Below, piece after piece: positions 1 through 64,000 of a stretch of DNA of 64,000 nt. The stretch is from contig OZ024757.1 of NCBI GenBank assembly GCA_964016885.1, positions 16,616,001 to 16,680,000 of the forward strand, written 5' to 3'. The DNA is from Eledone cirrhosa. Its lineage: Eukaryota. The translations under genes were made by a program, and so were the position numbers. Each line of letters opens with the position of its first letter. Position 1 is the first letter of the stretch. The notes under the pieces were generated by a model. It was not told where the DNA came from. It saw nothing but the letters and a program-made list of their open reading frames with translations, and did no database searches.

Positions 1-235
1 TTGCTGTGTAGCTGTTGCCTGTACAGTTTGATATCTACTCTGTTTTACCCTCGTTGAGATGAAGGCCAACGCGGCCGGCTACTTCCTGGAGATATGTCAA
101 AAGTTGTTGCGCATTTTCTTGGCAATCTGCAAGAAGTGCAATGTCAACCCCTAAGTCAAGGTCAGTGAGATGTTTAGAGGGGTGTCTAGAGCTCATGCGG
201 GGATTGATGGTTATACCTTTATTATTGACTTTTTC
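1..235 (-). mobile_element. Degenerate RTE/RTEX-type LINE reverse transcriptase fragment
   Basis: Manual minus-strand translation KGITINPRMSSRHPSKHLTDLDLGVDIALLADCQENAQQLLTYLQEVAGRVGLHLNEGKTE* matches the RTE-type LTDLDFADDIALL...VGLxxNxxKT pattern; catalytic motif decayed, stop present. Confidence 0.75.
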
Positions 236-310
236 AATATATATAAAAGTTTAAACGATATATAAAAAATTGAGTATATAACTACTAGTATTATGTACAT
301 ATAAATAAAG

Positions 311-503
311 GGCGGTGGATTGGCAGTATTGGGAGAGGGTCGGACGCCATGCTTTGACGTATAGAGTTACGGCCCTTACCATTCTGAGTTCAAATCCCGC
401 TGAGGTTAACTTTGCCTTTCATCCTTACGGGGTGGGGTCGATAAAATAAAGTACCAGTAATGCACTGGGTAATTGCTGGCCTTGTGCCTAACGTAGAAAC
501 AAG
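311..503 (+). mobile_element. tRNA-derived SINE family 1 copy
   Basis: A-box-like TGGCAGTATTGG, B-box GAGTTCAAATCC; ~190 bp unit recurring about 10 times in window; flanking duplication TATGTACATATAAA. Confidence 0.85.
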
Positions 504-817
504 TATGTACATATAAACAGAACAATTAATATGTAAGTAAATATACTTACTTCAAGATGGTAACACAGCCTATAATTCCTTATACATATCTGTTTCACAA
601 AACCTATAGATGTTACTAATTAGTATCAATCACCAATTACCGATTGTGGTAATATGCATCTTAAGGCCAAGGTTTCCTTCATCAGTAAGGTAGGGTCTTC
701 TATATATAGATCTCACACTACGGAAAATTGCTAGTCATCTGCCCAGAGAAGACATTTGAAAGGTTCTCAACTTGGTGTTAAAATAACATTTAGCAGATGG
801 GAAGATATTATCGGACA

Positions 818-1421
818 GGCGGTGGATTGGCAGTATCGGTAGAGAGTCGGACGCCATGCTTTGACGCATAGAGTTACGGCCCTTGCCATTCTGAGTTCAA
901 ATCCCGCCGAGGTTAACTTTGCCTGTCATCCTTACGAGGTCGAAAAAGTAAAGTACCAGTAATGTACTGGGGTAATTGCTGGCCTTGTGCCAAATGTAGA
1001 AACAATTATTATTTTGTATAAGAGCGTTGGATTGGCAGTATCGGCAGAGGGTCGGACGCCATGCTTTGCACCATAGAGCTGCTCCTCTTTACGGTATGAG
1101 TTCAAATCTCGCTGAGGTTAACTTTGCCTTTCATCCTTACGGTGTCGATAAAGTAAAGTACCAGTAATGTACTGGGTAATTGCTGGCCTTGTGCCAAAAG
1201 TAGAAACAATTATTATTTTGTATAAGAGCGGTGGATTGGCAGTATCGGCAGAGGGTCGGACGCCATGCTTTGCACCATAGAGCTGCTCCTCTTTACGGTA
1301 TGAGTTCAAATCTCGCTGAAGTTAACTTTGCGTTTCATCCTTACGAGGTCGAAAAAGTAAAGTACCAGTAATGCATTGTGGTAATTGCTGGCCTTGTGCC
1401 AAAAGTAGAAACAATTATTAT
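818..1421 (+). mobile_element. Three head-to-tail SINE family 1 copies (818-1012, 1023-1216, 1227-1421)
   Basis: Same unit repeated at ~204 bp period with identical junction ATTATTATTTTGTATAAGA. Confidence 0.9.
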
Positions 1422-1632
1422 TTTCTACATATATACGGAGCCATTTTTAGCATTTCTCTCCTACGTTTCTGTGGAATGCTCAGTAAATTTCTTTATATTC
1501 CAAAATAGTTACTAAGACTACCTAAAGGTTTGTCTTGTTCTCTTTATTTTCGTTTTTTTTTTTTTTTTTTACTTTCTTGAACTACCTGTATTTTCATTAT
1601 CTATCCTTTGTGGTCCTGTCTCTATTTTGTAC

Positions 1633-1665
1633 TCCTGAAGAAAAGCTGAAAGCCCGACACGTCGA
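1633..1665 (+). ncRNA. Degenerate minimal hammerhead motif at a probable PLE 3' end
   Basis: tc-CTGAAGA-aaagctgaaagccc-GACAC-GTC-ga just before (TA)n; GAAA core mutated. Confidence 0.4.
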
Positions 1666-1668
1666 ACA

Positions 1669-1705
<37 letters not shown>

Positions 1706-1707
<2 letters not shown>

Positions 1708-1910
1708 AACCAGTAAGACCCCGACGGCTGAGCTCAAGCCGTTTCTGGACGGCTAATTCTGGACTATTTTTAGTCCAGAATTAGCCGGCGAAACGGTTTG
1801 AGCTCAGCCGTCGGGGCCTTACTGGTTCCTATTACCCACTCTACTACCCTAAGTATTGAGTACTTTGGTGCGTTATGGTCCACCTGGTTCCTTACCACAT
1901 TTCCTTCGTT
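1706..1910 (+). mobile_element. Family A fold-back mini-element in (TA)n
   Basis: ~60 bp inverted arms plus unpaired ~80 bp tail; TA runs on both sides; homologous copies at 9368, 37947, 59588, 60878, 61326. Confidence 0.85.
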
Positions 1911-1924
1911 ATATATATATATAT

Positions 1925-2095
1925 GAGGCTCGACACTCGACGGATGAACTCTGGAATTTGTTGTCGAAACGGCAAGAGCTCAGCCGTCAGGCACCAACTC
2001 TATGATATATTTACACTCTGCTATCCGAAGTATCGAGTCCTTCGCTGAATAATGGTCTCATTAGTTTAAAACTGGTATAACCCTGATCAATATCT
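1925..2095 (+). mobile_element. Diverged relative of family A (PLE-terminus-like)
   Basis: Shares GTCGAAACGGCnnGAGCTCAGCCGTC and the ACTC...TATCGAGT hairpin with family A; TA-flanked. Confidence 0.6.
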
Positions 2096-2098
2096 CTC

Positions 2099-2228
<130 letters not shown>

Positions 2229-2587
2229 GGTGTGTGTTGGTGTGTGAGAGGGTGAAAGAGGTATGTCTTATTTGCGAGTAGCTGTGTGTGCTTGTGTGCT
2301 GTGTGTTGTGTACTGTATCTATTGATCCAGAATTTTCAGTAATCCACTTATGGAGAGTAAGTGTTGAAATATTCATTTGTATCCAAACGACGCTTCGTAA
2401 AGCAGCCATTTCCCCCAAACATTTCGAAGAGAATAATACCTAAATATAGGATTAAATAGATTCCCTGAATAATGAATTACACCGAATTGTAATGTGTCTA
2501 TTACCTTTCTAACAATTGGTCTATATGGTAATATTTATATGTAATATACCATGTTTACATATGTTTATTATGTACACATATAATATG

Positions 2588-2678
<91 letters not shown>

Positions 2679-2707
2679 GTATATGTATGTATATATATAT
2701 ATATATA

Positions 2708-2763
<56 letters not shown>

Positions 2764-2784
2764 TATATATATATATGCATATAT

Positions 2785-2998
<214 letters not shown>

Positions 2999-3005
2999 CA
3001 TATAC

Positions 3006-3048
<43 letters not shown>

Positions 3049-3269
3049 TGCAAGTTACTGTCCAATGTACATTAAGTCTTAAAACCGCTATATATAGGTT
3101 GTTCGTGTTGGATTGGAAGCTAGCTCTATACCGCACACACACATACACTCATACACATACATACTCACACACAGTGGCTCACATACACACACACACACAT
3201 ACACTCACACACACTCATATATACATATATATATGTATATATACATGTATATATATATATATATATAAA

Positions 3270-3779
3270 TAGCACTTCAAAGGTCAATTACAAAAAGGAT
3301 AGTTGGCGTGATAGGCCTTGACTATTGGAGTCGATTAGAAAAGCTCAACCTTTATTCTCCCCAACGTTGCCGTGAGCGCTGCATTATCTGCATGATGTGG
3401 AAAATATTCCATCAGCATTGCCCAAATGATGTTGGCATCACCTTTAAGGTACACCCAAGGCTTGGGCTCCGTGCCATTCGCCCACGACAAAAATCTCACT
3501 CGCATCTCAAAACAACAATACGGTACAATTGTTTCACCTAAATTGGCCCCACTCTCTTTAACATTACACCAAAACATATTAAAACGGAAACAGACCCCAT
3601 AAAGTTCAATAGGTCTTTGGACAAATTCCTTCAAGAAATTCAGGATGAACCTCCTACACCCGGATATGCCTCTGTAAACAATAACTCTCTACTTGAGTGG
3701 GCCATGGTGTATAAATCCTGATTTGAAATACTTCGCCAGGTGGTGCCGAAACCTATCAAAGTTATAAAAGTTAAAGTTT
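3270..3779 (+). mobile_element. CR1/Crack-like LINE 3' end (pseudogenised ORF2 C-terminus)
   Basis: LDYWSRLEKLNLYSPQRCRER...* then LDKFLQEIQDEPPTPGY...NSLLEW: typical CR1-clade C-terminal motifs; internal stop at 3539-3541. Confidence 0.8.
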
Positions 3780-3788
3780 CACACACAC

Positions 3789-3933
<145 letters not shown>

Positions 3934-3955
3934 ACACACAACACACACATATATA

Positions 3956-4338
<383 letters not shown>

Positions 4339-4341
4339 TAT

Positions 4342-4417
4342 AACGTAGGAGTTGTGGTAAGGAAACAGATGGACCATAACGCACCAGAGTACTCAATACT
4401 TAGGGTAGAAGAGTGGG

Positions 4418-4421
<4 letters not shown>
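4342..4421 (-). mobile_element. Family A tail-only remnant
   Basis: Matches only the unpaired tail of family A; TA-flanked. Confidence 0.8.
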
Positions 4422-4495
<74 letters not shown>

Positions 4496-4606
4496 TATAT
4501 ATATGTGTGGGTGTTTGTTTGTGCGTGTATGTGTATGAATGTATGTGTGTATATATAACATAAATATGTTCAAGTAATATATATATATATATGAATGTAT
4601 ATATGA

Positions 4607-4847
<241 letters not shown>

Positions 4848-4984
4848 ATATATATTTTTTTATATATATATTTTTTTAAATAAGACTCCAGTTGCATTTT
4901 CGATTTCATCTTTTTTTCTTTATACTTTCACTCGTGTAGGACACCTCGGTTATTTTTCATTTTGTAAAAAAACCCTCACTTTCT

Positions 4985-5067
<83 letters not shown>

Positions 5068-5313
5068 TTGCATACGTATATAATGTATGTCATATTGAGG
5101 TAATAAACGAAACAAGTGAAGAAACTATAATAATAATAATAATTTCTTTACTATTTCCAATGGGGCTTTATCATAGATTCAAGTAAACGTGTTACAAAGG
5201 GGATGACAGCTCATGTATGGATGGTGCAATAGAGCTAAATAACAAGCAGACGTTACAAAATATACATTTGAACGTGTGTGTTTGTTTCTGTGTGTGTGGA
5301 CATATCAGGTGGA

Positions 5314-6390
5314 CTATATTTGTTTATATTTCGAAAATGAGGCTCTCATTATAAACACGAAGATGGCGACGAGACAAAACAATATGAAAACTGTAACTTC
5401 CTGTTTTAAAGCAATTAATGGAAGCTTCGAATTAATGAATCTTAAAATACTATCGGCTCCTCTCTCTATCTGTATCCGGTTGTTGTTCTCACAAGGTTTA
5501 GATTCCTGCAAAGGCAATGGATTGTTGTGACATGTCTGTGTCTGGTCGTTCTCACAACGGTTGGTTTTCGGAGAAGACAACGGATCTTTGTAACGCTGTT
5601 GTAAACGCATCAAGTACTCGCTGACAAAGTTTGGTGATTGACTAAAGACGGAATTCGTTGCATTTGCCTGTGACATAAAGGTTTCGTTATGGCTTTTGAA
5701 TAAATGTTTCTCGCGAGTATAAGGGCTGCCATGATCCTCTCCCATACCTATGTCTTTCCTGTTATTATTATCACATCTGGCTGCAGTCTGTCTTCCAGAT
5801 ATGTTCGCTTCGTGAAAATGGTAGTGCGAATTATTCACACACTGTTGTTGATGAGGATGATGATGGAGGGAGCGTTGGTAAAAATAGGGGTGGTTATGAT
5901 AATGACAAAGATGGGGAGGAAGAAGATAATGAGGATGATGATGAAATTGATGCTGGTGTTTTCCAAATACTTGACTGTGTGGGTAGTTAACACTTCTTTT
6001 ATCAGGCCTAACCTCCTCGGACATTTCTGAAGAAAAATTATGTCTATTTTCACAAAAACTTTTACTGTTATTATTATATTGCATCAAGCTTTCGCTGTTT
6101 CCCGGCATTCCAACCCATACCTTAGGTTTCAAATTCAAGCGATCGTTATCGGAATACCCAGCACTTAGACGTATTCGAACTGAATTTGCAATATCCACGT
6201 ACATATTTACTAACGGAGGTTCATCGTCCTTCTGAACACGCTTGAAATTATGTCTACGTTTCGAAAGATTCAAATCTGGCGTCAACGATGGTTGTGTATC
6301 ATCAGTTTGAATAACATCAACCACCATTGGCATATTCTCTTCCAAATTGTTGCTGCGACACTTCACTTTATCCGAAACATAAAAGTCCAT
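5314..6390 (-). CDS. Putative intronless orphan protein, 358 aa, His/Asn-rich with C-terminal hydrophobic segment
   Basis: ATG-initiated 1.07 kb ORF in unique, non-microsatellite sequence; C-terminal VTVFILFCLVAIFVFIM followed by RASFSKYKQI; no family recognised. Confidence 0.55.
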   Translation of the reverse strand: MDFYVSDKVKCRSNNLEENMPMVVDVIQTDDTQPSLTPDLNLSKRRHNFKRVQKDDEPPLVNMYVDIANSVRIRLSAGYSDNDRLNLKPKVWVGMPGNSESLMQYNNNSKSFCENRHNFSSEMSEEVRPDKRSVNYPHSQVFGKHQHQFHHHPHYLLPPHLCHYHNHPYFYQRSLHHHPHQQQCVNNSHYHFHEANISGRQTAARCDNNNRKDIGMGEDHGSPYTREKHLFKSHNETFMSQANATNSVFSQSPNFVSEYLMRLQQRYKDPLSSPKTNRCENDQTQTCHNNPLPLQESKPCENNNRIQIERGADSILRFINSKLPLIALKQEVTVFILFCLVAIFVFIMRASFSKYKQI

Positions 6391-7199
6391 TTTCTCCCTT
6401 GCTCTCTCTTTCTCTTTCTCTCTTCTCTGACAGATCTATCGGTTTTTTTGTCTTCGACGACGATGTCAGCCGCTTACTTAGTTCACACACTCCTTTTTCT
6501 TACTGTTGTTCTTTATATATATATATATATATATATATAAGACAAGGTGGATATATGTGTGTGTGTGTGTGTGAATGTCTTATGTATCCTGCACAACACA
6601 AGCAAGTCACCTAATATATCATTTTCTATAGTTTTGTTGAGGTGTCTTGTATTTTTTGCAATTTGACAACTCAGATAAATAAGACAATATTTTGACAATA
6701 TCAGCAAAATAGGAAAATATTTTGTCACGAAATTCTTTTCTCCGTTCTGTTTTGATTTTGATTTTATTTTTTAAAAATGACCACCAATACAGATTCTTTG
6801 AAACTAATCACACATATGCCGGCATACATAGACATATGTATATATGTAAATATATATATATGTATGTATATGTATATATATATATGTGTGTGTGCGACTG
6901 TGTGTGTGTGGGTGAGTATGTTTGGGTGTGGGTCCGCATATGTGTGTGTGTGTGTGTATCGGTGTGGGTGAGTTTGTATTTAAGTTAATACAAACACGTA
7001 GAGTTGTGCATTGAACGTATGTTTATAATGACAGTATGTATATATAAATATATGTATGTATGTTAGTATATTCGCAGTATGATACGATATATATATATAT
7101 ATGTATTTATGTAAGTCTATGTAGATTTATGCAATCACATATATATGTATGTATTACTATCCGTTAGTGTATATATACATGTGTACGTGTGTATATTAA

Positions 7200-7304
<105 letters not shown>

Positions 7305-7423
7305 TCATACATCTACATACACAGGTAACAACAACATCAATAACATCAACAGTAATTTTATGACAAAACAAAAGACAATTCTCTGACGTTACAATGAAAA
7401 TCAAAATGGAATCCAAGAGGAAA

Positions 7424-7644
<221 letters not shown>

Positions 7645-7695
7645 ATATATATATGTTGTGCGCATATATATATGTATATATGTATGTGTGTATAC

Positions 7696-7750
<55 letters not shown>

Positions 7751-7778
7751 TATATATATATATACATACACATATATA

Positions 7779-7814
<36 letters not shown>

Positions 7815-7816
<2 letters not shown>

Positions 7817-8270
7817 CATCTTATGTCCATCATAAAATCGATAGTTAAAGACATATCAGGTAGAATCTCAAGACGCTTAGTTAATCAGAAAACCTTCTCC
7901 CCAAGCGCTACATATTATAACGAAGTTTTAACTTGATAAGGATACCACCATAGAATAATGTTTAATCCCACATCTAAATTACCCAAAAATAGGATCCTTA
8001 CCCATAAATGTATATCTAAACCCAATAATTATAATTATAATATTGTTAATAAAACATCCACCTCAAGACAAATAAAAATTATAATATTATAATCAGTAGA
8101 AATAAGAACAAAAACCCTAAAATCTATAACTTCAATGAAGACATTAGGCATAGGAACCCACCTGAAAATCTTATGACAATAAATAATTCCACTAGCCACT
8201 TAAACAATAGGAAAGGAAATAGAAGGAAAATTGTATATGGTTTAACCCTCCTTATGGAGTACATACGTGG
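7815..8270 (+). mobile_element. Decayed Penelope-like element ORF fragment (thumb/linker region)
   Basis: [19 protein letters not shown]...YYNEVLT**GY, and downstream IWFNPPY at ~8235-8256, resemble PLE HPPxIIK...Y..AL..SGY and RKIIWFNPP motifs; starts at (TA)n. Confidence 0.55.
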
Positions 8271-8552
8271 TCGGGTCAATAATCTCTAATAATCGGTATG
8301 AAAAGAAAAAGCTAGAACATGTATAACGTCCCATATACCTAAGATATTCTTTAGTATGGTGGTGTGGGAAAACATCTTCCCTCGGAGGCATAAGTACTAT
8401 AGGATAATAAACCGAAATAACGTTAAACTATCTTTCTTGACCACACCTGACAGTATATGTAGCTAAGAATAATTATAAGAAAAAATAACGGAAAAACTGA
8501 CAGTTCCATCTCCTCATTTGTCTTTGTCTTGTGCAACTTTATTTTTTGATAC

Positions 8553-8680
8553 ATACCTATGTTGAAGAATAAACCTCATTTGGTCATTCCATGAGAGAAT
8601 CTTGATCAGCCTACGAAATTTTCAGCCGACTCGTATGTCAACATGAGTGGACCTGTTATTTTTATCTAAAGACATTTTCA
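8553..8680 (+). repeat. Dispersed repeat fragment (also ~9066-9102 and ~33172-33235)
   Basis: CCTCATTTGGTCATTCCATGAGAG and CCTGTTA..TTTATCTAAAGACATTT recur in window. Confidence 0.6.
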
Positions 8681-8688
8681 TAAATAGG

Positions 8689-8750
<62 letters not shown>

Positions 8751-9154
8751 TGAATGAAAAATAGAGCGAGAAACGGGACTGTCGCTGACAGTGGGAGTTG
8801 AGCTCTTCCGTTTCGGACACATTGCACCTGTCAAGGGTGTATTTTCAAACACATGTAGATCAAATAAATAATCTATTAACTATTGAACTTGGTGATCTAT
8901 TTTATTTGTTAATACATGATTATAAATCTGAGATGACCGGAAGTATACCAACTCGGTTTACCTCTGAAAAATACCTCTTGCTATTCTGGATAAACCATAT
9001 TCCAGCTTTAAATAAATATATGAACGCCTTTTTTACTGTTTAAGCAACTCATAGAATTGACTGTGACATGAATGGTCCTGTTACTTTTATCTAAAGACAT
9101 TTATTTCCAATTCGACCCCGCCCATCCTTACAATTTATCTTATTTCTCATTCTT

Positions 9155-9190
9155 TCTTCTGATGAAAGACTAGCGTCCGAAACGCTAAGA
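9155..9190 (+). ncRNA. Degenerate minimal hammerhead motif
   Basis: tctt-CTGATGA-aagactagcgtcc-GAAA-CG-CT-aaga; stem I tctt/aaga; U16.1 position mutated. Confidence 0.5.
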
Positions 9191-9283
9191 CCATCTTCCT
9201 TCTATTTCAAGCATTAACCTAATATATTCCTTCCATATATTGTACCGATTGTGTTGTTATTTCTGTTTACCTTTTACATAAAT

Positions 9284-9367
<84 letters not shown>

Positions 9368-9369
<2 letters not shown>

Positions 9370-9567
9370 CGAAGGAAAAGTGGTAAGGAACCAGGTGGAC
9401 CATAACGCACCAAAGTACTCAATACTTAGGGTAGTAGAGTGGGTAATAGGAACCAGTAAGACCCCGACGGCTGAGCTCAAGCCGTTTCGACGGCTAATTC
9501 TGGACTGATTCAGTCCAGAATTAGCCGACGAAACGGCTTGAGCTCAGCCGTCGGGGTCTTACTTGTT

Positions 9568-9569
<2 letters not shown>
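9368..9569 (-). mobile_element. Family A fold-back mini-element
   Basis: Tail plus inverted arms centred on GGACTGATTCAGTCC; TA-flanked. Confidence 0.85.
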
Positions 9570-9632
<63 letters not shown>

Positions 9633-9654
9633 ATGTATATATATATATGTATAT

Positions 9655-10185
9655 ATAAACGGAAAAAATGAAATGAAATGAAATTTCCCACTCTTAGTAC
9701 GGCTGTTACTTAAATATAAGTATGTATACGTACATACATATATGTATACAGACGTACAGTAGTATGCATACATATATATACATACATGCACACATATATA
9801 TATGTACGTATGGATTCACCGAACATTTATTATAATGCTCGGTGTGTTTGTAAACAAACATACCGTATTAAGCCGTAGTGTCCAGCAACTATCGTTGCTC
9901 GTTTGTTCAACACTGACAAAGGAACGCTGTACTAGTTTCAAGCTTATTAGCTATCGTCAGCAACGTATACCTTCCTGCCAGATTGTTGAACGTATATACT
10001 TACCTTATGCATATTAACGGCTGAGTAGCCCAATTTGCATATCGAGTGGGTTAATCGGCCGGGTGCACCGAATACGATAAACGGAAAAAATGAAACGAAA
10101 TTACATTTCCCACTCTTAGTACGGCTGTTACTTAAATATAAATATGTACACGTACATACATATATGTATACAGAAGTACATATAT
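9655..10185 (-). mobile_element. Partial-tandem non-coding element, ~420 bp unit with ~100 bp terminal direct repeat
   Basis: ATAAACGGAAAAAATGAAA...CCCACTCTTAGTACGGCTGTTACTTAAATATA at ~9655 and ~10077; diverged relative at ~39475-39760; strand inferred. Confidence 0.6.
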
Positions 10186-10406
10186 ATATGTGTGTGTGTG
10201 TGTATGTATATATATATGGGAGTTGTAAGGGGAGAGAGTAACACACGGAGAGACAGACAGATAGATCAAAATGAGTGACCAATATTCTAGAACATTGAAA
10301 CATTAACGAAAGAGACACTCCATTTAGTTATTGTAAGTTTTAATTTCTTGAGGAGAAAAGTGATCGTGATTTCGAAGTATCTTGCTTTGTCAGTCCACAC
10401 GCACGC

Positions 10407-11350
<944 letters not shown>

Positions 11351-11375
11351 TATATATATATATATTCGGGTATTG

Positions 11376-11414
<39 letters not shown>

Positions 11415-11696
11415 GTCTTATTCGGGAAACCTCTGGTAATGAGGTAATTATATTGTATTGTTTATTATACATTAAATTTAGCTCTGTAACTTACATAGAG
11501 CACTCTTCACTCCTATGACTTTTTCAATTTTCAACGGAAACTTCAATACTTATATATATATATATATGTGTGTATATATATATGTATATATTTATTTATT
11601 CATTCATTTATTTATATAACTGTGTATATTTGTATGTATGCATGTATATATATATACAGTATGTATGGATGCATATATATATATGTGTGTGTGTGT

Positions 11697-11862
<166 letters not shown>

Positions 11863-11873
11863 ATGTATATATA

Positions 11874-12205
11874 TGGTATCCAATGATGTTGACTTGTTCT
11901 TCTTTTTGGTAAATATCATCTTGGTTAAGAGAGTGGGACTGACTTTGTGCAGTGCCTTTGCTCACTATAAAAGCTTCACGGCACAGGCATTGCTTTAAAT
12001 CTGGAGATCTCTCTGCACTTGTCATCACATGGTACCATGGGCCCAGCACTATGTGTCAATAATTGTCACAGGTGTAGTGTTTGTACCAAAGTTTTCAAGT
12101 CGCTGGCTGGACTGAAAAGTCACACTCGTTTAGCGCATCAGTAGGGGTTCTCCTACATGGATATAAAGTAGTGGCCGTACTCGAAAACGAGTTGGCAGCC
12201 ACCAT
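11874..12205 (+). mobile_element. RTE LINE 3'-end fragment
   Basis: Encodes [23 protein letters not shown] (RTE C-terminal C2H2-like motif), then terminal stem-loop GTGGC..CTCGAAAACGAG..GCCAC. Confidence 0.75.
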
Positions 12206-12532
12206 GTATATATGTATGTATCTATATATGGATGTAAGTACGTATGAATACTAAAGAAAACTGTGAATCTTTAAAAAAATATTTACCTATTGTAAGTTGA
12301 TCCACAGCAAAGTAAATATACGTTCTGTGAAAGAGTTCTTCAGGCAAGCCACAATAATATTCAGTTATCATATTTGTAGTACACACGCACACATATATTT
12401 ATATGTATATATGCGTGGGAGCATATATGCGTGTGTATATATATATATATATGTAGTTATTTATATATATATGTGTGTGTATGTGTGTGTATGTATATAT
12501 ATATATGGATGTATATATATATATATATATAT

Positions 12533-12600
<68 letters not shown>

Positions 12601-12601
12601 A

Positions 12602-13163
12602 TGGTGGCTGCCAACTCGTTTTCGAGTACGGCCACTACTTTATATCCATGTAGGAGAACCCCTACCGATGCGCTGAACGAGTGTGACTTTTTAGTCCAGC
12701 CAGCGACTTGAAAACTCTGGTACAAACACTACACTTGTGACAATTATTGACACATAGTGCTTTACCTTTGGTACCATGTGACGACAAGTGCAGAGAGATC
12801 TCCAGATACAAAGCAATGCCTGTGCCATGAAGCTTTTATAGTGAGCAAAGGCACTGCACAAAGCCAGTCCCACTCTCTTAACCAAGATGATATTTACCAA
12901 AAAGAAGAACAAGTCAACATCATTGGATACCATCAGGGTTGCAGGTGTTATATCAGAGTTTTCCTTCTCCTAGAATTCTGCCTTGACAAAGGCTAAGGGG
13001 TCATCTCTCCCAGTGATTTTGGATGGCCATTGACTCTTAAGAGCTCCTTTGCCCTTTGACAGGTTTTGTTTTTAGTCCTGCAGGATGTCCAAAGTCACCC
13101 TCCTCACCAAGAAACCTTGGTGGGGTTGCCAGTTTAGTCGCCAACGACCCGACCATGAGACAG
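12602..13163 (-). mobile_element. Bipartite non-autonomous RTE element (5' UTR fused to 3' end)
   Basis: 12602-12933 is the reverse complement of 11874-12205; 12934-13163 contains CTAGGAGAAGGAAAACTCTGA, resembling the conserved RTE 5' UTR motif. Confidence 0.7.
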
Positions 13164-13164
13164 G

Positions 13165-13223
<59 letters not shown>

Positions 13224-13398
13224 ATATATATGTATGAATATATATATGTGTGTGTATGCATGTGTATGTATGTATATATATATGTATGAATATATATATA
13301 TGTGTGTGTGTGTGTGTATGCATGTGTATGTATATATATATATATATGTATGTATATATGTATGTATGTATGTATATGCATATGTATCTATGTATATG

Positions 13399-13549
<151 letters not shown>

Positions 13550-13755
13550 GTATATATATATATGTGTGTATATACATTTATGTACATATGTATGTATATG
13601 CATATATATATATGTGTGTATATATGTATGTATATATATAGGTATATATTTATATGTATGTATGTATATGTGTATATGTATATGTTTTTTTTTGTATAGC
13701 AAGAAATAAAGACAACTCATTAATGGTCTTCCATATGTATTTTGTTTTTCGTTAA

Positions 13756-13787
13756 GCTTCTTCTTCTTCTCCTTCTTCTTCTTCTTC

Positions 13788-13825
<38 letters not shown>

Positions 13826-14012
13826 ATTTTTCTTCTTCTTTTTCTTCTTTTTTTTCTTTTTCTTCTTCTTCTTCTTCTTCTTCTTCTTATTATTATTATT
13901 ATTATCATTATTATTATTATTATTATTATTTTTCTTCTTCTTCTTCTTCTTCTTCTTCTTCTTCTTCTTCTTCTTCTTCTTCTTCTTCTTCTTCTTCTTC
14001 TTCTTCTTCTTC
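13756..14012. repeat. Compound (CTT)n/(ATT)n microsatellite
   Basis: Direct reading. Confidence 0.95.
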
Positions 14013-14124
14013 TAGCTGCTGTTGATGCTAAGTAAACAGTAAATAGGTAGAAATAGAATAGACACGAAATTTGGGGTGTAATGCATAATATATAGGTCTG
14101 ATCTATATTGAGGGAAGTCAATAG

Positions 14125-14129
<5 letters not shown>

Positions 14130-14219
<90 letters not shown>

Positions 14220-14321
14220 TATGTGTGTGTGTGTGTGTATATCGCTTTTCTCTATTTTTTCCACTCTCCCTCCTTCTGTCCACACACTCACTCTCTCTCT
14301 CTCACACACAATGTATATATA

Positions 14322-14384
<63 letters not shown>

Positions 14385-14395
14385 TATGTGTGTGC

Positions 14396-14439
<44 letters not shown>

Positions 14440-14560
14440 GTGTGTGTGTGTGTATATCGCTTTTCTCTATTTTTTCCACTCACCCTCCTTCTGTCCACAC
14501 ACTCACTCTCTCTCTCTCTCTCACACAATGTATATATATGATATATATATATATATAATA
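14130..14560. repeat. Local ~220 bp tandem duplication of a microsatellite-flanked segment
   Basis: ATATCGCTTTTCTCTATTTTTTCCACTC...CACAATGTATATATATG at ~14239 and ~14454. Confidence 0.85.
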
Positions 14561-14594
14561 TATATATCATATATTTTATATATATATATATATA

Positions 14595-14777
14595 TGGATT
14601 GGCAGTATCGGTAGAGAGTCGGACGCCATGCTTTGAAGCATGGAATTACGTCCCTTTACAGTCTGAGTTCAAATCCCGCTGATGTTAACTTTGCCTTTCA
14701 TCCTTACGAGGTCGATAGAATAAAATACCAGTAATACACTGGGTAATTGCTGGCCTTGTGCCAAAAATAGAAACAAT

Positions 14778-14780
<3 letters not shown>
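14595..14780 (+). mobile_element. SINE family 1 copy
   Basis: Homology to 818-1012. Confidence 0.9.
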
Positions 14781-14811
<31 letters not shown>

Positions 14812-14814
14812 TGA

Positions 14815-14862
14815 GATTCTACGGGACTAGAACTGTTTCATTCTTTAGAAATCATCAGGAAT
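14815..14862 (-). mobile_element. Family B hammerhead-bearing fragment
   Basis: TTCTACGGGACTAGAACTGTTTCATTC..AGAAATCATCAGGAA. Confidence 0.65.
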
Positions 14863-14869
14863 CAGATTC

Positions 14870-14971
14870 ATTACGATCATCATCATCATCATCATCATAA
14901 CCATCACCATCAACGCCAACGTCATCATCATCAACACCATTACGATCATCATCATCATCAACACCATTACG

Positions 14972-15012
<41 letters not shown>

Positions 15013-15733
15013 AACCATCCTTACCGTCACCATCGACCCCGTCACCAATTAACATCGTCCCCAACATCATCACAACCCAACCATCATCGTCAAGATCAAC
15101 AGTACCATCATAGCCAACACTAGGAGCACCATCGCCGCCGCCACCACCACCACCATCGCCGCCACCACCACCACCACCACCATTACCACCGTCACCACCA
15201 CCAACAACAACATCACCACCACCACCACCACCACCACCATTACCACCGTCACCACCACCAACAACAACATCACCAACACCACCACCATCACAACCACCAC
15301 CACCACCACCACCACCACCACCATCACCTCCACCACCACCACCACCACCACCACCACCACCACCACCACCACAACTACCATCACCACCATCACCGTCACC
15401 ACCACCACAACTACCACCGTCACCACCACCAACAATAACATCACCACCACCACCACCACCACCATCACCACCACCATCATCACCACCACCACCACCACAA
15501 CTACCACCGTCACTACCACCAACAACAACACCACCACCACCACCACCATCACCACCACCACCACCACCACCACCACCACCACCACCACCACCACCACCAC
15601 CACCACCACCATCACCACCACCACCACCACCATCACCACCACCACCATCACCACCACCACCACAACTACCATCACCACCGTCAACACCACCACCACCACC
15701 ACAACTACCATCACCACCGTCACCACCACCACC

Positions 15734-15765
<32 letters not shown>

Positions 15766-16710
15766 CAGTGTCTTGTTGTAAAGACGGGAAGGAATGGTTG
15801 GTGAACTCGACAAGATGTCTGTTAAGAAGGTGAGGGACGAGATATCCGTGATGTGAAGTCACGGACTTATTCTATGGTTTGAGAACTTTACAACTGGGGG
15901 GCGGGGGGGTTGTTGTTGTTGGTGGTGGTGGTGGTGTTGACGGTGGTGATGGTGGTTGTGGTGGTTGTTGTGGTGGTGGTGGTGGTGATGGTAGTTGTGG
16001 TGGTGGTGGTGGTGGTGGTGGTGGTAGTTGTGGTGGTGGTGGTGGTGGTGGTGGTGGTGGTGGTGGTGGTGGTGATGGTAGTTGTGGTGGTGGTGGTGGT
16101 GGTGATGATGGCGGTGATGGTGGTAGTTGTGGTGGTGGTGGTGGTGGTAGTTGTGGTGGTGGTGGTGGTGGTGGTGGTGGTGATGGTAGTTGTGGTGGTG
16201 GTGGTGGTGGTGATGATGGCGGTGATGGTGGTAGTTGTGGTGGTTGTGGTGGTTGTTGTGGTGGTGGTGGTGGTGGTGGTGGTGATGATGGTTGTGGTGA
16301 TGGTGGTGGTGGTGGTGATGTTATTGTTGTTGGTGGTGACGGTGGTAGTTGTGGTGGTGGTGGTGGTGATGGTGGTGGTGGTGGTGGTGATGTTGTTGTT
16401 GGTGGTGGTGACGGTGGTAATGGCGGTGGTGTTGGTGGTGATGTTGTTGTTGGTGGTGGTGTTGCTGTTGTTGTTGTTGTTGTTGGTGGTGGTGGTAGTG
16501 GTTGTGATGGTGGTGGTGGTGGTGTTGCTGTTGCTGTTGTTGGTGGTGGTGGTAGTGGTAGTGGTGGTGATGGTGGTGGTGGTGGTGGTGTTGCTGTTGT
16601 GTCTGCTGTTGTTGTTGGTGGTGGCGGTGGTGGGGATAGTGGTGGTGATAGTGGTGTTGTTGCTGTTGTTGTTGTTGGTGGTGGTGGTGGTGCTGTTGTT
16701 GTTGCTGTTG
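14870..16710. repeat. Inverted pair of complex (CAC)n / (GGT)n triplet fields around a ~140 bp unique spacer
   Basis: Both arms share the same variant blocks (read as DVIV.GGDGGSC and DVVVGGGDGGNGG) in opposite orientation. Confidence 0.8.
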
Positions 16711-17135
16711 TGTCTGCTGTTGCTGCTGCTGTTATCGTTGTTGTTTCTGCTTTTGTTGTGCTGCTGTTGTTGTTGATGGTGGTGGTGGTGGTGCTGCTGT
16801 TGTGTCTGCTGTTGCTGCTGCTGTTATCGTTGTTGTTTCTGCTTTTGTTGTGCTGCTGTTGTTGTTGATGGTGGTGGTGGTGGTGCTGCTGTTGTGTCTG
16901 CTTTTGCTGCTGCTGTTATCGTTGTTGTTTCTGCTTTTGTTGTGCTGCTGTTGTTGTTGATGGTGGTGGTGGTGGTGCTGCTGTTGTGTCTGCTGTTGCT
17001 GCTGCTGTTATCGTTGTTGTTTCTGCTTTTGTTGTGCTGCTGTTGTTGTTGATGGTGGTGGTGGTGGTGCTGCTGTTGTGTCTGCTGTTGCTGCTGCTGT
17101 TATCGTTGTTGTTTCTGCTTTTGTTGTGCTGCTGT
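16711..17135. repeat. 92-bp tandem repeat, ~4.6 copies
   Basis: TGTCTGCT anchor at 16711, 16803, 16895, 16987, 17079. Confidence 0.9.
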
Positions 17136-17244
17136 TGCTGTTGGTGTTGTTGTTGCTGCTGTTGTTGTTGCTACTGTTGTTATTGTAAAATAGTTAAACA
17201 GCTGCTGCTGCTGTGTTGCTGCTACTGCTGCTGTTAAAAAACAG

Positions 17245-19800
17245 TTAAACAGCTGTTGCGGCTGTTGTTGTTGGTAGTGCTGCTGCTGTTGTTGTTGATG
17301 CTGCTGTTGTTGTTGGTAGTGCTGCTGCTGTTGGTGTTGTTGCTGCTGTTGTTGTTGGTAGTTCTGCTGCTGTTGGTGTTGTTGCTGCTGTTGTTGTTGG
17401 TAGTGCTGCTGCTGTTGGTGTTATTGCTGCTGTTGTTGTTGGTAGTGCTGCTGTTGTTGGTGTTGTTGCTGCTGTTGTTGTTGGTAGTGCTGCTGTTGTT
17501 GGTGTTGTTGCTGCTGTTGTTGTTGGTAGTGCTGCTGCTGTTGGTGTTGTTGCTGCTGTTGTTGTTGGTAGTGCTGCTGTTGTTGGTGTTATTGCTGCTG
17601 TTGTTGTTGGTAGTGCTGCTGTTGTTGGTGTTGTTGCTGCTGTTGTTGTTGGTAGTGCTGCTGCTGTTGGTGTTGTTGCTGCTGTTGTTGTTGGTAGTGC
17701 TGCTGTTGTTGGTGTTGTTGCTGCTGTTGTTGTTGTTGGTAGTGCTGCTGCTGTTGGTGTTGTTGCTGCTGTTGTTGTTGGTAGTGCTGCTGTTGTTGGT
17801 GTTGCTGCTGCTGGTGTTGGTGTTGTTGCTGTTGTTGGTGTTGTTGCTGCTGTTGTTGTTGGTGTTGTTGCTGCTGTTGGTGTTGTTGCTGCTGTTGTTG
17901 GTGTTGTTGCTGCTTTTGTTGCTGCTGTTGTTGGTGTTGTTGCTGCTGTTGTTGGTGTTGTTGCTGCTTTTGTTGCTGCTGTTGTTGGTGTTGCTGCTGC
18001 TGGTGTTGGTGTTGTTGCTGTTGTTGGTGTTGTTGCTGCTGTTGTTGTTGGTAGTGCTGCTGTTGTTGGTGTTGTTGCTGCTGGTGTTGGTAGTGCTGCT
18101 GTTGTTGGTGTTGCTGCTGTTGTTGTTGGTGTTGTTGCTGTTGTTGGTGTTGTTGCTGCTGTTGTTGGTGTTGTTGCTGCTTTTGTTGCTGCTGTTGTTG
18201 GTGTTGTTGCTGCTGGCGTTGGTGTTGTTGCTGTTGTTGGTGTTGTTGCTGCTGTTGTTGTTGGTAGTGCTGCTGTTGTTGGTGTTGTTGCTGCTGGTGT
18301 TGGTAGTGCTGCTGTTGTTGGTGTTGCTGCTGTTGTTGTTGGTGTTGTTGCTGTTGTTGGTGTTGTTGCTGCTGTTGTTGGTGTTGTTGCTGCTTTTGTT
18401 GCTGCTGTTGTTGGTGTTGTTGCTGCTGTTGTTGTTGGTGTTGTTGCTGTTGTTGGTGTTGTTGCTGCTGTTGTTGGTGTTGTTGCTGCTTTTGTTGCTG
18501 CTGTTGTTGGTGTTGTTGCTGCTTTTGTTGCTGCTGTTGTTGGTGTTGTTGCTGCTGCTGTTGTTGGTGTTGTTGCTGTTGTTGGTGTTGTTGCTGCTGT
18601 TGTTGGTGTTGTTGCTGCTTTTGTTGCTGTTGTTGTTGGTGTTGTTGCTGCTGTTGTTGGTGTTGTTGCTGCTGTTGTTGTTGGTGTTGTTGCTGTTGTT
18701 GGTGTTGTTGCTGCTTTTGTTGCTGCTGTTGTTGGTGTTGTTGCTGCTTTTGTTGCTGCTGTTGTTGGTGTTGTTGCTGCTGTTGTTGTTGGTGTTGTTG
18801 CTGTTGTTGGTGTTGATGTTGTTGTTGGTGTTGTTGCTGCTGTTGTTGTTGGTAGTGCTGCTGTTGTTGGTGTTGTTGCTGCTGGTGTTGGTGTTGTTGC
18901 TGTTGTTGGTGTTGTTACTGCTGTTGTTGTTGGTAGTGCTGCTGTTGTTGGTGTTGTTGCTGCTGTTGTTGGTGTTGTTGCTGTTGTTGGTGTTGTTGCT
19001 GCTGTTGTTGGTGTTGTTGCTGCTTTTGTTGCTGCTGTTGTTGGTGTTGTTGCTGCTGGTGTTGGTGTTGTTGCTGTTGTTGGTGTTGTTGCTGCTGTTG
19101 TTGTTGGTGTTGCTGCTGTTGTTGGTGTTGTTGCTGCTGTTGTTGGTGTTGTTGCTGCTTTTGTTGCTGCTGTTGTTGGTGTTGTTGCTGCTGGTGTTGG
19201 TGTTGTTGCTGCTTTTGTTGCTGCTGTTGTTGGTGTTGTTGCTGCTGGTGTTGGTGTTGTTGCTGTTGTTGGTGTTGTTGCTGCTGTTGTTGTTGGTAGT
19301 GCTGCTGTTGTTGGTGTTGTTGCTGCTGGTGTTGGTGTTGTTGCTGTTGTTGGTGTTGTTGCTGCTGTTGTTGTTGGTGTTGTTGCTGTTGTTGGTGTTG
19401 TTGCTGCTGTTGTTGGTGTTGTTGCTGCTTTTGTTGCTGCTGTTGTTGGTGTTGTTGCTGCTGGTGTTGGTGTTGTTGCTGGTGTTGTTATTGTTGTGAA
19501 ATAGTTAAACATCTGCTGCTGTTGATGTTGTTGTTGCTGCTGTTGTTTTGTCCTGCTGTTGCTGCTGTTGGTGTTGGTGGTACTGTTGCTGTTGTTGGTG
19601 TTGCTGTTGTTGTAATATGGCTGACAGCAACATAGTTAAACAACTGTTGATGCTGCTGCTGCTGCTGCTGCTGCTGCTGTAATATGGCTGCCAGTGCTGT
19701 TGTTACTGCTGCTGCCGTTGCGACTGTTGCTGCTGTTGGTGTTTTTGCTACTGCTGCTGCTGCTGTTATTGCTGTTCTTGTTACTGTTGCTGCTGCTGCT
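17245..19800. repeat. GTT/GCT/GGT triplet-derived minisatellite (mucin-like TTPTTAA frame on minus strand)
   Basis: Mixed ~18-30 bp units; open frames on both strands are expected from composition. Confidence 0.85.
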
Positions 19801-19888
19801 GATTATACTCATGATGCATTACTCCGTCGAAAAGTACATGCTTTTACTTTTGTATGAGTGTATGCGCATGCGTGTATGTATATCTCTG

Positions 19889-19974
<86 letters not shown>

Positions 19975-20046
19975 CCTTCTCTGGATTGCAACTTTTTAGA
20001 AAACGTACCATTCGGCTATGGCCTATTCTCAGATAAAAAAAATGTG

Positions 20047-20103
<57 letters not shown>

Positions 20104-21300
20104 ATAAGGATCAATTGATGGATACATACATACACACGCACACACACACACATGCATGTGCCTAAATGTGTGTGGATAATAAATACATACATACAAGCAA
20201 GATGTACTCCAACAGTACACACAAGAATTTATGTAAAAGCAAAACAATTTTTACTGAGAATGCGCAATAAAAGAACGAATAAAAAAACAATAATTCGAAC
20301 AACGACAGCAATGTGAAGAATAGTGAACAGAATTGGTGAATTTCAAATATATTCTTCTTCTCTTCTCTTCTCTTCTTCTTGAGTCATCTCTCCTTTGAAG
20401 CTGAAGCACTCATTTTGTTTTTTTCCAATGGCTGGACTATATGTAACTCGCCACACCTGCATACTCATATATTTCTCTGCTAACTGGAGCAGTTGTTCCA
20501 ACCCATTGTCAAATTAATAGTCAATCATCTGAGAAGCGACTGGTGTTCACCACTCTGTGGTCATCTAATTAAACTGATGATCATGTCATGTGCTACTGTT
20601 TACTATAAAAAAAAAAAAAGGCAGGATTTTTGTTGACGCTTACTCCTCTAGATCTGACCTGTTCTGCTAGACTATACTATTTTAGCAGTATTAGTTATAG
20701 ATGTTATTGAGATACGAGAGACATAATAATGATTTCAACAGCAGAAATTAGAGATGAAATATATGTTTATTTTTGATGTAGCACAAACAATGGTGTGGTA
20801 CAGAGGCTGGTTTCTGGCGTGTGATCAGTCGGCTTTTCAGTGGCTGTCTGTTTTTTCTTTCTCGCGTTCTCAACCAGCGTTGTTCTATCAAGAGGCGTGA
20901 GGCGTCTTACTACACTATGATAGCCATAACAGAGGAACCTGGTGAAGTGTGTGGCTTTTCACCATGCTCGTCGATCTTCGAACTGAGAGAAGCTAAGAGT
21001 TCAGTTTGAATGAGCATATTTTATATAAAGATAATTAATATAATCCCAAAGAGAGGAAATTGGAACATTATCCACTGAAAGTTCCTTAAACCCCAATGAA
21101 GGGACTTTTAGGTCCCGGAATATTGGATAGATTAAAGTACAACAAAACAAAACAAAACAAAGATGACCAGGTAACTTACTTTCCCTTTTCGTTACCTCAT
21201 CTTACTGTCCCTTTTGCATTGTTTATCCTTCTATCTCAACATTAATTTGCATATATCATAAAAATGTCACTATCATATATTTATATATATATATATATAT

Positions 21301-21463
21301 GATATGTTGATTTAAAACTGAACTATTCATAAGTGTTTTTTAACCTTCATGTCATGTCTCCCTATTTTATCTGACGAAAACGCAAATGTCATCTCATGGT
21401 AATATTTGTTTTTGAAATGCGCATAATAAAATACATGGAACTCTTTTAACCATCTTTTGATCT

Positions 21464-21466
<3 letters not shown>
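21301..21466 (+). mobile_element. Family C mini-element with intact type I hammerhead (21363-21433)
   Basis: tattttat-CTGACGA-long stem II-GAAA-TGCGCA-TA-ataaaata; perfect 8-bp stem I; TA-flanked. Confidence 0.85.
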
Positions 21467-21521
<55 letters not shown>

Positions 21522-21731
21522 ATATTATATTAGGTATGAATCGAAGTTGTAGCTGAAATATAACAGGTACTAAGCGAGGTATATATATATATGTATGAAT
21601 GTATATATATATAAATATATATATATATAGCTTTCTGTATTTATCGTTGTTATGGTATATGTATGACCACTGCCTACGGTCGCTTTTCTTGGTGTCACAC
21701 TTTTAAACAGTTATGTTTACTCTAGACGGTA

Positions 21732-22628
<897 letters not shown>

Positions 22629-22992
22629 CGAACACCCTTTCTTTGGAACATGGTGTATCGCAGGCATAGTTTTATCCGAGTTTAATCGAATGTTAGTTTT
22701 AGGTTGAAAAAGATTTTCCTGTTTTTTTAAACCCCCCTACCACCACCACCACCCCCCTCTGTTACAAGCAGTTACAAACTGTGATGGTCCTTTGTCACCT
22801 CTGTAATGCAGACATACATGGTCTCGTAACTCATGGTGGTGTCGTAGGAATTCCGTTTTAACATACGGTGTTTCTAGGGTATTTTTTATACCTGTCATCG
22901 GCCATATCTTCTCTAGGACTGAATACAGCAGATTTCTTCCAAAGAAGGATAGGGTATGAGAGAATGGAAATGATAAACAGATATTAAAGGAA

Positions 22993-23152
22993 GAATCGAC
23001 CCCACTAGTTAACTGGTACTTTTTTATCGACTGCGAATGGATGAAAGGCAAAGTTGACCTCGGCGGGATTTAAATTGAGAGAGCAGAAAGTCGGCATGAA
23101 TACCATAAAGCATTCTATACGTCGCTCTAACGACTCAGCCAATTCGCCGCCC
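22993..23152 (-). mobile_element. Old diverged SINE family 1 relative
   Basis: AAATCCCGCCGAGGTCAACTTTGCCTTTCATCC...GTCGATAAAAAGTACCAGT on minus strand. Confidence 0.7.
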
Positions 23153-23602
23153 GTCTCTGTAATTCAAGCTTCTAAATCAAACATGGACTGGCCCGATTTT
23201 CTGGGATACGATCTAGAAAGCAAATATGATAGCCATTTTCTTTCTGTTAATTATTCTGTTAATATATTCTTTTACGCTTTTACTCGTTTTAGTCATTTGA
23301 CGCAAGCCATATTGCTTTTCTTGTTTGTTTTTTTTAATCAATCATATCGACACCAGTACATATTTTTCAAGCCTGGTACTTATTTTATCGATCTCATTTT
23401 TTACTCGTGGCGCTAAGTTACGTACACATATTATGAACTGAACAATAGCTCGTTGGTGGTGTTTGTAAATGGAGTGGTGTTAAAATGGACATATGGAAAA
23501 TATGACAAACTATTCACACTTTTCTGAAACAGTCATCACTAAAAGGTGCAAAAATGATTCACAGTTTATAACAAGGATACTTAAACGACGCCATTATATA
23601 TA

Positions 23603-23673
<71 letters not shown>

Positions 23674-23688
23674 TACATATATATATTT

Positions 23689-23721
<33 letters not shown>

Positions 23722-23746
23722 AATGTATATATATATATATATATAA

Positions 23747-23811
<65 letters not shown>

Positions 23812-24075
23812 TAAGATGGAAGGGAAAAGGTGATGAAGGAACTTGGTTGTTTCATTCTCACACATTTTCTGAATAATATTGTATTACCTGTTGCTAAGAT
23901 ATTAACACGAAGCAGCCAAATAGAGTTTGACATTTTCGCCAAAATCTGGCAAAAGACGCAGCTTGAGATTTTCTCTTTTTTAATATTATTTTCTTAGAAG
24001 AAGCCCAAATGATAGTGACATTAGTTCATTATTGAATTATGTTCATCTTTCTAAAGCTTCATCTCTCTGTGTATG

Positions 24076-24117
<42 letters not shown>

Positions 24118-24318
24118 GATAGAGTAAGACACGCTTCGCATCGGCTCCGCTATTCCATCGGGATTTACCCTTACTATTGTAAGTACCGGATAAATTTTTT
24201 AGTGCAACACATTTGGAACACTAACCCCTGTTATTTAGGGAAACATTTTTGCATTTACCCCCTTTTTAGGGGGTAAAATAAATATCTATTTTTGCCGAAA
24301 AATTTCTTTCTTGGCAGC

Positions 24319-25707
24319 ATGGCGGAAAAGATGGCAGACATGTCTGCCATTAGCTCTGCCACGCCCCCCAAGTCTGAAGAACAAAAAATAATTACAACAA
24401 AATTAGACATTGAAACAAACAAACAAAATGAAAAAACAAATGTTAAGGAAAATGAGCAAACCGAAAACAAACAAACAGAAAATAATACAAATAACGACAG
24501 GGCAACTTTCGCCCAGAAAACAAAGCAATCCATTACATACACACCAATTGACCTAACTGCCGCCAGAGAAAAACTGGCCGAAGCAAAGAAACATATTGTT
24601 TTGGGGGAAAACGGAATGTTTTCCATTAACTCCCCCCCAGAATTCAAGAAAGCCAGAGCAGAAAACACAGTTATATACAGAACTATACTAAACCAGTCAA
24701 GAAAGCCAGCACAGCCCAGCCAAATGGAAATAGAGTTAGTCCTAAAAGACTACATGAAGAATATTCTCTTCATACGAAAGGACCGACTCTATGGCAGCAT
24801 TTCGGTCCTAACAAGAGACAAAGAAACGGCGGTTCAGCTTTCCCTAAGCCCACTCTCGTCGACAACATATAGCTTCTATCCCTCCTACATGGGTAGAAGA
24901 ACACAGAGGGTAAAAGTAAAAACAATGCTGCCCACAATGGACTTCTGGTGGGCTATTGCTGGCTTCATTGATATGGGCGAAGACACTATGCTGTCAATGG
25001 GGAAGGCAACTGGAGATGCGTTCCTGGGAATGGGCCTCGACATACTAGTCCAAATGAGGCCCGAAAGAATAGCACAAATCCCGGATCGCATCTGGCTGGA
25101 TGACCTTACCCCAATAGACATAATTGTAGAGGGGAGAAGACCAGCATGCTATTTATGCATGGAAAGGGGACACGTTAAGGCTAACTGCCCGAAACGTATC
25201 CCCCAAAAAGGACTATTGCCCACACCCACCACAAACAGTACACCAGCACCACCCACCTCCAAAAATACACTAATACCACACACAGCAAACAAAATACAGA
25301 CACCACCAACCACAAACACAACACAAACATCACCACCACCAGCACCAAACACAAGCACGACACAAAAATCACCACCACCAACCACAACACAAACATCACC
25401 ACCACCATTACCAACCACAAGCACGACACAAACATTACCACCACCACCACCACAAAACCCATTCCAAACAAATAATAAAAAAAACAGTAACAAATCTACC
25501 CCTCCCGCAAAAAAAAAACAACCACACAACACGTCCCTCCCACCTAGCGCTGAAGAGTTTCCCCCAACTTCTGAAGAAGAAGGAGGAGAAGCCTTCAGAC
25601 AAGTTAAAAGAAAAAAAAAGAAAACACACACCCAGCACACCACAAATAACCCACACACAAACACCAACTCCAATCAAAAACACCCCACCCTCAACAAACA
25701 AAAATAA
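24319..25707 (+). CDS. LINE ORF1 gag-like nucleic-acid-binding protein (N-terminal part)
   Basis: CCHC knuckle CYLCMERGHVKANC followed by Pro/Thr-rich tail; first in-frame ATG at 24319. Confidence 0.85.
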   Translation: MAEKMADMSAISSATPPKSEEQKIITTKLDIETNKQNEKTNVKENEQTENKQTENNTNNDRATFAQKTKQSITYTPIDLTAAREKLAEAKKHIVLGENGMFSINSPPEFKKARAENTVIYRTILNQSRKPAQPSQMEIELVLKDYMKNILFIRKDRLYGSISVLTRDKETAVQLSLSPLSSTTYSFYPSYMGRRTQRVKVKTMLPTMDFWWAIAGFIDMGEDTMLSMGKATGDAFLGMGLDILVQMRPERIAQIPDRIWLDDLTPIDIIVEGRRPACYLCMERGHVKANCPKRIPQKGLLPTPTTNSTPAPPTSKNTLIPHTANKIQTPPTTNTTQTSPPPAPNTSTTQKSPPPTTTQTSPPPLPTTSTTQTLPPPPPQNPFQTNNKKNSNKSTPPAKKKQPHNTSLPPSAEEFPPTSEEEGGEAFRQVKRKKKKTHTQHTTNNPHTNTNSNQKHPTLNKQK

Positions 25708-26155
25708 ATCTGCGCCTCCCCTCTCCGAAACATTGACAGCATCACAAAAAAAGACGTTGCAATACACATATATAAATAAAGAAAACAAAAAACTGGTTAA
25801 ATTAATAAACAATAACCCTATGGTGCAGACCGAAGGGCCAAACTTTATCTCAACAGAGAACTTCACCCATTTAAAAATGATAAAGGTCCCTCTGGACCTT
25901 TATCGTTCCTTAAAAGAACAATTTAGACGGGACGTGAGCCCCCCCTGTTTAAAACCGTTGAATCGCGTCCTCTTGAAAGATTTCCCCATAACCGCCCCTC
26001 TCCCTGACACAACTCCAAATACCCCAACCCCACCACACACGTGTACCCCCACACCACCACAAAACATCCCTCCACCCAACACACCTGATGCCATGGAAAT
26101 TACACAACCCGGAGAGGTAAGTGCTTTTCTTTCTTCACTTTCAACACCAAAATAG
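25620..26155 (+). CDS. Probable frameshifted C-terminal continuation of ORF1
   Basis: The +1 frame (listed ORF 25733-26155) is open back through the A-run at 25611-25619 and stops 5 nt before ORF2. Confidence 0.55.
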
Positions 26156-26160
26156 ATCAA

Positions 26161-29100
26161 TTGAGAGTTGGCTGTTTGAACGCGCGTGGCCTGAGCTCAG
26201 CTTGGAAGCAAGCAAAGCTTCTAAGTGACCTCAGGTCACAAAGTATAGATGTGATGGTTGTTTGCGAGAGTCGGATCAGCAGCGTGAGACAGCTGGCGCC
26301 CGCCTTCGATGACTTTGAGATGCACGCATCTCTCTGTCAACCCGGAGGCGGGGGGGGAGTTGCCGTACTGCTGGATAAACGTCTGACTCTCGACGTACAG
26401 ATTGTTCACTCGGACCCGGGGGGTCGATTACTGGTGCTGGACGTCGGAGGTGGTGAAGGCGGGGCTTTCAGACTGGTCGGTCTTTATGCTCCCTTCGGGG
26501 CGGAGAGAGCCGACTTCTTCCAACGTCTGGAGACTTTTCTAGGAACGTCGCGTTCCCTGCTTTTAGTGGGGGACTGGAATGGAATCCTAGATGCGCGTTG
26601 GGACTATGCAGGGGCATGTCCCGATAGAGGGGGGTGTAGCAGCCTCAAGGGGTTACTCGATCGATTCGACCTGGTCGATAGATTTCGACTAGATTGTCCA
26701 ACTGCGCCAACCTGGACCTGGGCAAACCGCAGTGGACAATCTAGATCGTACCTAGATAGGTTTTTGGTTAGGAGTAAGGATAGGGACGTATTTAGTTGTC
26801 CAGAACTGATCATGGTTGGCTATTCAGATCACAAATTAGTGACCTGCGTGGTCAACCTTGATAGAACGCATAGACAGGGTCCCGGTTACTGGAAGATGAA
26901 CTTGTCCTTACCGACAAAGAAAGATTACAGAAACCGGATTAGTAGCTTAGTTAAGATGCGGTTGACGGGAGCGATCGTCAACAGTAGGTGGTGGATATCT
27001 CTAAAGAGAGAGATTAGAGTAAGTTCGATAGGTTACAGTAAGGAACTAGCGGCGAATAGAAATAGGAGAGAAAGGGAGTTAACAGATAAACTAGAAGAGG
27101 CGATTAGGAGCGGAGACGTAGCCAGAGTGTTAGCGACGAGAACGGCATTGAGCCAGTTCTTTGACGCGAAGCACGAAGGCTGCGTTGTCCGAAGTAAAAT
27201 ACGTGCTTTAGGAAACGAGGGGACCAAAGCTGTTAGCTGGGCCCGCGTGACAGAAGCCAAGAGTGGGATTAAATCCACCATTCGGTCTTTGCGAGACCAG
27301 GATGGACGGGTGATCCTTGAACCTGAGCGAATGTGCGAGACCTTTCAAAGGCACTTTGCTCGACTGTTCGGAGGTGGCGGGGGGCCGGACGGGGATGTGG
27401 ACTTCGGTCCATACCTCGACGGTCTACCGCGTCTTTCGAGCGGCGAAGCGGAGTGCTGCGAAGGGCCAATCACAGCCACTGAAATCGGGGAAGCGCTCAG
27501 CCAATGCAGCAGACGCAAATCCCCGGGTCTCGATGGTCTACCATACGAACTTTATTTAGCTATGCCGGTCTTGTTCTCCGAACTCCTCGAGGCTGTCTAT
27601 TGCAACTGGCAACAGAACGGGAGAATTCCCTATTCTGTGACCAAGGGCGTGGTCACGCTAGTGAGGAAGGACGAGAGCAAGGGGGACGACTTAAGTAACT
27701 TTAGGCCCATAACTCTGCTGAATGCAGAGTTACAGATTTTGGCCAAGGTGTTGGCGAAGAGGTTGGCGCTTGTGGTGGGTGGTTTGGTGGGAGACGCGCA
27801 GACATGCGCTATCCCGTCCAGGTCCATTCACGACAACCTCCACCTCATGCGATACATCATAGAGAGGGTTGGCTACGAACCCGGCTTTGGTGGGGCCCTG
27901 ATCAACTTGGATCAATCTAAGGCGTTCGATAGGGTCGACCATGGTTACCTGGATGCGGTGCTAGCGGCGGCGGGCTTCGGACCCGTTTTCAGGGGCTGGA
28001 TTTCTGCCATGCACAGTGGCAACATCTACTCTAGGATTAAAGTAAACGGCTACCTCTCGGAGCCGTTTCAAATCACCCGATCCATCAGACAGGGGTGCTC
28101 CCTCTCCTCCCTTCTGTACGTATTGACTCTCGAGCCACTGCTGCGGAAGTTGGAGTTGCTGCGGGGCATACCCCTGGAACCGGGATTGCACAAAGCGGTC
28201 TCGGCCTATGCCGACGACGTAACAGTAATGGTGGCGGACGCCTCGGAAATCGGGGCGATCGCCACCCTACTGGAGGAATACGAAAGGCTGACGGGGGCTA
28301 AGCTGAACCAGGACAAGTCAGTCGGTTTGCAACTCGGAACGTGGAGGGGCAAACCGATGCCGTTAGACGGTGTCGTCGGGCGGTGGACGGAGGGCCCGGT
28401 GAAGCTGCTCGGGGTCTGGTTCGGACCGGACCTCCAGGTGGAGAAGAATTGGGGCGAGGTGACGAGCAGGGTGTTTGCGCTGACCCAGAAGTGGGCCAAG
28501 TGCAAACTATCACTGAAAGGTCGGGCGGAGGTGACGAACGCTTACATAGCGTCCGTCATCTACTACCGCCTGACCGTCGTGCCTTGCCCCAAGGAAAAGC
28601 TCACCATCATGGAACGCATGCTCTTCCAGTTCCTCTGGAAGAAGCGGCCTCCCATGGTGAGGAGATCCATCTGCTGCCAGCACCCTTCGAAAGGAGGGCT
28701 GGGTATGCCGTGGCTGTTGATGCGTAGGCACGCATTGAGGCTACGGCATCTACAGGTATTCCTCAACGGTCAGCCGGTGTGGGCCCCGTTTGTGAGGCGA
28801 GCCTTCCCACAGCTCGTCTCGCTCACCGAACTGCAATCCTGGGTGAAGCAAAGACCGAGAAAACTGGGCAACTGGCACACTGAGTGTGCCCAGGCGCTCA
28901 CGGCTATCTGGCAAGCGGACCCGACTGTCAGTGGAGAATCCACCTCGACATTCTATAGAGGGTTGGTGGTTAGCAGGGGCGACGACACCCTTGGAGAGTC
29001 GCTAGGCATGGAGGAGGACGAACTGGCCAGCCTGTTCGGTAGAACTTTCGGCCCGGGACCCATGGACAACTTCCAGAGGTCCCTAGCCTGGCAGTGTTAC

Positions 29101-29589
29101 CGGGGGGCTCTGCCCGTTCGAGAAAAGCTCTACAGACACGGGCGCCCGGGCAGGGATCCCGCGAAAAAGATCTGTCCCAGATGCGTGCGCGACGAGGAAA
29201 CCGTTGCGCATGCACTGGTACACTGCCCGGGCGTTGCCGATCTGTGGGGCTACGTCGAACGACTGCTGTCGCGTGTGGCGCCGATTCGATTAACCGCCGA
29301 GTCTGTGGTGAACATCAAGCCGCCTCCTCCCTTCAGAAATGAAGCAGAGGCGGTCTTTCTGTGCGTAATAGCCATGATGAAAGAGGTTGTGTGGTGGACG
29401 CGCCTGAAAGGTCTGAGGTCGGGTGACTTTCTCTCCGGCCATCACCTGGTTTACTTCTTCCGATACCACTTCGGAAGAAGAATCAGGATGGAGAGAGAAG
29501 TGCTTGGTCCCAGACAGTTTTATGAAAGGTGGGTGAAAGAAGCGAGAATGGCCCGTGTAAATGGGCCTTCTCTCTACATTGTTCTGTAG
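26161..29589 (+). CDS. LINE ORF2: APE endonuclease, reverse transcriptase, C-terminal zinc finger
   Basis: CLNARG, GDWN, SYLDRF, SDHK (APE); KSPGLDG, FRPITL, DQSKAFDRV, RQGCSLS, YADD (RT); CPRC...HALVHC; 1142 aa uninterrupted. Confidence 0.97.
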   Translation: MRVGCLNARGLSSAWKQAKLLSDLRSQSIDVMVVCESRISSVRQLAPAFDDFEMHASLCQPGGGGGVAVLLDKRLTLDVQIVHSDPGGRLLVLDVGGGEGGAFRLVGLYAPFGAERADFFQRLETFLGTSRSLLLVGDWNGILDARWDYAGACPDRGGCSSLKGLLDRFDLVDRFRLDCPTAPTWTWANRSGQSRSYLDRFLVRSKDRDVFSCPELIMVGYSDHKLVTCVVNLDRTHRQGPGYWKMNLSLPTKKDYRNRISSLVKMRLTGAIVNSRWWISLKREIRVSSIGYSKELAANRNRRERELTDKLEEAIRSGDVARVLATRTALSQFFDAKHEGCVVRSKIRALGNEGTKAVSWARVTEAKSGIKSTIRSLRDQDGRVILEPERMCETFQRHFARLFGGGGGPDGDVDFGPYLDGLPRLSSGEAECCEGPITATEIGEALSQCSRRKSPGLDGLPYELYLAMPVLFSELLEAVYCNWQQNGRIPYSVTKGVVTLVRKDESKGDDLSNFRPITLLNAELQILAKVLAKRLALVVGGLVGDAQTCAIPSRSIHDNLHLMRYIIERVGYEPGFGGALINLDQSKAFDRVDHGYLDAVLAAAGFGPVFRGWISAMHSGNIYSRIKVNGYLSEPFQITRSIRQGCSLSSLLYVLTLEPLLRKLELLRGIPLEPGLHKAVSAYADDVTVMVADASEIGAIATLLEEYERLTGAKLNQDKSVGLQLGTWRGKPMPLDGVVGRWTEGPVKLLGVWFGPDLQVEKNWGEVTSRVFALTQKWAKCKLSLKGRAEVTNAYIASVIYYRLTVVPCPKEKLTIMERMLFQFLWKKRPPMVRRSICCQHPSKGGLGMPWLLMRRHALRLRHLQVFLNGQPVWAPFVRRAFPQLVSLTELQSWVKQRPRKLGNWHTECAQALTAIWQADPTVSGESTSTFYRGLVVSRGDDTLGESLGMEEDELASLFGRTFGPGPMDNFQRSLAWQCYRGALPVREKLYRHGRPGRDPAKKICPRCVRDEETVAHALVHCPGVADLWGYVERLLSRVAPIRLTAESVVNIKPPPPFRNEAEAVFLCVIAMMKEVVWWTRLKGLRSGDFLSGHHLVYFFRYHFGRRIRMEREVLGPRQFYERWVKEARMARVNGPSLYIVL

Positions 29590-29851
29590 GTGAAGAAGTG
29601 AAGAGGAAAGGGGGAGCGCCTCCTCTCTGGGCTTCCCCCGCGAAAAGAGTTGCACACTTTTCGGGGGTATGTGCAATCCCCAACACGCCCCCTCCCTTTT
29701 GAGGACTTTTTATTGTTATATTATTATTGTTATTCCTTTTTTCTTTACTCGATTATGTAAACTCCCCCACTGTGTAAATGTCCCCTTCTTTTGTGCCCTC
29801 GTGGCAAATAAATAGAAATTTATCTATCTATCTATCTATTCTATCTATCTA

Positions 29852-29932
29852 TCGAGATTTTTATGTAAAAACCCCGCTGACCCGTCTTGTAATGTCCCAA
29901 TGTTGTGCGTCCCTGTGGCAAATAAAGAAAGA

Positions 29933-29967
<35 letters not shown>

Positions 29968-30260
29968 GTAACCATATATCTCATGTCCGTTTATCTGTCT
30001 ATCTATTTAACTATCTATATAAGCCTGTAGGTTCAGGAAAAAGAGGAAGAGATGAAGGGAGTACTCACTCTTGGTGCTCCTGGAGATGAGGGTTGTACAT
30101 TTTTTCGGGGTGTGTACAACCCCTGTGTAATGCCTCCCCCCATTGGGGATTTCAATTGTTATTTGTTATTTTATTAATAGTTTTATTTTCATATACCTGT
30201 ATGTAAACTCCCCATTTGTATTCGTCCCCTTCTTTTGTGCCCTTGTGGCTAATAAAGAAA
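29852..30260 (+). mobile_element. Two Tx1 3'-UTR fragments (29852-29931, 30021-30260) separated by (TATC)n
   Basis: Homology to 29580-29820; end in GTGGC(A/T)AATAAAGAAA followed by TATC. Confidence 0.85.
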
Positions 30261-30290
30261 TTTATCTATTTAACTATCCGTTTTATATAT

Positions 30291-30368
30291 ACAGGGTATC
30301 CCCCAAAAATGTATACACATATTTATTAAAATGTTGTTCAAGTGTGTGTACATTTTGGGGGGACACCC

Positions 30369-30372
<4 letters not shown>
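30291..30372. mobile_element. Tiny Tc1/mariner-type MITE
   Basis: TA-CAGGGTATCCCCCAAAAATGTATACACA ... TGTGTACATTTTGGGGGGACACCCTCTG-TA. Confidence 0.65.
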
Positions 30373-30425
<53 letters not shown>

Positions 30426-30427
30426 AT

Positions 30428-30913
<486 letters not shown>

Positions 30914-30965
30914 ATATTTATCTATCCAACTATCCTATATACAGATTTATCTATCTATCTATCTG

Positions 30966-31761
30966 TCGATCAGAATGGAGAGAGAGGTGCTGCACCCCAG
31001 CCGTTTTTATGAAAGATGGGTGAAAGTGGCGAGAATGGCCCGTGTGAATGAGCCTTCACTCTACATGAGACTATAGGTGAGGAAGATGAAAGACCAAGGG
31101 AGCACCCCTTCTCTGTGCTCCTGAGGAGAAGGGTTGCACACTTTTTTTCGGGGTTGTGTGCGACCCCACAAGGCGCCTCCTCTCTATTGAGGACTTTGTT
31201 ATAAATTTTATTTTTTGTTATATTTTATTTTATTTTATATATTGTTATTGCCTCCTCCTTATTGAGGACGCCTTGTTTTGTAAACTCCCCCCATTGTACT
31301 TGTCCCACTTTTGATGCCCTGGTGGCAAATAAAAGAAACATATCTATCTATCTATCTATCTATCTATCTAACAACTGATTCTTTTTTTCAAATACCACTT
31401 TGGAAGAAGAAACAGGATGGAGAGAGAGGTGCTGTACCCCAGCAAGTTTTATGAAAGCCTGTAGGTTGAGGAAAAGGAGGAGGAGAGTACAAACTCTTCG
31501 TACTCCTGGAGATGAGGGTTTCACATTTTTTCGGGGGTATGTGTTACCCATATGTAATGTCTCCCCCTATTGGGGAAAATCGACTAATTTTTTTAATTGC
31601 ATTTGTGATAACATTTTACACGTTTTTATTGTATGTAAACTTCCCCCTTTGTATTTGTCCCCTTCTTTTGGGCCCCTGTGGCTAATAAAGAAACATATCT
31701 ATCTATCTATCTGTCTATCTATCTATCTATCTATCTGTCTATCTATCTATCTATCTATCTG

Positions 31762-31792
<31 letters not shown>

Positions 31793-32095
31793 GTCTATCT
31801 ATCTATCAGTTTTATGAAAGGTGGGTGATAGTGGCGAGAATGGCTCGTGTAAATGGCCCTTCTCTGTATACCATCCTGTAGGTAAAGAAGTGAAGGAGAG
31901 GGGAGCACCTTCTCCATGTGCTCCCTGGGCAAAGGATTGCACACTTTTTCGGGGGTGTGCAACCCCCATCACGTCCCCTCCCTTTTGAGGTTGTTTTCGA
32001 TTATTTTCATTTTATACCCTTTTTACTCGATTGTATGTAAACTCCCCCTTTGTATGTGTCCCTTCTTTTTATGCCTTTATGGTAAATAAAGAAAT
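30966..32095 (+). mobile_element. Three head-to-tail Tx1 3' fragments (30966-31340, 31371-31695, 31808-32095) separated by (TATC)n
   Basis: Each carries part of the ORF2 end ([25 protein letters not shown]; internally deleted in the middle copy) plus 3' UTR. Confidence 0.9.
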
Positions 32096-32500
32096 ATATC
32101 TATCTGTCTATCTATCTCTCCAATATATTTATCTATCTATGTGTCTATCAATCCGTCCAATATATCTATCTAACCTATAGAGCTATATGTCTATATATCT
32201 ATCCTGGCTTCTATAAGCCTGTCTCTCCTATATATCTCTATATTTATCTATATCCTCTATCTATAAGCCTCACTCTCTCTTTCTATCTCTCTATCTATCT
32301 ACCTGTTTACTGATACTATATATATCTCACTATTACTATCTATGTATCTAAATATATATATATATATATATATATATTTCTATCGGTCTGCTTGTTCATC
32401 TGTCTATCCATTTATCATATGTAGCTCTATAATATTCACTGGATGGCAGGCAATTTATTTAGCAATTTAATTATCCATCCATCTATCTGTATATCCATTT

Positions 32501-32597
<97 letters not shown>

Positions 32598-32848
32598 ATT
32601 GATATATATTCTATGTTTATTTAATATATATTTGTCTGCCTGTCACTCTAACTGTTTATCCACATATCTATCCATATTTATATCAATCTTAATAAATATC
32701 TCCGTATGTATATATAGGTGTGTATATTTATATATATGTATATATATATATATGTATATATATATATGTATATATATATATATGTATATATATATATGTA
32801 TATATATATATGTATATATATATATATGTATATATATATATGTATATA

Positions 32849-32900
<52 letters not shown>

Positions 32901-32942
32901 AATCATATTCTAAAGCCTTATTCATGCGGAATTTTTTGCAGC

Positions 32943-33027
<85 letters not shown>

Positions 33028-33357
33028 AAATTAACAAACAGTGAACGGAAGCAAGACAAAATGAAAAACAATGTTTTAAGGGGAAACCTTGCATGCATTA
33101 ATTTCAACTCTTCTTGATAATAACTGCATTCTTGATTTTTTTTTCTTTCCAGGGACTACATTGAAAAATATACCTCATTTGGTCATTCCATGAGAGTATC
33201 TGAATCACTCTATCAAGTTTTCAACTGACCCTTATTTATATCTATGGAAGATCTGAGGCGAAACAAGGTAAATCTTATTATTTCTACCTATACCTATGTT
33301 GTGCGAGAATCGGCTGGACCATTACATGTAAATAGTAGCGGCCTGAGTAAGTAGACA

Positions 33358-36300
33358 AGTTGGTACTAGTTCCACAGTTCCTGTGTTGATAGTCGTAGTT
33401 GGTACTAGTTTCACAGTTCGTGTGTTGATAGTCGTAGTTGGTACTAGTTCCACAGTTCGTGTGTTGATACTCAAAGTTGGTACTAGTTCCACAGTTCCTG
33501 TGTTGATAGTCGAAGTTGGTACTAGTTCCACAGTTCGTGTGTTGATAGTCGAAGTTGGTACTAGTTCCACAGTTCGTGTGTTGATAGTCGTAGTTGGTAC
33601 TAGTTCCACAGTTCGTGTGTTGATAGTCAAAGTTGGTACTAGTTCCACAGTTCGTGTGTTGATAGTCGAAGTTGGTACTAGTTCCACAGTTCGTGTGTTG
33701 ATACTCAAAGTTGGTACTAGTTCCACAGTTCGTGTGTTGATAGTCGAAGTTGGTACTAGTTCCACAGTTCCTGTGTTGATAGTCGAAGTTGGTACTAGTT
33801 CCACAGTTCGTGTGTTGATAGTCGAAGTTGGTACTAGTTCCACAGTTCGTGTGTTGATACTCAAAGTTGGTACTAGTTCCACAGTTCGTGTGTTGATACT
33901 CAAAGTTGGTACTAGTTCCACAGTTCGTGTGTTGATACTCAAAGTTGGTACTAGTTCCACAGTTCCTGTGTTGATAGTCGAAGTTGGTACTAGTTCCACA
34001 GTTCCTGTGTTGATAGTCGTAGTTGGTACTAGTTCCACAGTTCGTGTGTTGATAGTCGAAGTTGGTACTAGTTCCACAGTTCGTGTGTTGATAGTCGTAG
34101 TTGGTACTAGTTCCACAGTTCCTGTGTTGATAGTCGTAGTTGGTACTAGTTCCACAGTTCGTGTGTTGATACTCAAAGTTGGTACTAGTTCCACAGTTCC
34201 TGTGTTGATAGTCGAAGTTGGTACTAGTTCCACAGTTCGTGTGTTGATAGTCAAAGTTGGTACTAGTTCCACAGTTCGTGTGTTGATACTCAAAGTTGGT
34301 ACTAGTTCCACAGTTCGTGTGTTGATAGTCGAAGTTGGTACTAGTTCCACAGTTCCTGTGTTGATAGTCGAAGTTGGTACTAGTTCCACAGTTCGTGTGT
34401 TGATACTCAAAGTTGGTACTAGTTCCACAGTTCGTGTGTTGATAGTCGAAGTTGGTACTAGTTCCACAGTTCCTGTGTTGATACTCAAAGTTGGTACAAG
34501 TTCCACAGTTCGGGTGTTGATAGTCGAAGTTGGTACTAGTTCCACAGTTCCTGTGTTAATAGTCGAAGTTGGTACTAGTTCCACAGTTCCTGTGTTGATA
34601 GTCGTAGTTGGTACTAGTTCCACAGTTCGTGTGTTGATAGTCGAAGTTGGTACTAGTTCCACAGTTCCTGTGTTGATAGTCGTAGTTGGTACTAGTTCCA
34701 CAGTTCGTGTGTTGATAGTCGAAGTTGGTACTAGTTCCACAGTTCGTGTGTTGATAGTCGAAGTTGGTACTAGTTCCACAGTTCGTGTGTTGATAGTCGA
34801 AGTTGGTACTAGTTCCACAGTTCCTGTGTTGATAGTCGTAGTTGGTACTAGTTCCACAGTTCGTGTGTTGATAGTCGTAGTTGGTACTAGTTCCACAGTT
34901 CGTGTGTTGATAGTCGAAGTTGGTACTAGTTCCACAGTTCCTGTGTTGATAGTCGAAGTTGGTACTAGTTCCACAGTTCGTGTGTTGATAGTCGAAGTTG
35001 GTACTAGTTCCACAGTTCCTGTGTTGATAGTCGAAGTTGGTACTAGTTCCACAGTTCCTGTGTTGATAGTCGTAGTTGGTACTAGTTCCACAGTTCGTGT
35101 GTTGATAGTCGTAGTTGGTACTAGTTCCACAGTTCGTATGTTGATAGTCGAAGTTGGTACTAGTTCCACAGTTCGTGTGTTGATAGTCGAAGTTGGTTCT
35201 AGTTCCACAGTTCGTGTGTTGATAGTCGAAGTTGGTACTAGTTCCACAGTTCCTGTGTTGATAGTCGTAGTTGGTACTAGTTCCACAGTTCGTGTGTTGA
35301 TAGTCGTAGTTGGTACTAGTTCCACAGTTCGTGTGTTGATAGTCGAAGTTGGTACTAGTTCCACAGTTCCTGTGTTGATAGTCGAAGTTGGTACTAGTTC
35401 CACAGTTCGTGTGTTGATAGTCGAAGTTGGTACTAGTTCCACAGTTCCTGTGTTGATAGTCGAAGTTGGTACTAGTTCCACAGTTCCTGTGTTGATAGTC
35501 GTAGTTGGTACTAGTTCCACAGTTCGTGTGTTGATAGTCGTAGTTGGTACTAGTTCCACAGTTCGTGTGTTGATAGTCGAAGTTGGTACTAGTTCCACAG
35601 TTCGTGTGTTGATAGTCGAAGTTGGTACTAGTTCCACAGTTCGTGTGTTGATAGTCGTAGTTGGTACTAGTTCCACAGTTCGTGTGTTGATAGTCGAAGT
35701 TGGTACTAGTTCCACAGTTCGTGTGTTGATAGTCGAAGTTGGTACTAGTTCCACAGTTCGTGTGTTGATAGTCGTAGTTGGTTCTAGTTCCACAGTTCGT
35801 ATGTTGATAGTCAAAGTTGGTACTAGTTCCACAGTTCGTGTGTTGATAGTCGAAGTTGGTACTAGTTCCACAGTTCGTGTGTTGATACTCAAAGTTGGTA
35901 CTAGTTCCACAGTTCGTGTGTTGATAGTCGAAGTTGGTACTAGTTCCACAGTTCGTGTGTTGATAGTCGTAGTTGGTACTAGTTCCACAGTTCGTGTGTT
36001 GATAGTCGTAGTTGGTACTAGTTCCACAGTTCGTGTGTTGATAGTCGAAGTTGGTACTAGTTCCACAGTTCGTGTGTTGATAGTCGAAGTTGGTACTAGT
36101 TCCACAGTTCGTGTGTTGATACTCAAAGTTGGTACTAGTTCCACAGTTCGTGTGTTGATAGTCGAAGTTGGTACTAGTTCCACAGTTCGTGTGTTGATAC
36201 TCAAAGTTGGTACTAGTTCCACAGTTCGTGTGTTGATAGTCGAAGTTGGTACTAGTTCCACAGTTCCTGTGTTGATAGTCGTAGTTGGTACTAGTTCCAC

Positions 36301-37183
36301 AGTTCGTGTGTTGATAGTCGTAGTTGGTACTAGTTCCACAGTTCGTGTGTTGATAGTCGAAGTTGGTACTAGTTCCACAGTTCCTGTGTTGATAGTCGAA
36401 GTTGGTACTAGTTCCACAGTTCGTGTGTTGATAGTCGAAGTTGGTACTAGTTCCACAGTTCCTGTGTTGATAGTCGAAGTTGGTACTAGTTCCACAGTTC
36501 CTGTGTTGATAGTCGTAGTTGGTACTAGTTCCACAGTTCGTGTGTTGATAGTCGTAGTTGGTACTAGTTCCACAGTTCGTGTGTTGATAGTCGAAGTTGG
36601 TACTAGTTCCACAGTTCGTGTGTTGATAGTCGTAGTTGGTACTAGTTCCACAGTTCGTGTGTTGATAGTCGTAGTTGGTACTAGTTCCACAGTTCGTGTG
36701 TTGATAGTCGAAGTTGGTACTAGTTCCACAGTTCGTGTGTTGATAGTCGAAGTTGGTACTAGTTCCACAGTTCGTGTGTTGATAGTCGTAGTTGGTACTA
36801 GTTCCACAGTTCGTATGTTGATAGTCAAAGTTGGTACTAGTTCCACAGTTCGTGTGTTGATAGTCGAAGTTGGTACTAGTTCCACAGTTCGTGTGTTGAT
36901 AGTCGAAGTTGGTACTAGTTCCACAGTTCGTATGTTGATAGTCAAAGTTGGTACTAGTTCCACAGTTCGTGTGTTGATAGTCGAAGTTGGTACTAGTTCC
37001 ACAGTTCGTGTGTTGATAGTCGAAGTTGGTATTAGTTCCACAGTTCGTGTGTTGATACTCAAAGTTGGTACTAGTTCCACAGTTCGTGTGTTGATAGTCG
37101 AAGTTGGTACTAGTTCCACAGTTCGTGTGTTGATAGTCGTAGTTGGTACTAGTTCCACAGTTCGTGTGTTGATAGTCAAAGCT
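33358..37183. repeat. 39-bp minisatellite, ~98 copies
   Basis: Unit AGTTGGTACTAGTTCCACAGTTC(G/C)TGTGTTGATA(GTCGA/GTCGT/CTCAA/GTCAA). Confidence 0.98.
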
Positions 37184-37295
37184 GGAGTTCAAGTTCACAG
37201 TTCGAGTTAGTGTGTTGGATTGTTGGTTCTTAAAAGATTGCTGATCCGTTACATGTGGTTATTGCCGTTTGTTTCGATTATAATGTTATTACCAT

Positions 37296-37480
37296 GTGGA
37301 TTGGCAGCATCGGTAGAGAGTCGGATGCCATGCTTTCCAGCATAGTTACGTCCCTTTACGGTCTGAGTTCAAATCCCGCCGAGGTTCACTTTGCCTTTCA
37401 TCCTTATGGGGTCGATAAAATAAAGTACCAGTAATGTACTGGGTAATTGCTGGCCTTGAGCCAAAAGTAGAAACAATTAT
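37296..37480 (+). mobile_element. SINE family 1 copy with TSD
   Basis: ATTATAATGTTATTAC duplicated on both sides. Confidence 0.9.
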
Positions 37481-37909
37481 AATGTTATTACACTGTTGCG
37501 GTGTATTCCTTTATCCATAAGGACATAACAATCTACAAAACCCTCGGGCGCCATTTTCTACCTTCTTTTTCAGTTGATGGACTTTGGATAGTTTTTCATC
37601 TTCATATATGTAATTCGGCGAAAGGCATTATACATCCTGTCGTTGTCTCTATCTGTTTCGTTGCGCCCTAATATCAACTGGAATGAACAGTCTCAATATA
37701 AATTGGCCGAAACGCTGGTGATTTCCGGTGGTTGATTGAGGAGGCAGGACTGTCCATTTTTCCGATGTTTTTTCCTGTGCTCCCTCCGTATCATATATAT
37801 ATGTGTGTGTGTGTTTGTGAGTGTGCGCGAGCCCGTGTGTGTGTGTGTATGTGTGTGTGTGTTTGTGTGTACATATATACATATATATCCATATATGTGT
37901 GTATGTATA

Positions 37910-37946
<37 letters not shown>

Positions 37947-37948
<2 letters not shown>

Positions 37949-38102
37949 CGAAGGAAATGTGGTAAGGAACCAGGTGGACCATAACGCACCAAAGTACTCA
38001 ATACTTAGGTAGTAGAGTGGGTAATAGGAACCAGTAAGACCCCGACAGCTGAGCTCAAGCCGTTTCGACGGCTTGAGCTCAGCTGTCGGGGTCTTACTGG
38101 TT

Positions 38103-38104
<2 letters not shown>
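37947..38104 (-). mobile_element. Family A fold-back mini-element (short centre)
   Basis: Arms meet at CCGTTTCGACGG; TA-flanked. Confidence 0.85.
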
Positions 38105-38146
<42 letters not shown>

Positions 38147-38170
38147 TATGTGTGTATGTATATACATATG

Positions 38171-38297
<127 letters not shown>

Positions 38298-38362
38298 TCA
38301 CACATGTATGTATGTATGTATGTATATAATTGTATGTGGTAAGCTGCAACGTGTATATGTGC

Positions 38363-38443
<81 letters not shown>

Positions 38444-38447
<4 letters not shown>

Positions 38448-38468
38448 CGCGCTGTATGTCTAATCGCG

Positions 38469-38503
<35 letters not shown>

Positions 38504-38526
38504 CGCGCTGTATGTCTAATCGCGCT

Positions 38527-38575
<49 letters not shown>

Positions 38576-38650
38576 TGTGTGTAATCGCGCTGTATGTCTA
38601 ATCGCGCTGTGTGTGTGTGTGTGTAATCGCGCTGTATGTCTAATCGCGCT

Positions 38651-38691
<41 letters not shown>

Positions 38692-38712
38692 CGTGCTGTA
38701 TGTCTAATCGCG

Positions 38713-38747
<35 letters not shown>

Positions 38748-38770
38748 CGCGCTGTATGTCTAATCGCGCT

Positions 38771-38823
<53 letters not shown>

Positions 38824-38846
38824 CGCGCTGTATGTCTAATCGCGCT

Positions 38847-38907
<61 letters not shown>

Positions 38908-38925
38908 TAATCGCGCTGTATGTTT
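38444..38925. repeat. Compound repeat: TAATCGCGCTGTATGTCTAATCGCGCT alternating with variable (GT)n, ~8 units
   Basis: Direct reading. Confidence 0.9.
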
Positions 38926-39068
38926 GTAGATTTAAGTAGATATAATGGGATGAAGATTTTAAAAGAGTATTTATCTTGTCTTGCCTGAGATCTAATGTCA
39001 ACAGCACTTCAGTCGTCACTGAATTGAGTGTGTGACGTACATCACGATATATATCGTACACTCACAGC

Positions 39069-39148
<80 letters not shown>

Positions 39149-54065: not shown

Positions 54066-54143
54066 AACGAAGGAAATGGGGTAAGGAACCAGATGGACCA
54101 TAACGCACCAAAGTACTCAATACTTAGGGTAGTAGAGTGGGTA
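54066..54143 (-). mobile_element. Family A tail-only remnant followed by GGGTACCTATCTTCC+(TA)n reiterations
   Basis: Homology to family A tail. Confidence 0.8.
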
Positions 54144-54151
54144 TCTATCTT

Positions 54152-54192
<41 letters not shown>

Positions 54193-54203
54193 GTACCTAT
54201 CTT

Positions 54204-54250
<47 letters not shown>

Positions 54251-54263
54251 GTACCTATCTTCC

Positions 54264-54332
<69 letters not shown>

Positions 54333-54429
54333 TCAGATGCATATGCATATATAGATATGCCTATATAAACATACACACACATACATATATACATATACAT
54401 ACATACATACAAATATACATACAAACATT

Positions 54430-54900
54430 TGTTGTAGATGGCTTTGTCTGCTCCTTACTGATTTCTTATGATAAGTAAGTAGTATGTACCGTATTTTTAG
54501 TTTGAAGTCTTACTAAATCTGCAGATCTTTTCATTTGCCGCAGCAGTAGCTGTGTCGTCTGCATGTGTTAATAATGTATAACAGAACCAATGTGGCAGCC
54601 ATATTGTTTTAGAAGGGAAACATCAGAATTCATTTAGTTACATCTGATAGAATTAGTTGTACATCCTTGCAGCGATATACCACATACATTAGCCATAAAT
54701 CATTTGAAAACTTTTGTTTTCTGTCTGTAATATTTTTAGGTTTTGCTAAAGAATTTCCTTTGATTTATTAAGGTTTCATTGAGGAAAATATCTAATATAT
54801 CATCGGGTGTTTTTATGAATCTTTCCTGTTCTTATAATATTATTTTGTACCGTTTAAACATTTCCTTGAATCTATCATAAGTTGTTACGTTATTAGAATT
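54430..54900 (-). mobile_element. Highly decayed LINE RT fragment
   Basis: Minus strand reads LQGC and, downstream, TLLTHADDTATAAANEKDLQ; boundaries approximate. Confidence 0.5.
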
Positions 54901-55234
54901 TATTCTTGATAAAACATAGCTGGATAGATTTTTACGAGCAAAAACCAACCGGTTGGAGAGCCAGGTGTTGACCCTGAGCAAAATGGCTGAATAACATCCA
55001 TGAGCTTGGCCAGTCGCGGCTGGAGATCCGGTCGGATCAATTGAGGACAGTTGCTTCTGGTAGGACCCACTGGATTATGCTTATGTGTTCGTAATCACTC
55101 AGGAAAGAGCCCTCATTATGTAATCATAGAGGTAAATATACTAATTTGTGTAAAATATATGCCAAACTGGCGTATACCTTCCTAGGTACTCGGAGTTTCC
55201 CTAATATACTAATATACTGTCATATATTTTACAT

Positions 55235-55328
<94 letters not shown>

Positions 55329-55330
55329 CA

Positions 55331-55531
55331 GTCGATCGACTTTCGTCATATCGGACCGAGGAAACAATGTTTCCGTTGGTCATTCCAATTGCTAATACTA
55401 TCTATCGGTCGCAATTCCAGGTAGAAGGAGCAACGTGTCTTGCTCAAAGACAACGCATCGCCCGGTCCAGGAATCGAACTCACAATCTCAAGATTGCGAA
55501 TCCAATTCTCTAAGCACTCAGCCACACGCCT
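55331..55531 (-). mobile_element. tRNA-derived SINE family 2 copy
   Basis: A box TGGCTGAGTG, B box GTTCGATTCC; homologous to 58290-58507. Confidence 0.85.
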
Positions 55532-55539
55532 ATATATAA

Positions 55540-55628
<89 letters not shown>

Positions 55629-55632
<4 letters not shown>

Positions 55633-55798
55633 GCGGGCTTCTGCAGTTTCCGTCTACTATATTCCACACACAAGGTATTTATCAGCGCTCGACAATCACG
55701 AGAAGACGTTTGTCGCTCAAGGTACCACGCAATAGGACTGGAACAGAAACCATGAGCTTGAGAAAAAAGTGTCCTTAACTGTAAAGCCACATCTGCGC
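55629..55798 (-). mobile_element. Degenerate SINE family 3 copy
   Basis: GCGCAGATGTGGC head, GCGTGGTACCTTGAGC core, GTAGACGGAAACTGCAGAAGCCCGCCGTA tail; resembles an octopod SINE from memory. Confidence 0.55.
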
Positions 55799-56476
55799 TT
55801 AAATGAGACGTAGTTTGCAAGAGTTAATACATAAAACGATTGACATAAGGTTTTTTTTGTTTTGTTTTTCTTGGTCAGTTTACACCTGACTGTGATAATC
55901 AATGTTTAACTAAATGAGATATTGAAAATTGTTCCAAATTCTTTTAGAAATATTCTTCAACCATTTCCTATTTTCCATTTGCATTTTGTAATATGTTTTT
56001 TGTGTCTTTGATTGCTGAAGAATTTCCATTTTCGAATTTATAGCATGATTTCCTCGTCTCTTACATCGTCTGCCTCGTCGGTGGAAGGTGGTGGTGGTGG
56101 TGATGGCGGTGGTGGAGGTATGTTGGTGGTGGCAGCGGTGGTGGTCGTGGTGGTGGAGGTGTGTTGGTGGTGGTCGTGGTGGTGGAGGTGTGTTGGTGGT
56201 TGGCATCGGTGGTGGTGGTGGTGGTGGCAGCGGTGGTGGTGGTCGTAATGGTCGCCGACGTTGTCATAGTCTTGGCGGCGGCGGTGGTGGTGGTGGTGGA
56301 GCGAAGGGTGGGGGAGATGGCTGGAGAGAGGGGGGGTTATCTTTTCTCCTGGCTTACTGATCTGTAAGTTAATATTCTCTTGCAAAACCCGCTAATGCGG
56401 CAAGAAAACAGAAAATAGAGAGGAGAGAGGTTTGATAAAAGCCATGCCATCAGGCAAAGAATGAAATACAAAAGAC

Positions 56477-56563
<87 letters not shown>

Positions 56564-56576
56564 GGTGGTGGTGGTG

Positions 56577-56655
<79 letters not shown>

Positions 56656-56672
56656 CAGTAGAAGTAGTAGTG

Positions 56673-56752
<80 letters not shown>

Positions 56753-56760
56753 GGTGGTGG
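56477..56760. repeat. (TAG)n/(TGG)n microsatellite
   Basis: Direct reading. Confidence 0.95.
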
Positions 56761-57065
56761 GAAGGTTTGATGCTTCTCTAGCACCAGAACAAATGACTGT
56801 ATGTATGTGTGAGTATGTATGTATGTATGTATGCGTATGTATGTACGTATATGGGTGTGTATGTATGTGTGTGCATGTATGTATGTATGTATGTGTGTGT
56901 GTATGTGTGTGTGTGTGCATGTATGAATGTATTTGTGTATGTATGCGTGTACGTATATGAATGTATGTGTGTGTATGTATATATGAACGTATGTGCGTGC
57001 ATGTATGAATGTATATATGTGTGTATGTATATATGCGTGTGTATGAATATTGTGTGGATGTATGA

Positions 57066-57104
<39 letters not shown>

Positions 57105-57484
57105 TATGTCTGTCTCCGTGTGCATGTGTATGTATATATTTATATGCGTGTATGTATGTGTCTGCGCGCGTGTGTGTGTGCGCATATATATGTAGGTAGA
57201 CATTCATGTATGTGTTTATATTCGTATACACGTGTGTGTGTTTATGTCTGTATACACATGTGTGTGTATGTATCTGTGTGTGTATGTGTGCGTGTGTGTA
57301 TGTCTGTATACACGTGTGTGTGTGTGTGTGTTTGTGTGCAAGCCAGTGTTTCTAATTGTCCTTTATCTGAAGACACCATGTGCATTATAACAAGGACTGG
57401 TCTCTCACAGTTGGAACGAAGGACAATATAGAAAGAGAGGTGTTATAAAAAGTAAGTTGATACTCATTACTTATAACTACACCG

Positions 57485-57672
57485 GGCGGTGAATTGGCAG
57501 TATCGGTAGAGGGTCGGACGCCATGCTTTCCAGCATAGTTACGTCCCTTTACGATCTGAGTTCAAATCCCGCCGAGGTTGACTTTGCGTTTCATCCTTAC
57601 GGGGTCGATAAAATAAAGTACCAGTAATGCACTGGGTAATTTGCTGGCCTTGTGCCTAAAGTAGAAACAATT
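57485..57672 (+). mobile_element. SINE family 1 full-length copy with 19-bp TSD
   Basis: ATTACTTATAACTACACCG on both sides. Confidence 0.92.
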
Positions 57673-57726
57673 ACTTATAACTACACCGCCACATATTAAC
57701 AATTTCAGCTATTCCATTCTAGACTC

Positions 57727-57792
<66 letters not shown>

Positions 57793-57798
<6 letters not shown>

Positions 57799-57932
57799 AT
57801 ACTTTGGGAGGGTCATGTTGCCAATAAGAAACACACGCACTTATTGGAAACATGACCCTCCCAAAGTATAACAATATCGGTTTCAACACACGTTTTCAGA
57901 TAAAGAATCTTGCTAAACAAATTCAGAAACGA
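57793..57932 (+). mobile_element. Family D fold-back mini-element
   Basis: ~35 bp inverted arms plus ~55 bp tail; TA-flanked; homologous to 59191-59546 and 40303-40390. Confidence 0.8.
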
Positions 57933-58012
57933 AATATATATATGTATAAGTAATTACCAAATACGTTTTTATATTTTGTAGAGCCACTTATTGAGATATT
58001 TGCTTATGAATA

Positions 58013-58060
58013 ATTGATTTTGATAAGTCCCAATAAGGGACGAAATGATCGTAAATCAAT
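58013..58060 (+). ncRNA. Decayed type I hammerhead inside an inverted-repeat-bounded element (57950-58090)
   Basis: attgatt-TTGATAA-gtccc-aataa-gggac-GAAA-TGATCG-TA-aatcaat; perfect stems I and II, two core substitutions. Confidence 0.7.
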
Positions 58061-58289
58061 ATTAAATGTAAAAACGTATTTGGTAATTACTTTAATGAAT
58101 AATTTGCTTCATGCGTGATTATTATTTTTAACACAATAAGATTTTATAAACATGCTTATTTTGGAAAAATTTTTTGTACTGTTTATTTTAATAAATTGTT
58201 TTGAGCTGTTTTAATTTCTCCACCTACCTCTTTCCAATTTATATATTGTTTTTATAAAAAACGATATTTATTTCATATATATATATATA

Positions 58290-58507
58290 AGGAACGATCG
58301 ACTTTCGTCAAATCGGACCGAGGGAACAATGTTTCCGTTGGTCTTTCCAATTGCTAATACTATCTATCGGTCGCAACTCCAGGTAGAAGGAGCAACGTGA
58401 AATAAAGTATCTTGCTCAAGGACATAACGCATCGCCTGGTCCAGGAAACGAACTCACAACCTTACGATTGTGAATCCAATTCTCTAACCACTCAGCCACA
58501 CGCCTTC
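58290..58507 (-). mobile_element. tRNA-derived SINE family 2 copy
   Basis: GAAGGCGTGTGGCTGAGTGGTTAGAG...GAGTTCGTTTCC, then TGTCCTTGAGCAAGATACTTTA. Confidence 0.85.
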
Positions 58508-58567
58508 ATATATATATATATATATCGTATATTATATATATCATTTATATTATGTATATTTATATAA

Positions 58568-58782
<215 letters not shown>

Positions 58783-59109
58783 GACGTAAAATAAGAAAAT
58801 TTAAAAAATAAAAAATTAACTTACTTACTAAAATTTTCACTCCAACTAATTAGTTTGTGTAATGGGATAAAGATAGTTACGCAATGTAACCATCGAGAAT
58901 TCATCAGGGAGTCTATTCTCAGCTAAGTCTCCAGGCAATGCGCGGACACTAGGGACTCATATAAAAATATTAATTCGGCGGTTGGAACAGCTAGCGAGGA
59001 CTGAATTCCATAGCACTGAAAAAGTTCACTGTCTCTCGTCAAATGGCAGATTCTAAAGAATCAATCACGTGACACTGAGGCTAGTCAGAAGGAGTGGGGT
59101 GGTAAAATG

Positions 59110-59181
<72 letters not shown>

Positions 59182-59190
59182 TATATATAT

Positions 59191-59541
59191 CGTTTCTGAA
59201 TTTGTTTAGCAAGATTCTTTATCTGAAATCGTGTGTTGAAACCGATATTGTTATACTTTGGGGGGTCATGTTGCCAATAAGAAACACACGCACCAGTTGC
59301 TTTCACTTCAATTTATTATTATAATAAATTTATAATAAATTTATAAATTTATAAATTTCTGGTTGGTTGGTTCCACAACCAGATAGTTGTTTATATATTG
59401 TCATAGTTCTTTCGTCACACACTCTGTGACCTCTTCAGTGACTGGGGATTCCTTTCTTTGTTTCTGTGCCTCTCCTTTGTTCTGTCCTACGCCATTTTGG
59501 TGCGTGTGTTTCTTATTGGCAACATGACCCTCCCAAAGTAT

Positions 59542-59546
<5 letters not shown>
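59191..59546 (-). mobile_element. Family D fold-back element with ~200 bp centre
   Basis: Arms at 59245-59294 and 59498-59546; TA-flanked. Confidence 0.8.
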
Positions 59547-59894
<348 letters not shown>

Positions 59895-60360
59895 TTAATT
59901 AAGTAACTGTGTTCCCAAATAACACCGTTTGTCCCAATAACAAACTAACTGTGTGCACTCTGATATTGTAACATCATGTGGCGAGTGACAAACGGCGTTC
60001 TTGAACGAATTCTATTCGTCTGGTTCGTTAAAATTAATATATATATACATATATATATATTTATATATAAACTAGATGGCCCGTCCGGCTAGGTATACCG
60101 GCATTTTATCTTTTCAGGAATCCCCCCTCCACTCCAGTGCAAAAGATACCGCACGCCCTCTCAAGTCAGCGAGGGTGGGGTGGGAGGTTAACGTGCTCTG
60201 ATGTTGGGTTTGAATAGTTTTTAGGATTCCCTAGTTCAGCAGCCAGTACGTTAAAGTTACAACAATAAAGGCTGAACAGAGAACACATTTTTTAACAAAC
60301 TTTCCAATAATTTGTACAACAATGAGTTATATGCTTTGCTGGTGAATATTCAACAGAGTT

Positions 60361-60438
<78 letters not shown>

Positions 60439-60443
<5 letters not shown>

Positions 60444-60769
60444 ATCAAAAGATGGTTAAAAGAGTTCCCTGTATTTTATTATGCGCATTTCAAAAACAAA
60501 TATCATCATGCAATAACATTTGTGTTTTCATCAGATAAAATAGGAAGACATGATATGTAGGTTAAAAAACACTTGTGAATAGTGCAGTTTTAAATCAACA
60601 TATGATATGTTGATTTAAAACTGCACTATTCACAAGTGTTTTTTAACCTTCATATCATGTATCCCTATTTTATCTGACGAAAACGCAAATGACATCTCAT
60701 GATGATATTTGTTTTTGAAATGCGCATAATAAAATACATGGAACTCTGTTAACCATCTTTTGATCTTAT
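60439..60769. mobile_element. Head-to-head family C palindrome with two intact hammerheads (60472-60542 minus; 60666-60736 plus)
   Basis: ~165 bp arms meeting at CAACATATGATATGTTG; CTGATGA and CTGACGA cores. Confidence 0.88.
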
Positions 60770-60877
60770 GTATTATGTATACTCCAATCCTACAAACTGT
60801 AGAGTGCTTTTTATCCGATATCTGCATTGCTTTATTGTACTACAATAAAACTCACCTCCTACATATATATATATATA

Positions 60878-61066
60878 GGAACAAGTAAGACCCCGACGGC
60901 TGAGCTCAAACCGTTTCGACGGCTAATTCAGTACAGAATTAGCCGTCGAAACGGTCTGAGCTCAGCCGTCGAGGTCTTACTTGTTCCTATTACCCACTCT
61001 ACTACCCTAAATATTGAGTACTTTGGTGCGTTATGGTCCACCTGGTTCCTTACCACATTTCCTTCG

Positions 61067-61068
<2 letters not shown>
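60878..61068 (+). mobile_element. Family A fold-back mini-element
   Basis: Centre AATTCAGTACAGAATT; TA-flanked. Confidence 0.85.
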
Positions 61069-61113
<45 letters not shown>

Positions 61114-61234
61114 GAAAAGAAATTGAAAGTGCAACTAGAGTCTTTATAAGGATATTTACTTATTTCCTTTAACGCTTTCACAGTTCTTATGCTTTTCAAA
61201 ACTATAATGGAGATGGTGGGCTTGTGGTTTGTTT

Positions 61235-61325
<91 letters not shown>

Positions 61326-61327
<2 letters not shown>

Positions 61328-61518
61328 CGAAGGAATTGTGGTAAGGAACCAGATGGACCATAACGCACCAAAGTACTCAATACTTAGGGTAGTAGAGTGG
61401 GTAATAGGAACAAGTATGACCCCGACGGCAGAGCTCAAGCCGTTTCGACAGTTATTTCTGGACGTCCAGAAATAGCCGTCGAAACGGCTTGAGCTCTGCC
61501 GTCGGGGTCATACTTGTT

Positions 61519-61520
<2 letters not shown>
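61326..61520 (-). mobile_element. Family A fold-back mini-element
   Basis: Centre CTGGACGTCCAG; TA-flanked. Confidence 0.85.
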
Positions 61521-61556
<36 letters not shown>

Positions 61557-61616
61557 TCTCCCTATGTCTCTCTACCTGACTCTCTCACTCTCTCTCTATC
61601 TATCTCTCTCCCTTTC

Positions 61617-61669
<53 letters not shown>

Positions 61670-61815
61670 CTCTCACTTTGACTCTCTCTCTCCCTCTCTC
61701 TCTCTCTTTCACTCTCTCTCTATATATATACATACATATATATATATATGTCTGTATTTATATATATATCCCTTTCCTCTCTCTCTCTATTATCTCTCAA
61801 TTTGACTCTCTTTCA

Positions 61816-61853
<38 letters not shown>

Positions 61854-61865
61854 CTGTCTATCTAT

Positions 61866-62236
61866 TGGAAGAAGAATCAGGATGGAGAGAGAGGTGCTGT
61901 ACCCCAGCAAGTTTTATGAAAGGTGGGTGAAAGTGGCGAGAATGGCCCGAGTGAATGGGCCTTCTCCCTATATCACCCTGTAGGTTGAGGAAAAGGAGGA
62001 GGAGAGGAAGGGAGTACAAACTCTTCGTACTCCTGGAGATGAGGGTTGCACATTTTTTCGGGGGTATGTGTTACCCATATGAACTGTCTCCCTCTATTGG
62101 GGAAAATCGACTAATTTTTTAAATTGCATTTGTGATAACATTTTACACGTTTTTATTGTATGTAAACTTCCCCCTTTGCATTTGTCCCCTTCTTTTGTGC
62201 CCCTGTGGCTAATAAAGAAACATATCTATCTATCTC

Positions 62237-62271
<35 letters not shown>

Positions 62272-62643
62272 GGTCCGTTTCTTCCGATATCATTTCGGAA
62301 GAAGGATCAGGATGGAGAGAGGTGCTCCACCCCAGTCGTTTTTATGAAAGGCGGGTGAAAGTGGCGAGAATGGTCCGTGTGAATGGGCCTTCTCTTTACA
62401 TCAGCCTGTAGGTGGAAAAGAGGAAGCAACGAGGGAGCACCCTCTCTCTGTGCTCCTGAGGAGAAAGGGTTGCACACTTTTTTCGGGGGTGTGTGCGACC
62501 CCCCAAACGCCCCCTCCCTATTGAGGACTTTATTGTTAATTTTATATTTGTTATTTGTTTTCTTTACTCGCTTTTTATGTAAACTCCCCCCCATTGTACT
62601 TGTCCCACTTTTTGATGCCCTGGTGGCAAATAAAAAGAAACAT
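61866..62643 (+). mobile_element. Two head-to-tail Tx1 3' fragments (61866-62222, 62271-62643) in (TATC)n
   Basis: GRRIRMEREVL...VNGPS ORF2 end plus 3' UTR. Confidence 0.9.
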
Positions 62644-62680
62644 GTCTATCTATCTACATATCTATCTAACTCTCTAGGAA

Positions 62681-64000
62681 CGGTTGACTGGAGCGATCGT
62701 CAACAGCAGGTGGTGGGTATCTCTAAAGAGAGAGATTAGAGTAGTCTCGATAGAATTTAGTAAGGTTCTAGCTGCGGATAGGAATAGGAAGGAAAGGGAG
62801 CTAATAGATAGAGTAGAAGAGGCAATTAGAAGCGGCGACGTGGCCAGAGTGCTAGCGTCGAGAACGGCTTTGAGCCAGTTTTTCGACGCGAAGCACGAAG
62901 GCTGCGTTGTCCGAAGTAAAATACGTGCTCTAGGGAACGAGGGGACCAAAGCTGTTAGCTGGGCCCGCGTGACAGAGGCCAACAGTGGAACTAAATCCAC
63001 CATCCGGTCTTTGCGAGACCTGGATGGACGGGCGATTCTTGAGCCTAAGCAGATGTGTGAGGCCTTTCAAAGGCACTTTGCCCGACTGTTCGGGAGGGGC
63101 GGGGAGCCGGTTGGGAACGTGGACTTCGGTCCATACCTCGACGGCCTGCCGCGCCTCTCGGACAGGGAGGCGAAGTCCTGCGAAGAGCCGATTTCGGCCG
63201 CTGAGATAGAGGACGTGCTGAGCCAATGCGGCAAACGCAAATCCCCGGGTCTCGATGGTCTTCCTTACGAATTATATCTAGCTATGCCGGACTTGTTCCC
63301 CGATCTCCTCGAGGCGGTCTACTGCAACTGGCAACAGAACGGGAGAATTCCCTGTACTGTGACCAAGGGCGTAGTCACGCTAGTGAGGAAGGACGAGAAC
63401 AAGGGGGACGAAATAAGTAACTTCAGGCCCATAACACTGCTAAATACAGAGTTACAGATTTTGGCCAAGGTGCTAGCAAAGAGGTTGGCGCTTGTCGTGG
63501 GCAACCTGGTGGGAGATGCGCAGACATGCGCTATCCCGTCCAGGTCCATCCATGACAACCTCCACCTCATGCGATACATCATAGAGAGGGTTGGGAACGA
63601 ACCCGGCTTTGGTGGGGCTCTGATCAACTTGGATCAATCTAAGGCGTTCGATAGGGTCGACCATGGTTACCTGGATGCGGTGCTAGCGGCGGCAGGCTTC
63701 GGACCCATTTTCAGGGGCTGGATCACTGCTATGCACAGCAGCCGCATCTGCTCTAGGGTCAAGGTGAACGGCTACCTCTCGGAGCCGTTCAAAATCGCGC
63801 GGTCCATCCGACAAGGGTGCCCTCTCTCCTCCCTTCTGTATGTGTTGACTCTCGAGCCACTACTGCGGAAGTTGGAGTTGTTGCAGGGCATCCCTTTGGA
63901 ACCGGGATTGCGGAAAGCGGTGTCGGCCTACGCCGATGACGTGACAGTAATGGTGTCGACGGCCTCCGAAATCGAGGCGGTCGGCACCTTACTGGAGGAG
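62681..64000 (+). mobile_element. Second, 5'-truncated Tx1 ORF2 copy (RT region) running off the window
   Basis: Starts RLTGAIVNSRWW (equivalent to ~26959); KSPGLDG, RQGCPLS, AYADD near 63925; preceded by TATC-like repeats. Confidence 0.93.

Follow-up and report, generated by a model that had tools for sequence, protein, structure and literature searches.

Near the right-hand end of the 64-kb window (the whole stretch of DNA analysed here, which is microsatellite-rich animal DNA), two copies of an AT-rich 165-nt unit, which we call family C, lie head to head. The left arm (60439..60603, − strand) is an inverted copy of the unit, the right arm (60605..60769, + strand) is a direct copy, and a single G/C at 60604 forms the centre of the junction. 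The two arms differ at 11 of 165 positions. The left arm is tail-less and directly abuts the (TA)n target, a 76-nt run (60365..60438). The right arm continues into a tail of about 90 nt (60770..60860, + strand, end approximate) containing two small hairpins, followed by a short (TA)n (60863..60877) and then by a palindrome of another family, B. Two further copies stand as monomers in (TA)n, at 21301..21469 and 39873..40034 (both + strand), and these, like the left arm, have no tail. Identity to the right arm is 95% for the first and 90% for the second. The four copies are 89–95% alike, every one of them in (TA)n, and TA runs of 12–96 nt lie on both sides at all three loci, where they would mask any target-site duplication. 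An earlier note on this DNA had observed that the monomers start with the sequence found at the palindrome centre; this holds, with ATATGTTGATTT at 21302 and 39873, and all four copies begin within 1 nt of one another. At 21301 an extra G precedes ATATG. Just inside this recurrent 5' boundary a hairpin is predicted (60605..60660, + strand; −8.9 kcal/mol, z −2.2). BLAST with the four copies found no further full copy in the 64-kb window.

Each arm contains a hammerhead ribozyme motif, on the right arm at 60666..60736 (+ strand), where it is supported by descriptor, alignment and fold, and on the left arm at 60542–60472 (− strand, core CUGAUGA). In the right arm, stem I (60666–73/60729–36) is followed by C3–A9 (60674–80), stem II (60681–96/60701–16, with A-U at 10.1:11.1), GAAA (60717–20) and a palindromic stem III (60720–27), with the predicted cut after A60728. 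The earlier description of a type I hammerhead with an 8-bp stem I is confirmed by 8/8 pairs in 4/4 copies. The long stem II, said to vary while retaining its pairing, does so, with 15 pairs plus one C-U mismatch and 58 of 60 cells paired, and the palindromic stem III with its AUA site is likewise present, AUGCGCAU occurring in all four copies. Stem III itself consists of 2 bp closing GCGC, invariant across the four copies, and the self-duplex energy of AUGCGCAU is −10.5 kcal/mol. That such a stem is of the kind seen in Penelope-like element (PLE) and retrozyme hammerheads that cleave as dimers, as had also been claimed, agrees with the available portions of PMC4209133. In the alignment of four copies, 98 of 100 cells of the whole hammerhead are paired, as against 36–63% in slid registers. 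Changes in stem II affect six pairs on one side only and none on both sides, so that four copies yield no compensatory evidence (covariation 0.113, compared with 0.120 after shuffling). The hammerhead fold lies 4–5 kcal/mol above the minimum free energy structure, with stem I and most of stem II common to both.

The core CUGANGA/GAAA/UA is intact in three of the four copies, among them the 21301 monomer, which shares the right arm's stem II variant. The copy at 39871 (39873..40034) reads CUAAUGA, that is, G5A, the usual inactivating change of the hammerhead core, and it is therefore predicted to be dead. The 10.1:11.1 pair is A-U in three copies and G-U in one, rather than G10.1:C11.1; within the family, A>G at 60681 is present in 26–32% and T>C at 60716 in 1–14%. 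The reading frame from the core ATG/ACG meets two TGA stops in 31 codons. A type I descriptor found five sites in the window (three family-C copies, the end of a PLE with C3 at 41735, and one copy of a family D) and none in 20 block shuffles. The Rfam search suggested in the earlier note had the opposite outcome: no hammerhead model reached its gathering score anywhere in the window, and none appeared at E≤10 on 60380–61100 or 21340–21470. At this threshold the palindrome region gave sub-threshold hairpin-type matches only, mostly to miRNA models, while the monomer and the PLE end gave noise. Since the hammerhead that ends the window's own PLE is missed as well, Rfam is insensitive to motifs of this kind here.

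That PLE is a 5'-truncated, Neptune-type element in (TA)n (41581..43062, − strand), which serves here as an object of comparison, without being the demonstrated parent of family C. Its open frame of 313 codons (42121–43062, − strand) encodes the C-terminus of a reverse transcriptase (RT), a CxxxxCxxC linker, which the sections of PMC8557442 consulted describe as typical of Neptune/Nematis PLEs, and a GIY-YIG endonuclease. At its end stands a type I hammerhead, whose stem III is the palindrome AGTACT. Relatives of its protein comprise 124 matches with RT/GIY-YIG, the best at 65% identity and the named ones mostly molluscan. The names of bacterial symbionts (Solemya velum gill symbiont, Candidatus Thiodiazotropha) are attached to some PLE proteins, host contamination of those assemblies being the probable cause. 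An older PLE-like endonuclease fragment without a Pfam match lies at 41004–41522 (− strand).

The palindrome is no peculiarity of family C, as families B (seven loci), D (one) and E (one) show the same structure in the window. Family B forms head-to-head palindromes in (TA)n at 1706–1909, 4004–4192, 9369–9569, 37948–38104, 59589–59790, 60878–61067 and 61327–61520, with variable centres and a 79–80-nt tail on one arm, and a tail-only copy lies at 54067–54153. It retains only the 3' half of a hammerhead, without CUGANGA, and its stem III loop is self-complementary, reading TGAGCTCA in most copies. Family D (43554–43732, 4704–4845, 14817–14875, 30805–30914) has a whole type I hammerhead with a short stem II; one copy is a head-to-head palindrome with a tail, and that at 4704 has just an inverted stub of about 11 nt at its 5' junction. 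Family E, a short repeat (57795–57933, 59191–59318, 59359–59545, 40313–40390), forms a head-to-head palindrome at one place, extended on one side. Further short AT-rich palindromes adjoin (TA)n at 40205–40277 and 43899–44005, with no hammerhead core seen, and a single core-like motif, CTGATGA...CCGAAAC, at 9140–9190 (+ strand) is missed by the stricter descriptor. Other features of the window are an apparently intact two-ORF LINE (24277–29589, + strand; a 476-aa ORF1 and an 1166-aa APE-RT-zf-RVT ORF2), which has a second partial copy, 86% identical, at 62681–64000 and many 3' fragments; a dispersed repeat of about 190 bp, which may resemble an octopus SINE, in at least nine copies (296–505, 817–1427 with three in tandem, 14596–14777, 37296–37480, 45486–45668, 52618–52816, 57468–57678); and a 373-codon open frame (5314–6435, − strand), without a Pfam match, which is possibly a host exon.

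A multiple alignment of the tails of B, C, D and E with the PLE end reached 40% identity and was uninformative, and the tail folds were no better than those of shuffled sequence. In the tails of C (60770–60860), B (60988–61067) and D (43654–43732), ACTC stands 9–16 nt into the tail and is followed 11–17 nt on by GAGT; this is possibly a shared recognition stem, its folds not being significant. A 43-codon open frame through the family C tail had no match in a word index; a phmmer match to the tail peptide was repetitive, at 26% identity, and was set aside as no credible homologue. A homologue search with the family-B tail peptide came back empty. An exact 29-mer of family C had no match in metagenome contigs, nor did a 20-mer in viral contigs. 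A gapped hammerhead pattern did match once in metagenomes and once in prokaryote genomes; in both cases only the 14–16 pattern letters agreed, and both were rejected as chance. We found no description of family C in the literature, and it may be listed in Repbase, Dfam or the supplements of papers.

Family C extends well beyond the window. Reads and contigs from 4 of 14 sequencing runs (RAD reads and contigs) were compared with 60601–60780 only, leaving out runs X2, X3, X4, X7–X11, X13 and X14, of which X4 and X7–X11 are small shares. In organism A it is abundant (3333 reads and 3127 contigs, depths that are not copy numbers), and organisms B and C have it as well (28 and 53 contigs, respectively). 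These data also show that the ends of the 165-bp unit are not the ends of the family, as both are exceeded in other copies. On the 3' side, 1409 RAD reads pass 60769 with a consensus that equals window positions 60772–60801 at 29 of 30 letters (by eye), two organism B contigs continue past 60769 with similar letters, and an X1 contig (record 8) reaches 60780 with 14 other letters, depth in X1 and X6 being kept to 60780. Some 1140 of these 1409 reads have a common end, at 60719, and could thus come from one or a few loci; as their sequence departs from that of the window copy at several sites, they probably represent another copy. At minimum the first 30 nt of the tail is, by sequence, common to other copies of family C. 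On the 5' side, loose ends before 60605 are present in 440 reads and 33 contigs. Their consensus is not (TA)n; it is blended (agreement about 0.6) and ends in TTTTC in both organism A runs. Copies in long (TA)n are probably under-sampled by RAD and contig data, so no proportion of extended copies is given.

Among the joints listed, a single one connects opposite strands, from 60609 to 60729, with a 3-letter microhomology and support from three reads with two starts. It represents a second inverted joint, with a differently truncated second arm, and 60729 is the first base after the predicted cut site; as it is one locus, it is only suggestive. In a diverged subfamily with loose ends before 60708–60709 (140 reads, five contigs), a different but still long 5' half of stem II joins the conserved 3' half, which suggests, by eye, that the long stem II is kept across subfamilies.

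The same variants were used to ask how the ribozyme is conserved. Among 40 variant rows listed of 56, 36 unit positions vary, G60722T still being counted among them. That substitution (1180 reads) was treated as a RAD cut-site artefact, 1140 molecules ending at 60719, and it is also carried by one low-depth X1 contig. None of the 36 listed variable positions falls in the 12 invariant core bases (P 0.046), and two fall in the 34 positions of core, stem I and stem III (P 0.007). When restricted to the 22 positions polymorphic in X1, the corresponding values are P 0.17 for the core and P 0.033 for the 34-position set. Within the core CUGANGA/GAAA/UH only N7 varies among the variant rows listed. 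In stem II, eight of nine listed variants retain pairing, and seven of eight transitions (P 0.076); this is weak evidence, because 17 of 30 possible transitions keep pairing anyway. Taken at modest confidence, the pattern indicates that the ribozyme is probably under selection in the source elements.

We consider it likely that the 165-bp unit is the hammerhead-bearing 3' end, or pseudo-LTR (pLTR) stump, of an abundant PLE family, and that the palindrome is one insertion, which placed a pair of such ends head to head within (TA)n. Several features of a PLE stump are found at this locus: a hammerhead with a palindromic helix III, a head-to-head 5'-truncated inverted copy, a one-sided tail and a (TA)n target. 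Because families B, D and E show the same arrangement, the palindrome is a routine product of several families here. Several observations weigh on the other side. The starts of the four copies lie within 1 nt, which random 5' truncation does not predict; the tail of about 90 nt exceeds the 30–40 nt reported in the portions of PMC8557442 and PMC3846280 at hand; and the G10.1:C11.1 pair, highly conserved in PLE hammerheads according to the available text of PMC4209133, is here A-U or G-U. The parent ORF of family C was not recovered, as a 5' run-on was seen but its sequence was not obtained, and the link to PLEs therefore rests on anatomy and analogy. Family C is real and, most likely, a PLE end-piece of the ordinary sort whose stem II and tail are unusually long.

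A sequence of events can be proposed from PLE biochemistry. A PLE protein, probably of the Neptune type with GIY-YIG and RT domains and acting in trans, would cut both strands of (TA)n, and each 3'-OH would prime reverse transcription at one of two internal start sites, giving one arm with the tail (from the tail start) and one without it (from the inner start). Both cDNAs would stop at a preferred CATATG, just past the predicted hairpin and resembling the TA target, and their 3' ends would then be joined to give head-to-head arms. The two arms at 60439–60769 would probably have been copied from two different RNAs. In the source elements the ribozyme would be kept by selection and would need a dimer formed through the AUGCGCAU palindrome, while in the head-to-head product it would be a passenger that a 165-bp hairpin is predicted to lock away.

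Alternatively, the palindrome itself could be a selected locus, either a bidirectional ribozyme or a dedicated source of hairpin siRNA. Its read-through RNA, from either strand, is predicted to form a 165-bp hairpin, 93% paired, at −221 and −227 kcal/mol; small RNAs from PLEs are on record in other animals (PMC3846280, in the part available), and a source of hairpin siRNA or double-stranded RNA is physically possible on this model. The same hairpin is predicted to exclude the ribozyme fold. The pair probability of stem I falls from 0.24 in the arm alone to 1e-52 in the read-through RNA, and that of stem II from 0.88 to 2e-18. The proposal that transcription in either direction gives a self-cleaving RNA is not supported by this prediction, in which the antisense arm, made first, pairs with the ribozyme arm; a 'bidirectional ribozyme' is thus unsupported, and cleavage of palindrome RNA would need initiation near the centre. 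At least nine similar palindromes of three other families lie in the same 64 kb, and among the three rare substitutions of the right arm is one that disrupts a stem II pair. We regard selection on this palindrome as very improbable. Scarcely credible is a DNA transposon of the MITE kind, bounded by long terminal inverted repeats and inserting at TA: the element is palindromic, short and set in TA, but single arms stand alone at two of three loci, the tail is one-sided, the reads contain a joint with a differently truncated second arm, and the hammerhead is conserved. The existence of monomers already largely excludes it.

The coincident starts of 4/4 copies would be accounted for by a SINE-like, self-transcribed mini-element derived from a PLE end. 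Transcription would start at A60605 inside the pLTR, and a PLE acting in trans would make full-length copies of the short capped RNAs with their hammerhead and tail. PLE derivatives of a non-autonomous kind are described in the parts seen of PMC8557442 (Chlamys MRC1) and bioRxiv 10.64898/2026.07.22.740005. The G before ATATG at 21301 matches neither the (TA)n target nor the upstream C of the other copies and could be cap-templated. A cap-templated G is a feature of full-length LINE insertions. Many copies, however, run on upstream of 60605. Only one copy shows the extra G unambiguously, and there it could be what is left of a left arm that was lost. In families B and D, too, 5' ends recur at points that differ by family and lie within or next to the ribozyme, a pattern suggestive of hot spots at which RT stops. 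Such a mini-element is, in our judgement, unlikely. A lower likelihood still attaches to the view of the earlier note, in which the copies are dispersed monomers of a non-LTR retrozyme that is arranged head to tail elsewhere and spreads via circular RNA. The size of the unit, 165 nt (about 255 nt with the tail), and its low GC fall within the 150–450 bp and <50% GC of retrozymes (PMC7229834, as far as available), and dispersed monomers accompany retrozyme families in Xenopus in the accessible part of bioRxiv 10.64898/2026.07.22.740005. A unit longer than 180 nt, as this one would be with its tail, would escape joint detection over 60601–60780, and the blended upstream loose ends would leave room for one. 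Against this reading, none of three loci is tandem and no go-back joint occurs among the joints listed within 60601–60780; the ends are fixed relative to the tail and not permuted; head-to-head arms with a one-sided tail are the PLE pattern; and the helices, at 8 bp and 15 pairs, depart from the sizes of about 6 bp for helix I and about 4 bp for helix II in the canonical form, which also has loop 1–loop 2 contacts. The claim of a retrozyme-like unit with defined ends is therefore not supported: there is no tandem (0/3 loci), the ends lie off the cleavage site, and both are exceeded elsewhere, by 440 reads at the 5' side and 1409 at the 3' side.

Under the PLE reading, the number of templates for the palindrome can be approached through its 11 arm differences. 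Three are a rare base in the right arm, six have two bases that are both family variants (one of these bases at only 4% in X1), and two are unlisted. The left arm's stem II haplotype recurs in the loose ends of all four runs (by eye), and that of the right arm is shared with the 21301 monomer. Judged by these haplotypes, each arm belongs to a subfamily of its own, and the locus was probably copied from two templates. What speaks against two templates is that the arms show no difference over their inner 45 bp (P 0.026). In family B, arm divergence is 0.057 within loci and 0.096 between them without the divergent locus 4004, and 0.070 and 0.164 with it. Fold-back copying, or homogenisation at a later time, would account for the identical inner 45 bp and the closer family-B arms better than two templates would, and a mixed model may also hold.

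A further reading would join several of these observations, and we offer it tentatively, as having a low probability. The palindromic helix III would be a dimerisation signal, acting like the kissing loop of retroviruses and bringing two separate PLE RNAs into one particle. Each strand of the cut (TA)n would then receive a copy of one of these RNAs, made by a protein dimer, and head-to-head insertions with arms of different subfamilies would be explained in this way. Self-cleaved RNAs would sometimes be copied to the cut end, as at the 60609/60729 joint, and family C might in addition be a mini-element that is capped and starts its own transcription. If this is true, the 60609/60729 joint is a genomic footprint of PLE ribozyme cleavage in vivo.

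On the preferred reading of a PLE end-piece, palindromes of this kind should be filed as PLE end-pieces and not as MITEs, microRNA precursors or bidirectional ribozymes. How PLEs form head-to-head inversions, and what the hammerhead does in vivo, are open questions in the portions of PMC8557442, PMC11167929 and PMC3846280 at hand. A genome dense in two-armed stumps of distinguishable subfamilies makes arm-to-arm pairing, and with it the choice between one and two templates, testable by counting; 5' ends at the cleavage site are countable in the same genome and bear on the role of the hammerhead in vivo.

The closest known counterpart is the insertion unit of endonuclease-bearing PLEs, as far as the accessible text of the sources describes it. 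PLE insertions consist of an inverted 5'-truncated copy with a tail at one end and a bias for (TA)n (PMC8557442), and head-to-head inverted pLTRs of 181–218 bp, with an optional tail, are found beside solo pLTRs, self-priming having been proposed (PMC3846280). Family C resembles this unit in its head-to-head arms of pLTR size, its one-arm tail, its solo copies, its (TA)n surroundings and the hammerhead in the repeat. It differs in that both arms are stumps, the 5' boundary recurs within 1 nt and the tail is about 90 nt long (PMC3846280, PMC8557442); compared with the self-priming model of PMC3846280, its arms come from two subfamilies. A parent ORF was also not found. As a ribozyme it is close to the PLE hammerheads and min-HHRs of PMC4209133, in the parts available, being of type I with palindromic 15.2–16.2 and loop 3, an enlarged helix II and an expected dimer; PLE hammerheads with a palindromic helix III are inactive as monomers in that account. 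The min-HHRs of Schistosoma there have a helix II of 7–8 bp and a helix I of 4–5 bp, compared with 15 pairs and 8 bp in family C, whose 10.1:11.1 pair is mostly A-U or G-U, not G-C, and which has no clear extra base at 9.1.

Poseidon of Anolis (PAc) offers a biochemical parallel. In the sections of PMC11167929 available, cutting takes place on both strands of the target, each of which is then extended, the tail arises from two internal RT starts, a protein dimer is predicted, and the hammerhead is dispensable for insertion in vitro. Family C is like PAc in its AT-rich target, where cutting and extension of both strands and two RT starts would give the tail, and in a hammerhead upstream of the RT start. 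It belongs to a different clade, and the PAc ORF starts inside the hammerhead, whereas the corresponding core frame of family C has the two TGA stops. Animal retrozymes, finally, are defined as tandem repeats in the parts seen of PMC7229834 and bioRxiv 10.64898/2026.07.22.740005. Family C shares with the metazoan non-LTR retrozymes described there its short, AT-rich, non-coding sequence, its type I hammerhead, a likely origin from pLTRs and movement by PLEs; unlike them, it has no head-to-tail tandem seen and its helix sizes are not canonical. With no head-to-tail tandem it falls outside the retrozyme definition, where testable. As the accessible text of bioRxiv 10.64898/2026.07.22.740005 derives retrozymes from pLTRs, family C may resemble the raw material from which retrozymes are made.
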